The notes under the pieces are model-generated. The model was not told the origin of the DNA and did no database searches. It saw only the letters and a program-made list of their open reading frames with translations. The position numbers and the translations under genes were made by a program. Below, piece by piece: positions 1 to 64,000 of a stretch of 64,000 bases of DNA. The stretch lies in NCBI GenBank assembly GCA_963817895.1, contig CAWFQB010000005.1:480001-544000 (forward strand). The letters run 5' to 3'. Source of the stretch: an uncultured Chthonomonadaceae bacterium (GTDB taxonomy: Bacteria > Armatimonadota > Chthonomonadetes > Chthonomonadales > Chthonomonadaceae). Positions within the stretch are counted from its first letter, which is position 1; each line of letters opens with the position of its first letter.

Positions 1-101
1 CCCATCGGTCGCAATTCGAAATATTTGTGAATTTGCGCACAATCTATTATACGCCTATCCGTCTGCTTCCGTGTCAAACCTTGAAGTAAAGCGATGACCT
101 T

Positions 102-1151
102 TCAGGCTTTCACAGTGGCAAGACGCGGCAATTTGTTTTCCAGGTTCAGGAATAGTTCGTCGCGCAGGGGAACGTCACTGGCTTCCAGCGCGATCAGGGC
201 GGCTCCCACGGCAAGCGACACGCGGGCGGGCGCAATCGTGGCGTTGGGCGCGACCTGCTTGACCATTTCGCGGAACGTCCGCAAAACGGCTCGCCCCGCC
301 CGAAACACGCCCCCGACTGTGCCGACCACAACCGGCTCCTGCTCCATGTTGAGTTTGCGCAGGACGGCCTGCGCGCTCAAGGCCAGTTCTTTCCCGGCCT
401 CGCGCAGAATTTTTCGGGCGGTTTTGTCGCCCTGCGCGGCGGCGCGGCTGACGATTTCGGCCATGTTGGTAATCTCGGAAGCGTTCAGCGTTTCCGACAG
501 AACCGCGCGCTGCAATTGCCCTAAATCGGTCATTTCCAGATGCTTGAGCAGCAGGGTTTCCAGGAGGGTGGGCGGTTCCACGCCGTCATGGGCGCGGCAG
601 CAGGCGTTCAGGGCGCGGCAGGCAAGCCAGTACCCGCTTCCTTCATTGCCGAGCAGCGTTCCCCATCCGCCGCATTGCGCTTGCTCACCCTGTCCATTGA
701 GTCCGTATGCGATAGCCCCGGTTCCCGCGCGCACAACGACGCCCGGACGCCCGAACGTGACGGCATACAGAGCGAGGCGCGAACCGCTTTCAAAGATCAG
801 GCGCGAAGTCGGGAGAACGCTCTGGCAGGCAGAGGACAGAAAATCGTTGCGCTCTTCCTCGTTCAACAGTAAGTTTGTTCGACTGTATGTGTGGGAAAAT
901 CCGAGACAGGTTGCGGTGATGCGCGCGTTTTCCAGATCGGCCATGCGGATTGCGCCCTGCGTGGCGTCCGTCAGAGCGCGTTGGATACGCGCGGTATCGG
1001 GCATATCCTTTGTTTCGCGGTCCGAGTCGCGCGTATCTCCGCCCGCCCGCATCGCGTTGCCGTGACCGATGCCGAGGACACAGCCCGTTTCATCGGTGAT
1101 AACGGCTGTTGTCGTTGCAGTTCCCCCCTCGATTCCCAGAACATAGCGCAT
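102..1151 (-). CDS. BadF/BadG/BcrA/BcrD-type ATPase (N-acetylglucosamine kinase-like)
   Basis: N-terminal VLGIEGGTATT phosphate loop; AGTGAIAYG and GGWGTLLGNEGSGYW motifs; start placed at ATG 1151 (MRYVLG). Confidence 0.8.
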   Translation of the reverse strand: MRYVLGIEGGTATTTAVITDETGCVLGIGHGNAMRAGGDTRDSDRETKDMPDTARIQRALTDATQGAIRMADLENARITATCLGFSHTYSRTNLLLNEEERNDFLSSACQSVLPTSRLIFESGSRLALYAVTFGRPGVVVRAGTGAIAYGLNGQGEQAQCGGWGTLLGNEGSGYWLACRALNACCRAHDGVEPPTLLETLLLKHLEMTDLGQLQRAVLSETLNASEITNMAEIVSRAAAQGDKTARKILREAGKELALSAQAVLRKLNMEQEPVVVGTVGGVFRAGRAVLRTFREMVKQVAPNATIAPARVSLAVGAALIALEASDVPLRDELFLNLENKLPRLATVKA

Positions 1152-1342
1152 TACCGGCTGGCTCCAAATAGCAATTAGTATTTGCCAGTTCTCCACGCGG
1201 GCGCGGGATTCCTGCTTTGGCGAAGAAAACGGGCGGAATTCAAAAATTAGACACGGAAGGCGGCTCAAACTACAGCGCGAGATGCCTTGAAATTGAAACG
1301 CCGTTGGGAGGGATACGGGCGGAATTTGCGGAATAATGGGGT

Positions 1343-1873
1343 ATGAAAATACAAACATCGCGATTGTGGCTGGTTCCCGCTACGGCGGAACTTGTGGGTC
1401 TGGAAATCAGCAGCCGGGAAGCGTTCGGGCAGGCGCTCGGGGCGGACATTCCCGCAAACTGGCCGCCGGAATTGGTGGCGGACGCGCTGCCCTGGTTCCT
1501 CCGGCAATTGGAAGCGGACTCGCGCTTGTCCGGCTGGCTCTGCTGGTACGGCGTGGAGGGGAAGGGTGAGAACGGTAAACCGGTGTTGGTGGCAAGCGGC
1601 GGCTTTTTCGGCCCGCCGCAGGAGGGGACTGTCGAGGTGGGCTACTCGACCCTGCCGCAGTTTCAGGGACGGGGCTATGCGACTGAAATGGTGGAGGGAT
1701 TGATAAATTGGGCGCTCTCGCAATCCATGCTACGGCGTGTCGTTGCGGAAGCGAGTTCGTCAAACAGTGCCTCGCTGCGCGTGCTGGAAAAACTCGGCTT
1801 CGCGCAAAGCGGCATCGGACGCGAACCGGACAGCCTTCAGTTTGAGCGAACCTCTATCGCGCAGGAAAGATGA
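1343..1873 (+). CDS. GNAT N-acetyltransferase, RimJ/RimL type
   Basis: IQTSRLWL start, VEVGY, FQGRGYATE acetyl-CoA loop, N-x-ASLRVLEKLGF. Confidence 0.85.
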   Translation: MKIQTSRLWLVPATAELVGLEISSREAFGQALGADIPANWPPELVADALPWFLRQLEADSRLSGWLCWYGVEGKGENGKPVLVASGGFFGPPQEGTVEVGYSTLPQFQGRGYATEMVEGLINWALSQSMLRRVVAEASSSNSASLRVLEKLGFAQSGIGREPDSLQFERTSIAQER

Positions 1874-1889
1874 ACCACAGGGTTCTCTG

Positions 1890-4800
1890 TCACAGCAGAT
1901 GCGTCGCCTGTTCCCAGGGCAGAGCGCTGCCCTCCTCCCAGGCAATAGTGAAGGCCGCTTCGCCCAGGGCGGAACGCGCTTGCTCCAGATACTGATCACG
2001 CGCTTTTCGTTTGTTGTCAGGCAGTGGGAAGCCCAGCGTTTCACGCAGCATTTCCGCCGCTCCCCATAGCTGTACGGCTTTCCCAGGTTCGGCCTGGATC
2101 AGCAATACAATCGCCAGGTCTTCCAGACTTGCCACAACGGCGGGTTTATCGTCCGGCCTTTGCAGAAGGCGCAGTCTCCTGGTATACAATGCCCGCGCTG
2201 AAGCGTAGTCGGCCTGACTTTTGGCGATGTCCCCCAGGTTGCCCAACGCCTGAGCGATCCCGCGCCTGTCCCCCAGTTCCTGAAATAGGTTCATGCTCTC
2301 TTCAATGCAAGCCCGCGCCGCTTCCCATTCGCCCGCATTGTTCAGCGCATTGCCCCTGTTGCCGAGCGACCGGGCGATCCCCTGCTTATCCCCCAATTCC
2401 CTGAAGAGGCTCAAACTCTCCTCGATACAAGTCCGCTCCAAAACAGGATCGTCTTGATTTGATGCCACGTTGCCCATGTTCAAAAGCGCGCGCGCCATGC
2501 CAAGTCTGTCCTCCAGAAACCTGGCAATGCTCAGGCTCTCCTCGAAGCAATTTTGTGCCGCCGCGTAATCCCCCTGTTGTCGCAGCACAATGCCCGTATT
2601 GCTCAACGCGAGCGCAATGCCGGCCCGGTCGTCCAGTTTTCTTTTGAGCGTCAGACTCTCCTCATACAACGTCAGCGCCGAACCAATCTCGCCAACCGCA
2701 AGAGCGATATTGCCCAGGTTGCCCAGCGGGTTGGCGATGCCCGGGGTATCTTCCCGCTCCCTTGCGATGCTCAGGCTCTCCTCGAATAACGCGCGCGCCG
2801 CGCCGTAATCGCCCTGATCATAGGCCAGCGCCCCGGCTCCGTTCAACGCCTGCGCCCGCGCCAACGTTCTCTCTTGCGCGTCCTCCCGCTCCAGCGCGCC
2901 GCGCAGATACCCCCGGCCCTCACTATAGATGCCGCGCACATACCAGAACCGCCACAACGCGCTCACCAGTCGCAATTCTGCCTTTGCCCCCGGCCTGTCT
3001 GGGGCGCTCCATGCCAGCGCCGCCCGCAGATTGTCGTATTCCCGATCCAGCCGATGCAGCCAGTGTTTCTGGCCGCCGCCTTTCAGATGCAGCGCAGCCT
3101 CCTCCGCCAGCAGCAGAAACCAGTCCCGATGTCTGTCCCGGACCTTTTCCTCTTCATTGCGCGCGCGCAGTTTCTCCGCCGCGTACTGCCGAACCGTTTC
3201 CAGCAAACGGTAACGCCCGCCGCTATTCTCTTCCGGTTCCTCAAACGTGACCAGCGACTTGTCTACCAGCCCCGTGAGCAGGTTCAGTATCTGTTCCGCC
3301 TCCATACCTCCTCCGCTGCCTGTTTGCTCCGCGGCTTCCAGCGTCCAGCCCCCCGCGAAGACGGACAATCGCCCCAGCAGCGCGCGCTCCGCTTCCGACA
3401 GCAGCGTGTACGACCAGTCCAGCGTTGTTCGTAGAGTCTGCTGCCGCGATTGCGCCGCGCGATTTCCCACCGTCAGAAGCCCCAGGCGGGAGTTCAGGCG
3501 GGCCGCGATTTGTTCTACTGTCAGCGACCGGACACGCGCCGCCGCCAACTCGATAGCAAGGGGAATGCCTTCCAGTTGAAAGCATATCTGCGCTACAGTC
3601 ATGGCGTTGCCTGGCACGAGAGCAAAGTCTTTCTGGCCGGCTTGCGCGCGTTCGACGAAGAGCTGAACACTCTCACAGGCTCCCAATACTTGCGTCAGGG
3701 CGGCATCTCCCTCCTGCAACTGTTTTGGATCCGGCACGGCCAGGGAAGGCACCTGCCAGACGGTTTCGCCCATGATGCTCAGGGCTTCCCGGCTTGTGGC
3801 GAGGATACGAACGCGCGCGCACTCCTGCAAGAGGTGTCCAACCACTTGAGCGCACGATGTCAGGAGATGTTCGCAGTTATCCAGCACCAGCAGCAGCCGC
3901 TTCGCGCGCAGATGATCGGTCAGGCTTGCCAGCAGGGAACGTTCCGGTTCCTCCCGCAGCCCCAATATGGAGGCAATCTGCGTCACAACCTGACTGCCTT
4001 CGGAGAGGGTTTCCAGGGCCACGAGCCACACGCCATCCGGGTAGGCGGTCCCGTCCTGAACGCTTTCACCGGCGACTTCGATAGCGAGCCGGGTTTTGCC
4101 GATGCCGCCTGATCCGGTCAGCGTCACCAGACGGGACCCGCGCAGTTTTGCCGCCACCTCACCGCGCTCCACTGCGCGTCCAATCAGATTGGTAAGGGGA
4201 AAGGGGAGATAGCCACTGACGGCGGGAACTCCGGCTTCATTGCCAACAGGTTCCCGCGCCAAAACAGCAGCCTGAGCCTGAGTTTGAGCCGGAGAATGAA
4301 ATTGAGACTGCGATTGTTGACGCGCTTCGGTTCGCAGGCGCGCGTAAAGCGCGCTCGTCTCCTCATCGGGAACAGCGTTGGGATCGCCGCGAAGCTGTTC
4401 AACAAACTCCCGATAAACCTGCATCGCGGCGTTGCGATCCCCACTTTTTGCCAGCGCCTCCATCCATCCGCGCCGCGCCGCCTCCGTCCAGGGATCCAGG
4501 CTGATGGCCCGCCGATAGAAAGCAATCGCGGCGGCATAGTCGCCTGCCGTCAAAGCCCTATCTGCCAGCGTTTGCAGCGCGCGCAGACAGTCTTGTTCGC
4601 GCGCATTGCGCTCCTGCCCGATCCACTCCTCGGCGCAATCTTCCAGCAGCGGCCCGCGATACAACTCCACCGCCTGTTTGAGCGCGTCCGGCTTCTGGCT
4701 GCGAATCGCGGCATCAAAGGCGAGGATGTCCACATTCGCGTCCGCCAGGTTCAGGGACAGGGTATGGCGTCCGGGCGATTGCAGCCGGACGCCCTGATCT

Positions 4801-5060
4801 CCCAGCGCGCCGCGCAATTCGCTTAAATTCGCCCGCAGGTTCGTGAAGGCGCGACCTGTGTCCGTATCGGGCCACAGAGTTCCGGCCAGCCATTCCCGCT
4901 CCACAGCCCGCCCATGCCGCAAGGTGAGCAGCGCCAGCAGCCAGAGCGCTTTGCGCGATCTCAAACGCGGCAGGGGCAGGCCATGCGCCAACACCTGCAT
5001 CGGTCCGAAAAGATGGATGGTGAGCGAAGGCGAGGCGACAGCGGAAGGTGTGACGGCCAT
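1890..5060 (-). CDS. AfsR/SARP-family regulator: wHTH-BTAD-NB-ARC(STAND)-TPR
   Basis: LFGPMQV/LWP wHTH, LYRGPLLE BTAD, Walker A GSGGIGKT, LLVLDNCEH, GIPLAIELAA, C-terminal TPR repeats. Confidence 0.88.
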   Translation of the reverse strand: MAVTPSAVASPSLTIHLFGPMQVLAHGLPLPRLRSRKALWLLALLTLRHGRAVEREWLAGTLWPDTDTGRAFTNLRANLSELRGALGDQGVRLQSPGRHTLSLNLADANVDILAFDAAIRSQKPDALKQAVELYRGPLLEDCAEEWIGQERNAREQDCLRALQTLADRALTAGDYAAAIAFYRRAISLDPWTEAARRGWMEALAKSGDRNAAMQVYREFVEQLRGDPNAVPDEETSALYARLRTEARQQSQSQFHSPAQTQAQAAVLAREPVGNEAGVPAVSGYLPFPLTNLIGRAVERGEVAAKLRGSRLVTLTGSGGIGKTRLAIEVAGESVQDGTAYPDGVWLVALETLSEGSQVVTQIASILGLREEPERSLLASLTDHLRAKRLLLVLDNCEHLLTSCAQVVGHLLQECARVRILATSREALSIMGETVWQVPSLAVPDPKQLQEGDAALTQVLGACESVQLFVERAQAGQKDFALVPGNAMTVAQICFQLEGIPLAIELAAARVRSLTVEQIAARLNSRLGLLTVGNRAAQSRQQTLRTTLDWSYTLLSEAERALLGRLSVFAGGWTLEAAEQTGSGGGMEAEQILNLLTGLVDKSLVTFEEPEENSGGRYRLLETVRQYAAEKLRARNEEEKVRDRHRDWFLLLAEEAALHLKGGGQKHWLHRLDREYDNLRAALAWSAPDRPGAKAELRLVSALWRFWYVRGIYSEGRGYLRGALEREDAQERTLARAQALNGAGALAYDQGDYGAARALFEESLSIAREREDTPGIANPLGNLGNIALAVGEIGSALTLYEESLTLKRKLDDRAGIALALSNTGIVLRQQGDYAAAQNCFEESLSIARFLEDRLGMARALLNMGNVASNQDDPVLERTCIEESLSLFRELGDKQGIARSLGNRGNALNNAGEWEAARACIEESMNLFQELGDRRGIAQALGNLGDIAKSQADYASARALYTRRLRLLQRPDDKPAVVASLEDLAIVLLIQAEPGKAVQLWGAAEMLRETLGFPLPDNKRKARDQYLEQARSALGEAAFTIAWEEGSALPWEQATHLL

Positions 5061-5268
5061 TGCGATTTTCTCCCAACATGGGCATCGTTCCCAAAAATTG
5101 GGCGCGCAAAACAGTATTAGCGGCGGCGGAACGTTTTTCCTCCCAAAAGAATTACGTTGCGGCTAACAGGGGCGGGGCATACTTGCTCAGGTCTGAAGCG
5201 ACAAGTAAGACCGAACCAACAAGTTTACTGCAAGTTTGCTGCTAGTTTTCTTTAAGAAAGGGAAACCC

Positions 5269-6076
5269 ATGAAGTTTCACATTCTCGCGGCCGCTCTCGC
5301 GGCGACCCTGGCTTCTTTCGGAGCCGCTGTTCCGGCCCCCGTCCTGCATCGGGCAGCGCAGGAGCAGAGCGCCAAACCGACCATTGTTCTCGTACACGGC
5401 GCGTTCGCGGATGGCACGGGCTGGCAGAGCATTATCCCGCTTCTGGAAAAAGACGGCTATCCAGTGATCGCCGCGCAGAACCCCCTTGCCTCGCTTGCCG
5501 GGGATGTCGCCACCACCAAACGTTTGATTGATGCCCAAAAGGGGCCGGTTGTGGTTGTCGGACACTCCTACGGCGGCGCGGTCATTACGGGAGCCGCCGC
5601 CGATAACCCCAACGTCAAGGCGCTGGTGTATCTGGCGGCCTTCGCTCCGGAGGCCGGGGAACCTCTCGGCGCGCCGGGCGAAAAGTACCCTGCCGCGCTT
5701 GGAAAGGCGCTTGTCCCCGACGCGGCAGGCTTCCTGACGGTTGACCGCGCCAAATTCCGGGCAGTCTTCTGCGCCGATGTGCCGGAAGAAGAGGCGCGGA
5801 TCATGGCCGCCACGCAGAAGCCGCTTGCCGGCGCGATCTTCGGCCAGTCGTATTCATACTCCGGCGTGGAAGACAATTCCCACCTGGTACCTCGTTTCTC
5901 AGGAAGATCAGGCCATCAACCCGGATCAGGAACGTTTCTTCGCCAAACGCATGGGAGCGCATACCTCGGAGATCAAGGCGAGCCATGTGGCCTTTATCTC
6001 CCATCCCAAAGAGGTCGTGGCGCTGATTGAAAAGGCGGCAGAGGCCACAGCCTCCACCACAAATACAAACAAGTGA
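5269..6076 (+). CDS. Secreted alpha/beta hydrolase (one indel near 5850-5865)
   Basis: Signal peptide, VLVHGAFADG, GHSYGG nucleophile elbow; C-terminus (PAWKTIPTWYL...ASHVAFISHP) continues in the frame ending at 6076. Confidence 0.8.
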
Positions 6077-6236
6077 ACAGGTTAGATTCGTATCCTTTTT
6101 CTTGTTGTTTTTGTACCAACAGTCGGCGGCAAAGGGGCCGCTGATTGTCGGGACGCCCACAAACCCCATACGCAAGCATTTTGGATACTTTCAGATACGC
6201 TTGCAAGTCGCACAGGAGATCTAACAGGAGATCACG

Positions 6237-7370
6237 ATGTCAACACTTTTTTCGCCGGTTCAGGTCGGCCCGTACACCCTGCCGCATCGCGTGGTGATGG
6301 CGCCCCTCACGCGCTCGCGCTCTGCGCAGCCCGGAGATATTCCCACAGACCTGATGGCCGAATACTATGCGCAGCGCGCGTCCGAACAGGGGTTGATTAT
6401 TGCCGAGGCGACTGCGGTGGCAATCAGCGGGCGTGGCTGGTTCGGCGCGCCCGGTATCTATTCGGATGACCATATTCCCCCCTGGAAGCGGATCACAACA
6501 GCCGTCCATGCCAGGGGCGGGCGCATGTTCTTGCAGCTCTGGCATGTGGGGCGGGTGTCCCATATCTCTATGACGAATGGGGCCGCGCCCGTCGCGCCTT
6601 CGGTTGTTCCCTTCGCGCAGGTGGTTGCCACTCCTGACGGATGGGTTCCGGTTTCGCCGCATCGGGCGCTTGCTATGGACGAGATTCCGGGCATCATCGG
6701 AGCGTATCGCCGGGGGGCGGAGCGGGCGATGGAAGCGGGGTTCGATGGGGTCGAACTGCACGGAGCCAACGGCTATCTCCCGGATCAGTTTCTTCAGGAC
6801 GGCAGCAACCGGCGAACCGACGCTTACGGCGGCCCGGTTGAAAACCGCGCCCGCTTTCTGCTGGAAATCATCGAGGCGCTGGCATCCGTGTGGGGCGGCA
6901 ACCGCGTGGGCGTAAGGCTCGCGCCGAGCGGCGTCTACAATGGGATGGCGGACAGCATCCCGAAAGTGACTTTTGGTTATGTCGCCGGACAGTTGAACCG
7001 GTTCGGCCTCGCGTACCTGCACGTCATCGAGCCGCGCATTAAAGGCTCGGAGGTTGTTGAGGAGGGCCAGCCGCCGATTGCTTCCATGCAACTGCGCAAG
7101 ATATTTACGGGCAACATCATCGCGGCGGGCGGCTTTGAACCCGCTTCAGCGGAAGCGATTGTAGCGAACGGCGATGCGGACATGGTTGCGTTCGGGCGGC
7201 ATTTCATCGCCAATCCCGATTTGCCGGGGCGCATAAAGTTTGGACTTCCGCTGAATACGTATGATCGCGCTACTTTCGATGGCGGCGATTATCATGGCTA
7301 CACGGATTACCCGTTCTACCGGGCCGCCGCCGCGCCTGATACGCCTGTAGTTCAGGCAACACTTGCCTGA
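6237..7370 (+). CDS. Old Yellow Enzyme alkene reductase (NemA-like)
   Basis: MAPLTRSR, QLWHVGRVSH, GFDGVELHGANGYL, FGRHFIANPDL. Confidence 0.92.
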   Translation: MSTLFSPVQVGPYTLPHRVVMAPLTRSRSAQPGDIPTDLMAEYYAQRASEQGLIIAEATAVAISGRGWFGAPGIYSDDHIPPWKRITTAVHARGGRMFLQLWHVGRVSHISMTNGAAPVAPSVVPFAQVVATPDGWVPVSPHRALAMDEIPGIIGAYRRGAERAMEAGFDGVELHGANGYLPDQFLQDGSNRRTDAYGGPVENRARFLLEIIEALASVWGGNRVGVRLAPSGVYNGMADSIPKVTFGYVAGQLNRFGLAYLHVIEPRIKGSEVVEEGQPPIASMQLRKIFTGNIIAAGGFEPASAEAIVANGDADMVAFGRHFIANPDLPGRIKFGLPLNTYDRATFDGGDYHGYTDYPFYRAAAAPDTPVVQATLA

Positions 7371-7462
7371 ACTACAGGGAAAACTTGGACGCGCCGACGC
7401 GAACAGGTGACATTTTCTGAAAACGCGACATCAAACAAACACAACTTAACAGGGAGAAGCAA

Positions 7463-8212
7463 ATGAAATTGACAGGCAATACGGTCTTTATTACCGGGGG
7501 CGGTTCGGGAATCGGGCGCGGCCTTGCGGAAGCTTTGCACACGGTTGGTAATCGGGTGATTATCTCAGGCCGACGGCAAAGCCACCTGGCGGAAACAATC
7601 CGGGCCAATCCGGGGATGCAGGCCATGGAACTGAACGTTGCGGATCCTGCGAGTATCGCAGCGGTTGCGGCGCGGCTGATTGCGGAACATCCGACCCTGA
7701 ATGTGTTGATTAACAATGCGGGTATCATGTCTGTGGACGATGCCGCGAACGCTGTCGCTGAAGATATGCTGATGGCGACGGTGACGACAAATCTGATGGG
7801 GCCGATCCGCATGATGTCCGCGTTGATCGAACACTTGAAGCGGCAGGAGGCAGCCACCATTATCAATGTTTCCTCCGTGTTGGGGCATGTGCCGATGGCT
7901 TCGGCGGCGGTCTACTCGTCCACAAAGGCGGCGATCCATTCGTATACGCAGTCGCTGCGGTACAGGCTTCGAGACAGTTCGGTAACAGTGTTGGAACTGA
8001 TCCCGCCCTGGGTGCAGACCGACCTGTTGAACAGCAGCAACGAACCCCGGGCGATGCCGCTCACCGAGTTTATCGCGGCAACCCTGCAATTGCTGGGAAC
8101 GGAGGCAGAGGAGATCGTGGTGGAGCAGGCCATGCGGGTCAGGAACAGCGCGGTTCCGGGGAACACGGCATTTGTGACGCAGTTCAATGATCAGGTGGAG
8201 AAACCGCATTAA
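7463..8212 (+). CDS. Short-chain dehydrogenase (DltE-like)
   Basis: TGGGSGIG, NNAG, YSSTK catalytic motif. Confidence 0.9.
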   Translation: MKLTGNTVFITGGGSGIGRGLAEALHTVGNRVIISGRRQSHLAETIRANPGMQAMELNVADPASIAAVAARLIAEHPTLNVLINNAGIMSVDDAANAVAEDMLMATVTTNLMGPIRMMSALIEHLKRQEAATIINVSSVLGHVPMASAAVYSSTKAAIHSYTQSLRYRLRDSSVTVLELIPPWVQTDLLNSSNEPRAMPLTEFIAATLQLLGTEAEEIVVEQAMRVRNSAVPGNTAFVTQFNDQVEKPH

Positions 8213-8277
8213 TTGGCTGTCGTATAACAGATGGGTTACGTTATAGACGTGGGCGGGCAGGCTATTGAGGCAAAACA

Positions 8278-8766
8278 ATGACCGATGATCTTCAATTGCG
8301 GGATGTGGCGGAAAGCGATCTCGCCACGTTTTTCGCGCAGCAATTGGACGAGGGCGCAAACGATATGGCCGCTTTCACGCGGAAAGACCCGGCAGACCGG
8401 GAAGCGTTTATGGCGCACTGGACGCGGATCAGGAGTAACACAACGGGGCGTATCCAGACGGTCGTTTTGCAGGGGCAGGTCGCGGGTTATGTCCTGTGCT
8501 ACGAACAGGACGGGGAAACCGAAGTCAGCTACTGGCTCGGCAGGGAATACTGGGGCCGGGGGCTTGCCACACGCGCGCTTGCCGCGTTTCTGCGTTCGGT
8601 ACAAGTTCGTCCGCTGTCCGCCCGCGCTGCTAAAGACAACCACGCTTCGCTGCGGGTTCTGGAAAAATGCGGGTTCGCGATCATCGGCGAGGATAAAGGC
8701 TTTTCCAATGCGCGCGGCAAAGAGGTCGAAGAATTCCTCTTGAAACTGGAGGCGAGTCAACTGTGA
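8278..8766 (+). CDS. GNAT N-acetyltransferase, RimJ/RimL type
   Basis: EVSYWLGREYWGRGLAT, DNHASLRVLEKCGF. Confidence 0.88.
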   Translation: MTDDLQLRDVAESDLATFFAQQLDEGANDMAAFTRKDPADREAFMAHWTRIRSNTTGRIQTVVLQGQVAGYVLCYEQDGETEVSYWLGREYWGRGLATRALAAFLRSVQVRPLSARAAKDNHASLRVLEKCGFAIIGEDKGFSNARGKEVEEFLLKLEASQL

Positions 8767-9547
8767 AAAAACGCCGTCGTTTTCCTTTTTTCTTCCTGTT
8801 GCTTGTTGGGCTGCTCATCGGTTGCGCAATCCCGGTTCGGCAGATTCGCCAACAGATGCGGCAAACACAGATCAACCAGCAGCTTGTACTTGCGGTACAC
8901 GCCCTTGACGTGTCCCAGGTTCAGGATTGTCTGCGCGCGGGAGCCGATCCCGATATGCTCCGGCAGATTCCTCAACCGCCAACACTCTGGCAGGTCTTCA
9001 TCCGCTTGTTCCACCCTTCGTCTCCACGATCCACGAAGTCAGGCGAACGGGTTCTGGCCGATGCTCTGGACAGCGCCTCACACTCTTCAAACCCGGAGCA
9101 ACAGCGACGCGGATGCCAGATTGCCCTCTTGCTGCTCCACTCCGGCGCAAACCCACAGGGCGACGTCTTTTCCCGTTGGGCGTCGCGACGTGGATGCGCG
9201 CTACGGAAGTGGCGCAGGCTCTGGTCGAACACGGCGCAGACGTGAATGTGGTGGATGGCGATGGGAACTGTCCCCTCCTCGGTGCGGCAGCGGATAAAAA
9301 CTCCCCGTTAGGATTGCTGTTGCTGGCGCATGGAGCCGACCCGAACGCGCGACGCAACAACTCTCGGAGGACGCCGTTGATGGAAGCGGCAACCAGCGGC
9401 AATACCGCTCTGGCGCGGGCGCTGCTGGAAAAGAGGGCCGACCGGACGTTAAAAGATGCCCGGGGCAAGACCGCGCTGGATTTCGCGCGGGAGTACAATC
9501 GGAGAAAGATTGTTGACCTCATCAAGCAGGCCGGCGCGAAAGAGTAA
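8763..9547 (+). CDS. Membrane-anchored ankyrin-repeat protein (indel near 9165-9180)
   Basis: N-terminal hydrophobic helix; ankyrin motifs LLLHSGANP, LVEHGADVN, TPLMEAA, GKTALDFA split over two frames. Confidence 0.72.
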
Positions 9548-9647
9548 AGGGAAATTTAGCAGGATTACCCGCATCAGCAACAATCCTACCTGCGTGGACT
9601 GTGACTGATGAAGACGTGTACCGCGCTGCGCGTGTCACCTGACGTGA

Positions 9648-10319
9648 TTACGCGCGTGTTTTGCGGCGGCGCAGGAAGCCTGCTGCGGTCATGGTCAGGC
9701 CGGTGAGCAGGGCAACGGAGCCGGGTTCGGGAACGGCGGCGGGATTGAGGGTGAACTTTGCGCCCGTACCGTCCTGAACGGAGATGAGCCTGCCATTGAG
9801 CGGGGTTCCGTCCGCCAGTGTGCCGTAGAGCGCATACTCGCTAAAGCCAGAAGGAAAGGAAACCACGAGCGTATCGGTCAGGCTGCCGAAGAAGTTGAGG
9901 GTACCGCTGTTGGCAGCGTTTAAATTACCGCCGATGCTGCCGCCGGAGATGGTGACGACGCTGCTTTCGAAAGCCGTCAGACCGTCGATGCTGCCGCCGG
10001 AGACGCTGACCACGCTGGTGTTGTAAGTGAACAGGCTGCCGCTGACGCTGCCGCCGGAGACGCTGACCCTGCTGTTGTTGAGAACATCCAGGTCGCCGCT
10101 GACGCTGCCGCCGCTGACGAGGCTGACGGTAGGACTGGCAGGATTGGTTGAGGTGAGGTAATCATTAAACGTGCCATAGCCCACAACGGCGTCTCCGTTG
10201 ACCGCGTAGTTGATGGTGGCGTCGGTGGCATAGAACCCCTGCGCGCGGGCGTTTGTTGTGGCAAGAGCGGCGAGCGCGGCAAGGGCAAAGGTGTGACGGA
10301 CAAGAGAACGGGTTTGCAT
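9648..10319 (-). CDS. PEP-CTERM sorting-domain protein with four ~20-aa SGGS repeats
   Basis: Signal peptide; C-terminal VPEPGSVALL-TM-RRRK; internal ~60-bp tandem repeats at about 9925-10130. Confidence 0.88.
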   Translation of the reverse strand: MQTRSLVRHTFALAALAALATTNARAQGFYATDATINYAVNGDAVVGYGTFNDYLTSTNPASPTVSLVSGGSVSGDLDVLNNSRVSVSGGSVSGSLFTYNTSVVSVSGGSIDGLTAFESSVVTISGGSIGGNLNAANSGTLNFFGSLTDTLVVSFPSGFSEYALYGTLADGTPLNGRLISVQDGTGAKFTLNPAAVPEPGSVALLTGLTMTAAGFLRRRKTRA

Positions 10320-10389
10320 AATGAATGATCCTTCTGTTGAGGCAATGCAAATGCTTTCAAGAGTCTAAAAGCGACCTGAAACAGTATAA

Positions 10390-10405
10390 TGCAAGATTTA
10401 TGCCA
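10390..10405 (-). promoter_or_regulatory. Sigma-54 (-24/-12) promoter of the PEP-CTERM gene
   Basis: Minus strand TGGCATAAATCTTGCA = GG-N10-GC, about 70 bp upstream of the ATG at 10319. Confidence 0.7.
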
Positions 10406-10663
10406 AACAGCCCGCTTTCATCCTTTTTGCGTGAGATCGCTACATTATTGAGAAGAAAATAAAACCGAAGCGTGTGGCAGAGACACAGACCGCAGGAACC
10501 GAAGTTCTGCGGTCTGTTTAGCGCAAAGCGCGCTGCCTTCGCACAGAGAAACGTTTACGCGGACTGGCTGGCACTCTTGCGGCGGCGCAGTAGGGCGGCC
10601 CATGCCGGTGAGGAGAGCGACGCAGGCTTGTATCACGCCACTAATCAGGGCAGCGCTACCGTT

Positions 10664-11384
10664 ATGTCCCGCTTTAACCGCAAGGGGGTTCGCGCGCCTG
10701 GGTATGCGACGGCAATAGAGGCTTTTGAGGAGATCGGCAGGGCGCTGTGCGTGAAAACAGCCACCATCAAACACATGCGCGAACTCGTTCGATCCCTACT
10801 GTTCGCAGGTGCGCGTCGGCTGGTATCAGCGTCCCATTCTGCGTTCACGCGCCAACGTGATTCAAGCCTACGATGAGATCAGCGAAGCGGCAATGGCGGA
10901 AATCGTGCGCGAATTGCTCAACAACAGCGCGGAAGCGGTTGAGCCGTATATTGCCCCGGTGAGCGAAGTCGGAGTTGGGGCGGAACTGATGCTTGACGAC
11001 GAGAATGCGTTTGCGGCGCGGTTACGAACGGGTGAGACTGCCGAAACCTTCTTTATGCAGCAGTTCCCCACGGTTGCCATGTTTCAGGGCAGCAGGCTGG
11101 AAGATACGCGCAAGTTCGGCATCGGCTTCGATTTCCGCGCTTCGTTTCCGCAATCCTACCGGGCTATCAAAGTGAAGGGCGTCCGCGAATCGCATGGCTG
11201 TATCTCCTTCACCGACAAAGAATGGTCGGTAGCGCAGTTGATGAGCGACGATTACGTACTGGCTCTGGTTCGCGCCTTGGACACAAAGCCGCTGTTGGAG
11301 TTGGTTCCCAATCCCTGCCAACACATTCCCGTCAAAATGCGAACCATCGAATCCGTTTCTGTCTGCTGGAACGCGAAAGTGTGA
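10664..11384 (+). pseudogene. Degenerate DUF3883 (NO VEIN C-terminal, PD-(D/E)xK-like) protein
   Basis: GIGFDF...AIKVKG (expected IEVKG)...SFTDKEW; indel near 10785; 5' end unclear. Confidence 0.55.
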
Positions 11385-11921
11385 GAAACCTCTTTCTTCT
11401 CAAGAACATTCTTCAACAAAATTGTCCGTCTTTGTAATAAATTTTCAAAATCATTTTTGCGTCCGGCACTTCTAGCAGGAATTTGCTTGATCCGGTTGAA
11501 TAAATGTGCTAATATTATAATCATCCATAGATTTATACAATATTTTCGGCCTTCTGGTAGGTTCCCTACTCAAAGCAGAAGGGAGTGACACATACTCTGA
11601 CCACCGATACTCGCGAAGGTATCGGTAGTTATAAAACAGCACTAGCGATAAGTATAAACTTGCATACTTTAACCCAAAGTTTTCACAAATCTGGCATCTT
11701 TGCAGGAATATGCCTCCTATATCACGAAATGCGGTGTGAAGTGGTACAACCACAAACAGTGTCGTTCAGCACTTATCTACAACCCTGTGAGATCAACTGT
11801 GCTGGCCCATAAGGTTGTTTTATGTGTACATACTGCTTTCAGTAAGGGATATATATAGCAACAATAACTTGATTTAATATTAGTATACCAATACTATTGA
11901 TAATGGAAGGAGTTCTAGGTA

Positions 11922-12944
11922 ATGATATCTCCAGGTCAGAAACAGGTTGCTCTTACCGCACTTGATGAACTTAGATGGGCTAATGGCGCAAGGCAGTACG
12001 TTCTCGAAAAACTTAATCAGGTAGGTAGCGGGCAACTCACACCAGCAGCCGATGACCTTGTCTATCATTACACGGACGCCAATGCACTTCAGGCAATCTT
12101 ACAATATGGAGCGCTCCGAGCTTCCAGTATGGCCTTTCTGAATGACAAGACAGAATACAAGTTGGGTATCTCTAAGTTTTGCGAAGCTATCAACACATCA
12201 GGAGAGCCAACAATAGTCACGATCCGTGATGCAGTGCTTGCTGTTCTCGAAGATGAACACCACCAGTTGAAGCAGCGTCTTGAGGTATACAACTGTAGCT
12301 TTAGTCACGATGGCGACCTTCTGAGTCAGTGGCGTGGATATGCAGACGCCGGTAGTGGCTTCTCAATTGGTTTCAATGCAGTGGAGGTTTCACAGTTATT
12401 GTGGCCACGAGGATGGAGCTATAATGTAGTATATAAGGGTGTTGAGCAGCTTAATACCGCAAAGGTCGTTGTTGATGCATTCGGTGAATATTTCACGGCT
12501 CAAGGGGGCGTCCAATCTATTAGTGCTGTGGACTTTTCAATCTCTCTTGCTCTTGGCACCGTAGCTGCCCTCGCTCCTGCAATGAAACACTGTGGGTTTA
12601 GCGAAGAACGCGAGTTCAGGCACGTAGTAAATAACCAGTATGGGCAGCTGACCAAGCTTGGCGAAAACGGTCAAAGGGAGTCGCTAGTGAAATGGCGCGC
12701 TCGCAACGGTGATATAATTCCATTTGTTGAACTAGATGCGGTGGAAGATGTACCGGTATTACCACCGGGCGGAGCCGGTATAGCAACTATTGAGCAGCGG
12801 CGGACTAAATTGCCCGTCAAAGTGATCTATGTTGGGCCATGCCACGATTTTGATAGAACCGAGCAAAGCCTCCATGCTCTCCTTCGCCAATACGAATACG
12901 AAAACGTGGACGTTCGTCGTGCCTGTATACCATTTCTTCCGTAA
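11922..12944 (+). CDS. DUF2971 domain protein
   Basis: VYHYT, FLNDKTE, CSFSHDGDLLSQWRGYA, KHCGFSEEREFR, IYVGP; lies in an AT-rich islet. Confidence 0.8.
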   Translation: MISPGQKQVALTALDELRWANGARQYVLEKLNQVGSGQLTPAADDLVYHYTDANALQAILQYGALRASSMAFLNDKTEYKLGISKFCEAINTSGEPTIVTIRDAVLAVLEDEHHQLKQRLEVYNCSFSHDGDLLSQWRGYADAGSGFSIGFNAVEVSQLLWPRGWSYNVVYKGVEQLNTAKVVVDAFGEYFTAQGGVQSISAVDFSISLALGTVAALAPAMKHCGFSEEREFRHVVNNQYGQLTKLGENGQRESLVKWRARNGDIIPFVELDAVEDVPVLPPGGAGIATIEQRRTKLPVKVIYVGPCHDFDRTEQSLHALLRQYEYENVDVRRACIPFLP

Positions 12945-13025
12945 TAAATAAATATTTGTTAGCAAAATCGCATAACAATGTTCGTGTATCTATGATGGAA
13001 TTTTATATTATCCGTTTGGATACAG

Positions 13026-13059
13026 AAGACCTTCCAAAAAGCAAGATATGGAAGGTCTT
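13026..13059 (+). terminator. Hairpin after the DUF2971 gene (putative terminator)
   Basis: Perfect 11-bp stem AAGACCTTCCA/TGGAAGGTCTT with a 12-nt loop; weak U tract. Confidence 0.45.
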
Positions 13060-13166
13060 AAATTTCACGGAGAGTCTTAATTGTCTGCCCGCTTTGTTAT
13101 GTAAGATCATGTCCTGTATCCTAACCTAAAAATCCTTATAGGGTCCATTCAGGCGCTTTTCTCTTG

Positions 13167-13194
13167 CTTACCGTTAATCTTGATTATCGTCAAC
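13167..13194. other. Imperfect dif-like 11-6-11 site
   Basis: CTTACCGTTAA-TCTTGA-TTATCGTCAAC; TAA-N6-TTA core, arms symmetric at 7/11. Confidence 0.3.
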
Positions 13195-13292
13195 CTGCGG
13201 TTTGTGCGCTCGCTGGTTAAGAAGAGTCAGGTTAAAAATGTTTATCGACTAAAATATTGGCCAAGTCTTCTAAAAGGGTACATAACCAGAAA

Positions 13293-14249
13293 ATGACAGA
13301 CACAGCTACTATCGTACATGCAGCCAATGCTCTTTCTGCTTTGCTGCCTGACGCTAAACTTGACCCCGAAGTGATGCGAATAATTGGTGCTGAACAATCG
13401 GTTCGGACAAAGTTTGCGCCTATCTTTGCACTTGAGCAGGTTCAGTCTATCACCGAAGTTGAATTTCGATCATTTCTACCTATCGGTGGAAACGGACATT
13501 GGACGGGTCTTACTCGTCTTGGTTACCAAGCCTGTGACGATATGGGCAAACTTCGGGACGGACTGGCAATATTGGTTGATGAAACGCGGCCATTAGCAGA
13601 TCGCTATGACCAAACACTGCAAATGGTTTTCGGGATGGGTAAGGGATTAGCTACTGGAATTTTGATGGTTGCCCATAATAACCGCTATGGAGTATGGAAT
13701 GGTGTCAGTGAGGCGGCTCTCCAGCGGTTAAGCGTATTCCCATCGCATAGAGGCACAGAAGGGAACCGCTACAGTGTTATCAATGAGGTATTACATTATC
13801 TCGCTGATGCAATTAACCTCAATCTGTGGCAGCTGGATGCCATACTCTGGTGGGTCGTCAACAAAACCCCGCGGCATTGGACAGTGAGCGAAATGGCTCC
13901 GGATATGGATGAGGAAATAGCATTCCCGGAAGGAGCCGTACAATACCGAATGCACAAAACCCGTGAGCGACATCCGGAACTAGTAAAACAAGCCAAGGAG
14001 CGAGCCTTGGCTGTGAATGGAAAGTTGACATGCGAATGCTGTAGCTTCGATTTTGGCCAGATTTATGGGAAGGCAGGAGTTGGATATATCGAGGTGCATC
14101 ATAATGTTCCAGTTTCTCAACTCCAAGCTGGAGCCAGTACCAAACTTAGCGATTTAACACTGCTGTGTTCCAACTGCCATCGTATTATTCATCGTCGTCG
14201 GCCTTGGCTAACAGTTGAGCAACTAAGGACTATCTTGCAAGCGAAGTAA
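13293..14249 (+). CDS. McrA-like HNH endonuclease with an uncharacterised N-terminal domain
   Basis: FPEG..YRMHKTRERH, CECCSFDF, IEVHHNVP, LLCSNCHRIIH; alternative TTG start at 13257. Confidence 0.85.
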   Translation: MTDTATIVHAANALSALLPDAKLDPEVMRIIGAEQSVRTKFAPIFALEQVQSITEVEFRSFLPIGGNGHWTGLTRLGYQACDDMGKLRDGLAILVDETRPLADRYDQTLQMVFGMGKGLATGILMVAHNNRYGVWNGVSEAALQRLSVFPSHRGTEGNRYSVINEVLHYLADAINLNLWQLDAILWWVVNKTPRHWTVSEMAPDMDEEIAFPEGAVQYRMHKTRERHPELVKQAKERALAVNGKLTCECCSFDFGQIYGKAGVGYIEVHHNVPVSQLQAGASTKLSDLTLLCSNCHRIIHRRRPWLTVEQLRTILQAK

Positions 14250-14396
14250 AGAATAGAGCGCCCATTCTTCAAAGAGCGGCCAGGCAGTCGCTCTCTTTCA
14301 TTAATCTTGACCGCTAGGCATATTCCTCTTCTGTCTACCTACTTTCCCAAACGCCATTTTGAACTAAAATATGCCACAATAGCTCGCTCGGCGTTA

Positions 14397-14424
14397 CTAC
14401 GTGATAATCCCTTTTATCACGTAG
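14397..14424. other. Perfect 11-6-11 palindrome (dif/tyrosine-recombinase-like site)
   Basis: CTACGTGATAA-TCCCTT-TTATCACGTAG at the edge of the AT-rich islet. Confidence 0.5.
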
Positions 14425-14450
14425 ACAGAACCAGTAAAGCGGCGAATTAG

Positions 14451-14783
14451 TTATATTGCCCAATCCTGCGCGTCACGTTCTGCAAGCAGGCTGCGACTGC
14501 CAGGGCGCATGGCGTTCAGCAGTTCCGTGTCTGACATGCCCTTGCCATCGTCTATCACCGCGATATGTGATTTTGCGCCATCCCAATAAAATTCCAGCCA
14601 GATGTTTTTGGCTGAAGCGGCAATGCTGTTGTCAATCAAATCCGCAAGAGCGGTGGCAAGGTCATATCCGAACGCGCGCAGGGAGTGAATCATGGCCTCG
14701 GCGCGAGGTTCGGCAATATCGTAGTCCTGTTCCTCTTCCAGAGCCTCCAAATGCGCAGGTACAGCCGGCTGTCGTTTTGGCAT
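14451..14783 (-). pseudogene. 5' fragment of a MORC/GHKL (HATPase_c_3) ATPase
   Basis: SLRAFGYDLATALADLIDNSIAA, IDDGKGM, AMRPGS; stops before the expected DLGRFGLG motif, with no continuation found in other frames. Confidence 0.8.
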
Positions 14784-14923
14784 TTTCGTTCCCTTGTTCG
14801 CTGTGATTTATGCCAGCACTATACGGTATTCGCCCCGCGCTCCGTTACCCATGACAAAGTATTCTACATCTGTTGAAATTTCTCCTGCGCAAAAATCAAC
14901 ATTGCCGTCCTCTACTCTAAATT

Positions 14924-14992
14924 TCCTCCGTGTCCTCCGTGGTTGTTCTCTCCCCTTTTCTCCTCCCCGTGTCCCCCGTGTTCCCCCTGGTT
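14924..14992. repeat. 9-mer CTCCGTGTC-type tandem repeats
   Basis: CCTCCGTGTCCTCCGTGG...CCCCGTGTCCCCCGTGTTCCCCCTGG. Confidence 0.6.
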
Positions 14993-17121
14993 TATTTCTT
15001 CGGCGGTTCGGTGACGGTCAGCATAATGGCGGGCGTGGCGCGGTCGAGCTGCACGAACTGGCTTTGCGAGACGACGCAGCTCACCGTGATCGGGGTTGCG
15101 CCTAAACGGGCGGCGGGAGCGGCTTTCAGTTCCACGACGCCTTCCGATTTGTCGCCCGCAATGGCAACGTCCGCCGCTGTTACGCCATCGGGTAGGCCCA
15201 TTATCCGCAGGGTCACGGGCTTGCTGTAACCGGGCTGGCGCGTCAGTTTCACGCTCAGAGTTGCGCTTGCGCCCCGCGTCAGGGACAGGGTTGTTGTCGC
15301 GGTTGTGGGCGCGATCTCGAACGGTTCGCGCGTGGCAAACATCGGCAGGCCAGGCGGCGCGGGTACGTTGAAACGCGCTATCGTCTTCCATTCCCAATCT
15401 GCCGCGCTTTCCAATCCGCGTTCCACCGTTTTTCCACCCACCTGCCCGGTTCCCACAATATGCAGCGGAAACGCGGCCAGGGACGCGGCTTTGTCCGCCG
15501 ACAGAATGAGCAGCCCTTTCCCCACTCCGGGCGGCACAATACACGTCGAGGCCGTCACGCCCGGAGGTAAATCCCGTATGCTTAACGCAACAGGCCCGTC
15601 CCAACGGTCGCGGGTTACGGCCACTTCAAGCGGCACGGCGTTTCCCTGCCCGACAGCCCGTTCTCGCGTTTCCGTCGCAAGGGCAAAACCGGGCAATGGC
15701 GTTTGTACCGTCAGGCAATAGACATGCGCGGGACTGTTGCGCCCCCGCGCTTCCGCAATGCGAAGCGCGTACTCTCCCCCGGCGGGCAGTACCATATCCA
15801 GATGCGAGTCGCGCCCGTTCGTGTCGTCGTTTTCCGCTATCGGCTTGTCGTCCGGGCCGAGCAGGGTGACAATCGGATCGGCGGGCGAACCTAATTTCTG
15901 GCAAATGACATCAATCACCACCCGCTGGCCCGCCACGCCCGTAAACTTGAAAACGTCCACGTCCGGCGCGGCGACACTCGCTCCATTCCGCCCGTTCTTG
16001 AACGATTCGCGCCAGAATTGCCCGTTGACAAGGCAGGGGATGGCAATTGGCATGGCGGATGCGCGGCTGTCGTTGGGTTCCTTTTCCGTGAATGTGGGAA
16101 GCCCGGTCAGCAGGGTTGGCAGGCTGTTGGAGATGGGGCCGGCGGGCGCGTTGTTGAGGAAAGTCGAGGCCACTCCCGCGGGTTCCGCAGTGTTCAGGGA
16201 CACGGGTTGAGCCGAAGTTCTGTCGAAAACGCTACCGAGATTGAAGCCGATTGCCTGTCCCGTCGCGCTTTGTCCGGCCTGCGCCCCGGCGGGATACACG
16301 GAAGTCAGCAGGGGCAATACGCCCATTTCCAGCCGGTACGCATGGCTTGGACTGGCCCCTCCGTCCGAACTCGACAGAGTCAGATAGTAGGTTCCCGACG
16401 TTTTGGGCGTGTAGACGAGCAGCGAATCGGAGCCGTAATAGTCGTCGTTGTCGGCAACCTGCTGCCCGTTCGCGTCCCGCAGAGTCAAGAGCGAATCGAG
16501 CGGCAGTCCCACGCGGCTGGACTGAACTTCCGCCACAAACGCCTGCCCCGCCGTCAATGGAACGCGGTACACGTCCTGTTCACCGGGCGTAGCGATATGC
16601 CCGTTCACCGCCATTGGCAGCGTCACAACCTGCGCCGTGTTCAGGTCGTTATGGGGCTGCTTTTCTCCGGTTTGCGGCAGGTCGCGGCCTATCATCCACG
16701 CGCCCACATCGGACAGGCCGGAGGGCGACTGAACGCGGAAATGGCACACTCCGGGCGGAACCGATTTCGCCACCGTGATCGCCACAACGATGTTGGGGTT
16801 GCCGTCCGTGTCCAATGTGGCGGGGGCAAGGGTGGAATTGACTTCGGGCAAAATGACTGCCGTAATGCCCGGACGGTCGAAAAAAATGTTTTGGGCGTGG
16901 CGCAGGCTCATGCCGCCAATCGTGACCTGCGTGGTCGCGCCCTGACTGCCCCCGACCGGGAACATGCCGCGCAATTCGGGCGGATGCCGCTGCGCCGTTG
17001 CGGGCGTAACGAACAGGAGAACGGCGCAGGGCAACGCGCCGAATAAAAGCGCGATGCGCGAAAGCAGACAGGCTGGTTTGAAGGCTGATAAAAGTGTCAT
17101 GGCAAGAGCGTACTTCGACAT
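14992..17121 (-). CDS. Exported PPC (pre-peptidase C-terminal) domain protein
   Basis: Signal peptide, FPVGGSQG, two EKEPND/EKQPHN...D-x-D-x-Y/F PPC modules; GGAAGGAG RBS before ATG 17121. Confidence 0.75.
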   Translation of the reverse strand: MSKYALAMTLLSAFKPACLLSRIALLFGALPCAVLLFVTPATAQRHPPELRGMFPVGGSQGATTQVTIGGMSLRHAQNIFFDRPGITAVILPEVNSTLAPATLDTDGNPNIVVAITVAKSVPPGVCHFRVQSPSGLSDVGAWMIGRDLPQTGEKQPHNDLNTAQVVTLPMAVNGHIATPGEQDVYRVPLTAGQAFVAEVQSSRVGLPLDSLLTLRDANGQQVADNDDYYGSDSLLVYTPKTSGTYYLTLSSSDGGASPSHAYRLEMGVLPLLTSVYPAGAQAGQSATGQAIGFNLGSVFDRTSAQPVSLNTAEPAGVASTFLNNAPAGPISNSLPTLLTGLPTFTEKEPNDSRASAMPIAIPCLVNGQFWRESFKNGRNGASVAAPDVDVFKFTGVAGQRVVIDVICQKLGSPADPIVTLLGPDDKPIAENDDTNGRDSHLDMVLPAGGEYALRIAEARGRNSPAHVYCLTVQTPLPGFALATETRERAVGQGNAVPLEVAVTRDRWDGPVALSIRDLPPGVTASTCIVPPGVGKGLLILSADKAASLAAFPLHIVGTGQVGGKTVERGLESAADWEWKTIARFNVPAPPGLPMFATREPFEIAPTTATTTLSLTRGASATLSVKLTRQPGYSKPVTLRIMGLPDGVTAADVAIAGDKSEGVVELKAAPAARLGATPITVSCVVSQSQFVQLDRATPAIMLTVTEPPKK

Positions 17122-17272
17122 CCACGCCTGACACTCCTTCCTTATTTTGCCTACAGGTACGCTTTGGGGTATGATATAAGACATAGTGGCCGCGTTGACC
17201 CTACAGGCGCAATCCTGCAAGGAGATGGCCGCGTCAGCAACTTCAGCAGAACAAAGCGGCAGGGAGCAGGCC

Positions 17273-18383
17273 ATGCGGCGCAGCGAACAACCGGGGCTGG
17301 TGGTGCGGCAGAAATCGCCGCTCAATCTGGAATATCAGTTTTCCACGCTTGCCGACTGGCTGGTTCCCACAGAACAGTTTTATGTCCGCAGCCACTTCGC
17401 CGCGCCGGAATTGGACGAAGTCCACATGGCGGCTGCGCGTCGAAGGCGCGGTGGAAACGCCGCTGGAACTCTGCCTCGCTGATCTCAAAGCCATGCCCTC
17501 CGCAACGTTTGCCGCCGTGATGGAGTGCGCCGGAAACGGGCGCGTCTTTTACGAGCCGGTAAGAGAGGGGCTGCAATGGCAGAACGGCGCGATTGGCAAC
17601 GCCGCGTGGACGGGCGTTCGCCTGCGCGACGTTCTGGCGAAGGCGGGCGTAAAACAATCGGGAATGGAAGTGGTTTTGGTGGGGGCGGACAGGGGCATTG
17701 TGGATGGGGGCAAAAAAACCGCGTCACCCGGCTCCATTGCCTTTGCCCGCAGCCTGCCGCTGGAAAAGGCGATGAGCGATGGCGCGTTGCTCGCCTATGC
17801 CATGAACGACGAAGCATTGACGCCGGAACACGGATTTCCTTTGCGCGGCGTTGTGGGCGGCTGGTTTGGCATGGCATGGGTGAAATGGATCACGCATATT
17901 TATGTGGTAGAGCGTCCGTTTCTGGGGTACTGGCAGGCGCGGGACTATTTCCGATGGGAGCGCAGTTTCGGCGAACCGATTCTTGTGCCGCTGTCGGAAA
18001 TGGCCGTAAAAGCGCAGATCGCCCGCCCGGTCAATGGCGCGATTGTGCGCGTGGGGCAACCCTGCCGCATCTTCGGCGCGGCCTGGAGCGGCGAAGCGGA
18101 AATCTCGGAAGTGCAGGTTTGTACGGAGGGCGGTACAGACTGGCAGCCCGCCACGCTTCTCGCGCCCCATTCCCGTTACGGGTGGCGGCTGTGGGAACAC
18201 CGCTGGACGCCGCCGCAGTCGGGACGCTATACCCTGCTTTGCCGCGCCATAGACGCGCAGGGCAATATGCAGCCCAATACGCAGCAGCCCGACCGCGAAA
18301 GCTACGTCGCCAACTGGAGCATCCCCGTCGAAGTGAAAGCCGTTGAGGAACCCGACCGGTATGAAGCCGAATTTATGATCTAA
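17273..18383 (+). CDS. Sulfite oxidase-family molybdopterin oxidoreductase (indel near 17410)
   Basis: FYVRSHF, MECAGNGR, GAIGNAAWTGVRL, EHGFPLR, VKW, Mo-co dimerisation domain. Confidence 0.85.
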
Positions 18384-18403
18384 ACGCCAGAAAGGGACCG
18401 CGT

Positions 18404-19525
18404 ATGTACTTCAAGCAGATGCTCAATGATCGCTATGGCTGCGCGTCCTATGTGATCGGGTGTCAGACGGGCGAAGCCGCGATAGTGGACCCCGCTGTGG
18501 ACATCGAACCGTATACGGCCCTGCTGGAAACGCGCGGGCTGCGGCTGCGCTATGTGATTGATACGCACGTTCACGCCGACCATATTTCGGGCGCGCGCGA
18601 ATTGGCGAAGCGGCACGAGGCGCAACTGCTGATGCACGAGAACTCGCCCGCGTCCTATCCGTTCCTCCCCCTGCGCGACAATCAGGAGGTGGAACTCGGA
18701 CAGTTGCGCCTGCGCGTTTTGCATACGCCCGGACACCGGCAGGAATTGATCTCCCTGCTGGTCATCAACCCGCTTCGCAGCCCGGAGCCGTCCATGGTTC
18801 TGACCGGAGATTCGCTGCTTGTGGGGGATGTGGGGCGTCCCGATTTCGGGGGCGGGGATGCCGCCGCGCAGTACGACAGTTTGAGCCGCCTGCTGCGCCT
18901 GCCGGATTGGGTGGCTGTCTTTCCCGGCCATTTCGAGGGACCCTGCGGTAAGGGCATGTGCGGGCGGCCCAGTACCACCATCGGCTTCGAGCGCCTGTAT
19001 AATCCGCTTGCCCGCCTGAACCGGGCCGACTTTATTGAGTATCTAACCCGCGAAATCCCGCCGCGCCCGCTCAACATGACTGCTGTGGAGGCCACCAGTC
19101 GCGGACAGGCCGATATGCCCTGGGCCATGCTGGACGGAACGCGAAACGCGCCGGAAGCGAATATTGCCACTCTTACCGCTCGGCCTGAAACGTCCGTTTT
19201 GCTGGATGTGCGCGAACCGGAAGAGTTTGCGAACGGCCACATACCCGGCGCGATCAATCTGCCGCAGGCCGATCTCGCCACGCGACTGGACGCGCTGCCC
19301 CGCGACAGGCCGCTGTACATCGTGTGTAAGGGTGGCGCGCGTTCGCTGCGCGCGGCGCAATTTCTGGCGCAGCGCGGGTTTGAACAGGTTTGCAGCGTGG
19401 CGGGCGGAACGGACGCCTGGCGCGCGGAGGAGTATCTTCTGGAGGGAGAAACGACGGGCAGGCAACTGCCGCGCATCAAAGAAAGCGAGTGGGCGCATGC
19501 AGGCGGCTACGATTACGAAATATGA
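18404..19525 (+). CDS. MBL-fold persulfide dioxygenase-rhodanese fusion (CstB/Blh-like)
   Basis: THVHADH, HTPGH, GDVGRPD; C-terminal DVREPEEF..GHIPGA and CKGGARS rhodanese loop. Confidence 0.88.
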   Translation: MYFKQMLNDRYGCASYVIGCQTGEAAIVDPAVDIEPYTALLETRGLRLRYVIDTHVHADHISGARELAKRHEAQLLMHENSPASYPFLPLRDNQEVELGQLRLRVLHTPGHRQELISLLVINPLRSPEPSMVLTGDSLLVGDVGRPDFGGGDAAAQYDSLSRLLRLPDWVAVFPGHFEGPCGKGMCGRPSTTIGFERLYNPLARLNRADFIEYLTREIPPRPLNMTAVEATSRGQADMPWAMLDGTRNAPEANIATLTARPETSVLLDVREPEEFANGHIPGAINLPQADLATRLDALPRDRPLYIVCKGGARSLRAAQFLAQRGFEQVCSVAGGTDAWRAEEYLLEGETTGRQLPRIKESEWAHAGGYDYEI

Positions 19526-19896
19526 ACCCTAACAAGTGGAAAGTTATTTTTATAATGCTGGTGTCGGTGGGGGCCGTTTCGCTGGGTGAGGCGTTGCTGT
19601 CCAAAGGCATGAAGCAAATGCCGATCGGCACGTTTGCGGTTGTAATGCGTTCGTTTCTGGTCAACGGCTATACGATGGGCGGCATGCTGCTGATGATTAT
19701 CTATTTCGGCTTTTATACGTATTCTCTGAAACTGGCCGATTTCAGTTTTGTGCTGCCGCTCACCGCCATGTCGTATGTGCTGGGCGCCCTGCTGGCAAAA
19801 TATCTGCTGCATGAGACCGTGAACACAGCCAAATGGATCGGCACGTTCGTTATCACGCTCGGCGTCATTATCGTAGGACTGGGGAGCGACGGCTAA
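19522..19896 (+). CDS. Small EamA/DMT-family membrane protein
   Basis: Four hydrophobic helices, ADFSFVLP, LHETV..KWIG; ATGA overlap with the upstream gene. Confidence 0.75.
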   Translation: MNPNKWKVIFIMLVSVGAVSLGEALLSKGMKQMPIGTFAVVMRSFLVNGYTMGGMLLMIIYFGFYTYSLKLADFSFVLPLTAMSYVLGALLAKYLLHETVNTAKWIGTFVITLGVIIVGLGSDG

Positions 19897-19900
19897 TTCT

Positions 19901-21199
19901 ATGGCGCACGGATGGGTAGAGATGATGCTGATGATTTTGCGCGTCCTGCTCGGACTGTGCCTGTTCGCGTACAGCGCGTATGCGGGCGCGTGCGTGTGGG
20001 CGGCGCGGCAGTGGCATCGCGTTCGACAAGTGATTGACCCGGACTGGACGCCGCCCGTCACCATTCTCAAGCCCGTGCGCGGCAACGACGCTTACGCTTA
20101 CGACAACTTCGCCAGTTTTTGCCGTCTGGACTATCCCACCAATCGCGTTCAAATCGTATTCGGCGTGCTGGATGCGAATGACCCCGCCATTCGCGTGGTG
20201 CGCCAACTTCAATGCGACTTTCCAGACCGCGACATCACCATTATCGTTCCCCCGCCTGCCCCGCTTCGCGGCCACAACCTGAAAGTGTGCAACCTCGTCG
20301 CCATGCTCCCCGCCGCCAAGCATAGCCTTTTAGTCCTGTGCGACAGCGACATCCGCGTCGGGCCGGACTATTTGCGTCACGTCGTCGCGCCGTTTCGGGA
20401 AGAGGAAAGAAAAGGAGAAAAGGAGAAAAGGAGAAGAGGAGAAGAGGGGAAGATACGAGATACGAGATACGAGATACGAGAAGGAGAGGATTCATCCCTC
20501 ATCCTTCATCCTTCATCCTTTGCCGTCGGCCTTGTCACCTGTCCATATCGGGGGTTTTTGCCGCAGAATTTGCCATCGTATCTGGAAGCGTTGGGATTTG
20601 GGGCGGATTTTATACCGAGCGCGTTGGTCAGTCGGGCGTTGAGCGGAATTGATTTTGCATTTGGGGCAACGATTGCCATTCCGCGCGTTATTCTGGATGA
20701 AATCGGCGGTTTTGAGGCCATTCTGGATGACCTTGCCGATGATTTTTTGTTGGGCAACCGCGTGAAACATGCCGGGTATCAGGTTGTCTTATCCAATTAT
20801 GTAGTGGAGAATGTATTAGGAGCCGAGCCATTCGATACGATGTGGGCGCGGCGGCTGCGTTGGGCGCGAACCGTGCGCGCCTGCCGTCCCATTGGGTATC
20901 TGGGCGCGTTCATCACACAGGGCAGCACGCTCGCGCTGCTGTTCGGCATGGCGATGGGCTTCAACGCGCCCGGAATTTCTATCATGTTTGGCGTTCTCGC
21001 GGTACGCATTGCTGCCGCGACATGGATTGCCAACGTATATACCCATGATGTCAGTGTGCGGCGCGGCTGGCTGTTGCTGCCCCTGAGTGATCTGCTGCAA
21101 AGCGCCCTGTACGTCGTCAGCTTTTTTGGCAGCAACATCGTATGGCGCGGACAGAAGTTTCGATTGCTGACGGGCGGCAAAATTATTCGTATTCCCTGA
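19901..21199 (+). CDS. hpnI: HpnI/ceramide glucosyltransferase-like GT2
   Basis: PVTILKPVRG, NLKVCNL, DSDIRV, LADDFLLG, RRLRWART, IVWRG; carries an in-frame repeat insert. Confidence 0.8.
   Translation: MAHGWVEMMLMILRVLLGLCLFAYSAYAGACVWAARQWHRVRQVIDPDWTPPVTILKPVRGNDAYAYDNFASFCRLDYPTNRVQIVFGVLDANDPAIRVVRQLQCDFPDRDITIIVPPPAPLRGHNLKVCNLVAMLPAAKHSLLVLCDSDIRVGPDYLRHVVAPFREEERKGEKEKRRRGEEGKIRDTRYEIREGEDSSLILHPSSFAVGLVTCPYRGFLPQNLPSYLEALGFGADFIPSALVSRALSGIDFAFGATIAIPRVILDEIGGFEAILDDLADDFLLGNRVKHAGYQVVLSNYVVENVLGAEPFDTMWARRLRWARTVRACRPIGYLGAFITQGSTLALLFGMAMGFNAPGISIMFGVLAVRIAAATWIANVYTHDVSVRRGWLLLPLSDLLQSALYVVSFFGSNIVWRGQKFRLLTGGKIIRIP
20399..20521 (+). repeat. Composite microsatellite element in frame in hpnI
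   Basis: (GGAGAARA)n-(AGATACG)x4-(TTCATCC)x4 lying between APF and VGLVTC. Confidence 0.85.
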
Positions 21200-21327
21200 A
21201 ACTACCTTTTGAAGCTATTGGGTACGCAATGGGATTGCCGCCGCCGCCCATTCGTGCTATAATCAGATACGAACACTACATTAGAATACGAACACAAATT
21301 CCGGCCCGGAAAACTCAGGAAACTATT

Positions 21328-22272
21328 GTGACAACTTCGACAACCCTTGCTTCTCCACATATACTAAATGCGCTGCATACATCAGGTCGCGCCGACGCGG
21401 ACGAAACCCTCCTGTCCGCCGATCTTGCCGCCAAATACGCCGACTTGCAGGCTATTTTGCGCGATATGGGCAGGTGCGTTATCGGCTATTCGGGCGGCGT
21501 GGACAGTACCCTTGTGCTGAAAGTGGCCCATGACGTTCTCGGCAACCGCGCTGTAGCCGTGACCGGCGACTCGGAAGCGTTTCCGCAAGGCGAAGTGGAT
21601 GCCGCGCTCACAGTGGCTGAAGCGATGGGCGTGGTCGTGACGCGCGTTCGCACTCATGAACTCGCCAACCCGAACTTCGCCGTCAACACGCCCAACCGCT
21701 GCTACCATTGCAAAAACGAACTGTTCAGCGAACTGCAAACGGTTGCGCGGGAACGCGACATTCCGTGGATCGTGGACGGCTCCCATGCCGACGACGGCAA
21801 ACCGGGCGATCACCGTCCGGGCATCCGGGCGGCGGAAGAGCGCGGCGTTCGCAGTCCCCTGCGCGAAGCGGGCATGACCAAAGCCGACGTGCGCGCCCTT
21901 GCCCTGCATTTAGGCGTACCCAACTGGGACAAGCCCTCGTTTGCCTGCCTGTCGTCGCGCTTTCCGTATGGCACGGAGATCACGGCTCCCCTGCTGGCGC
22001 AACTGGACGGCTGTGAAAAGTTTCTGCGCGAACTCGGCTTCCGGCAGTTCCGCGTTCGCCACCATGATACGGTCGCCCGTATCGAAGTGGAACCGCAGGA
22101 CATTGTTCGCCTTGTAGAACTGCGCGAAACCGTCAACGCCCGCTTCAAGGAACTCGGCTATACCTATGTCACGCTTGATATGGAGGGCTACCGTTCCGGC
22201 AAAATGAACGACACGCTGCCCAAAAAACCCGATCTGGTTCCGCTCTCTTCCATACATATGATTAAGAAATAG
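21328..22272 (+). CDS. larE: LarE nickel-pincer cofactor sulfur transferase
   Basis: PP-loop SGGVDS, NRCYHCK, DHRPG, KPSFACLSSRFPYG, GYRSGKMN. Confidence 0.9.
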   Translation: MTTSTTLASPHILNALHTSGRADADETLLSADLAAKYADLQAILRDMGRCVIGYSGGVDSTLVLKVAHDVLGNRAVAVTGDSEAFPQGEVDAALTVAEAMGVVVTRVRTHELANPNFAVNTPNRCYHCKNELFSELQTVARERDIPWIVDGSHADDGKPGDHRPGIRAAEERGVRSPLREAGMTKADVRALALHLGVPNWDKPSFACLSSRFPYGTEITAPLLAQLDGCEKFLRELGFRQFRVRHHDTVARIEVEPQDIVRLVELRETVNARFKELGYTYVTLDMEGYRSGKMNDTLPKKPDLVPLSSIHMIKK

Positions 22273-22421
22273 ACAATTTTGCTTACTCTTAATTGCCGCG
22301 CGTCGTAAAAATGCCGTCACAATGGCACTGCATCCGGGTTATAGTGAAGCAGCAACGCGCATCCGCGCATACACTGTACGCTTCATTGGACTTTGGACGC
22401 ATTTGTCAAAAGGGGACGACC

Positions 22422-23243
22422 ATGAAAGCTATTAACCTGACGGGCAAAACATTCGCAATCGCCGGTTTGTGTCTGCTGACGACAACCGGTATGACGCAGC
22501 AGCAGAATCCTGCCGATGGAACCGCTTCGGCGGCAGACCCGGCGGCAAGCGCGGCCCAGGCAACCAACCGGCAGATGGCCCGCTCGATTTGGGAACGCGC
22601 CCACATCGGGCCGAAAGGCGAAAAGTCCGCGCAGGTGGAATTCACAATAGATATTGCCTCCAGTGACAGCGGCGCAGCCTCTTTTACGCTGAAAATGACG
22701 CGGGTAGGCAAGCAGTACCGCATGGAACTAATTCCCATCGGGCAAGGCATCGGCGAATTGGGACGCGACGCTCGAAAAATGCGGATGCTAGTCGTTTCCG
22801 ATGGCAAAGCCGAATACTCTCTGGCGGGCCAAGAGTACACCAAAAGAGCCGCGAGCAGCCGATCTTCGCTCCTGTTTCTTGCCGATTCCACAACAGAACC
22901 TTGTGACCTGCTGCCGCCCGTCACGCTCAACGGCCAGCCTGCTTATGTGGTGCGTTCACGGGTCGGCGACAAAGATAACAGCATTGTTATGCTTAGTTAT
23001 ATCAATCAGAATACGTACCAGATTATGAAATTCGAGGCCGGAAACGATGTCGCGAACAGTGGATTTAACATTGTCGCCGCGATAAAAAGCGAAGTCTTCA
23101 ACAGGGATGTGCCGGAAAGCCTGTTCAAATTCACGCCGCCGCATGGCGCGAAACAGATACCGGCCACAGCGGACGCTTCCGCAAACCCGTTGCAGGTCGC
23201 TATGCTCGGCATGGCGGGAAGCGGCGCAAGCCACACTAAATAA
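22422..23243 (+). CDS. Exported LolA-like/DUF2092-like protein
   Basis: Signal peptide, VVSDGK, C-terminal VPESLFKFTPPHGAK. Confidence 0.6.
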   Translation: MKAINLTGKTFAIAGLCLLTTTGMTQQQNPADGTASAADPAASAAQATNRQMARSIWERAHIGPKGEKSAQVEFTIDIASSDSGAASFTLKMTRVGKQYRMELIPIGQGIGELGRDARKMRMLVVSDGKAEYSLAGQEYTKRAASSRSSLLFLADSTTEPCDLLPPVTLNGQPAYVVRSRVGDKDNSIVMLSYINQNTYQIMKFEAGNDVANSGFNIVAAIKSEVFNRDVPESLFKFTPPHGAKQIPATADASANPLQVAMLGMAGSGASHTK

Positions 23244-23273
23244 CCCAAGTTGAATAAGGAACTCAAAATACTG

Positions 23274-24026
23274 ATGCAGAAACTATTCGGAATGGTCGCA
23301 GGCGCGGCCTTTACGCTGCTGGCCGTTCAAACCGCGCAGGCGCAGGACGTGAAAGCCATTGTCGCCAAAACCAACGCGGCCTACCACAACCTGAAAACCA
23401 TCAAGCTTTCGCTGCAAACCACGATGACAATGGATAAACAGAGCAGCAACGTGACCACGGAAGGCCAGTTCATTCCCGGCAAAAAGGCCAATCTTGTCGT
23501 GACGCCCAAAACGCCCGGCAAGCCGATGATGCGTACCAAAGACGGCAAACTGGTTCCCACCCCGACCGGAAAACAGGGCGCGATGGTGGTGGACGACGGG
23601 CAGGCCAGTTACATGATGGACGTGGGGACCAACCAGTATGTCAAGCAGCCGCACAACCCCAACATCTTTCCGATTATGGGGATGAAGTACGGCCTGCCGT
23701 TCGGCGGCATGGACCCGAAGGCTTCGTATTACAAACTGCTGGCCCCGGCCACCATCAGCGGCGTCCCCTGCTTTACGCTGCAACTGACGCCGCCCTCCAA
23801 AGACGTAACTACAACCGTCTTGATCTACGTGGATAAAGCGACGTATCGCGTTAAAGAGGCCAAAATCACCCAATCCAACGGCAAGCAGACGATGATTGCC
23901 CAAACGCTGGTGAAATCCGAAACCATCAACGCGCCCATTGCCGACAGCGTCTTCACCTTCGCCCCGCCCAAAGGCGCGCAGGAAGTCAAGCCGCCGCCGC
24001 CTCAACCCGGACCGACAGGAAAGTAG
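23274..24026 (+). CDS. Exported LolA-like/DUF2092-like protein (paralog)
   Basis: Signal peptide (AQA), VVDDGQ, IYVDKATY, IADSVFTFAPPKGA. Confidence 0.65.
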   Translation: MQKLFGMVAGAAFTLLAVQTAQAQDVKAIVAKTNAAYHNLKTIKLSLQTTMTMDKQSSNVTTEGQFIPGKKANLVVTPKTPGKPMMRTKDGKLVPTPTGKQGAMVVDDGQASYMMDVGTNQYVKQPHNPNIFPIMGMKYGLPFGGMDPKASYYKLLAPATISGVPCFTLQLTPPSKDVTTTVLIYVDKATYRVKEAKITQSNGKQTMIAQTLVKSETINAPIADSVFTFAPPKGAQEVKPPPPQPGPTGK

Positions 24027-24029
24027 GTA

Positions 24030-24123
24030 GGAGATACGAGATACGAGATACGAGCATAAGAGTTGACACATCATACGGTTTATGAAGTCTGTCCCCTTCT
24101 TGTATCTCGTATCTCGTATCTTC
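24030..24123. repeat. Inverted pair of AGATACG heptamer arrays around a ~50-bp spacer
   Basis: AGATACGAGATACGAGATAC (24032-24051) and its reverse complement (24102-24121). Confidence 0.85.
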
Positions 24124-24135
24124 CTCACTAAAACT

Positions 24136-24942
24136 ATGGATGCCGAACGACTCCGACAATTGCTGGAACATGTGCGGGGGGGCGAAACCTCGATTGAAGA
24201 GGCGATGGCTCTCCTGCGTTCCCTGCCGTATGAAGATTTGGGTTTTGCCAAACTGGATCACCACCGCGCCCTGCGCAACGGTTTTCCCGAAGTGGTGTAC
24301 TGTCCGGGCAAAACAACCGAACATATCCTTGCCATTCTGGATCGCCTCATACTCCGCGCTCCCAAAGTGCTGGCGTCCCGCGCCTCGCCCGAAGTCGCGC
24401 AGGCCGTGCTGAACCAGTTTCCCGACAACGCTGTTTATCACGAATTGGCGCGGATGTTAGTAGTAAAAGAAAAGGATGAAGGCGGAAGGATGAAGGATGA
24501 AGCCGAATCCAGTTCATCCCTGCCTTCTCCCAATACCCTCGGAACCATTCTCGTCGTGTCTGCGGGAACGGCGGATTTGCCGGTTGCGGAAGAAGCGGTG
24601 ATAACGGCCTCGGAGATGGGGAGTACGGTCGAACGGCTGTACGATGTGGGCGTAGCGGGTATACACCGCCTGCTGAATAATCAAGAACGGTTGTATGCGG
24701 CCAATGTGCTGGTTGTGGTGGCGGGGATGGAGGGCGCGTTGGCTTCCGTAGTGGGCGGGCTGGTATCGCGTCCCGTAATCGCCGTCCCGACCAGCATCGG
24801 CTATGGCGCGAGTTTTCAGGGATTATCCGCCCTGCTGACGATGCTGAATTCGTGCGCGACGGGTGTAGGGGTGGTCAACATAGACAACGGCTTCGGCGCG
24901 GGCTATCTGGCGCACCTTATCAATCAAAGCGTTGAGCGTTAA
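24136..24942 (+). CDS. larB: LarB nickel-pincer cofactor biosynthesis protein
   Basis: DHHRALRNGFPEVVY, AGTADLPVAEEA, DVGVAGIHRL, AGMEGAL, PTSIGYGA, VNIDNGFGA. Confidence 0.93.
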   Translation: MDAERLRQLLEHVRGGETSIEEAMALLRSLPYEDLGFAKLDHHRALRNGFPEVVYCPGKTTEHILAILDRLILRAPKVLASRASPEVAQAVLNQFPDNAVYHELARMLVVKEKDEGGRMKDEAESSSSLPSPNTLGTILVVSAGTADLPVAEEAVITASEMGSTVERLYDVGVAGIHRLLNNQERLYAANVLVVVAGMEGALASVVGGLVSRPVIAVPTSIGYGASFQGLSALLTMLNSCATGVGVVNIDNGFGAGYLAHLINQSVER

Positions 24943-25001
24943 TACAGGCGGATACAAAAACGCAGGCAAGCACGATCCTAAGTGATGATCGCAACATACC
25001 G

Positions 25002-25068
25002 GTAGGGACACAACATGTTGTGTCCCATCTTGTTGTGCCAATGCGGACACAACATGTTGTGTCCCTAC
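25002..25068. repeat. GTAG-type REP doublet (REPIN-like)
   Basis: GTAGGGACACAACATGTTGTGTCCC plus an inverted copy ending CCCTAC, between convergent genes. Confidence 0.8.
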
Positions 25069-25086
25069 GACCTTTGACGGTAACGC

Positions 25087-25812
25087 TTACTTATGTGAAA
25101 TCAATTTCACGTCCCCGCCACTCGGAACTTCGCGGACAACGCCGATGTTGGGCGCATAATATTTGTACTCCGGGGCTTCGCCGCTGACGGTTTCCTTAAC
25201 CTTGACGCAATGTTTGTACGCGCCGGAGGGAATCGTGACGGTTTCCTCGACGGATACGACCTCATCGTCCTCGACCGCGATACCGGGCACATCTTCGGAA
25301 CGGAACTTGTCGCCCACTTTGGGATGCGCGGGTATCAGCAGTCCCGGCTTTGCGCTGTGTTCTCCGACCAGCCACGCGCCCTCGTGTCCGATGATTTTGC
25401 CATCGCGGTACATATCCACTTTTTCGCCAAGATAGTAGACGGCCCCGGCATCGGACTGCGCGAAGTAGTCCAGCGTAATTTCCTTCAGTTTGCCGCCCAC
25501 GAACTCGCGGTCTTCCATGATACGGGCTTCCACCTTTTGCCCGTCAATGGTAAACGCGCGCGAACCCGGCTTCATGCCGCGTTCCACGCGCAGGGTCTTG
25601 CCGTCCTCTTTGCCCGTCAGTATGTCCTGATGCAGGCTGTTCAACGGCAGGTAGGCGTTGGTAATCGCGGTGGGGTTGGCAAAGCGCAATTCCGCTGTTT
25701 TGGCAGGGGTAGACGGTTCGATCTGCGCGCGCAGGAGTTGCATAGAGGAACCGGACAGCGTTGCCAGCGTAGCACAGTAGAGCAAGATGCGCGAACGGGA
25801 AAGCGTGTTCAT
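25087..25812 (-). CDS. Exported hypothetical protein
   Basis: Signal peptide; ITNAYLPL, DYFAQSDAGAVYYLGE, KYYAPNIG; GAAAGGA RBS. Confidence 0.65.
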   Translation of the reverse strand: MNTLSRSRILLYCATLATLSGSSMQLLRAQIEPSTPAKTAELRFANPTAITNAYLPLNSLHQDILTGKEDGKTLRVERGMKPGSRAFTIDGQKVEARIMEDREFVGGKLKEITLDYFAQSDAGAVYYLGEKVDMYRDGKIIGHEGAWLVGEHSAKPGLLIPAHPKVGDKFRSEDVPGIAVEDDEVVSVEETVTIPSGAYKHCVKVKETVSGEAPEYKYYAPNIGVVREVPSGGDVKLISHK

Positions 25813-26005
25813 ACAAGCGTGTTCCTTTCATCTGAAGGCGCATGTCTGCCAGAGCAGGCACGATTGCAGTGTCTCATCCACCATGATATACGGAAGAGTC
25901 TCACAGTGGGCTTAGAATTTTCTTAGAATATACGTTATAGATTTGTGCTACTCTGATAGCGCGACAAGAGCGTTGAACACCCTTTAAAGCCGGAGAACGA
26001 TCAGA

Positions 26006-26716
26006 ATGCTTAGAAAAGACCTTCTTTATGCAATGCTGGCAGGCGCGACCCTGTCGGGGATTGGCTGCCTGCTGCTGGCCCCGCGCCATACAACGCAGAC
26101 TGTTCCCGCGCGGGAAACTGCGTCCGTATATAAAGAGAGGCAATCCGCGCCGCCCGTTTCGGCTGTGGTCAATGAGGCAATTCGGGATGCCGCGCCTGTG
26201 ACCCGCGAGGCCGATGTTCATGCTGTAGCTGTCATGCGCCCCACGAAGCCTGCGAAGGCGTTCAAAAAGCCAATATTACTGCCGGAAACGCCGCCGGCAC
26301 GTAAAGCCGTCGCTTCCAAATCGTCCGTCGCGGTACAGGAAGCCCCGCCTGCCCCCGCCCTGCCGATTATGCAGAATTCGGCTCCGTCTGTTGCCGCGCA
26401 GGTATTTACGGCGCAGGAAGCGCGCATCGCGTTGGGCAAAGTGGGAACCGATCCTGAAGCGGAGGCCGTCTGGATTAGCGCCATCAACGACCCCAACATG
26501 CCCGCCAAACAGCGCAAAGACCTGATCGAAGACCTCAACGAAGAGGGCTTTGCCAACCCCAAACAACTGACAGGCGCGGACCTGCCCCGCATTGAGAATC
26601 GATTGGCCCTGATTGAAGAACTCGCGCCCGAAGCCATTGACCAGACCAACGCCGATGCGTTTCAGGAAGCCTACAAAGACCTCAAAAATATGCAAAGCCG
26701 CCTGAGCAAACCGTAG
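26006..26716 (+). CDS. Membrane-anchored hypothetical protein
   Basis: N-terminal TM, Pro/Ala linker, helical C-terminal domain (RKDLIEDLNEEG). Confidence 0.6.
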   Translation: MLRKDLLYAMLAGATLSGIGCLLLAPRHTTQTVPARETASVYKERQSAPPVSAVVNEAIRDAAPVTREADVHAVAVMRPTKPAKAFKKPILLPETPPARKAVASKSSVAVQEAPPAPALPIMQNSAPSVAAQVFTAQEARIALGKVGTDPEAEAVWISAINDPNMPAKQRKDLIEDLNEEGFANPKQLTGADLPRIENRLALIEELAPEAIDQTNADAFQEAYKDLKNMQSRLSKP

Positions 26717-26720
26717 GATT

Positions 26721-26767
26721 GCCCTCAACCCCCGGCCCCTTCTCCCAATAAAGCCTGGGAGAAGGGG
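26721..26767 (+). repeat. CCCTCA..CCCCTTCTCCCA/TGGGAGAAGGGG palindromic element (copy 1)
   Basis: 12-bp stem; near-identical copy at 38314-38356; both lie just after a stop codon. Confidence 0.75.
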
Positions 26768-26829
26768 AGTCGATTGATCTTCCTCTGTTAAAGCGAACGG
26801 AGTTCATAAGGTTAATTCACAATCAGCAA

Positions 26830-28101
26830 TTACTCGAAGCGCAGGGCTTCAATGGGGTGCAGGCGGGAGGCTTTGTTCGCCGGGTAGATGCCGAAGAACA
26901 GGCCGACACCGGCAGACACCATCAGCGCGACAAATACCGCCGTCAGGTTGACAACCGCGCTCCACCCGGAGAAATACGCCAATATCTGCGCAATCCCAAC
27001 CCCCATAACGATTCCGAGCAGGCCGCCGAGCAGCGAGATAATCGCGGACTCGATGAGGAACTGCATCATAATATCGCGGGGCGTGGCTCCGATAGCCTTG
27101 CGGATGCCGATTTCGCGGGTTCGTTCTGTTACGGATACGAGCATGATGTTCATAATGCCGATGCCGCCCACAACGAGCGAGATAACCGCGACGGCGGAAA
27201 GCAGCGTGGTCATGGTTCCCGTAATGCTCTGCTGCGACTCCATCAGTTCCGTCTGGCTGCGGATTCGGAAATCGTCGTTGTCGGGAAAGGGCGGCGTCAG
27301 TCGGTGGCGAACGCGCAGATAACTGGAAATTTGCTCCTGCGCCAGCGGCATCATGTCCTGCGTGGTGCAGCGTATTAGAATGTCGTTGAGGTAGTTCCGG
27401 TTCAGAACACGCCGCATGGCCGTTGTCACGGGAACCAGAACAACGTCGTCCTGATCCTGTCCCCATGAGGTTGAGCCTTTGGGGGCCAGCATCCCCACGA
27501 CGCGGAACTTCTGCCGATTGATGGCGATGGTTCGGCCTGTCAGGTCGGTATGCGCGTCCCCGGTCAGATGTTCGGCAATAGTCTGGCCCGCGACACAGAC
27601 TTTGAAACTGCCCTCCTGTTCGGCCTCGCTAAAGAAACGCCCGGACGCCACTTCGGTATTCTTCACATACAGGTAGTCGCTCGTGGTTCCGATGACATCT
27701 GTGTTGGCGTCCACGCTGTCCATTCGCACCTGAACGCCCGAATCAATCTGCGGCGCGACGCGGTCTACCGCCTGCGCGAAGTTTTTGGCGATGGCATTGG
27801 CATCCGCAAGCGTCAGGCGGTTGGGCGCGACGCTGTTGGCGATTGCGCCGTTGGCAATTGTGGCCGCGCGGGACGTCACCGTGCCGACGCGCAGGCGGTT
27901 GCGATTGGTGGAAACGGAAAGCAGATTGGTTCCCAGCGAGTTGACAGTTTCTGTCACCCGCTGGGTCGCGCCCTCTCCGATAGCGACAACCACGATCACC
28001 ACGCCGACGCCGATAATCATGCCGAGCATGGTGAGCGCGGTTCGCATTTTGTTGCTGGCAAGCCCGCGCAGGGCCACCCGCAACCCTTCAAGTAAGTTCA
28101 T
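26830..28101 (-). CDS. MacB/FtsX-type ABC permease
   Basis: LTMLGMIIGV, GGIGIMNIMLVSVTERTREIGIRKAIGA, PIEALRFE. Confidence 0.93.
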   Translation of the reverse strand: MNLLEGLRVALRGLASNKMRTALTMLGMIIGVGVVIVVVAIGEGATQRVTETVNSLGTNLLSVSTNRNRLRVGTVTSRAATIANGAIANSVAPNRLTLADANAIAKNFAQAVDRVAPQIDSGVQVRMDSVDANTDVIGTTSDYLYVKNTEVASGRFFSEAEQEGSFKVCVAGQTIAEHLTGDAHTDLTGRTIAINRQKFRVVGMLAPKGSTSWGQDQDDVVLVPVTTAMRRVLNRNYLNDILIRCTTQDMMPLAQEQISSYLRVRHRLTPPFPDNDDFRIRSQTELMESQQSITGTMTTLLSAVAVISLVVGGIGIMNIMLVSVTERTREIGIRKAIGATPRDIMMQFLIESAIISLLGGLLGIVMGVGIAQILAYFSGWSAVVNLTAVFVALMVSAGVGLFFGIYPANKASRLHPIEALRFE

Positions 28102-28121
28102 AAGTATCTATCGCGAGAAAA

Positions 28122-28589
28122 CTATTCCTTCTCGCCCTTCTCGCCCTTCTCGCCTTTTTCTCCGGCTTCGCCCTTTTCGCCCGCTTCCGATTTGGAGGCT
28201 TTCGCGCCCTTGCCGGATTTGTCCATTTTGCCGGTCTTCTTGCCCGTCTTTTTGGCTTCTTCGGCCTTTTTTTCCGCCGCTTCTTCTTTGGCGGTGACCG
28301 TCTCTTCCGAGTCGATCTTGCCCGTGTTGGCGTTGACCATCACTTCATGCGTTTTGCCGCCGGCCTTGACCATCACGGCGTATTCCCACTTGCCCTCTTC
28401 GTTTTCGAGCGCGGTTTTGCCCTGAACCTTGCCGCTCTTGTATTTCTTCAGCGCGACGGCTTCCGCCTGTGTGGAGGACAATTTGGTTTTGGGCGTTTGC
28501 TGCGCCCGGACGGTTGCGGTTCCGGCGCAAAGCAGGCTAACGAGGGCAAGACTGCCGAGGGCCGTCCGCAGAGTACGATTCGTGTTCAT
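28122..28589 (-). CDS. Exported PepSY-domain protein with a charged (GEK)n tail
   Basis: LSSTQAEAVALK...EVMVNANTGKI; 9-bp repeats at the 3' end. Confidence 0.72.
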   Translation of the reverse strand: MNTNRTLRTALGSLALVSLLCAGTATVRAQQTPKTKLSSTQAEAVALKKYKSGKVQGKTALENEEGKWEYAVMVKAGGKTHEVMVNANTGKIDSEETVTAKEEAAEKKAEEAKKTGKKTGKMDKSGKGAKASKSEAGEKGEAGEKGEKGEKGEKE

Positions 28590-28684
28590 GTGGTTTTCCC
28601 TTTCAGGAGGAAGGATTGGAAGCGCGATCAATGATGCGCAACGCCATTATACCAGCGGACGGGGCAAACGAAACTTAGAATGTA

Positions 28685-29257
28685 TTAAGAGGCTTGCTGG
28701 AGGAAATTGCGGAGGAGGTCTTTGCCGCTGGCAGTCAGCGCGGATTCGGGGTGGAATTGAACGCCCTCTACCGCGTATTCCCGATGCCGGACGCCCATCA
28801 CTTCGCCCTCGGCGGTTTCCGCCGTGATTTCCAGACAGGCAGGCATGGTGTCGCGCTTGATAACGAGGGAATGGTAGCGCGTCGCCTCGAACGGCTGCGG
28901 CAGGCCACGAAACACGCCCTTGCCCTCGTGGTGAATCAGCGACGTTTTGCCGTGCATGATGCGGTCATTGCGCACCACGTCGCCGCCGAACGCCGCCCCG
29001 ATGCTCTGATGCCCCAAACACACGCCAAAAATGGGTATCTCGCCCGCGAATCGCTGTATCAGCGGCACGCTAACCCCGGCCTCATTGGGAGTGCAGGGGC
29101 CGGGCGAAATCAGAATACCCTCCGGGTTGAGGTCAGCAATCTCGTCCAGCGTAATGCGGTCGTTGCGCCGCACGTCCACGCTTGCGCCAAGTTCGCCCAG
29201 ATACTGCACCAGATTATAGGTAAAACTGTCGTAATTATCAATAACCAGAATCATCAT
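28685..29257 (-). CDS. trpG: Anthranilate/aminodeoxychorismate synthase glutamine amidotransferase (TrpG/PabA)
   Basis: [34 protein letters not shown]. Confidence 0.92.
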
Positions 29258-29282
29258 TTTCCTCATCGCTATAAAATAGACT

Positions 29283-30959
29283 TCAGCGCAGATGCCGCGC
29301 CAGGAAGATGGCGTACAGGCGGCAGCGGAAGCGGGCTTCTTCGAGAGATGCGCCTGTCAGGACGCCCGCCGCGCGCAATCGGTAAAAGGTTTCCGGCGTG
29401 GCGCAGCGTTGCCCGAGGGACAGGGCGCGTACCGCTTCTTTCAATTCCGGGGCGCGGGACAGGGCGGCAAGCATTCGGCGCAGATGTTCGCCAAACGGCC
29501 CGTTCTCCTGATCGGCCTCGGCTTCCAGCGCATCCAGAGGGAGTTGGCGCGTTACCATTGTATCATAGCCGCGCCGCGCCAGGTAGGGATGCCCGCCGAT
29601 CAGGTCGTAAAAACGCGACACTTCCCACTCTGAAAGCGGGCTGCCGTAGCGCCGGTTCAGGTCGGCAAGCTGGTCCGGCGTGAAATCGTCAAGCTGCAAG
29701 CGCGTACCGACATTGAACGGGGACTGGTTGAGGTCCTGAATAAACAAATGCGCTTCCGTCGCGTAGGCAATGGCAAGCGTAAGCCGGGACCAGGGGCCGT
29801 CCGGGTCCAGGGCGCGGCGATTGTGCCAGGAGCGGAACAAGCCGAACACTTCATTGCCGCACGGCAGGGTAAACAGCCTGTCCACCTCATCCAGTCCCCA
29901 CACGAGCGGCGTGTCCGAAGCGGCTAAGGCGACGTTGCACAAAAAGCGCTCCAGATTGCGATTGGCGCTGCGATTGGGATTCCAATGCGCTTCCGGGTCG
30001 GTATCCAATGCGAGCTGGTCCGCCATCTCCTGCGCCAGTTCGCGGTACAGCGCATCGGAGGAACCGAGCGTCGTCTGGGAAAGGCTGTCGAAGTCGGTCA
30101 TCACGACGCGGCTGCCGTTTTGTCGCGCCGTCTGCAAACCGCGCGCCAGCAGGCTGGTTTTGCCCACCTGCCGCGCCCCCTTGACAAGCACGATGCTGTC
30201 CTGTCGCGTAATCGCCTGCGCAAAATTGGCATCGGTGTCATGCAGAATATAAAACGGCGAATTCAGCGGCACGGCTCCGCCATCGGCGTCGAGGGGAAAG
30301 GATGAAGGATGAAGGATGAAGGATGAAGCCTCCCCTTCTTGTATCTTGTATCTTGTATCTTGTATCTTCTCCTCTTCTCCTTGTCTCCCTATCTCCTTGT
30401 CTCCCTCCGGCGCGGGCAGGGACGCCAGCAATGCGGTTATACGTGCGTGGGAACGCTGACAGCGGGCGCGGGCTTCCACTGCCCATGTTTCGCGCCAGCC
30501 GTCAAGGAGAGGCGCGGAACAGAGTTGTAAGGCTTCCCGCCACCCTGCCGCGTTGATTTCCGACTGTGCCAGTTGTTCAAACCGAAGCAAATCCACGTTC
30601 GCGTCATCGAGATTGAAGCGTATCACGCCCCGGCCCGCGCTTTCCACCCGCCACTCGTGATCGCCCAGCGCGCGGCGCAGGGCGCGAACGCCCTGCCGCG
30701 TGGAGGGAAAGTCGCCGCCCGCATATTCGTCGTTCTGTTGCGCTTCGGACGGCCAGAACAGCAGGGCGAGCTGCCGGTATGTGACGAGTTGCCCGTGCCG
30801 AAGGGCGAGATACGCCAGCAGGCGCTCCCCTTCGCGCAGATGCAATCCGGTTAATGGCTTATCGTCAATGGATGCTTCCAGCGCGCCGAAAAGACGCAGC
30901 GTGAGTTCGGAGGAGGCCAACTTTTCTTTTCCCTGCCTTTGCTGCTGTATCTGCCCCAT
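29283..30959 (-). CDS. SARP-like wHTH-BTAD regulator fused to an AAA_35 (STAND-type) ATPase
   Basis: [67 protein letters not shown]; start uncertain (30920-31016). Confidence 0.82.
30297..30407 (-). repeat. Composite microsatellite element in frame in the regulator linker
   Basis: (GGAGACAA-like)n-(AGATACA)x4-(TTCATCC)x4; same order and reading frame as the hpnI insert. Confidence 0.85.
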
Positions 30960-31057
30960 GCCTGTTTGCCGCGCTGCATCAAAGCCCTGTCCGTCACACA
31001 GTTTTTGCCTGCACATATTGATATTCGCCTGCCTGCGCTTTGTTTCCTGCTCATCTG

Positions 31058-31121
31058 GTCACGTTAAAATAAAAACTCTGTCACGCTGGTCACGTTAGCG
31101 TCACGCGAAATGGTTTAGAAT
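31058..31121 (+). promoter_or_regulatory. GTCACG direct-repeat activator box plus -10 (TAGAAT)
   Basis: GTCACG at 31058, 31080, 31089, 31100; -10 at 31116-31121, 9 bp after the last GTCACGC. Confidence 0.75.
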
Positions 31122-31270
31122 AGGTTTGTGCCTGCCGGATACGCCCGGACGCGTATCCGGTTCCGGTACAAAAACGGCCTGCCCATTTCCGCAGCAGTTT
31201 TGCAGGACACCGGCTTTGCGCAGGCCGCTCTTATTTTTGCCGTCGCTTTTGCCGTACACAGGGAGAAACC

Positions 31271-32287
31271 ATGATTTGCACTCGTATTTCACTTTTGGGC
31301 GCGTTCGCTCTGGGCGCACTGGCTCTCGCCGCCTGCCGTCCCGCGTCGGCGCAGCTCACGTTTACGTACACGTCCTTCGATGTACCGGGCGCATATACGG
31401 GCGATATAGGCTATGGCACGTACTTCCACGGCATCAGCAACAACGGAACCATCGTTGGCGACTATGATGTAGACGCAAACATGGGTTCAGCCTTCGTCCT
31501 TCAGAATGGCAGCTACACCCATCTCAACTATCCGGGCGCTGTCGCTGGCGACTACACGTATCTCCACGCAGTCAATTCTTCGGGCGTGATGGTGGGCAGT
31601 TATTACCAGGCATCTACCGATAGCCTCATTGATTACATCTACCGCAATGGCGCGTTCATCATTCCTACGCCTACCCATCCCATAAAAGGCCCTCCTGGTT
31701 TTAGCGCTGTGACCGATTCCGGCCTGGTAGCCTCGCAATACCATGATGCCTCCAATGTTGTGCATGGAGCCATCTACAATCTCAACACGGACACGTTCGC
31801 GGATGTCGCTTCGGTTCCCATCAGCGCGACGCAGGATTTCTTTTTGCTCGGCGTCAATGACAGCGGCGATTACGTGGGAAGCTATCTGGATGCCAACGGA
31901 AACATTCAAGGCGCGTTCAATCAGGGCGGAACGTTCACCTACCTCAGCCTTCCGGGCGCGGACTCGACCCGCCCTTCAGGTATTAATTCCAGCGGAATGA
32001 TTACGGGGCGGTACTTCTTTAATAATAGCGCCGATCAAGCCGGTTTCCTCTACGATCACGGGACGTACTACACGCTGCAATATCCGGGCGCGCAGTTCAC
32101 AAACGTAACATACGGCGCCATCAACGACCACAACCAGATCGTCGGCTTCTATCAGGATGCCAACGGCGCGGATCATGGCCTGCTGATACAGATCACGCCC
32201 GAACCCGGCAGCGTGGCTTTGCTGACCGGCATGGTAGTTAGCGGCGGATTATTGCTGCGCCGCGCCCGAAAGCGCCGCGTTTCCTGA
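31271..32287 (+). CDS. PEP-CTERM protein with extracellular GIN-x-G-x-IVG repeats
   Basis: Signal peptide, repeated GISNNGTIVG/GINSSGMITG/AINDHNQIVG, C-terminal TPEPGSVALL-TM-RRARKRR. Confidence 0.88.
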   Translation: MICTRISLLGAFALGALALAACRPASAQLTFTYTSFDVPGAYTGDIGYGTYFHGISNNGTIVGDYDVDANMGSAFVLQNGSYTHLNYPGAVAGDYTYLHAVNSSGVMVGSYYQASTDSLIDYIYRNGAFIIPTPTHPIKGPPGFSAVTDSGLVASQYHDASNVVHGAIYNLNTDTFADVASVPISATQDFFLLGVNDSGDYVGSYLDANGNIQGAFNQGGTFTYLSLPGADSTRPSGINSSGMITGRYFFNNSADQAGFLYDHGTYYTLQYPGAQFTNVTYGAINDHNQIVGFYQDANGADHGLLIQITPEPGSVALLTGMVVSGGLLLRRARKRRVS

Positions 32288-32321
32288 CGCCAGCGAACAG
32301 ACTAAATGCCTCTTTAGCACA

Positions 32322-32480
32322 GTGACCACTCCCCCGGCGTTTACGCCGGGGCTTCTATCCCGTCAAGCGGGAGCACTGTATTGCTCCACAGCGATTTTAA
32401 GTAAGAAGGTTCCTGGCGGCGTTCACGTCCCTATTCAGCACAAGGCCCCCGGCGCATCTGTGAGGAATCGCGCCCCGCTG
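32322..32480 (-). mobile_element. IS200/IS605-family remnant: tnpB 3' tip plus right end
   Basis: GLVLNRDVNAARNL (TnpB RuvC-III motif), then hairpin GAAGCCCCGGCGTAAACGCCGGGGGAG and end TGGTCAC. Confidence 0.8.
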
Positions 32481-32606
32481 CAAGGACCAGACGAGGAACA
32501 GCACACTGCCAAATTGCCGCCGCCAGTTTAACGCGCTCTCTGCGCGTCCTGACGCGGTTGAAAGGCATGTGTGTCCGGGGCATGTACTGTCTGAGGAGCG
32601 GCGAGC

Positions 32607-33107
32607 ATGAAGCAAGTACAGGAAGCGGGCAAGCTGATTGTGAGCAAGGGCGAATACGCGAAGAGACAGAGCCAGCGAGCCGGACAAGGTTTGCTGGGAA
32701 CAGGGCTGTATGTCTCTGCGGTTGTGTGTGGATTTTTGGCTGTGTCTTTGCTCGTCGTTTTCTGGCAGACTCTGATGCTCTACAAACAGAAGGTAGGCAC
32801 TTCTGATGACATAGTAATTTTCCAGTTGAGTGCCATGCTCGGATTTGTTATCCTCAGCGCGCTCTGTGCAGGAACCTGGTTTTTCCGCAAGTCGGCTTTA
32901 CTTATTCTCAAGCAGGCGAAAGAAATGGAAATGGGCATTCCCCTCACCCGCGCCAACACTGCCAACCTACCCACCCTCAACAGCCTGGTACGCGCCAGTC
33001 AGGAACCCATTCAGGCGCAAGGGGCCGTGCTGCTGCGAGCGGCTGTGGGAACGCAGGAGAGGCCGCAGGAACAACTGCTCAGGGCGTCGGCAAAAGAGCA
33101 GGATTAA
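32607..33107 (+). CDS. Two-TM hypothetical membrane protein
   Basis: GAGGAG RBS, two hydrophobic helices, C-terminal LVRAS/LLRAA/LLRAS repeats. Confidence 0.65.
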   Translation: MKQVQEAGKLIVSKGEYAKRQSQRAGQGLLGTGLYVSAVVCGFLAVSLLVVFWQTLMLYKQKVGTSDDIVIFQLSAMLGFVILSALCAGTWFFRKSALLILKQAKEMEMGIPLTRANTANLPTLNSLVRASQEPIQAQGAVLLRAAVGTQERPQEQLLRASAKEQD

Positions 33108-33289
33108 AACCGGCGCGGCGCGGTTTTCGGTTGTTACGGCAAACTGGTTCCCCTGCGGCGAAAAGTCGCCCCGCGTATAATCCGCGCTCTGCAAAGGTTG
33201 CGCCCATCACTGTCAAGCCGGAACCGCCTTTTTCGGTCAGGGAACACACAAACGCTTCGTCCTCCGTTTCGCGCTCCAGATTATACAGG

Positions 33290-33490
33290 TACAGCGATAA
33301 AATGTCTGTTCCGTAATGCCAGGTTTACGGCAGGCGTCGGCGACCAACGTGCCGCCTTCCACCAACCTCAAGGTGGCGACGATCTGTTCCTGCGTGAACT
33401 CTTCTTCATGGTCTGGTTCATTCAGAAGGAAAGTTCAAGATATGCCCGCTCCTCACCTTCCAAACAGTCCAGATTTTCGGGAATGTGTCA
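33290..33490 (-). mobile_element. IS3-family remnant (left end plus truncated orfA)
   Basis: Starts 5'-TG (TGACACATTCCCGAAAATCTGGAC); from ATG 33409, with one indel, reads MKK..FTQEQIVATLRLVEGGTLVADACRKPGITEQTFYR (OrfA HTH). Confidence 0.75.
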
Positions 33491-33591
33491 CTTATGGCGA
33501 AGACGCATTGTGCCAGAGATCGACAGACAAGCCCCCGGCTGTAAGGAGGAACCATATCTGCGTTGAATATTATCCTGTACTCGGAACAGAG

Positions 33592-36500
33592 TTACGGTGA
33601 TGAGGTAATGTGCGTGGCATCGGCAAACCATATTTTAGCGCCATCGTAAGAGCCGATTACGAGACGCTTGCCGTCAGGAGAGAAAGCAACCACCTGGAGT
33701 TCTCCCGAGCCTGTAAAGCCTTTTAGCGTGAGCAGTTCCTGGCCGCTGTGGGCGTCCCATATCTTCACCGTTTTATCTGCATAGCCCGTAGCGATGCGTT
33801 TGCCGTCCGGGGAGAAAGCGACAGAACTGACTAGGCTGACATATCCTTTCAGGATGAACTGCTCCTTTCCTGTTGCCACGTTCCATACGCTCACTATGCC
33901 GTCTTCGCTGCTCGCTGCAAGCTGCCTGCCATTCGGAGAGAAAGCAACCGCTCTAACGTCGGCTGAAAGTCCTGTGAATCCGGGAAGTTCCTTGCCGGTG
34001 AGACTGAAAATCTCCTTGCCGGTGACGGCATCATATACCTTCACCACTCTATTCCTGCCGCCTATAGCGATGCGCTTGCCGTCAGAAGACAGGGCTGCCG
34101 AGGTGTAATTGCGCGTGTCTGTTTTGAGATTGAGAAGTTCCTTGCCCGTAATCGTGTCCCAAACGTGGACGGTTTTACCCCAGCTGTCTGCCGTGAGGAT
34201 GCGTTTCCCGTCCGGGAAGAAAGCGGCAAACTCGACTGGAGATGTATGCCCTTTGAGTTTGAGAAGTTCCTTGCCGGTTGCCACCTCCCACACCCTGGTT
34301 GTATATTCTTTTGCGGTGTAGTCTGCGCTGCCCGTTACAAGCCGCTTGCCATTCGGAGAAAAGGCCGCAGCATTTATTACTTCGCCTTTTGCAAATCTCT
34401 GTATGGGTGTCAGGATTTCCTTTCCTGTTGTTGTGTCCCACATAGCGAATTTGAGCCCGCCTGTTACAAGCCGCTTGCTGTCAGGAGAAAAGGCAACTGT
34501 GTAGACATTGCTGGATTCTTTGCGAAGCGTAAGAGACTCCCGGCTGCTCTGTGGCGTCCATATCTTTGCCGTACCGTCCATACTGCCGGTAGCAATTCGC
34601 TTGCCATCAGGAGAAATCGCAACCCCCAAAACGTGATACTTATGTCCCTTGAGGGTAAGCGGATTGCGGTAATCCGCATCCCATGCTGTGCCGTCCTGTC
34701 CAGCCTTTCTACTCCACACGATTGCTGTGCTGTCTTCACGGCCTGCGACAATCCCAAGATTAGGCGAGAAGGCGATACATGTAATGCCGCCGGTATGTTC
34801 AAGAGGTACGCGAGTCGCTTTGTCGGTTGTCACGTCCCATACGCTTACGCCTTCGTTGCTGCGGCTGCTGACAAGGAGTTCGCTGTCGGAAACGAAGACG
34901 ATGGGATCGACGGACGCAAAAAACAGTGTGTTGAGCGCCTTGCCGGTTGCGGCCTCCCGTACCGTTATGTCATTTCCACCGGCTGTTGCGATGCGCTTGC
35001 CGTCAGGAGAGTAAACAACGGATCTGTAGAATGGTCATTCAGGGTGAACAGTTCCTGACCTGTCTGTGCGTCCCACACTCTTGCCGTTGTGTCGTTACTG
35101 CCCGTGACGAGTCGCTTGCTATCAGGAGAAAACGCAACAGACGCGACAACGCTGGTATGTCCATTAAGCGTCAGCAGCACCTTGCCTGTCTGCGCGTCCC
35201 ACACCCTGGCTGTCTTATCTTCACTGCCGGTTGCGATGCGCCTGCCATCAGGAGAGACTGCGACGGACACAACGGCGGAGGTATGCCCCTTGCAGGTGAA
35301 CAGTTCCTGACCTGTCTGTGCGTCCCACACCTTTGCGGTTTTGTCATAACTGCCCGTAACGAGACGCTTGCCATCGGGAGAAAACGCAACAGACTTGACA
35401 ACGCTGGTATGTCCGTTGAGGGTGAGCTTGTCTCGATGACAAAGCCATTTCCAGTACTCCCATTCGAACATGCCGCGCCCGCGCGCACTAGTCTGGTCGA
35501 GCAGTTCCCTTAAATTTCCAATGCTGTTGGTTTCCCAATCGCGCTGTATCAAAGCCATGTCCGCGACATACAGGTTGCGGTTGGCTTCTGCGGCGTTACG
35601 CTGTGCGGCAATTTTGGCCTTTGACTCAGAGTGACGAGCGTTGTTGGCAGCGTGAGCGGACCGTTTTGCCGCTTCACTCTGCTTCACTTCGCGGACGGCG
35701 GCGTCCCGCGCCCTCTGCGTCTGCCGGACGGCTTCTGTTTTGGCATCTTCAGCCTTTTGCCGCGGCCTTAGCCCTTATCAGCGCGTCCGACTTGACTGCC
35801 TCGCTCCTCCGGGCGTTCTCCGCGCTCTTGTTCGCATCTTCGGTCTTCCGGGTGGCAATCAAAGCGTTGCGATTGGCGCGGTCGGTTTCGTCACGCGCAA
35901 CGCGGGCGTTGTGGACAGCCCACACAGCGAGGGAGGCAACGACACTCAGCACCAGGCCGGAAATTGCTCCTGCCAGGGACAGACCCCGCTTGAAGGCTTG
36001 CTTCTGTCTTCGGAGTTCCGCGTCAGGGAGGTGCTGCTCGACCCACGCCACATCAAAGACTTGCGCGTAGATGCGATTTCGCACTCGCAAATCTCCCTCC
36101 ACTACTTTGACGATCCCGGACAGGCGCAGCACGTCGTGCAGAGGATTGGTGGCGTCATCCCGGAATTTGCGGCCGCGCAGCAGTTGGCGGTACAAATCGA
36201 GGAGAGCAGTCCTGTCCACGTCCCCATGCAGCAGGCGACTGCGCGCGAACGCCAGATTGTCGTCTGCCAGCTGTGCCCGCTTGCTCAGGAACAGGGCTTC
36301 ACACGCGCTGTCCACATCCCGCCGAGTCAACGGTTCTGCCTGCGCCGTCTGTTCGCCCGTCTGCTCCGCAAGCGCCCGGCACAACATCTGCGTCAGGTAA
36401 GGATGCCCGTCCGTCCAGTACAAAATACAATTCAGGGTTGAAGCCGGGGAGAAAGGAAACAGGAGAAATGAGAAAGTCTGTGCCTCGCTGCTTTCTCCTG

Positions 36501-37169
36501 TTTCCTTTCTCCTTTCTCCTAATCCCTGTGCGAGTGGCGCGGCTTCTTCCGGGGTGAAATCGGTCAGTTCTATTCGGGTGCCGATGTTGAAGGGCGTGGT
36601 GCGAGGGTCGCGGATCAAGTCGGTGGGGGCCGCTACGCCGAGCAGACAAAAGGTAAGGCGCGTATAGGCGACATCCTGCGCGCGACGGTTGTAACACTCG
36701 CGGATACCGGCGAAAAATTCATCGGTGGAGAACGGCAGGCTGCGAACCGCGTCGATCTCGTCCACGAAGATGCAGATGGGGTGAGCGTCCTGTAAAACGA
36801 TCTGGCGCAGAGCCATCATCCACTTCTGCATCGGTGACAGACGTTCATGCCGCAGCCAGAAGGCTTCCAATTCGTCTTCCAGATGCAATTGCTCGGCGAT
36901 CAGGGTGAGCAGGCCATCGTACCACGCTTCCACGCTCACGTTCTGGCCGATAGCGGTCAAATCAAGGACGGCGACGCGAACGCCTTCCGCGCGCAAGGCT
37001 TGCGCGGTTCGCACCATGAGGGAGGATTTGCCGATCTGCCGCGTGTTGAGGACGTAGCAAAACTCGCTCTGCCGCAGCGCTGCCAGCAAATCCGTGTCGG
37101 CGCAGCGCGCGACATAAAATCCGCGTTAAGGGGCAGTGTGCCGCCGGTGATATAAAAGTTGTCGCGCAT
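33592..37169 (-). CDS. AAA_35 ATPase - TM - coiled coil - WD40 beta-propeller protein (several indels)
   Basis: FYITGGTL, FCYVLNTRQIGKSS, IFVDEID, TPFNIG, WTDGHPYLTQ, TM GLSLAG..LAVWAV, FEWEYW, many GH..V..VAFSPDG WD40 repeats; pieces are ORFs 36957-37199, 35749-37089, 34965-35687 and 33592-34833. Confidence 0.82.
36448..36512. repeat. 21-bp perfect inverted repeat, in frame within the AAA_35 domain
   Basis: GGAGAAAGGAAACAGGAGAAA (36448-36468) / TTTCTCCTGTTTCCTTTCTCC (36492-36512). Confidence 0.8.
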
Positions 37170-37321
37170 GGGTTTTGGGCCGTAATCTTGTCCGCTCAAT
37201 TAAAAAAGGCAAGCGCGTTCGCGCGGCGCGGTTCACGACGGCAGATTTGCCGCCGCGCCGGAAGCGGGCTGCTATTATTCTTGCACAAGATCGAGCGAAA
37301 TTTACGCGAGGAACCCCATTG

Positions 37322-37396
37322 GTCACGCAATGCCGCAAAAGCAGTCACGCTGGTCACGTTAGCGTCACGCTGCCGTCACGCGGGTTGGCATATACT
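37322..37396 (+). promoter_or_regulatory. GTCACG direct-repeat activator box plus -10 (TATACT)
   Basis: GTCACG at 37322, 37344, 37353, 37364, 37375; -10 at 37391-37396, 9 bp after the last GTCACGC; 37344-37370 identical to 31080-31106. Confidence 0.78.
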
Positions 37397-37505
37397 GAAC
37401 ATGACCCTGCCGCAAGCGCGGCGAGATAATCACTCTGCGCTATCCGCTGCCCGGAAACATTCGGCGCAGCCACTCATTGAACATTGAACAATGGAACATT
37501 GAACG

Positions 37506-38297
37506 ATGAAAAGGAAGACCATGCGAACTCACACACCCAACACGCGGCATTTAACCCGCAACCGGGCTTTCACTCTGATTGAACTGCTCGTAGTCATTGC
37601 CATTATCGCCATTCTTGCGGCGATACTGTTTCCCGTGTTTGCCCAGGCGCGGGAAAAGGCGCGTTCCACTTCGTGTCTGAGCAACACGAAACAGATTGGC
37701 CTGGCAACCGCGCAGTACACGCAGGACTATGACGAAATGGCGACGCCCGCGGAAATGCGCCCTTCGGATACTCTGCCTATCACCTGGGCGCAACTGCTCA
37801 CGCCGTACACCAAAAACGCGCAAATACAGCGCTGTCCCAGCGCGGCCAACAGAACAGCGGTCAGCGCCTTTCTTACCAATCCCGGCCCCTCCGGCTTTGT
37901 CAATCCCACGCATCTGGACTACGTGATGAACGCGCGGGCGGGATACAACCAGTATTACACGCTTGCCCTCGCGCAGGTCAACAATCCCGCCGGATGGGTC
38001 TATGTTTGCGATGGCGCGACACAGGCCGACCCTACCGCAAAGGACAAGCATTATATCACGGCCGCTTCCCCTTACAAACCGACGGCCTATATGCTGGAGG
38101 ATATGGCGGGAATGCCGAACTGGCCGGATTCAGCGCAGTTTGTGGCTTCAACCAATACGGAGTGGGCCGCGCCCATTCTGCGGCATCAGGGCCTGACAAA
38201 TACCCTGTTCTTTGATGGTCATGCCAAAGCCGCACACGCGGATCAGTGGTACTACCCGAATACGCCCTGGCTGGACCCGGCAGGCGCGGGCAACTAA
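37506..38297 (+). CDS. DUF1559-type prepilin-like protein
   Basis: [45 protein letters not shown]-terminal H-x9-DGH. Confidence 0.92.
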
Positions 38298-38313
38298 GAA
38301 CCTGTTCCAAATG

Positions 38314-38356
38314 GCCCTCAACCCCTGACCCCTTCTCCCAAAGTTGGGAGAAGGGG
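38314..38356 (+). repeat. CCCTCA..CCCCTTCTCCCA/TGGGAGAAGGGG palindromic element (copy 2)
   Basis: Matches 26721-26767. Confidence 0.75.
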
Positions 38357-38427
38357 AACCTGTTGAGATAAACGTCCAATTACGAGCAACACACTCTCAA
38401 CGACTTGCGCCGTGAAAAGGAGACACC

Positions 38428-40769
38428 ATGAAGACGCTGTTTTCCGCATTGACATCACCAATAAACTTACGCTCAGGGCGGCGAACTTGCCTGCGAAATG
38501 CGCTGATGCTCGGCTGTGTTCTCGCCGTCAGCCTGTTTGCCCCCGCGCTTGCCCATGCCGACGCGGTTGTGACCGAGCCGACGGAAGCCGCGCTCGACGC
38601 GGCGCTGGCGCAGGTAGCGAAGGGCGGAACCATTACCTTCGCCTGTGACGGAACCATCCCCATCACGAACACGAAAAAGATTACTGCCGTTTCTACTACA
38701 TCCCCTACCGTCACGCTGGATGCCACCGGACACAACATCACTCTGGATGGCGGTGGCAAAACCACTCTGTTCTCTGCAACAGGACACATACAATATAATC
38801 CGATTGAGGACGTTAACATCCGCTACAGAGCGTCCATCGTTTTCAAGAGCCTGACGTTGACCAATAGCGCGGGCAGAGCCGTGTCAGCCAACCTGGGGAA
38901 TGTGACGGCCTCCAATTGCGCTTTTACCAACAATGGCGGTATCGTTGTCACCGGCGGCAATTTGAACGCCACCAACTGTTCGTTCACCAATAATACCGCT
39001 GCTTCGGGAGGAGCCGCGCAGGGCAGCAACGGAAGCATGACGGCTTCCTATTGTACCTTTGTCAACAATGTCGCTTCTTCCGGGGGCGCGCTACAGGGTT
39101 CTTCACTGATAGTGACTTCGCATTGCGCCTTCCTCAACAATCGCGCTACGAATGGCAATGGCGGAGCCATCTGCAACACTGTCAATGGCGTGTCGCTTTC
39201 AGACAGCGTGTTTGCGGGCAACTCCGCCGAGTACCCCGGCACCGGCGCGTCAGGCGGCGCGGTCTATTACGGGGGGCGAGGCGGCGCAAACACGATTACG
39301 CGTTGCGCTTTCCTCAACAACGCTGTAAGCGCCTCCGATGCCAGCATTGTTACCGGCGGCGCGCTGATGGCGGACGGCCCCTCATCTCCTACCAGCATAA
39401 CCAACTGCACGTTTGTGGGCAATCGCGCGGCAGGCGGGGGCGCAGCGGCAGGCGGCGCGATTTACTTTATCAGCTCCATGTACGGCGAACCAACAACCGT
39501 ATCACAAACTGCACGATTTCTGGAAACAATGCGACAGGCGGGCAGGGCAGCGCGGGTTCCGGCGGCGGCATTTACGACAACACGGCAATGCTTACGCTCG
39601 TCAACACGATTGTCGCCAACAACACCGCCAGCACGAGCGGCAACAATGGCAGGGGAACCCTCACGGATGGCGGCCACAATCTTTGTTCGGACACATCCTG
39701 CGGCTTTACTTTTGCTTCCAGCCTCAACAACACCGACCCCCACTTTGGCCCGCTCATCTATCCCGGCAACGCTGCCCCTACCCTCTCGCTGCTGGCAGGC
39801 AGTCCGGCCATAGACGCGGGCGACGACAGTTACGCGCCCACAACCGATCAGCGTGGAGCGGCTCGCGTGGGCGTAAGCGACATCGGCGCGTATGAGCGTC
39901 CACTCTGGCAGGTGGATAGTTTAGCTGTTGGCTCGGACGCCAAAACGCGACTGCTGTGGAACAAGAGCAATGCCGCCGCGCAGTTGTGGAACGTGGACAC
40001 GAACACGGGCGCGTACAGCATGTTCTGGCAGGGCGGGCTGTCAAGCGCGGGAACCATCACGAGCGTTACCGTTGGCGGCGATAGCGCCACCAATTTGCTG
40101 TGGCAGAACACGCAGGGACGCGCCCAACTGTGGCGGGTGAACACGACAACGGGAGCAGTCCTCAACCAGCATAGTTATGGCCCCAACGCGGGCTGGACAG
40201 TCTCTTCACTGGCAGTGGGAAGCGACAACCAACAACGGGTGCTGTGGAACAACCAGAACGGTTCCACGTTTCTGTGGAACGTCAACAGCGGCACGGGCAA
40301 CATTGGATGGGGCGCGTTCTACGATGTCATTCCCAACTGGACGGCAACGGCGCTGGCAGTCGGCGCGGATGGCAACCTGCGGGTCTTGTGGAACAACGCG
40401 AGCGGACAGATGTTTCTGTGGAGCGTCAACACCACAAGCGGGCAACTCGTCTCAGGAGCCTCCTTCGGCCCGGTTCCTGGTTGGACAGCAACGAACATCG
40501 CGTGTGGCAGGGACAACAACATTCGCGTCCTTTGGCAGAACGTCAGCGGCCAAACCTTTGTGTGGAGCGTGGACACGATAACCGCGCAGATCGTGTCGGG
40601 CTGCACATTCGCGCCCCGAACCGGCTGGAACGCGGCGGGCATTGCGGTAGGAGATGGCAACAACACGCGGGTTCTGTGGCAGAAACTGGATGGAACTGTG
40701 GAACTGTGGAATGTGGACACCGTAACCGGCGCAACGCTTTCCACGCAGAACTATGGCCCCCTGCCATAA
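38428..40769 (+). CDS. Secreted beta-helix protein with choice-of-anchor-Q-like segment and C-terminal repeats (indel near 39490)
   Basis: Signal peptide, GGA(I)/F-x-x-N repeats, GSPAIDAG..TDQRG..DIGAYE, then about six 44-aa VGxD..RVLW repeats. Confidence 0.75.
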
Positions 40770-40868
40770 CCGACAAAAAACTCACGGCGCAGAATAGCCG
40801 CTTCCTTGCGCAGGGCGCATTTTAGCCGCGCGGCCAACTTGCATAGAAAGTCAAGTCGGAGAGGAGGA

Positions 40869-41474
40869 TTATCGTTCCTCCTCCTCCGGCCCATTGAGCA
40901 ACGTGGGCGCGGCGCGGGGCGCGGGCGGCGGCGTATAGGTGGGAATGGGGGCCGGGGTGCTGCCGCCTGCAAGCGCGGGCAGAGATTGTTCCGCCGCAGA
41001 CAGCAGGGCAGACAACAGCCCGGCATCCCTCGCGCGCAGTATGTCGGCGTCATCCAGCGTTTTGCCGGATGGCACGACGACATGGCCTCGTATGTCGGTG
41101 ACATCCATTGTCAGGATACGGCCAATATAGCGGCGGGATTCGCGGTACTCTTCCACGCTGTCGAGCAGCCGCGCTTCCTTCGCGTTTTCCGTTTTGGCGT
41201 ATTGCGTTTGTACGGTTTCGCGTAAATCCTGCGTCTGCCCCTGCACGACCGCGCCCGCCAATGCCGCCAGTTTGCCCGCCTGCCGCGCCCGCGCCAGTAT
41301 CGCGTCGTCTATGCGCTGCCCCGCTTCGGCCAGCGTGTTACCCGCATCGTCCGTCACGGCCACGCCCGCAACCCTGCCCCGCGCAAAATCCGCCTGTTTC
41401 TCCCCGACCGCTTTTTCCGCTTTGCCGCGCAGCCCCTTCAACCAACCGCCAATACCGCCCAATTCTTCAGTCAT
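40869..41474 (-). CDS. Hypothetical protein with a duplicated VTDxxG..A..AG.L..L module
   Basis: Coding-like ORF with an internal repeat and a Pro-rich tail. Confidence 0.55.
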   Translation of the reverse strand: MTEELGGIGGWLKGLRGKAEKAVGEKQADFARGRVAGVAVTDDAGNTLAEAGQRIDDAILARARQAGKLAALAGAVVQGQTQDLRETVQTQYAKTENAKEARLLDSVEEYRESRRYIGRILTMDVTDIRGHVVVPSGKTLDDADILRARDAGLLSALLSAAEQSLPALAGGSTPAPIPTYTPPPAPRAAPTLLNGPEEEER

Positions 41475-41500
41475 ACTGTTCCCACCTGACTTTCTATGTA

Positions 41501-41621
41501 ACTATTCACCACCAAGTCACCAAGAACACCAAGAAATGCAAAGAGAAAAACTTCGATGAAGATTGCCGCAAAATATTTTCTTTTCTCTCTTGGTGTTCTT
41601 GGTGACTTGGTGGTGAATAGT
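41501..41621. repeat. Miniature palindromic element with perfect 34-bp arms made of CACCAAG-containing 9-mers
   Basis: 41501-41534 is the exact reverse complement of 41588-41621; 53-bp AT-rich spacer. Confidence 0.9.
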
Positions 41622-41631
41622 CGCCTTTCGA

Positions 41632-42324
41632 TCACCCCTCAACTCTCTGCAACGGCGACTCCGCCAGCCGTTTGTCAAGCAGGCCGGGAAAGCGTTCCAG
41701 CCACATCTGGTTGAGCGGGGACGGGTGCGGCAGGGGCGCGAGCGTGACCGTTTTTTCCACAACCTGCCCGTCACATTCGGCTTTCAGGATACACGTAAAC
41801 TCCGACTCGAACTTGTCCGGCTGTTTCCAGAAAGCGTCAAACTCCTTGCGGTCGGCATACGGCTTGAACCAGTCGAACGCTTCGGTTCCCATCGTGATAA
41901 TGTAGTTGCCCGCGAAGTGGCAGACAAGCAACTGCGCGACATACGGACGCAGGCGTTCTTTGACGCTCGTGGGATACGCCTTGTTGCCGACGGGTTTATA
42001 CGGAACCGTATTTGTCAGCAGCACATGCTCTGCCGCATCCGCAAGCCGCGTATCTTTTAAGGGCGGATCGGAATCGAACAAATATCGGTACACAGCCTTG
42101 CGAACGCGCTGCCCCGCATCCCCGATCAGCGGTTCGCCCTTCAAAACTTCGTGCCGTCCCAGATCACGCGCAAAAAACGCTACGGATGTATCTAATTGAC
42201 CGCCGAACAGAATGGGCTTGTTCGGGTCTTTCTTCGCTTCCGTGTACACGTCCATATCCAGCGAAATCTCGCCCTTCCGCGCTTCAGCCTCAATTCGCGC
42301 GTTCAGTTCTTCCAGCGTCGCCAT
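41632..42324 (-). CDS. Uracil-DNA glycosylase superfamily protein
   Basis: ARDLGRHE..GEPLIGDAG, LTNTVPYKP, PLPHPSPLN. Confidence 0.78.
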   Translation of the reverse strand: MATLEELNARIEAEARKGEISLDMDVYTEAKKDPNKPILFGGQLDTSVAFFARDLGRHEVLKGEPLIGDAGQRVRKAVYRYLFDSDPPLKDTRLADAAEHVLLTNTVPYKPVGNKAYPTSVKERLRPYVAQLLVCHFAGNYIITMGTEAFDWFKPYADRKEFDAFWKQPDKFESEFTCILKAECDGQVVEKTVTLAPLPHPSPLNQMWLERFPGLLDKRLAESPLQRVEG

Positions 42325-42535
42325 GCCGGCTCCTTTGAGTTGTTAGGTTGTTAGGTTGTTAAGTTGTTGGTATTCAGGTGACGGTGGAAAATTTATTTCT
42401 CAATACATCTTGAATACGAAACCGATACAACATTTATACTCCATACCTGCCGACAAAAGGGGAAACATGCGCCTCTCTCCATCCGTCCGACAGCAAACGC
42501 GAGGAATTACAGCCAGAAGAATTATGGAGTACGCC

Positions 42536-42883
42536 ATGAGAACAACGCAGCAGATGCAGGATGAGAACATCAGCGGGGATAATCCGATGGGTCTGGAAGT
42601 GTATTCGTCGGATGGGCAACTTATCGGGCGTATTCACGGGTATGTGGACGAAACGCCGGACGATGAGGCGGATACAGCAGAAGGGGCCGTTGACCTGACG
42701 GATCGCGCCGGACATTTGTTGGGCGAACGCCGCGTCATCATAGACGGACAGGGGTTTGTCACGCAGGCCCAGATCGCCGTTCCGCTTTCCCAACTTGCCC
42801 TCGACTACAAAGGCCGCCGCGCCACGCTGCCCCTGACTCTCGCCGAAATTGAGCAAATCCCGCATCATCTGCCGGAGATGTAA
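42536..42883 (+). CDS. Small PRC-barrel-like protein
   Basis: GLEVYSSDGQLIGRI motif; GGAG RBS. Confidence 0.55.
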   Translation: MRTTQQMQDENISGDNPMGLEVYSSDGQLIGRIHGYVDETPDDEADTAEGAVDLTDRAGHLLGERRVIIDGQGFVTQAQIAVPLSQLALDYKGRRATLPLTLAEIEQIPHHLPEM

Positions 42884-42944
42884 GAGGGGGAGAAGAGGAG
42901 ACAAGGAGATGGGGTTCCCACTCTCCTTGTCTCCTTTTCTCTCC

Positions 42945-43433
42945 TCATCGCGTCAGGTTGAGCATCGTGGCGGAGTGGGCGTGGCAAACGGCAATGGCAA
43001 GCGCGTCGGCGGCGTCGTCGGGTTTGGGGGTTTTGTCCAGCGACAGCAGTTGCGTAATCATGTACTGCACCTGCTTTTTGTCCGCCGCGCCATAGCCGAC
43101 AACCGCCATTTTCACCTCCATCGGACGATACTCCACCCAGGGCAGGCCGCGTTGCGCCGCCGCCAGCAGCAGGACGCCAATCGTGCCGCCTACGGATAAC
43201 GCGGTATTGACATTGTTGCTGAAAAACAGTTTTTCCGTCACCAGCACATCCGGCTCGTGAACATCGAGCAGGCGATTGAACTGCGTGGAAATGGCAAGGT
43301 ACCGATCCGGCATCGCCATCTCTTTGCTCGTCAAAATCGCGCCATGCGCGATGTACGTGATTTTACTGCCCTGCTTTTCCACCAATCCAAAGCCGGTTGT
43401 GGCCGTGCCGGGATCCATGCCGAGAATAATCAT
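42945..43433 (-). CDS. ruvC: Holliday junction resolvase RuvC
   Basis: ILGMDPGTATTGFG, EKLFFSNN, VVGYGAADK, PDDAADALAIAVCH. Confidence 0.95.
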   Translation of the reverse strand: MIILGMDPGTATTGFGLVEKQGSKITYIAHGAILTSKEMAMPDRYLAISTQFNRLLDVHEPDVLVTEKLFFSNNVNTALSVGGTIGVLLLAAAQRGLPWVEYRPMEVKMAVVGYGAADKKQVQYMITQLLSLDKTPKPDDAADALAIAVCHAHSATMLNLTR

Positions 43434-43440
43434 AAGAATT

Positions 43441-43597
43441 TTCACCACCCGCTGCGCTAGAGACACAGAGACACAGAGGGTTCACAGAGAAAAGATAGAA
43501 AAAGGAAGAGAAAAAGAACTTCCTAATAATACCTCCCTTGCCTCACTCCTAATCCTGTCCATCCTGAAAAATCCTGTTAATCCTGTCTATTCTTCCC
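43441..43597. repeat. Cluster of CACAGAGA-type and AATCCTG-type short tandem repeats
   Basis: AGAGACACAGAGACACAGAG and AATCCTGTCCATCCTG..AATCCTGTTAATCCTGTC; first 30 bp recur inverted at 45350-45379. Confidence 0.75.
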
Positions 43598-43598
43598 C

Positions 43599-45251
43599 TT
43601 AATGCGCTTCGGCGGCGGCAGCGGGGGCGCCTTTGGGCTTGCGCAACAGGAGGACGGCGGGGGCGGCGCAGACGAATACCGTCAAAATGAGCAGCCACGA
43701 GTCGTTGTAGGCCAGCATGGAGGCCTGCCGCATCAGCGTTCGGTCAATGGTCGCGTAGGCGACATGCTGCGCGGCATCCGCAGACAGTCCGCGCCCCGTA
43801 AAGGTGTTCGTCAGTCCCTGTAGCCGTGACTGAAACGCCGGGTTGCCGGGATAGATGTTGCCGATAAGATCAACCCGGTGGAACTGCGTGTGGTTGGTCA
43901 GGTACGTGCCTAGAATGGCGATACCGAACGAACCGCCCAATTGCCGCGCCAGATTGATAAGCCCGGAGGCCTGCTGCGCGATTTTGGGATCAATGTTGCC
44001 ATACGCCACGTTGTTGATGGGCGCGAACAAAAATCCCAATCCAAAGCCGCGCAACAGCAGGGCAAACCGCACGTCGCTTTCTCCCGCCGCCGTTGTCAGA
44101 TGCGCCATAATCCACATGGATACCACGAAAATCGCCACGCCGAGGAAAATCAGCATACGCGGGTCTATTTTGGATTTGGGGTTACTCAACAGCCGCCCGC
44201 AGATTAACGCGCTTGCCGCCGTTCCCAACCCTCCCGGCAGCAGTTCCAGCCCGGTTGTCGTGGGCGTGAAGCCGAGCAGGTTTTGGGCGAACAGGGGAAA
44301 CAGATACGTGCCTCCGTACAGGCCGAAGCCGAGCGAGATAAACAGGAACAGCGACACGGACAGGTCCCGGTTTTTCAATACGCGGAAATCCACGACGGGC
44401 GTTTTGTTACGCGGCGACAACTCCCACCAGAGCATCGTCACGAGAGTAACCGCCGAAATGAGGGACAGGCGCAAAATCAGCGGATCGTTGAACCAGTCGT
44501 CCTGCTGCCCCTCCTCCAGCACGTATTGCAGACACGACAGACCTACTCCCAGCAATATGATGCCGAAAAAGTCTACACCCCCGGTGCGGCGCACATAAGC
44601 AGGCGGGTCGTGCAGGAACGTGTACACCAGAAACGCGGATACCAGTCCGATGGGTATGTTGATGAAAAAACACCAGTTCCACGTATAATTGTCGGTTATC
44701 CAGCCGCCAAGCGTGGGGCCGAGCGTGGGCGCGACAATCACGCCCATCAGGAAGATGGCCTGTACCATGCCCTGCTGTTCGCGTGGGAAAATCTGTCGCA
44801 GCGTGGCCTGCGCAGTGGAAAGGAGGGCGGCTCCGCCCGCGCCCTGCACCACGCGCCACAGCACGATTTCACCCAGAGTGTGCGACGCCCCGCACAAAAA
44901 CGAGGCGATGATGAACACAAAAATGGAGAACGTCAGGTAATTGCGCCGCCCGAACGTTGCGGTCAGGAAGGCCGTCAGGGGCAGAACCACGACGTTGGAC
45001 AAGATGTAGCCCGTAGAAATCCACGCCACTTCCTGAAACGTCGCGCCCAGGTTCCCCGCCATCTGCGGCAGCGCGACGTTGATAATGGTGGTATCCAGCA
45101 CCTCCATTATCGCCGCCGTAATCAGTCCGAGCAGAATCAGCCACCGATATTCGCTGATGTCGGAGTGTTCCCCCCCGCCCGCGTGTGCCGCCGCTGCCGG
45201 TGGTTTGGCGGGAGGAACGCCCTGTTTGGTTGTCGCAATTTGTGTCGCCAT
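43599..45251 (-). CDS. DHA2 (EmrB/QacA) MFS efflux permease
   Basis: LDTTIINVALP, WRVVQGAGG, PTLGPTLGG, WCFFINIPIG, RQLGGSFG. Confidence 0.93.
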   Translation of the reverse strand: MATQIATTKQGVPPAKPPAAAAHAGGGEHSDISEYRWLILLGLITAAIMEVLDTTIINVALPQMAGNLGATFQEVAWISTGYILSNVVVLPLTAFLTATFGRRNYLTFSIFVFIIASFLCGASHTLGEIVLWRVVQGAGGAALLSTAQATLRQIFPREQQGMVQAIFLMGVIVAPTLGPTLGGWITDNYTWNWCFFINIPIGLVSAFLVYTFLHDPPAYVRRTGGVDFFGIILLGVGLSCLQYVLEEGQQDDWFNDPLILRLSLISAVTLVTMLWWELSPRNKTPVVDFRVLKNRDLSVSLFLFISLGFGLYGGTYLFPLFAQNLLGFTPTTTGLELLPGGLGTAASALICGRLLSNPKSKIDPRMLIFLGVAIFVVSMWIMAHLTTAAGESDVRFALLLRGFGLGFLFAPINNVAYGNIDPKIAQQASGLINLARQLGGSFGIAILGTYLTNHTQFHRVDLIGNIYPGNPAFQSRLQGLTNTFTGRGLSADAAQHVAYATIDRTLMRQASMLAYNDSWLLILTVFVCAAPAVLLLRKPKGAPAAAAEAH

Positions 45252-45379
45252 AATTTTAGGTTGTTAGTTTTCAGGTTGTTAGTTGTTGGTGGTCAGACCA
45301 ATCTCTTCACGCTTCTCGACTTCTCAATTTGTTCTCGCATCGGCTTTTCCTCTGTGTCTCTAGCGTAGCGGGTGGTGAA

Positions 45380-47458
45380 TTATCTGACTCCGCGAATGGC
45401 AGGCGAAGGCGGGGCAGGATAACCCGGCTGATTGGCGGTGAAGGAGAAGCGGCCTGCCGCCCGGTCTATCTGCGCGCGGGCGTTGTTGTAGTCGTACAGG
45501 GCGTTGATCTGGTTGGATTGCGCCTGCGCCAACGTGCTTTGCGCGTTGCTGAGTTCCAACTGCGGCGAGATGCCGGTTTGCTGCGACACGCCCGCGTTGT
45601 AGCGGACGCGGGCCAGCCGGTACGCTTCCCGCGCCTGCGACAGGCCGACATTGGAAACGGCCACGCGGTTCCGCGCCTGCACGAGCGCGATGTAGGCCTG
45701 CTGAACATCTACCTGCACCTGGTCTACGGACGAACGGCGGCTGACTTCCGCGCTTGCCGCCACGCCCCGCGCTTCCCGCAATCGGCCCCGCGCCAATCCG
45801 CCGTCGAAAATGGGAACCGTCACGCCCAACGTCACCGAACCCTGATTCTGACGCGCAAAGGCGGCAGGGTCGGGCTGGTACGAGTCGTTCAGAGACAGAT
45901 TCACCGAAGGCAACTGGCTGCGGCGGGCGTACTGAATACCGCGCTGCGCGGCGGCGATTTCGGCGTCCCCTTCCAGAATCTCCGGGCGCGTTCGCAACGC
46001 CTCTTGCAGCAGCGCGTTGAACTCCGGCCCAAAATCAAACGTGTCCTCGACATCACCGGTATTGGGCGCGGTCAGGGGAACAATGGCGTTGCCGTTCAAG
46101 GGTCCGGCAGGCTGCGGCTGCGGCGTTTCGATGGGATTGGGCGGCGCTACAGGCGCGATTGGATTGGGCGCGGTCGGGTTCGAGGGCGTACCGAGTGGCT
46201 GTCCGTTCGGCCCGATGGGCGGCACGGTCGGCGGCGCGATACCGGGCGGATAATCTACCGCATTCTGATCCGTAATGCGCAGGCGAGTCGGCAGGGCAAG
46301 CCCGATGGTGTTTTTGAGCGCGGCCAGATTCACGCTGAGTTGGGCGCGGGCATTGATTAGGTCCTGCTGCGCGTTCGCTACATCCCGCTGCGCGGAGATT
46401 ACATCGAACCGGGGGGCCGTTCCCGCCGCGTAGTTCTTGTTGGCGTCGCTCAAGCGGCTCAGGGCGTTGTTGACGTTGTCCGTCGCCACGCCGATTTGCG
46501 CCTGCGCCCGCAGGACGTTGTAAAACGAATTCTTGACGTTGTATACCACGTCGTTGCGAACGCGGTTGATGTCTATACGCGCCGCGACCTCCTGAAACTG
46601 CGTCTGGCTGATAGCCGCCCGCAGCGTTCCTGCCACATCGAGGGGCAGGGCGAGCGTTGCCGACAGGACGGGAAAGAACTGCGGCGTGATGGTCACGGGC
46701 GGCGGCGCAGTCGCTCCGGGTTGCCCACTGCTGAAAAGCGCGCCGAAGTTGGCAACCGTAGGCGCGTCGTAGCCGGTCAGGTTGGCGTTCGCGCTCACGA
46801 CAGGGTTGAGGGCGCTACGCGCCTGCTGTGTCCGTCCCCGCGCCTGTTCCAAAGCGGCTACGGCTCGCGCAAACTCCCGATTGGTGTACAGCGCGATGGC
46901 AACCGCGTCCTGTAACGTGATGGGCCGCTCCTGAACATAGCCGTTAATCGCGCTCAAATTGGGCGAAGTCCGCAGCGGCATATCGCCATTGGGCAAAAGT
47001 TGCGCGGGTGACGGAACCGTACCCTGCGGCGCAGTGGGCGGCGGGCCTTGCGGCAACGGTATCACGCCCGTCGGCACGGGAAGCGGCTTGACCGGGAGGG
47101 TATCGTTCTGCTGCGCAGGCGCGGGTGTGGCGGTCGTCTGCGCCATGCCGTTCTGCAATGACAGGATCGAGAAAGCAATGATGAGGATGCACCTCACCCC
47201 AACCCCTCTCCTTGCCGCGCAACGCGCCAGGAGAGGGGCTTTATTGTTGAACCCTATCTTTGCGCTTGCAAGTAAGGGTATTAAAATCGGATCAAGCATA
47301 CTTCTGTGTGTTAGGGAGGAGAATTGTGTACGCATACTTCTCTTTGCCGCACTATATAGCGAACAATCAGGCAAGTCTCCCAATTTCTGCCTCCTCTCTC
47401 CTGGCGCGTTGCGCGGCAAGGAGAGGGGTTGGGGGTGAGGTAAAGTAGGCATAGTCAT
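45380..47458 (-). CDS. TolC-family outer-membrane efflux protein
   Basis: ITLQDAVAIAL, two OEP repeats, PIFDGG, RYNAGV; ATG overlaps the upstream TGA; alternative GTG start at 47198. Confidence 0.85.
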   Translation of the reverse strand: MTMPTLPHPQPLSLPRNAPGERRQKLGDLPDCSLYSAAKRSMRTQFSSLTHRSMLDPILIPLLASAKIGFNNKAPLLARCAARRGVGVRCILIIAFSILSLQNGMAQTTATPAPAQQNDTLPVKPLPVPTGVIPLPQGPPPTAPQGTVPSPAQLLPNGDMPLRTSPNLSAINGYVQERPITLQDAVAIALYTNREFARAVAALEQARGRTQQARSALNPVVSANANLTGYDAPTVANFGALFSSGQPGATAPPPVTITPQFFPVLSATLALPLDVAGTLRAAISQTQFQEVAARIDINRVRNDVVYNVKNSFYNVLRAQAQIGVATDNVNNALSRLSDANKNYAAGTAPRFDVISAQRDVANAQQDLINARAQLSVNLAALKNTIGLALPTRLRITDQNAVDYPPGIAPPTVPPIGPNGQPLGTPSNPTAPNPIAPVAPPNPIETPQPQPAGPLNGNAIVPLTAPNTGDVEDTFDFGPEFNALLQEALRTRPEILEGDAEIAAAQRGIQYARRSQLPSVNLSLNDSYQPDPAAFARQNQGSVTLGVTVPIFDGGLARGRLREARGVAASAEVSRRSSVDQVQVDVQQAYIALVQARNRVAVSNVGLSQAREAYRLARVRYNAGVSQQTGISPQLELSNAQSTLAQAQSNQINALYDYNNARAQIDRAAGRFSFTANQPGYPAPPSPAIRGVR
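47191..47441. repeat. About 250-bp MITE-like element with ~47-bp inverted arms inside the tolC 5' end
   Basis: ACCTCACCCCAACCCCTCTCCTTGCCGCGCAACGCGCCAGGAGAG and an inverted near-copy; AT-rich core. Confidence 0.8.
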
Positions 47459-50055
47459 CAGCGTCCCCCTCCCGCTCCCGCGCCTGCTCCACCACCGGTG
47501 GCTCCACCGGCGCCGGTACCCACTCCCGCCCCGACTCCGCTTCCACCGATACCACCGGCCCCTGTCCCGCCGGCGGCTCCCGTACCCTGACTGGTTCCGG
47601 TTCCCGTGCCGTTGACGCCGTTCGGCCCGGTTCCGGCTCCGGGCGTATTATTGCCGTTGCCCATACCGCCGTTTGGCCCGTTTCCGTTTTGCCCGCCGAA
47701 GCCGCCGTTATTGTTGCCGTTGTTGCCCATGCTTGCATTGTTGCCGGAACCGTTATTCCCGTTGGAATTGCCGTTGTTACCGCTGTTGCCGTTATTGCTG
47801 CCGTTTCCGTTGGGGCCGGAACCGTTGTTCAGACCGCTGCCGGGGCCATTGCCCATACCGGTATTCGGGCCGTTGTTCTGGCCGTTGTTCTGGCCGTTGG
47901 AGTTGAACGAACCCGCGCCCGGATTGGCAAGGTTGTTGGGGTTGTTGGAATTTCCTCCGCCGTTTCCCTGACCACTCCCGCCGCCGTTCTGCATCCCGCC
48001 CGTATTCATGCCGTTGTTCATGCCGCCGTTCATTTGCCCGGAGTTCGCGCCGCCGTTGCCGCCCGAACTGTTTCCGCCGCCGTTGAAACTGCCGTTACCG
48101 CCGGAATTGTCCATTCCGCCGCCGTTGCCGCTGTTGCCGCCGTTGAAGGAACCGACGCTGCCGCCGGACGCTCCCATGCCGTTCTGACCGCCGCCGTTGC
48201 CATTCCCGGAACCACTGCCGGAACCGTCGGCCTGACGATTGCTGTCGTTCTTCGCTCCCTCACCACCCGTCGTGATAACCGCAGTGACCGACATGCCCTG
48301 CCGCAAACCGCGAATCTCTTTTTCGGTGGCAAATTTGTTATCGTCGCCGCTGCTTGCCGCCACCAGTTCAATTCGCACGGGGATGCGCTGCACCACTTTG
48401 GTAAAGTTGCCGGTCGCGTTGTCGGGCGGAAGCAGGGAGGTGGCCGCGCCCGTCGCCTCGTTGACGCTGCGAACCCGCCCCTTGAAAACTCTGCCGGGGA
48501 AGGCGTCCACTTCGATTTCGGCGTCCTGTCCGGGCCGCACGTCCGTCAATTGCGTCTCCTTGAAGTTGGCCTGCACCCACACGTATTCGCCCTGAGTCAT
48601 GGTGAAAATGGACTGTCCGGGGGCTAAGGACGCGCCGACATTGGTTGTTTTGCGGACAACTACGCCGTCGTTGGGCGCGAAGATAGCCGCGTCTCCCAGC
48701 GTGATCTGCGCGTTGGCAAGCTGCGCCTGCGCCTGCTGCGCCTGCGCCCGATAGGTTTCTATCTGCCGTCGCCGCGCTTCCACCTGCTCCTGCCCCGCCT
48801 GCGCCGCCTCTATGTCCGCCCGATTTTCGCCGGTCTGCGTGGTAGCTGCGGCAAGATTGGCGGCCTGAACCCCGACCTGCGCGAGATTGGCCCTTGCCAG
48901 TCCCAACCCGGCCTGCGCCACAGCCACCTGTTCGCGGGCAACTCGAACCTGCTGTCCGGCGGCATCGGCGGCTTTTTGCGCGGCCCGCTGCTGCGCCTGC
49001 GCCTGGCTCACGCTTTTACGCGCCTGCTCTACCTGCGACTGCGCCTGCCGGACACTGGCCCGCGCCTGTTCTACCTGCGACTGCGCTTCTTCCGTTTGCG
49101 ACTGGCTGGCCTGCAAATTGGCCGCCGCGTTACGGGCCTGCGCCCGCGCGTTGTCGTACACCTGCGCGGAAACGGCGTCCTGCGCGTACAGAACGCGATA
49201 CCGCGCCTCGTCCTTACCCGTTCGCTCGGCCTCGGTTTGCGCAGCCTGAACCCGCGCCTGGGCCGCCTGCACCGCTTTTTGCGCGGTCTGCACCTGCTGC
49301 TCATAGTTCTGCAAAGCGGCCTGCGAAGTTTGAATGGCCTGCTGGAAGTTTTCCACATTGGCCTGCGCCGCGCTTGCCTGCGCCTGCGCCTGCGCCGCGT
49401 TTGCCTGCGCCGCCTGGGTTTGCGCCTGCGCCGTGCCAACCTGACTTTGCGCCTGCAGCACCTGATTGCGCGTTGTGCCGGTTGTCAGGCCGACCTGCGC
49501 CTGCGCGCCGGATGTTTTCGCCTGCTGCGAACTCAACCCGGCCTGCGCGCGGCTGATGGCGGCTTTGGTCGCCAGTTGTTGATAGCGCAGATTGCGCTCG
49601 GCTTGCGGTATCTGGCTCAGGGCGGCGGTGTAATTGGCCTGCGCCTGTCGCAAACTCGCCTGCGGTCCGGCAGGGTCCAAACGGGCCACTAGCTGCCCTC
49701 GATGCACCACATTGCCCTCATCCACCAGTAACTGCTGTAGTGTGCCGCTGACGATGGGGCTGACGCTGACCAGATTGCCCGTCACATAGGCGTCGTCCGT
49801 AGACACATGCGAGTGCGAGTAGTTCCAGTAGCGGATGCCCCACGGAACGCCGAAAATCAGCGCGAGAATGCCAAGCCCCATAAGCAGCGGCTTGACCCAC
49901 GCGGGACGCTTTTTTTCTTCTTTGCCGTTTCCATTAGCAGGGTTCGGATCGCCTGCGGGCGGCTTGTTGGCCTCCTGCGCGGGAGGCGCGTTCTCATCGG
50001 CGTTTGCGTTGGCGGAGGAAACGTTCTTTTCGGGAGTATCATCGGTTGACGGCAT
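47458..50055 (-). CDS. HlyD/EmrA periplasmic adaptor with a long Gln/Ala coil and ~265-aa Gly/Asn tail
   Basis: TM, STDDAYV, ANFKETQL, LLPPDNATGNFTKVVQRIPVRI; AAGGA RBS before ATG 50055. Confidence 0.9.
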   Translation of the reverse strand: MPSTDDTPEKNVSSANANADENAPPAQEANKPPAGDPNPANGNGKEEKKRPAWVKPLLMGLGILALIFGVPWGIRYWNYSHSHVSTDDAYVTGNLVSVSPIVSGTLQQLLVDEGNVVHRGQLVARLDPAGPQASLRQAQANYTAALSQIPQAERNLRYQQLATKAAISRAQAGLSSQQAKTSGAQAQVGLTTGTTRNQVLQAQSQVGTAQAQTQAAQANAAQAQAQASAAQANVENFQQAIQTSQAALQNYEQQVQTAQKAVQAAQARVQAAQTEAERTGKDEARYRVLYAQDAVSAQVYDNARAQARNAAANLQASQSQTEEAQSQVEQARASVRQAQSQVEQARKSVSQAQAQQRAAQKAADAAGQQVRVAREQVAVAQAGLGLARANLAQVGVQAANLAAATTQTGENRADIEAAQAGQEQVEARRRQIETYRAQAQQAQAQLANAQITLGDAAIFAPNDGVVVRKTTNVGASLAPGQSIFTMTQGEYVWVQANFKETQLTDVRPGQDAEIEVDAFPGRVFKGRVRSVNEATGAATSLLPPDNATGNFTKVVQRIPVRIELVAASSGDDNKFATEKEIRGLRQGMSVTAVITTGGEGAKNDSNRQADGSGSGSGNGNGGGQNGMGASGGSVGSFNGGNSGNGGGMDNSGGNGSFNGGGNSSGGNGGANSGQMNGGMNNGMNTGGMQNGGGSGQGNGGGNSNNPNNLANPGAGSFNSNGQNNGQNNGPNTGMGNGPGSGLNNGSGPNGNGSNNGNSGNNGNSNGNNGSGNNASMGNNGNNNGGFGGQNGNGPNGGMGNGNNTPGAGTGPNGVNGTGTGTSQGTGAAGGTGAGGIGGSGVGAGVGTGAGGATGGGAGAGAGGGR

Positions 50056-50198
50056 AATGCGTGTCCTTACAAAATCCGGCTTATAAAAAGCCGGTTTTAC
50101 GGCCTTCGGCCAGTCGTCCTGTGGACGAGATGCTCTCACTGTGATGGCCTGCTCCAAAATGAGAGTTACTGTATTTTTTGAACTCACAAACTCAGGCG

Positions 50199-50804
50199 TC
50201 AGAGGCGCGTATTCAAGCCCGTGAGTACGAGATCAATAACTTGCTGCGCGCGGATGGCGATTTCCTCGCGGGAACCGAGTTCGCGCGGCGATAAATTGGT
50301 GGGACTAAGCCCGCTCACGCAGGTAATCAGTGTTTGCGCCGCGCTGTCCGCGTTGTCGCAGGCGAAAACCCCCTGATCGCAGCCCTCCTGAATGACAACG
50401 GCAAGCAGTTGGGCCAGTTCCGCGTTCCATTCGTCGCGGCGGGAAAGCACGACCGCGCGCAGGGACGCCAGTGTTTCGTCCAGACTTTGCCGATAGCGAC
50501 ACGCCGAATCAAACCCGCTCAATACAATTCCCGCAACCATCTGCCGCAGTCGCGCTTCCGGGGGCGCGTCCGCGGCAAGAATAGCGCGGCACTGCTCCAG
50601 AATCACCTTGCGCTTGCGATCTACAACGGAAAGGGCAACATCTTCCTTGCTGTTGAAATAGCCGTAAATGGTGGCTTTGCCGATTTGCGCCTCCTGCGCA
50701 ATGTCGTCCATTGTCATTTTACGGTAGCCGTGCCACTCCATCAGGCGCATGGCGGCATCCAGAATAGCTTCGCGCACATCTGAGGGCGCGGCAACGCGGG
50801 GCAT
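50199..50804 (-). CDS. TetR-family regulator
   Basis: ILDAA..GY..TMDDIAQEAQIGKATIYGYFNSKED. Confidence 0.92.
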   Translation of the reverse strand: MPRVAAPSDVREAILDAAMRLMEWHGYRKMTMDDIAQEAQIGKATIYGYFNSKEDVALSVVDRKRKVILEQCRAILAADAPPEARLRQMVAGIVLSGFDSACRYRQSLDETLASLRAVVLSRRDEWNAELAQLLAVVIQEGCDQGVFACDNADSAAQTLITCVSGLSPTNLSPRELGSREEIAIRAQQVIDLVLTGLNTRL

Positions 50805-50832
50805 ACTTCCTCCTCTGACTATCGGCCTATTC

Positions 50833-50872
50833 CGACCAAAACAGTTTTTTGTTCGTAATGATACTTACGAAC
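50833..50872. promoter_or_regulatory. Overlapping palindromes, candidate TetR operators
   Basis: CGACCAAAA-N5-TTTTGTTCG and perfect GTTCGTAA-N6-TTACGAAC, 30-70 bp upstream of tetR. Confidence 0.5.
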
Positions 50873-50922
50873 CACTCGCGGGCAAAGTTCTGTATAATGA
50901 GATAATAGTTTTGAAATCCGAT

Positions 50923-50963
50923 AAAAAGCCCGCCGCTTGATGATTTATCAAGCGGCGGGTTTT
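50923..50963 (-). terminator. Rho-independent terminator after glnK
   Basis: Stem CCCGCCGCTTGAT/ATCAAGCGGCGGG flanked by A and T tracts. Confidence 0.8.
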
Positions 50964-50988
50964 GGTTTTGTGAGATTGAGGGAACGCC

Positions 50989-51331
<343 letters not shown>

Positions 51332-51382
51332 GTTACGGCCTCTTTTCTTCCGTTCAGGCTTGCAGCCCTTGCGCAGCCAGAT

Positions 51383-53036
51383 TTATAACGAGTCTACGCG
51401 GGGACTGGTTTGCGACGCGCTGACGGCGGCCAACCCGCCGTCATGGGGAACAGCCCCGTGCGCGGTTGCCGCATCCACAAGCGCGAATTCAGGGTAGGCG
51501 GGAATGCCATGCTCATGCACGTCCAGACCTTCCAGTTCGCCCTCGCGGGAGACGCGCAGTAGCCCGGTAGACTTTACCGCAAGCATCAGGACCATCGCAA
51601 CCACAAAGGTACAGATGGTAATGATCGCGCTGCCGATGAACTGCGCTTTCAGCACCGTCAGGCCGCCGTGATAGAACAGCCCTGTCAGCACCGCGCCGGA
51701 GGAGTTGTCCGGGCCGGTCGCGCCGGACGCGCCGAACTGCCCGCTGGCGAACAGGCCGAGCGAAAGCGTTCCCCAGATGCCGCAGAAGCCATGTACGGGA
51801 ACCGCGCCGATGGGATCATCAATGCGCAGCTATTCCAGCAGGTTCACGCCCATAACCACGATCACGCCCGCAACCGCGCCCAGAATGACGGCTCCCGTCG
51901 GCGTCACCCAGTAGCAGGGGCAGGTGATGGCGACCAGGCCGGCAAGGAAGCCGTTGACGGTGAAGCCCAGGTCCCACTTTTTCGTCTGCGGGTAGGCATA
52001 GAACATCGCCGCCAGGCCCGCCCGCGCAGGCCGCAAGCGTGGTGTTCGTCGCGACGCGCCCGATGCCCTGAAAGTCCATCGCCGAAAGCGTGCTGCCCGG
52101 ATTGAAGCCGTACCAGCCGAACCAGAGGATCAGGCCGCCGACAGCGGCGATCACCAGGTCATGCGGCAGCATGGGGCCGCCGCCGTCGCGCTTGAAGCGC
52201 CGCCCCAGACGCGGGCCAAGCACAATGGAACCCGCAAGGGCGATAAAGCCGCCGATGGTATGCACGACAGTGGAACCGGCGAAGTCGTGGAAACTGGTCC
52301 CAGACCCAGGGCAGCATGTGCCCGTCGCTGCCCATCGTGTTCAGCAAGCCATCCGGCCCCCACGCCCAGTGGCCGATGATCGGATAGATGAAACCGGATA
52401 CGCCCACGCTGTAGAGCAGGTCGCCGATCAAGCCCGTTCGCCCGATCATGGCGCCCGACGTGATGGTGGAGCAGGTATCGGCAAACGCGAACTGGAACAG
52501 CCAGAAGGCCAGGAACGCCACGCCGGTTGTCTCGTAGGTGGCGGGCGCATTCGCAGGAAGAACCAGTTCGCGCCCTTATCCGCGCCCCAGCCGATCCAGC
52601 CGTTGCCGTGTCCGAACATGAACGCGAAGCCGAACGCCCAGAACAGCATGCCGCACAAACAGGTATCCACGATACACTCCATCAGCACGTTGACGGTTTC
52701 GCGCGAACGGCAGAAGCCGGCTTCCAGCATCGTAAACCCGACCTGCATTCCGAAGACGAGGAACGCGGCCAGCAGCACCCAGACGGTGTTGAGCGGATTG
52801 ACGATGTCGTTGCCCTTGAGAACCGGATCATCGGCATGGGCCGCGCCGCCCCGGAAGGCGGTGAACAGCGCGAAACAGGTAATCAGAATGGCGATGGCCG
52901 TGACTTTGCCCAGCATCACCAGATACGCATACCGCCGCCATTCCGGCTGGCGCATGCGCTCCGCCAGTCGGACAAACTTGCGTCCGCGCGAAATTTTTTC
53001 CGCGCCCTCGACAGGATTTTGGATTGATTTTCTCAT
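51383..53036 (-). CDS. amtB: Ammonium transporter (several indels)
   Basis: LVFGMQVGFTMLEAG, FQFAFA, YPIIGHWAWG, WFGWYGFNPGS, NGFLAGLVAIT, GLDVHEHG spread across frames. Confidence 0.9.
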
Positions 53037-53087
53037 AAAACTCACGATTGCGTTTCTCCCTTCAAAAGTGCCGAAGCGAAGAGCAGG

Positions 53088-53180
53088 TAGATAGTAGATA
53101 GGAGATACGAGATACGAGTAAATACCCTGCAAAAGGTCAGCATCCTTCTCGTATCTCCTATCTCGTATCTTGTATCTCCT
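53088..53180. repeat. Inverted pair of AGATACG-type heptamer arrays
   Basis: GGAGATACGAGATACGAG ... CTCGTATCTCCTATCTCGTATCTTGTATCTCC between the porin gene and amtB. Confidence 0.8.
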
Positions 53181-54769
53181 CAAAATTTGTAAGCCGCGCT
53201 GCCGTAGATGGTGTCCTGATCGCGGACGGCGTTGCTTCCCGCGCCGAAGAAGTTCTGGTTGGAAGCGTCGTGGCGGTACTCCAGGCGCGAGATCAGATGC
53301 CCGCGCAGCAGAGCGTATTCCAGCGTTACGGTTCCTTCGCGCAGGCGGTTATAGCCCACAGCCCCTGTGCGCAGCCCCCCGCTTGTCCTCGAACTGCTCG
53401 ATGCGTCCGGCAAGCGCCAGTTTCGGGGTGAGCTGATAGCGCGCATATCCACCCAGACCGAGCCATGTGCCGGAAACATGCGTCTGTCCACTGCCCCCGG
53501 CAGTTGTCACCAGGGTATGCCCCGACGCGGTTCCATAGTCCACGATGCCGGAGAGTTTGAGCGCGGGAGTGGCCTGAAAAATGCCCTGCGCCTCATACAC
53601 GTAGGTGTTGATGCCCGCCTTGTTCTTGGGAGCGAGAACGGGGCCATACGCGCCCGTGCCTTCGCTGCCGCCGATGAAGCCGAAGATGCCCGTCAGCGTA
53701 CTGGTAGGTTTCCAGGTAAACTGCGCGATAGCGGTTTTGCCGTCGTTGTCGTCGGCGATGTTGTTCCAGCCGTTCACCCCCGCCGCAGCAGTTGCAGTTT
53801 GGAAGAAAAGGGGACGGTTGCGCGAAAACCCGCATGGTAGAGCGGAATGGCGTACTGGAAGCCGAAACTGCGCGAGTAGTTGTCGTTGCTCGTGCTTTCG
53901 ATGACTTCCAGGCCAAGCGGCGTGACGAAAATGCCGCCGTCAATGGCAATGTCGCGCCCGCCCGCATGAATGGTTTTGGTCAGGTACAACTGCTGCAACG
54001 TTTGCCAACTGCTCGTGCCGCCGGGTTCCGTGGCATGGACCAGACGGGCGGTATCGCCCAGCGTCAGCGTAGCGGTGACACCCAGCGGAAAGCCTTTGCC
54101 TTCGGTGCGGTTGATGTTGAACTCGCCCAGGCTGAATGAGGGTTCGCGGTCATTGATATCGAAGGAGCGTCCCACGTTGTCAATGCCGAAGCGTTCGCCG
54201 TTGGGGAACACTAAGCCGGTATAGGATTTGCCGAAGGGACCTCCACCCGCGGGGCTGTGGGGGGCGCGGGCATTGACGCCGAAGTACACGTCAATGAGGC
54301 CGGAGTACGTCACGGTTCCCGGCGGCGTGGCAGCAGGCGCGGCGGGCGCGGCGGGCGTTTGCGCAGGCTGGCCTTCGGCAGGCTTTTGCGGCGGCGTACT
54401 CGTCTGCGGCGGATTGTTCTGCGCGGGCGCGTCCTGCGCGCGGGCAATCAGGGTGTTGGGAGTGGAGGGAGTTTCTTTTCCCTTTTCCCTTTTCCCTTTT
54501 CCCTCTTCCTTTGTCGGAGCGGGCGCGTCGGATTTTGTCTCCCTGTCTCCCTGTCTCCCTGTCTCCGTATTGGTTTTGGGCGCGTCTTCGGCGCGGGCCA
54601 TTCGCAAACCGCCGGTCAGCAGGGCGCAGGACAACAGCGAGAGAGTCAGCAGCGGGCGCGAATGTTGCAGGCGTCCGGCAGGGCTGGCCGAAGGGGAAAT
54701 AGCGCGACGAGAATTCAAGCGTCGGGAAGCGCGAAAGCGCGGATGGCCTTGCAAGGTACACAGGTTCAC
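53180..54769 (-). CDS. Outer-membrane beta-barrel porin (BBP2-like; indels)
   Basis: SGLIDVYF, LQQLYL, G-x-FVTPLGLEVIES..NDNYSRS, NGWNN, RLEYRHD, terminal YKF; GAGGAG RBS before GTG 54769. Confidence 0.78.
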
Positions 54770-54927
54770 GTAGGGTTCTCCTCTGAGATGATGAGAGCGG
54801 CTGGATGGCGCCGAAACGCCGAAACTACCTTCGCAGCCAGGGGCGATATATGACAATCTACAAACAGGAAAATAGGGAGGCGTTCGGAAAGGCTTCAGGC
54901 ATGAAGCAGGCCGGAACGAAAAGCGCG

Positions 54928-55051
54928 GACAACGACGCCGTTGTCAAGATAAACTTTGGAATTTAGAGGTGGAGCATGGCGACATCGCCACAGCAGTTTT
55001 CGGCGTCAATGCCGGCAACTGTTTGGTGTGTATGCTGCGGCGTCCTGCCGC
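54928..55051 (-). promoter_or_regulatory. ANTAR-target hairpin array in the porin-amtB-glnK leader
   Basis: CGGC-ATTGAC-GCCG (55014-55001), TGGC-GATGTC-GCCA (54990-54977), GAC-AACGGC-GTC (54945-54934) overlapping a longer stem. Confidence 0.68.
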
Positions 55052-55240
55052 GAACGGGCGCGATGGGGTAAATACGCCCGATACAAACGAACAGAAACAG
55101 GCTGGTGGCCTGTCTGTCCACGCGCCTCACAGACGGGAATGTGTCTGTGAGCGGGGAGGAAGGGGTAAGGGGTAAGGGATAAGGGATAAGAACATAATCC
55201 CTGTAAACCTGAAACCTTAGAACCCTAACAACTTAACAAC

Positions 55241-55849
55241 CTAACGACTGCGCTGCGCCTGCGGCAGTTCGTCACAGATATTGGATGTGAGCAGGATACA
55301 CTCGGCGATTTCGCGCAGGGGGCGCTCGGTGGATAGCGCCTGCGCGTTCAAGCGGCGGAACGCTTCCTGATCGCTGATATTGTGCCGCTCCATTAAGACC
55401 CGTTTGGCGCGTCCCACAAGCCGTCCGGTTTCGATCTGGTCCTGCGCATCGTCCCGCGAACCTTCCAGCGCGCGCATTTCGCGATACCGGGCAATGGCTA
55501 TTTCTACGGCGGGCTGTATCTCCTGCTGCCGGTAGGGCTTGACGAGGTACGCGAGGACGCCTGCCCGACTCGCCTGCTCGATGAGCGGCGTGTCGCTGTA
55601 GGCAGTCAGCAGAATCACAGGGCCGAGGCGTTCCTGATTGATAGCCTCTGCCGCTTCCAGGCCGTTTTTGCCGGGCATCATCACGTCCAGAATGGTCAGG
55701 TCGGGGCGCAGGCGGCGGGCGAGGACAAGGGCGGCTTCGCCGTTGTCCGCTTCGCCAATCACGACATGCCCCAACGCTTCCAGGATCGCGCGCAGGTCCA
55801 GGCGCAGTACGGCTTCATCGTCCGCAATCAGTATCCGTCCCTGGTGCAT
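55241..55849 (-). CDS. REC-ANTAR response regulator (NasT/PdtaR-like)
   Basis: ILIADDE, LDVMMP, YLVKP; VGRAKRVLM....SDQEAFRRL ANTAR motif. Confidence 0.92.
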   Translation of the reverse strand: MHQGRILIADDEAVLRLDLRAILEALGHVVIGEADNGEAALVLARRLRPDLTILDVMMPGKNGLEAAEAINQERLGPVILLTAYSDTPLIEQASRAGVLAYLVKPYRQQEIQPAVEIAIARYREMRALEGSRDDAQDQIETGRLVGRAKRVLMERHNISDQEAFRRLNAQALSTERPLREIAECILLTSNICDELPQAQRSR

Positions 55850-56147
55850 AGTTCGTACGCTTCGGTCTTTCCAGATTTTTCAAACATCAGTAGCAGCATT
55901 GCCAGTGGAGCGAATTATAGCAGATATTCGCGTTCGTGTCAATTGCATGTCTGATTTTCCGTGAAATTGGACGAATTTAACTGTGGAAACGCCAATCTTC
56001 CCCGTAATCGCTGACAAAAACGCGAGGGGTACAGGCGTAATCCAGCACAATTGCGGTATTTTATTATTGGTGAGCGCAGGAGGAATCGGGCGCGGGGAGA
56101 ATATAGTCGCGCGTAGAACACAGTCTGAGAACCAACTGGAGGAGATT

Positions 56148-56921
56148 ATGAGCCTTGCCGATACGCCCGACGCGCCGACAAAAGCGACTGAACCATTTTT
56201 GAAGAGAAACAGGAGGGTTCTGATCGGGTTGCTTGTCAGTGCCGTTGTGATCGTCGGCCTGATGGCGGTGATGCTGTCCTATCATCCACGCTGGCACATG
56301 GTGACAGGAGTGGGGAAGCCGGGAACCTGGGTCAGCAGCGTGGAATGTCCCCAAGACTGGCAGCCGAGCGCACAGGACGCGCGAATGCGCAATATGGGCT
56401 TTACCGGCTTGACGGTCCGCCGTAGGCCGCTCACGGGCGTTTGGGCGTGGCTGAACCGCCTGATGCCACATCCATCGAATAACAAACCAGCGGAACTCCA
56501 CGTCTACGTCATGCCGAGAACACGATCCGCAAGCCGCGGCCAGCCCCTCCCTCCGGTCGGCAGTCATGCCGATCACGTACGCGATGCCGAGGCTACTATC
56601 CACAGTTTTGAGATGGCGTACAAACAGGGAGGATGGCGGATGCGGGGATATAAAATTTTCTGCGAACGGGTTTCGCATCCTCTCGGCCCCGCCATTGCCG
56701 TTTCTATGGAGAACCTGATGGCAGCGCCCGTAAATACGGGGGCAGGCAACAATGCCTTAACAAACGTTTCACGCCACGACTCGCTGTATATTGCGCCGAC
56801 CGAAGCCGGGGATTTCACAGGAATGATCAGCGTTTCGTATTCTGGCGCGCCGGAAGAGGCTGCCGCGCTGAAGCCAATCATGGAGCGCATGATGCGCAGC
56901 ATCCGCGTGGTGAAAAAATGA
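56148..56921 (+). CDS. Single-TM hypothetical protein (paralog A)
   Basis: GGAGGAG RBS; TM; motifs shared with the next gene. Confidence 0.65.
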   Translation: MSLADTPDAPTKATEPFLKRNRRVLIGLLVSAVVIVGLMAVMLSYHPRWHMVTGVGKPGTWVSSVECPQDWQPSAQDARMRNMGFTGLTVRRRPLTGVWAWLNRLMPHPSNNKPAELHVYVMPRTRSASRGQPLPPVGSHADHVRDAEATIHSFEMAYKQGGWRMRGYKIFCERVSHPLGPAIAVSMENLMAAPVNTGAGNNALTNVSRHDSLYIAPTEAGDFTGMISVSYSGAPEEAAALKPIMERMMRSIRVVKK

Positions 56922-57670
56922 CACTTGCCGCCACGCTCGCCACGCCCATTAAAGTGGCAAATCCACGCCAGAAAAAAATTAAGCGCGTACTGACCAGGAT
57001 GTTCGCCTGCGCTGTATTGTCTGGCTGCCTGCTGATTATTATGCTGGCAAGCCGCCCGCCGTGGCATACTGTGACAGGAACCGGCAAGCCGGGTGAATGG
57101 GTCGCGCGCGTGGAATGTCCTGAAGACTGGCAATTGGAAGCGAACCCGAATAGCGGGCGTTATGCAGAGGATACGACCCTGACTGTGCGCCGTAAACCGC
57201 TCACGGGCATGTGGGCATGGTGGAACAAGTTCGTGTTGCATCGCGCGGACAACAGCGCCCCAACAGAATTTCATGTTTGGGTGATGCCTCAAACGCGTTA
57301 TAATGTGCTGAATTATAGCCCTGCGCCGCCTGACGATCATGATGATGTCATCCGCAACGCCAATGCCGTTCTGGACGCCATTCAATCCATTGCGCAGAGT
57401 ATCAGGGCGCAGAGTACCACCTTTCAGCGTCGTTCTTACCCGCTGGGACCGGCGCTCTTTGTTTCGCAGCAACAGGCTGAATGGACAGTGCGCGGAAGTA
57501 ATATTGTAAATGTCACAAATCGTTATGATTCGCTTTATATTGCCCCCACAGAGGCGAAAGATTTCATGGGGCATGTAACGGTGACATGGCTGGCCCCTCC
57601 AGGCGAAGAAGCTGCGCTCAAACCCATCCTGGAGCGCATGACGCGCAGCATCCGTCTGGTGAAGCAATAA
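56918..57670 (+). CDS. Single-TM hypothetical protein (paralog B)
   Basis: ATGA overlap; WH.VTG.GKPG.WV..VECP.DWQ and DSLYIAPTEA shared with paralog A. Confidence 0.65.
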   Translation: MTLAATLATPIKVANPRQKKIKRVLTRMFACAVLSGCLLIIMLASRPPWHTVTGTGKPGEWVARVECPEDWQLEANPNSGRYAEDTTLTVRRKPLTGMWAWWNKFVLHRADNSAPTEFHVWVMPQTRYNVLNYSPAPPDDHDDVIRNANAVLDAIQSIAQSIRAQSTTFQRRSYPLGPALFVSQQQAEWTVRGSNIVNVTNRYDSLYIAPTEAKDFMGHVTVTWLAPPGEEAALKPILERMTRSIRLVKQ

Positions 57671-57692
57671 TCGTTTCCGGCAGAAAAGCGGC

Positions 57693-58326
57693 TTAACGCT
57701 TCAGCAGGGCAAAGGCTATGTTGGTTCCTGCGCCATACTTGAGCGCCATCGTGATCCACAGCCAGGCGGCGGCTTCCAGCAGGGGGGATTGCGTCAGCGG
57801 GCCGGAATCTTACGGGATCGAAGCCGAGTTCCGAGGCCAGTTGCGCCCCGATCTTTTTAGCGTCGGCATTATCCCCGCAATAAAACATCGCGGGAAGCTG
57901 CGACGCGAATTTAGAATCCGCCATGATGTTCGCGCCCGCCGTATTGAAAATCTTTACGACATTCGCGCCCGTCGCCCATTGCGCCACCATTTCACCCGCC
58001 GAGGTGGTATGCCCGATTTCCAGCCCGGAAAAGTCCGCTTTGATCGGGTTGGTGCAGTCGAACAGGGTTTTGCCCGCAAGATTGCCCATGCTGTAAACCG
58101 CGTCCTGCGCGGCCTGCCAGGGGACGGCAAGCGCCACCACGTCGCCAAACGCGGCGGCTTCGGCGGGCGTACCCGCCGTTGCCTGCGTTCCCAACTCGGT
58201 CAGCAGCGCGCCGATTTTGCTGGCAGCCGGGTCCGGCACTCCGAACTTCACCTGATGCCCGTTAGCAACCCATCCTTTCCCCAGCGCCCCGCCCACATTT
58301 CCCGCCCCGATGATGCCGATTTTCAT
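57693..58326 (-). CDS. NADP-dependent oxidoreductase, F420_oxidored family (indel near 57810)
   Basis: MKIGIIGAGNVG, LAVPW, DCTNP, VVKIFNT; true C-terminus LEAAAWLWI...ALLKR lies in another frame. Confidence 0.8.
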
Positions 58327-58503
58327 GTTTGCCCTGCCTCCTTTTGTTAAAACCAATCCGTTGTTTTCAGCCATCAGCGCTGCTTCAGGCCGACAGGCAC
58401 AGTATACTAAAACAGAGCGCCAAAAAGCATGTTTTCATGCCACTCGCAACACATTCTTCCCCCTCTTTCAGCCCCGCTCTTTCGGGCAGGCATTTTGAAG
58501 TAT

Positions 58504-58528
58504 GTAGGGCGGGGGCTTGTCCCCCGCC
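58504..58528 (+). repeat. Single GTAG-type REP
   Basis: GTAG-GGCGGGGG-CTTGT-CCCCCGCC. Confidence 0.55.
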
Positions 58529-58562
58529 GATGCGGTCTACGTTCCGCCAAAAAGGAAGCGTT

Positions 58563-60427
58563 TTGAGACAATCGTACTCCCATAACAACAGCCCCACACC
58601 CGTTGGCGATAATGCGCAGGCAAATGCGCGAACAATGCCGTCGGGCAAGCCGGATATCAAGGTGTTTCGCCGCGTGTGGCCGTACCTGCATCCCTATCGC
58701 GCTAAAATCGCGCTTGGCGTGGGCCTGCTGCTCATTTCTACGCCGCTCGGTTCCGCGCATCCGCTGATCTGGAAGTACATCGTGGATGATGTTGTCGGCC
58801 TGCGCCATGTCAATCATTTATGGCCTGCCCTGCTGGCGATGTTCGCCATTCAGGGAACGGCAACCCTGCTGGACGCCATGAAAAGCATCCTGCTGGAACG
58901 GGTCGGGCAAAAGTTCGTGTTCGATCTGCGCAGCGCGGTGTATCAGAAACTACAGTCGCAGTCCCTCGCGTATCTCAGCGACAACCGTACCGGCGATCTG
59001 ATTTCGCGGGCGATGTCGGATGTGGACGTGTTGCAGGAGGTGGCGTTTCAATCCATTGATTCGGTTTTGGGCAACACGCTGAGTTTTCTGGTGGTGGCGG
59101 GCATCCTGATTCATCTCAACGCGAAACTCGGCGTCGTGACGCTGCTGCCAATTGTGGTGGTGTTCTTCCTGACGCGCTTTTTCAATACCCGCGTAAAGGC
59201 TATTTACCGGCAGGCGCGGGATCGGCTGGGCGAAGTGAACGCGCGGTTACAGGAGAATCTGACCGGACTGACGCTCATCAAGGCGTTTGCCAAAGAGCGG
59301 TACGAAACGGAGCGGTTTCAGGGCGTGGCGCGACGGCTATATGCAGACGAATTTTCGCGCCATCTTCGCCCGCAACACGTTCTTTCCCGCCGTGCGCTTC
59401 ATCGGCTTTTTCAGCAACATTCTTTCCGTCGGCTATGGCGCGTGGCTCGTCCTGCACGGGCAGTTTACCGTTGGCGGGTTGGTGGCGTATCGCGGTTACT
59501 GGTGGCAGCTTTTCAGTCCTATCAACAGCCTCGCGACCATCAACGAACTGTTGCAGCGGGCGAACGCGGCGGGAGCGCGCGTGTTTGAACTGCTGGACGC
59601 GCCGGAAAGCGTGACGGACGCGCCGGATGCCACAGACATGCGGCTGCGCCGGGGCAGACAGTTCCGTAGTTTTTCAGCAGGTGTCGATTCGGGTATGGCG
59701 ACAAGCCGATATTGCGGGACGTGTCGTTCCGTGTGGAGCCGGGGCAGATGATCGCGCTTGTCGGGCCGTCCGGCGCGGGCAAAACAACCGTTCTCAACCT
59801 GCTTCCCCGCTTCTGGGACGTGACAGACGGGCGTATTCTGATCGGCGGGCAGGACATACGCGGCGTGACGCAGGAGAGTTTGCGCCGCCATCTGGCAATC
59901 GTTTTGCAGGAGACGTTTCTGTTCAACGGCACGTCGTGGACAACATCCGCTACGGCAGGCCGGACGCGAGCAAGGAAGAGGTGGAAGCCGCCGCCCGCGC
60001 CGCGAATGCCTACGACTTCATACAGGAATTGCCGCAGGGTTATGAAACCGAAATCGGCGAACGAGGCGTCAAACTATCGGGCGGGCAGCGGCAGCGGTTT
60101 AGCATTGCCCGCGCCTTCCTCGCCAACCCGGATATTCTGATTCTGGACGAGCCGACATCCAGCGTGGAACCGGAAAGCGAAGCCATCATCACGCAGGCGT
60201 TGGAGCGGCTCATGCAGGGCCGGACGACGTTCGTCACTTCGCACCGCTTTTCCCTTGTGCGCGGAGCCGACAAAATTCTTGTCTTTGAGGAGGGGCGGCT
60301 GGTGGAAGCAGGAAACCATAGCGAACTGATGGCGCAAAACGGATTGTACGCCGAAATGTACAGCCTGCAAATGGGCCACTCACAATTACAACAGGTACAG
60401 AAGGAAGAACTGGAGGTTATGCGATGA
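58563..60427 (+). CDS. ABC exporter, fused TMD-NBD (several indels)
   Basis: RTGDLISR, GPSGAGKTT, LSGGQRQR, ILDEPTS across frames. Confidence 0.85.
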
Positions 60428-60963
60428 AGGCAGAAATTGTGGATGTGAAACCTGTGGAGGGTATGGACATTCAAACCGGGCTGCTGCTGGCAATGCTGGA
60501 CGACGCCACGAATTACTGGCGCAAAGAATTGGGCGATGTGTCCGAAGACGCGCTTTGCTGGCAGCCGATTTCCGATGGTCATAGCATCGGCGCGGTTCTG
60601 CTTCACATCGCGGACGTGGAATCCCACTGGCTGTATGCCGTCTCGACAGGGCAACCGCGTTCTGAAGAGGAGGTCAGTCGTCTGCTTTCCAGAGAAACGC
60701 GGCAGTACGCCGTTCAATGGCCTGCCCCGCCGCGCCAACCGCTGTCATGTTACTACGCGCAGCACGACGAAATTCGGGAGCGAACGCGCCGAACTATTCG
60801 CGAACTGAATAACCCGGAACACATCGGGATTCGGCGGGAACAGGGGTTTACCCTGCGCTGGCTGCTGCACCATGTCATCACGCACGAAGCCTACCACAGC
60901 GGGCAGGCCGTGCTGCTGTCCCTGCTCTACGCGAAACAGGAATTAAAGGAACCGCAAAGATGA
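60424..60963 (+). CDS. DinB-family protein
   Basis: SIGAVLLHIA.VE..W and WLLHHVITHEAYHSGQ His triad. Confidence 0.85.
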   Translation: MKAEIVDVKPVEGMDIQTGLLLAMLDDATNYWRKELGDVSEDALCWQPISDGHSIGAVLLHIADVESHWLYAVSTGQPRSEEEVSRLLSRETRQYAVQWPAPPRQPLSCYYAQHDEIRERTRRTIRELNNPEHIGIRREQGFTLRWLLHHVITHEAYHSGQAVLLSLLYAKQELKEPQR

Positions 60964-61050
60964 GCGCGCCGTTGCGTAAACCGCGAAACACGCGAAATAC
61001 ACGAAAAATTACTCCATTGTCTTTGTTTCCAGATGTGCAGCATCAATGCG

Positions 61051-61746
61051 CTACGCATCACAATCTTGCGCCCACATAACGTAGCACAAAATGCCGTCGC
61101 GCTGGCTGATCTTGACAATTTCGCCTGGCTGAACAGACTTACCGAACAGCCTGCAAAAAGCCGCAAAATCATCAAAATGTTCGTTTGTCGGGCTGAAAGA
61201 GTGTAAGATACAGACGGCTACATTCGCGCGAAAGCGTCTGGCCTCCAAAATGGCGCTTGCCATGCGGTGCAGCAGTTGATAGCGGATGCCATCCGGCACA
61301 GGCTCAGGTAAGCCGAGCAGTTCCATCAAAAACGCCAGACGCGCCCGCTTGCCTTCCGAAGCATTGACAAGCCACTCTGACAGGAGCGGCCCGAACGTTT
61401 CAGAAACCTTGCCTTCTACGACAATGGACGCAAGGCCGAGGGCATGGGACGCCAACACCCATACATCGCTTTGCGAAGCCGCCTGCCCGCCGGGAAGCGC
61501 GACCTGATGTTCCGGCAGAATCAACAGCGGCGCGAGTGAACGCAACGGTTCCTCCGCCCCCGCCAATACAGAGGCGACAGCCGCCGGAAAACTGTCTGCT
61601 TCCTGCCACGCCTGCGCAAGCCGCTTTGCCGAGTACCCGTCCTTCCACTGCTTCTCAGGTTCCGCAAGCAATGGCTTCCAATCCTCAACGCTTTTTGCTG
61701 GAACATACACGCGCTTCAAAGGCTTCTCCTTGCTAAACGTCCTCAA
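61051..61746 (-). CDS. PD-(D/E)xK-like hypothetical protein (DUF6946-like)
   Basis: WKDGYSAKRLA..W, SQSDVW, VEGKVSETFG, RYQLLHR. Confidence 0.65.
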   Translation of the reverse strand: MRTFSKEKPLKRVYVPAKSVEDWKPLLAEPEKQWKDGYSAKRLAQAWQEADSFPAAVASVLAGAEEPLRSLAPLLILPEHQVALPGGQAASQSDVWVLASHALGLASIVVEGKVSETFGPLLSEWLVNASEGKRARLAFLMELLGLPEPVPDGIRYQLLHRMASAILEARRFRANVAVCILHSFSPTNEHFDDFAAFCRLFGKSVQPGEIVKISQRDGILCYVMWAQDCDA

Positions 61747-61765
61747 AATAATTTCAGCATCGCCC

Positions 61766-61793
61766 TTGACATATAGCGGTATCCTGCTATAAT
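61766..61793 (+). promoter_or_regulatory. Sigma-70 promoter with an overlapping palindrome
   Basis: TTGACA-N16-TATAAT containing TATAGC-N8-GCTATA. Confidence 0.7.
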
Positions 61794-61838
61794 GCTACTA
61801 TGAACAGTTTGAGACACTGTGTAAAGGAGGATACAGCC

Positions 61839-62045
61839 ATGTCTGTTGTAGATGTTCCCCCCAAAATTTTGGAGGCAACCAACTCCAATATTCCCCCTGC
61901 CATCAATCCTGAAGAAGCTGACGAGCGGGAGTGGGCATTACAATTTGCAGCCTCCGGCGATTTTCTGATGCAACTTGTCGCTGAAGCGCGCGAAGAGCGG
62001 AGGCAGGGGCTACTTCTCCCGTTAGACACGGTTCTGGATGAGTAA
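61839..62045 (+). CDS. Putative antitoxin
   Basis: AAGGAGG RBS; small acidic protein (DEREWALQFAAS..L..L..EA) directly upstream of the toxin gene. Confidence 0.65.
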   Translation: MSVVDVPPKILEATNSNIPPAINPEEADEREWALQFAASGDFLMQLVAEAREERRQGLLLPLDTVLDE

Positions 62046-62050
62046 GCCCA

Positions 62051-62311
62051 ATGGAATCGCATACCACGCGCAGGTTTCGTAAACTCTACAAAGACCTTCA
62101 GCCAGATATAAGGAAAGATGCCAAAGACTCCTACAATCTCTGGAAAATAGACCCTTATCATTCCAGTCTTCATTTTAAAGCGCTGGAAGGCCATACGGAT
62201 TTATGGTCTGTCAGAATAGGATTGGGATGGCGGGCAATTGGCGAAAGAATTGGCGATGAGATTACATGGATATGGATTGGCTCCCATGCTGGCTATGATA
62301 AGCGCATATAG
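62051..62311 (+). CDS. RelE/ParE-superfamily toxin
   Basis: TTRRFRKLY..L, DPYHSSLHFK, LWSVRIGLGWRA, WIGSHAGYDK. Confidence 0.82.
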   Translation: MESHTTRRFRKLYKDLQPDIRKDAKDSYNLWKIDPYHSSLHFKALEGHTDLWSVRIGLGWRAIGERIGDEITWIWIGSHAGYDKRI

Positions 62312-62350
62312 CACAGGCTGAATGGATCCAGAAGGTACTGATCTGCGATG

Positions 62351-62392
62351 AAACCCCGCTAATTACTTGGTAAGTAATTAGCGGGGTTTTTT
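62351..62392. terminator. Bidirectional intrinsic terminator
   Basis: Perfect 18-bp stem AAACCCCGCTAATTACTT/AAGTAATTAGCGGGGTTT between convergent genes. Confidence 0.85.
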
Positions 62393-62401
62393 CTTGAAGT
62401 G

Positions 62402-63802
62402 CTACCCGAACGGCAGGAGCAGTTTGGTTAGCGTGGCGCGAACTTCGTCCGGGGTCGTCATGCCGACCGCCTGCACGATGCCTTTTTTGTTGACCACGAT
62501 GTTGATGGGGACGCCGCGCAACCCCAACCGCGTCATGTACTCGCCCTCCGCATCTATCAGCACGTCGTTATGCAGTTTATGGATGGAGCAGAAATGCTTC
62601 GCCTCGTCCGTCGGCTTCACATGCTCCCACACGTTGATCATGACCACTTCCAGGCCATACGCTTTGGCGCGACGCGCCACCTCTTCTAATAGCGGAGCCT
62701 CCGCATTACAGGGCCCTCACCAACTGGCAAACATGTTGATGATATACGGCTTGCCGTGCCACTCGGCGGACGTGCGTATCTGCCCCGAATTCATATCCGG
62801 CAGGCTGAACGGCGGAACCGGCTGCCCGATAAGCGGATGCTTGACGCTTTTGGGCAACGTCGCGGGCTTGGCCTGCAAATTGTCCCGAAACACGCTGATG
62901 CTGTTGCTGCCCGCATTGGACACGAAGATCGTGCTGGTGGCCTCGTCTACCGCAAGGTCGCCCGGCGCTTCCCCGACGGGAACTCGCGCCCACTCCTTGC
63001 CGCTGGCATAATCAATCACGCTGATGCTGCCCGCGCCCCGATTGGCGGCATAGATGTGCGTTCCGGCTTTGCCGCTCGCCATGCCAACGGGCGCGCGCTC
63101 GACGGAAATCGTATCCACAACCTTTTCTTTGTTCAGGTCTACGACCGAAACCGTGCTGACAAGCGAGTTGGCGATATAGGCGCGGGCGCGAGGCACGTCA
63201 ATGACGATTTTGCACGGCGCGTAATCTACTTTAATCTCCCCGATGGCCTCATTCGTCGTGCCGTCAATAATGGTAATGGACGCATCCCCGAAGTTGACGC
63301 AGTACACTTTGTCGCGGGACGGATCGGGCGCGATGCTTCCCGCCGCCAGTTTCGCCGGAACCACGGCCAGAACTTCCAGCGTGTCCGCGTCAATCACGCT
63401 GACCGTGCTGGCGGCCGTGTTGCCCGTATAGATTTTGCGCTTTTCGGGATACGCGCCGATGCCCGCCGGGTAGGTGCCGACAGGAATCTGCTTGATGAGT
63501 GTCATCTTCTCGGCGTCAATCACGCTGCACAGGTCTTCGCGCGCATCGGACGTGAATACGCGCTTTGTGGGCGGGTCATACGCAAGCCCGATGGGTTCCT
63601 TGCCGACCGCCACTTCGCCAATGGACTTGAGCGTGTCCATGTCGAAAACAGTGACGCTGTTGCTGCGCGGGCAGGCCGCAAAGCCCCGGCGCAGTTCGGG
63701 AACCAGGACAATGCCTTCAGGCCCTAGCCCGACGGTTATTTCGCCAAGCGAAGGGAACGCATCCCCCGTTTGGACGGGTGTAGGTGGAGCGGAACGTGCC
63801 AA
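62402..63802 (-). CDS. YVTN/YncE beta-propeller fused to a TlpA-like thioredoxin, probable selenoprotein
   Basis: ORFs 62717-63802 and 62402-62680 share one frame; the junction reads INMFASW-TGA-GPCNAEAP; later GVPINIVVNKKG. Confidence 0.85.
62687..62716 (-). promoter_or_regulatory. Bacterial SECIS-like hairpin
   Basis: TAATGCGGA-GGC-TCCGC(T)ATTA; G-leading apical loop 17 nt after the UGA. Confidence 0.68.
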
Positions 63803-64000
63803 ATACTTCTCCCTGAATAAAACGCTGGCGTTAAAACCAGTGTTTGAAAAACGTCTTTCCCTGTTCTCGCGCTGTTTCGTTCAGCGGGACGGAAAAACGC
63901 GGTTGTGTGACAGCCTGTAAAACGGTACAATGTCGTGTGTCATCGTCACGCGCTGAATAGAGCTATGGGACAACTTTGAACATACCTTCAAGGAGTATAC

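Follow-up and report, generated by a model that had tools for sequence, protein, structure and literature searches.

A locus in the window (the whole 64,000-nucleotide stretch of DNA analyzed here) encodes two AAA_35 ATPases of different architecture, which are paired across genomes, and a box of fixed spacing lies at SARP-containing loci of this kind before exported-protein genes. We propose that the two proteins form a split STAND-type pair, in which a membrane protein (clade B) with outside WD40 propellers would recruit a sensor-less SARP-AAA_35 protein (clade A) by ATPase contact, and A would activate both divergent promoters; we are slightly more inclined to accept this proposal than to doubt it. 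STAND ATPases signal through ligand-induced oligomerisation, and AfsR-type activators normally hold their sensor in cis. The genes, domains and predicted targets are as follows.

29283 to 31016, minus strand: clade A gene, 577 aa; OmpR-type winged helix, cut BTAD, low-complexity linker and C-terminal AAA_35
29301 to 30278, minus strand: clade A AAA_35 domain, including its winged helix
about 33592 to 37169, minus strand: clade B receptor gene, about 1190 aa over three frame breaks; AAA_35, membrane helix, predicted coiled coil and WD40-like repeats
36022 to 37160, minus strand: clade B AAA_35 domain (NTRQIGKSS, VDEID, RECYNRR, TPFNIG, GHPYL)
35914 to 35970, minus strand: predicted transmembrane helix of clade B (KD19 2.11), with basic residues on the ATPase side
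33600 to 35430, minus strand: WD40 repeats of clade B, likely two seven-bladed propellers
31271 to 32287, plus strand: exported PEP-CTERM protein with HAF-like repeats (TIGR02595, 16.4 bits; cut-off 16), predicted target
37506 to 38297, plus strand: DUF1559 prepilin-type protein, predicted target
38428 to 40769, plus strand: exported beta-helix protein with PMP-like repeats, choice-of-anchor Q and C-terminal 48-aa repeats

Two AAA_35 proteins of different architecture

The clade A protein matched Pfam AAA_35 (PF14516, gathering cut-off 27 bits) over aa 247-572 (E 1.6e-71, 241.3 bits), with GARQVGKTS as Walker A and LDEVD as Walker B. Its chain stops directly past the ATPase, without a sensor. 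At the other end, a fold match of the head to EmbR (E 1.1e-4) identified an OmpR-type DNA-binding winged helix, and a family profile of the clade A SARP head matched AfsR (E 2e-9); a phmmer search with a single SARP head sequence found no SARP structure. No Pfam BTAD match (PF03704) was obtained for the window copy, and its paralogues L003 and L010 passed that model. The predicted structure contains the winged helix and just three BTAD helices, followed by a disordered linker. Thus, of the wHTH-BTAD without sensor repeats described by the sequence-only reading, the winged helix and the absence of a sensor stood, but a complete seven-helix BTAD, as in SARPs, did not. Residues 1-30 were of low confidence, and translation may in fact begin at a later Met. 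Further along, the model shows helices 509-549 and a hairpin, and the sequence has GHPYL, corresponding to a helical domain with GxP followed by a winged helix. Folds matched by this protein were SSO1545, PAB2304, Avs3, CED-4 and ORC/Cdc6. The AAA_35 pair may belong to the Npun2340/2341 family (MNS clade); SSO1545 and PAB2304 were the nearest solved folds, a nearness that is only a lead for the MNS clade.

The clade B protein also matched AAA_35 above the cut-off (E 8.5e-21, 74.5 bits); its helical domain and winged helix were placed by alignment, GHPYL being common to both clades. As noted earlier from the sequence, a single gene carries a transmembrane helix, a coiled coil and WD40 propellers: the helix follows a basic stretch, and 14 WD40-like repeats were counted by eye across frames. 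Intact Walker A and B motifs had been described for both related ATPases. The domains and motifs are present, with K-[ST]-S and DE retained in both clades as in ASCE-type ATPases, but Walker A of the window B protein has Asn in place of the first Gly. Across 84 pairs, 83 of the B proteins had T, D or N at this position, and 82 of the A proteins had Gly. In addition, the Walker A lysine, the Walker B DE and RxxxNxR are retained by the B protein of almost every one of these pairs.

Genes A and B are not adjacent, as the PEP-CTERM gene, a 166-aa ORF and probable IS remnants lie between them. Frame breaks were found in clade B near 37117, 35750 and 35030 and in the beta-helix gene near 39500. Together with the IS remnants and a His in place of an Arg nearly invariant in the family (A position 259), these breaks would fit a decaying window copy whose signalling is lost. 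We give this view very little credence. A 185-nt contig of short-read run X1 is identical to 37056-37239 apart from an extra base at 37117, which keeps the frame (among the matching contigs listed, none bridged the other breaks), and at least two of the breaks occur at short single-base runs. Moreover, rpoC and ileS of the same genome (G000) are frame-broken as well, i.e., 2 of the 6 housekeeping genes tested.

Pairing of the two clades across genomes

In a tree built within this genome, A and B fell into two separate AAA_35 clades (support 1.0). Clade A proteins consist of an output domain and a C-terminal ATPase and are sensor-less, the chain ending within 15 aa of 163 of 164 complete A domains. 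In clade B proteins the ATPase is N-terminal and is followed by a membrane helix and a sensor that varies. A helix with KD19 of at least 1.6, a cut-off that also let through a single GAF-SpoIIE protein that is evidently cytoplasmic (L089), followed 105 of the 108 complete B domains with at least 40 aa after them; K/R residues were more numerous before this helix in 82 cases, equal in 18 and fewer in 5. Among the sensors of B proteins elsewhere are PEGA/CarboxypepD_reg, periplasmic DUF2092 and CBM_4_9. The charge-biased helix of the B family and these sensor types suggest that the clade B propellers likely lie outside the cytoplasm.

The two architectures proved to co-occur and to be neighbors, as the sequence-only reading would predict. 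B was present in 128 of 158 A-anchored loci (directly downstream in 107), in 20 of 22 SARP-A loci and in 12 of 13 stretches retrieved by the SARP head alone, and both clades were found in 22 of the 24 genomes holding either (150 genomes sampled). The other 30 A loci had no B, 10 of them being cut within 600 bp, and 3 of the 13 B genes of this genome had no A nearby. Distances within A and within B were correlated (mirror-tree, r 0.90, 84 pairs), which shows co-inheritance only. TIR was the commonest clade A output (by itself or combined with cyclase or SARP in 88 of 158 loci), and four clade A genes of this genome have cyclase or TIR output. The A/B pair is a general module, with TIR or cyclase as the usual outputs and SARP as one of several.

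The frequency of TIR, along with the counter-invader interpretation given to related two-gene STAND systems (PMC8195603), may point to an Avs/NLR-like defence unit, the SARP form of which would turn contact with a phage or predator into an envelope response. However, PADLOC 2023 gave only weak, short Walker-A or WD40 matches and no full-length defence model match, and the window output is a transcription factor whose predicted targets are exported proteins. We consider such a role highly improbable; it also names a ligand and not a different mechanism.

A shared promoter box ahead of exported-protein genes

Domain matches bore out the exported units said to be divergent from the two ATPase genes, the PEP-CTERM gene opposite A and the DUF1559 and beta-helix genes opposite B. 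The latter two are likely co-transcribed, and PEP-CTERM paralogues occur in the C9 and C10 cassettes. The repeat box reported for both intergenic regions was likewise found in each:

31058 to 31121, plus strand: promoter box 1, GTCACG at 31058, 31080, 31089 and 31100 (steps 22, 9, 11), with a -10-like TAGAAT at 31116, 10 nt past the last repeat
37322 to 37396, plus strand: promoter box 2, GTCACG at 37322, 37344, 37353, 37364 and 37375 (steps 22, 9, 11, 11), with a -10-like TATACT at 37391, 10 nt past the last repeat

The boxes are 91% identical over 34 nt, and their exact pattern occurred twice in the window against 0.00 expected (100 shuffles). A strict form, defined as GTCACG repeats 11 bp apart located 10 nt before TAnnnT, had 13 sites in 27 SARP-A loci and none in 144 other loci. 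Genome-wide, 10 sites were present in 7.48 Mb, 7 of which fell inside the 32 kb that three SARP-A cassettes make up; 43 other spacings gave 0-3 sites each, and one further spacing gave 5, mostly by re-reading the same sites. In 167 kb obtained after the pattern was fixed, we detected 9 sites, compared with 2 at all other spacings together. The strict box was present in only 5 of 21 external SARP-A loci (two being the same DNA) and in only 6 of 13 loci of the later set found by SARP head. Four promoters of the C9 cassette carry a variant particular to it, GTAACG; recognition-helix residues showed no clear tracking with box variants. The predicted boxes thus have SARP geometry, their direct repeats being spaced by 11 bp and ending shortly before the -10 element; this matches AfsR, in which such repeats lie over the -35 region (PMC10936776).

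These boxes might instead be read by another winged-helix regulator, either of OmpR/PhoB type or a SARP that includes a TPR sensor, which we regard as very unlikely. Sites of the OmpR family, too, consist of 11-bp direct repeats with a GTCA-like core, and the same repeat, at 9 nt, is found at the C4 locus, whose SARP-TPR gene is without AAA_35; the truncated BTAD of the window A protein would also suit a different reader. On the other hand, most genome-wide sites belong to SARP-A cassettes, the C9 cassette repeats its own variant four times, and the association of box and cassette recurs in other genomes.

Proposed relay and its relation to known systems

In the proposed mechanism, ligand would cluster the clade B propellers, and the cytoplasmic B ATPases would assemble and nucleate ATP-bound A, in the manner of a sensor NLR with its helper. 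Once assembled, A would position a pair of SARP heads next to each other over the -35 region and would recruit RNA polymerase. In the window no box is directed at the B gene; in L006, L011, L013, L199 and L200 a box lies ahead of B, which in such paralogous cassettes would provide feedback. Given that the predicted targets are exported proteins, our guess is that the B ligand is an envelope or surface cue. The BTAD of AfsR has helices that seat sigma region 4 and touch alpha-CTD (PMC10936776). The absence of these helices from the window BTAD counts against the proposed activation.

A model of the A-B complex scored 0.32 versus 0.03 for the best control (0.04 in one of three A-B runs), a level at which more than half of the passes would be false unless contact is likely beforehand. 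In the benchmark, the mark was reached by 116 of 157 solved pairs and 2 of 215 mismatched pairs, and scores of 0.60 or under comprised only 18 of the 157 solved pairs as well as both passing mismatches. Contact agreement in the A-B models was at least 87% and partner pLDDT at least 84. The model weakly suggests direct AAA_35-AAA_35 contact between A and B, and its score may reflect resemblance to ORC/Cdc6 or CED-4 rings. For the relay through a split-off membrane receptor put forward by the sequence-only reading, pairing, split architecture, SARP-type promoter and exported targets were all upheld, the topology gained indirect support, and contact was modeled for a heterodimer only.

This weak complex score would also fit co-inherited and co-regulated proteins connected indirectly by a nucleotide messenger, a Ser/Thr kinase or another protein. 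The four cyclase/TIR clade A genes are a possible messenger source here, L003 adjoins kinase-like and FHA genes, and AfsR is a kinase substrate (PMC10936776). However, A has no ligand-binding or FHA domain, no third gene recurs among the SARP loci listed, and no kinase gene is evident among the ORFs of 29283-40769, and we judge an indirect relay improbable.

The same partners could act with opposite sign, B being an anti-activator that keeps resting A membrane-bound until ligand binding frees it, as MalK holds MalT or an anti-sigma factor its sigma factor. The boxes before B suit negative as well as positive feedback, Walker A of B is non-canonical, and a membrane-tethered ring would still have to reach DNA. 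Yet the ATPase motifs of B are conserved beyond the needs of a passive tether, and the commonest outputs, TIR and cyclase domains, are usually activated by assembly. We find this sign unlikely, though worth serious consideration.

With not quite even confidence, we suggest that bacteria possess, in AAA_35 A/B pairs, another general class of transmembrane signalling in addition to two-component systems and ECF sigma factors. In this class, a membrane STAND receptor whose outside sensors can be exchanged (WD40, PEGA, TPR, DUF2092, CBM) would assemble with a sensor-less STAND helper whose outputs are exchangeable too (SARP, TIR, cyclase), as a prokaryotic sensor/helper NLR pair acting across the membrane. 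If so, Armatimonadota, Acidobacteriota, Verrucomicrobiota and others would have a kinase-free route for outside signals, the unstudied Pfam family AAA_35 would acquire a function, and receptor engineering would gain a new chassis in the mix-and-match pair. Through the defined promoter box of its SARP form, the whole class would be open to a direct reporter assay, and the locus hints at control of PEP-CTERM and DUF1559 surface proteins. Among the matches listed for published literature on AAA_35, paired STAND and SARP, none gave a function or SARP output for the A/B pair, and those listed for paired or helper STAND proteins were plant or fungal. The supplements of PMC13581612 gave 0 matches to AAA_35, PF14516, BTAD or Npun; their clade tables may hold such proteins under accession numbers. 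A suspected link to Synechocystis Hat (slr0143) found no confirmation.

Several known systems share parts of this design. AfsR-type large SARPs have a SARP head, a nucleotide-binding switch behind it and 11-bp repeats over -35 (PMC10936776), but AfsR combines NB-ARC and TPR in one chain, whereas the window A protein has AAA_35, a truncated BTAD, no TPR and a separate membrane ATPase alongside. Two adjacent STAND genes, a predicted hetero-multimer and an effector on one partner also characterize the nSTAND2 two-gene system; the sections cited describe one eroded ATPase and GT4 or HEPN effectors and do not mention a membrane sensor (PMC8195603), whereas here neither ATPase has lost the Walker lysine or the acidic pair, and B is predicted to be membrane-spanning. 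In sensor/helper NLR pairs, such as those of the plant NRC network and NAIP-NLRC4, sensing and output are likewise split over two STAND proteins; these pairs are eukaryotic, cytoplasmic and immune, compared with a likely extracytoplasmic sensor and a transcription output here. MalT is a STAND activator under trans control of a membrane ATPase, MalK, which is an ABC transporter ATPase and not a paralogous STAND protein with its own sensor. To our knowledge, characterized STAND proteins sense and act on one side of the membrane, mostly within one chain; neither A nor B has a C-terminal sensor in the chain and compartment of its ATPase, A having none and that of B lying beyond the predicted membrane helix. 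Histidine kinase systems likewise pair a membrane receptor with a soluble winged-helix regulator and have interchangeable inputs and outputs, but A and B contain neither a histidine kinase nor a receiver domain, which distinguishes the pair from two-component systems.

The two AAA_35 clades and their pairing

AAA_35 genes in the genome holding the window (G000) comprised ten of clade A, in which an output domain precedes a C-terminal ATPase, and 13 of clade B, with an N-terminal ATPase, a membrane helix and a variable sensor. The split between the clades had a support of 1.0 in a tree of this genome, from which a broken B and two A copies that are only partial were omitted. Outputs of clade A were SARP (six), cyclase (two), cyclase plus TIR (one) and TIR (one). 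A B gene lay within 10 kb of nine of the ten A genes, and three of the 13 B genes stood alone. The window holds one pair:

Gene A, 29283-31016, minus strand: 577 aa, AAA_35 at aa 247-572 (E 1.6e-71)
Gene B, about 37169 to 33592, minus strand: three frame breaks; AAA_35, hydrophobic helix, predicted coiled coil, WD40-like repeats

In the tree, each was sister to its counterpart on contig C9, and the paralogous cassettes on C9 and C10 again contained a clade A gene with a SARP head (SARP-A), a B gene, a PEP-CTERM-like gene and DUF1559, in a different gene order.

The sequence-only reading had proposed a kinase-free relay from B to A, and the co-occurrence and adjacency that it proposed to test were found. 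Among 150 genomes of the phylum (classed by bit score, with up to 13 candidates scored in each and many contigs being short, and after removal of G000 rows and of fragments that were weak or duplicates), A occurred in 23, B in 23 and both in 22; the other clade was within 10 kb of 38 of 52 A matches and 38 of 53 B matches. Two scans, of which the best 78 and best 80 loci were used, supplied 158 external loci anchored on A; B was located within 600 bp downstream of A in 107 and elsewhere in the locus in 21; it was not seen in 30 of these best loci, 10 of which end within 600 bp. SARP-A loci within the best 158 held B in 20 of 22 cases, the two others being L015, whose longer twin L099 holds B, and a 3.7-kb contig; related loci are not independent, and L015/L099 and L048/L148 look like identical DNA.

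On contig C2, three AAA_35 genes stood in a row (L009:9253-14002): TIR-A, a soluble B and a two-helix B without a sensor. The chain of the soluble B is empty past the ATPase, so soluble B forms exist. A clade B receptor stood alone at L004:7725-10286, where no Pfam family was found for the domain past the membrane helix.

Architecture of the two proteins

Gene A was said to lack sensor repeats after its ATPase, and in the domain search the chain indeed stops at the end of AAA_35. A profile of 95 relatives matched AfsR (E 2e-9), and the AlphaFold model (mean pLDDT 88.5) placed three BTAD helices behind a winged helix, followed by a disordered linker and then the ATPase; its nearest solved folds were PAB2304, SSO1545, Avs3, ORC/Cdc6 and CED-4, with EmbR lower in the list. 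Of the wHTH-BTAD head proposed earlier, the winged helix stands but a full BTAD does not, helices 4-7 being absent. In AfsR, according to passages of PMC10936776, these helices provide the seat for sigma region 4 and the alpha-CTD contact. When aligned by hand, R185 of gene A pairs with AfsR R173, a beta-flap contact required for activation, and the position is Arg in 73 of the 95 profile rows. The 26 closest relatives are also 515-582 aa long and devoid of PF03704, so this short-BTAD SARP form is conserved and putatively an activator. Names among close relatives were Chthonomonadaceae, Armatimonas and Capsulimonas, which suggests that the genome belongs to Armatimonadota.

In gene B, the hydrophobic helix (after RRQKQAFKRG) and the predicted coiled coil agree with the earlier description, as do the WD40-like repeats, of which a count by eye gave 14. 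Its frame breaks are likely due to assembly error. Split frames were also present in two of six housekeeping genes tested, rpoC and ileS (contig C3); these are essential genes, and the assembly commonly carries single-base errors. One 185-nt contig from run X1, which may derive from the same sample as the genome, matches 37056-37239, the sole difference being one extra base at 37117, with the frame kept; no listed contig bridges the remaining breaks.

Several other features were observed. Low-complexity short repeats occur in frame in the A linker (30280-30400) and an inverted repeat lies in frame within the ATPase of B (36448-36519); peptides like these reappear in the linkers of further genes in G000 and relatives. 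Two minus-strand stretches, read by eye, we take to be probable insertion-sequence remnants: 32397-32687 (TnpB C-terminus-like motif) and about 33300-33420 (IS3 orfA-like start). A 166-aa hydrophobic ORF (32607-33107, plus strand) had 21 tblastn matches in G000 including itself, several clustered on C4, and matched no Pfam family. On C3, gyrA lies inside a 1342-aa open frame (718611-722360) in which model positions 66 and 49 are about 1.3 kb apart, pointing to a probable intein.

At least 40 aa followed the ATPase in 108 of 114 complete B domains. A helix with KD19 of at least 1.6, a cut-off that may pass a false helix as the GAF-SpoIIE case shows, was present in 105 of these 108, the ATPase side being richer in basic residues in 82, equal in 18 and poorer in five. 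Our WD profile detected at least three repeats in 53 of 107 C-terminal regions. A Pfam scan of 35 of the remaining 54 yielded seven more WD40, eight PEGA/CarboxypepD_reg, six TPR, seven without a family, and single cases of DUF2092, CBM_4_9, FGE-sulfatase, NHL, LptF/G, T2SSE and GAF-SpoIIE. Since PEGA, DUF2092 and CBM domains are typical for exported proteins, the sequences support a predicted topology with the ATPase inside and the sensor outside. Odd fusions included B-LptF/G-B (L153:4476-8312), B with a T2SSE ATPase (L087:5017-7680) and B with GAF-SpoIIE (L089).

The promoter box

Products of the divergent genes are a PEP-CTERM protein, a DUF1559 protein and a beta-helix/choice-of-anchor Q protein. 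The repeat box previously noticed in both intergenic regions was recovered as GTCACG copies set 22, 9 and 11 bp apart, the second region having one more 11-bp step, with the last copy 10 nt before a -10-like hexamer, TAGAAT or TATACT. When one mismatch per hexamer was tolerated, the pattern had 10 sites in 7.48 Mb, seven of them in the three cassettes (32 kb); genome-wide, 43 control spacings gave 0-3 sites and one gave five, mostly the same sites re-read. The 27 SARP-A loci held 13 boxes, seven in G000 and six in five external loci (two being twins), and no box at the 10-nt spacing was found in 144 other loci. The strict box was absent from most external SARP-A loci. In a later check, the SARP head was searched in 42 genomes of the family, and 13 stretches were taken from seven genomes, excluding own copies and the L015 twin (L194 overlaps L042). 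B was present in 12 of 13, and six carried nine boxes at 10 nt, all other spacings together giving two.

Genes downstream of boxes mostly encode signal peptides or PEP-CTERM tails. The box precedes the B gene itself in L006, L011, L013, L199 and L200 and another A gene in L013 and L192; within the window, no box was directed at gene B. Four promoters of the C9 cassette have the variant GTAACG. As described in parts of PMC10936776, SARP sites are 11-bp repeats near the -10 element; the afs box extends from -40 to -19, and in each repeat the first 8 bp are contacted. Assuming the -10 hexamer at -12 to -7, the last GTCACG would occupy -28 to -23, inside the afs-box stretch.

Box-like promoters distant from any SARP-A gene were seen at C1:1629438 and C11:267476; a DUF1559 gene and a PEP-CTERM paralogue follow them as possible targets in trans. 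On C4, a SARP-TPR gene (L012:5934-10195) is divergent from an operon of hydrolase-like, PP2C and kinase genes, and a GTCACG pair lies 9 nt before TATACT. A second SARP-like N-terminal domain in the window (about 4623-5039, minus strand) had no box nearby.

Possible A-B contact and comparison with known systems

The Walker lysine, Walker B DE and RxxxNxR were kept in 81 of 84 each in both clades. In clade B, the first glycine of Walker A is lost, and the Walker motifs reported as intact in both proteins are so for lysine and DE but not for this residue. Complex models of the A and B ATPase domains with ATP had a median score of 0.32 (0.32, 0.36, 0.04), the best control being 0.03, with contact agreement of at least 87% and partner pLDDT of at least 84. 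The score mark was reached by 116 of 157 solved and two of 215 mismatched pairs. Scores at 0.60 or under account for only 18 of the 157 but for both of these mismatched pairs; the counts apply only roughly because our own alignments and a ligand were used. The models hint at direct A-B contact, and likeness to AAA+ rings could be an alternative source of the score.

Literature searches found no published account of an A/B circuit. Parts of PMC8195603 name the Npun2340/2341 family and predict a hetero-multimer for an nSTAND2 pair, which is different from the A/B pair; passages of the PMC7159879 main text mention neither BTAD nor Npun, and passages and the supplement of a STAND survey (bioRxiv 10.64898/2026.01.04.697583, PMC13581612) do not name AAA_35. 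The main rival, sequestration and release, appears rather unlikely. We lean, by a little, towards assembly-driven activation of boxed promoters by the A/B pair: a ligand would cluster the propellers outside, clustered B ATPases would nucleate A, and paired SARP heads of assembled A would activate these promoters. Points against this reading are the shortened BTAD, the missing strict box at most external SARP-A loci, the GTCACG pair at the SARP-TPR gene on C4 and the lack of a box directed at gene B in the window. Systems with which such a pair is to be compared are MalT-MalK and NAIP-NLRC4, and the pho box is a comparison for the GTCACG repeats.
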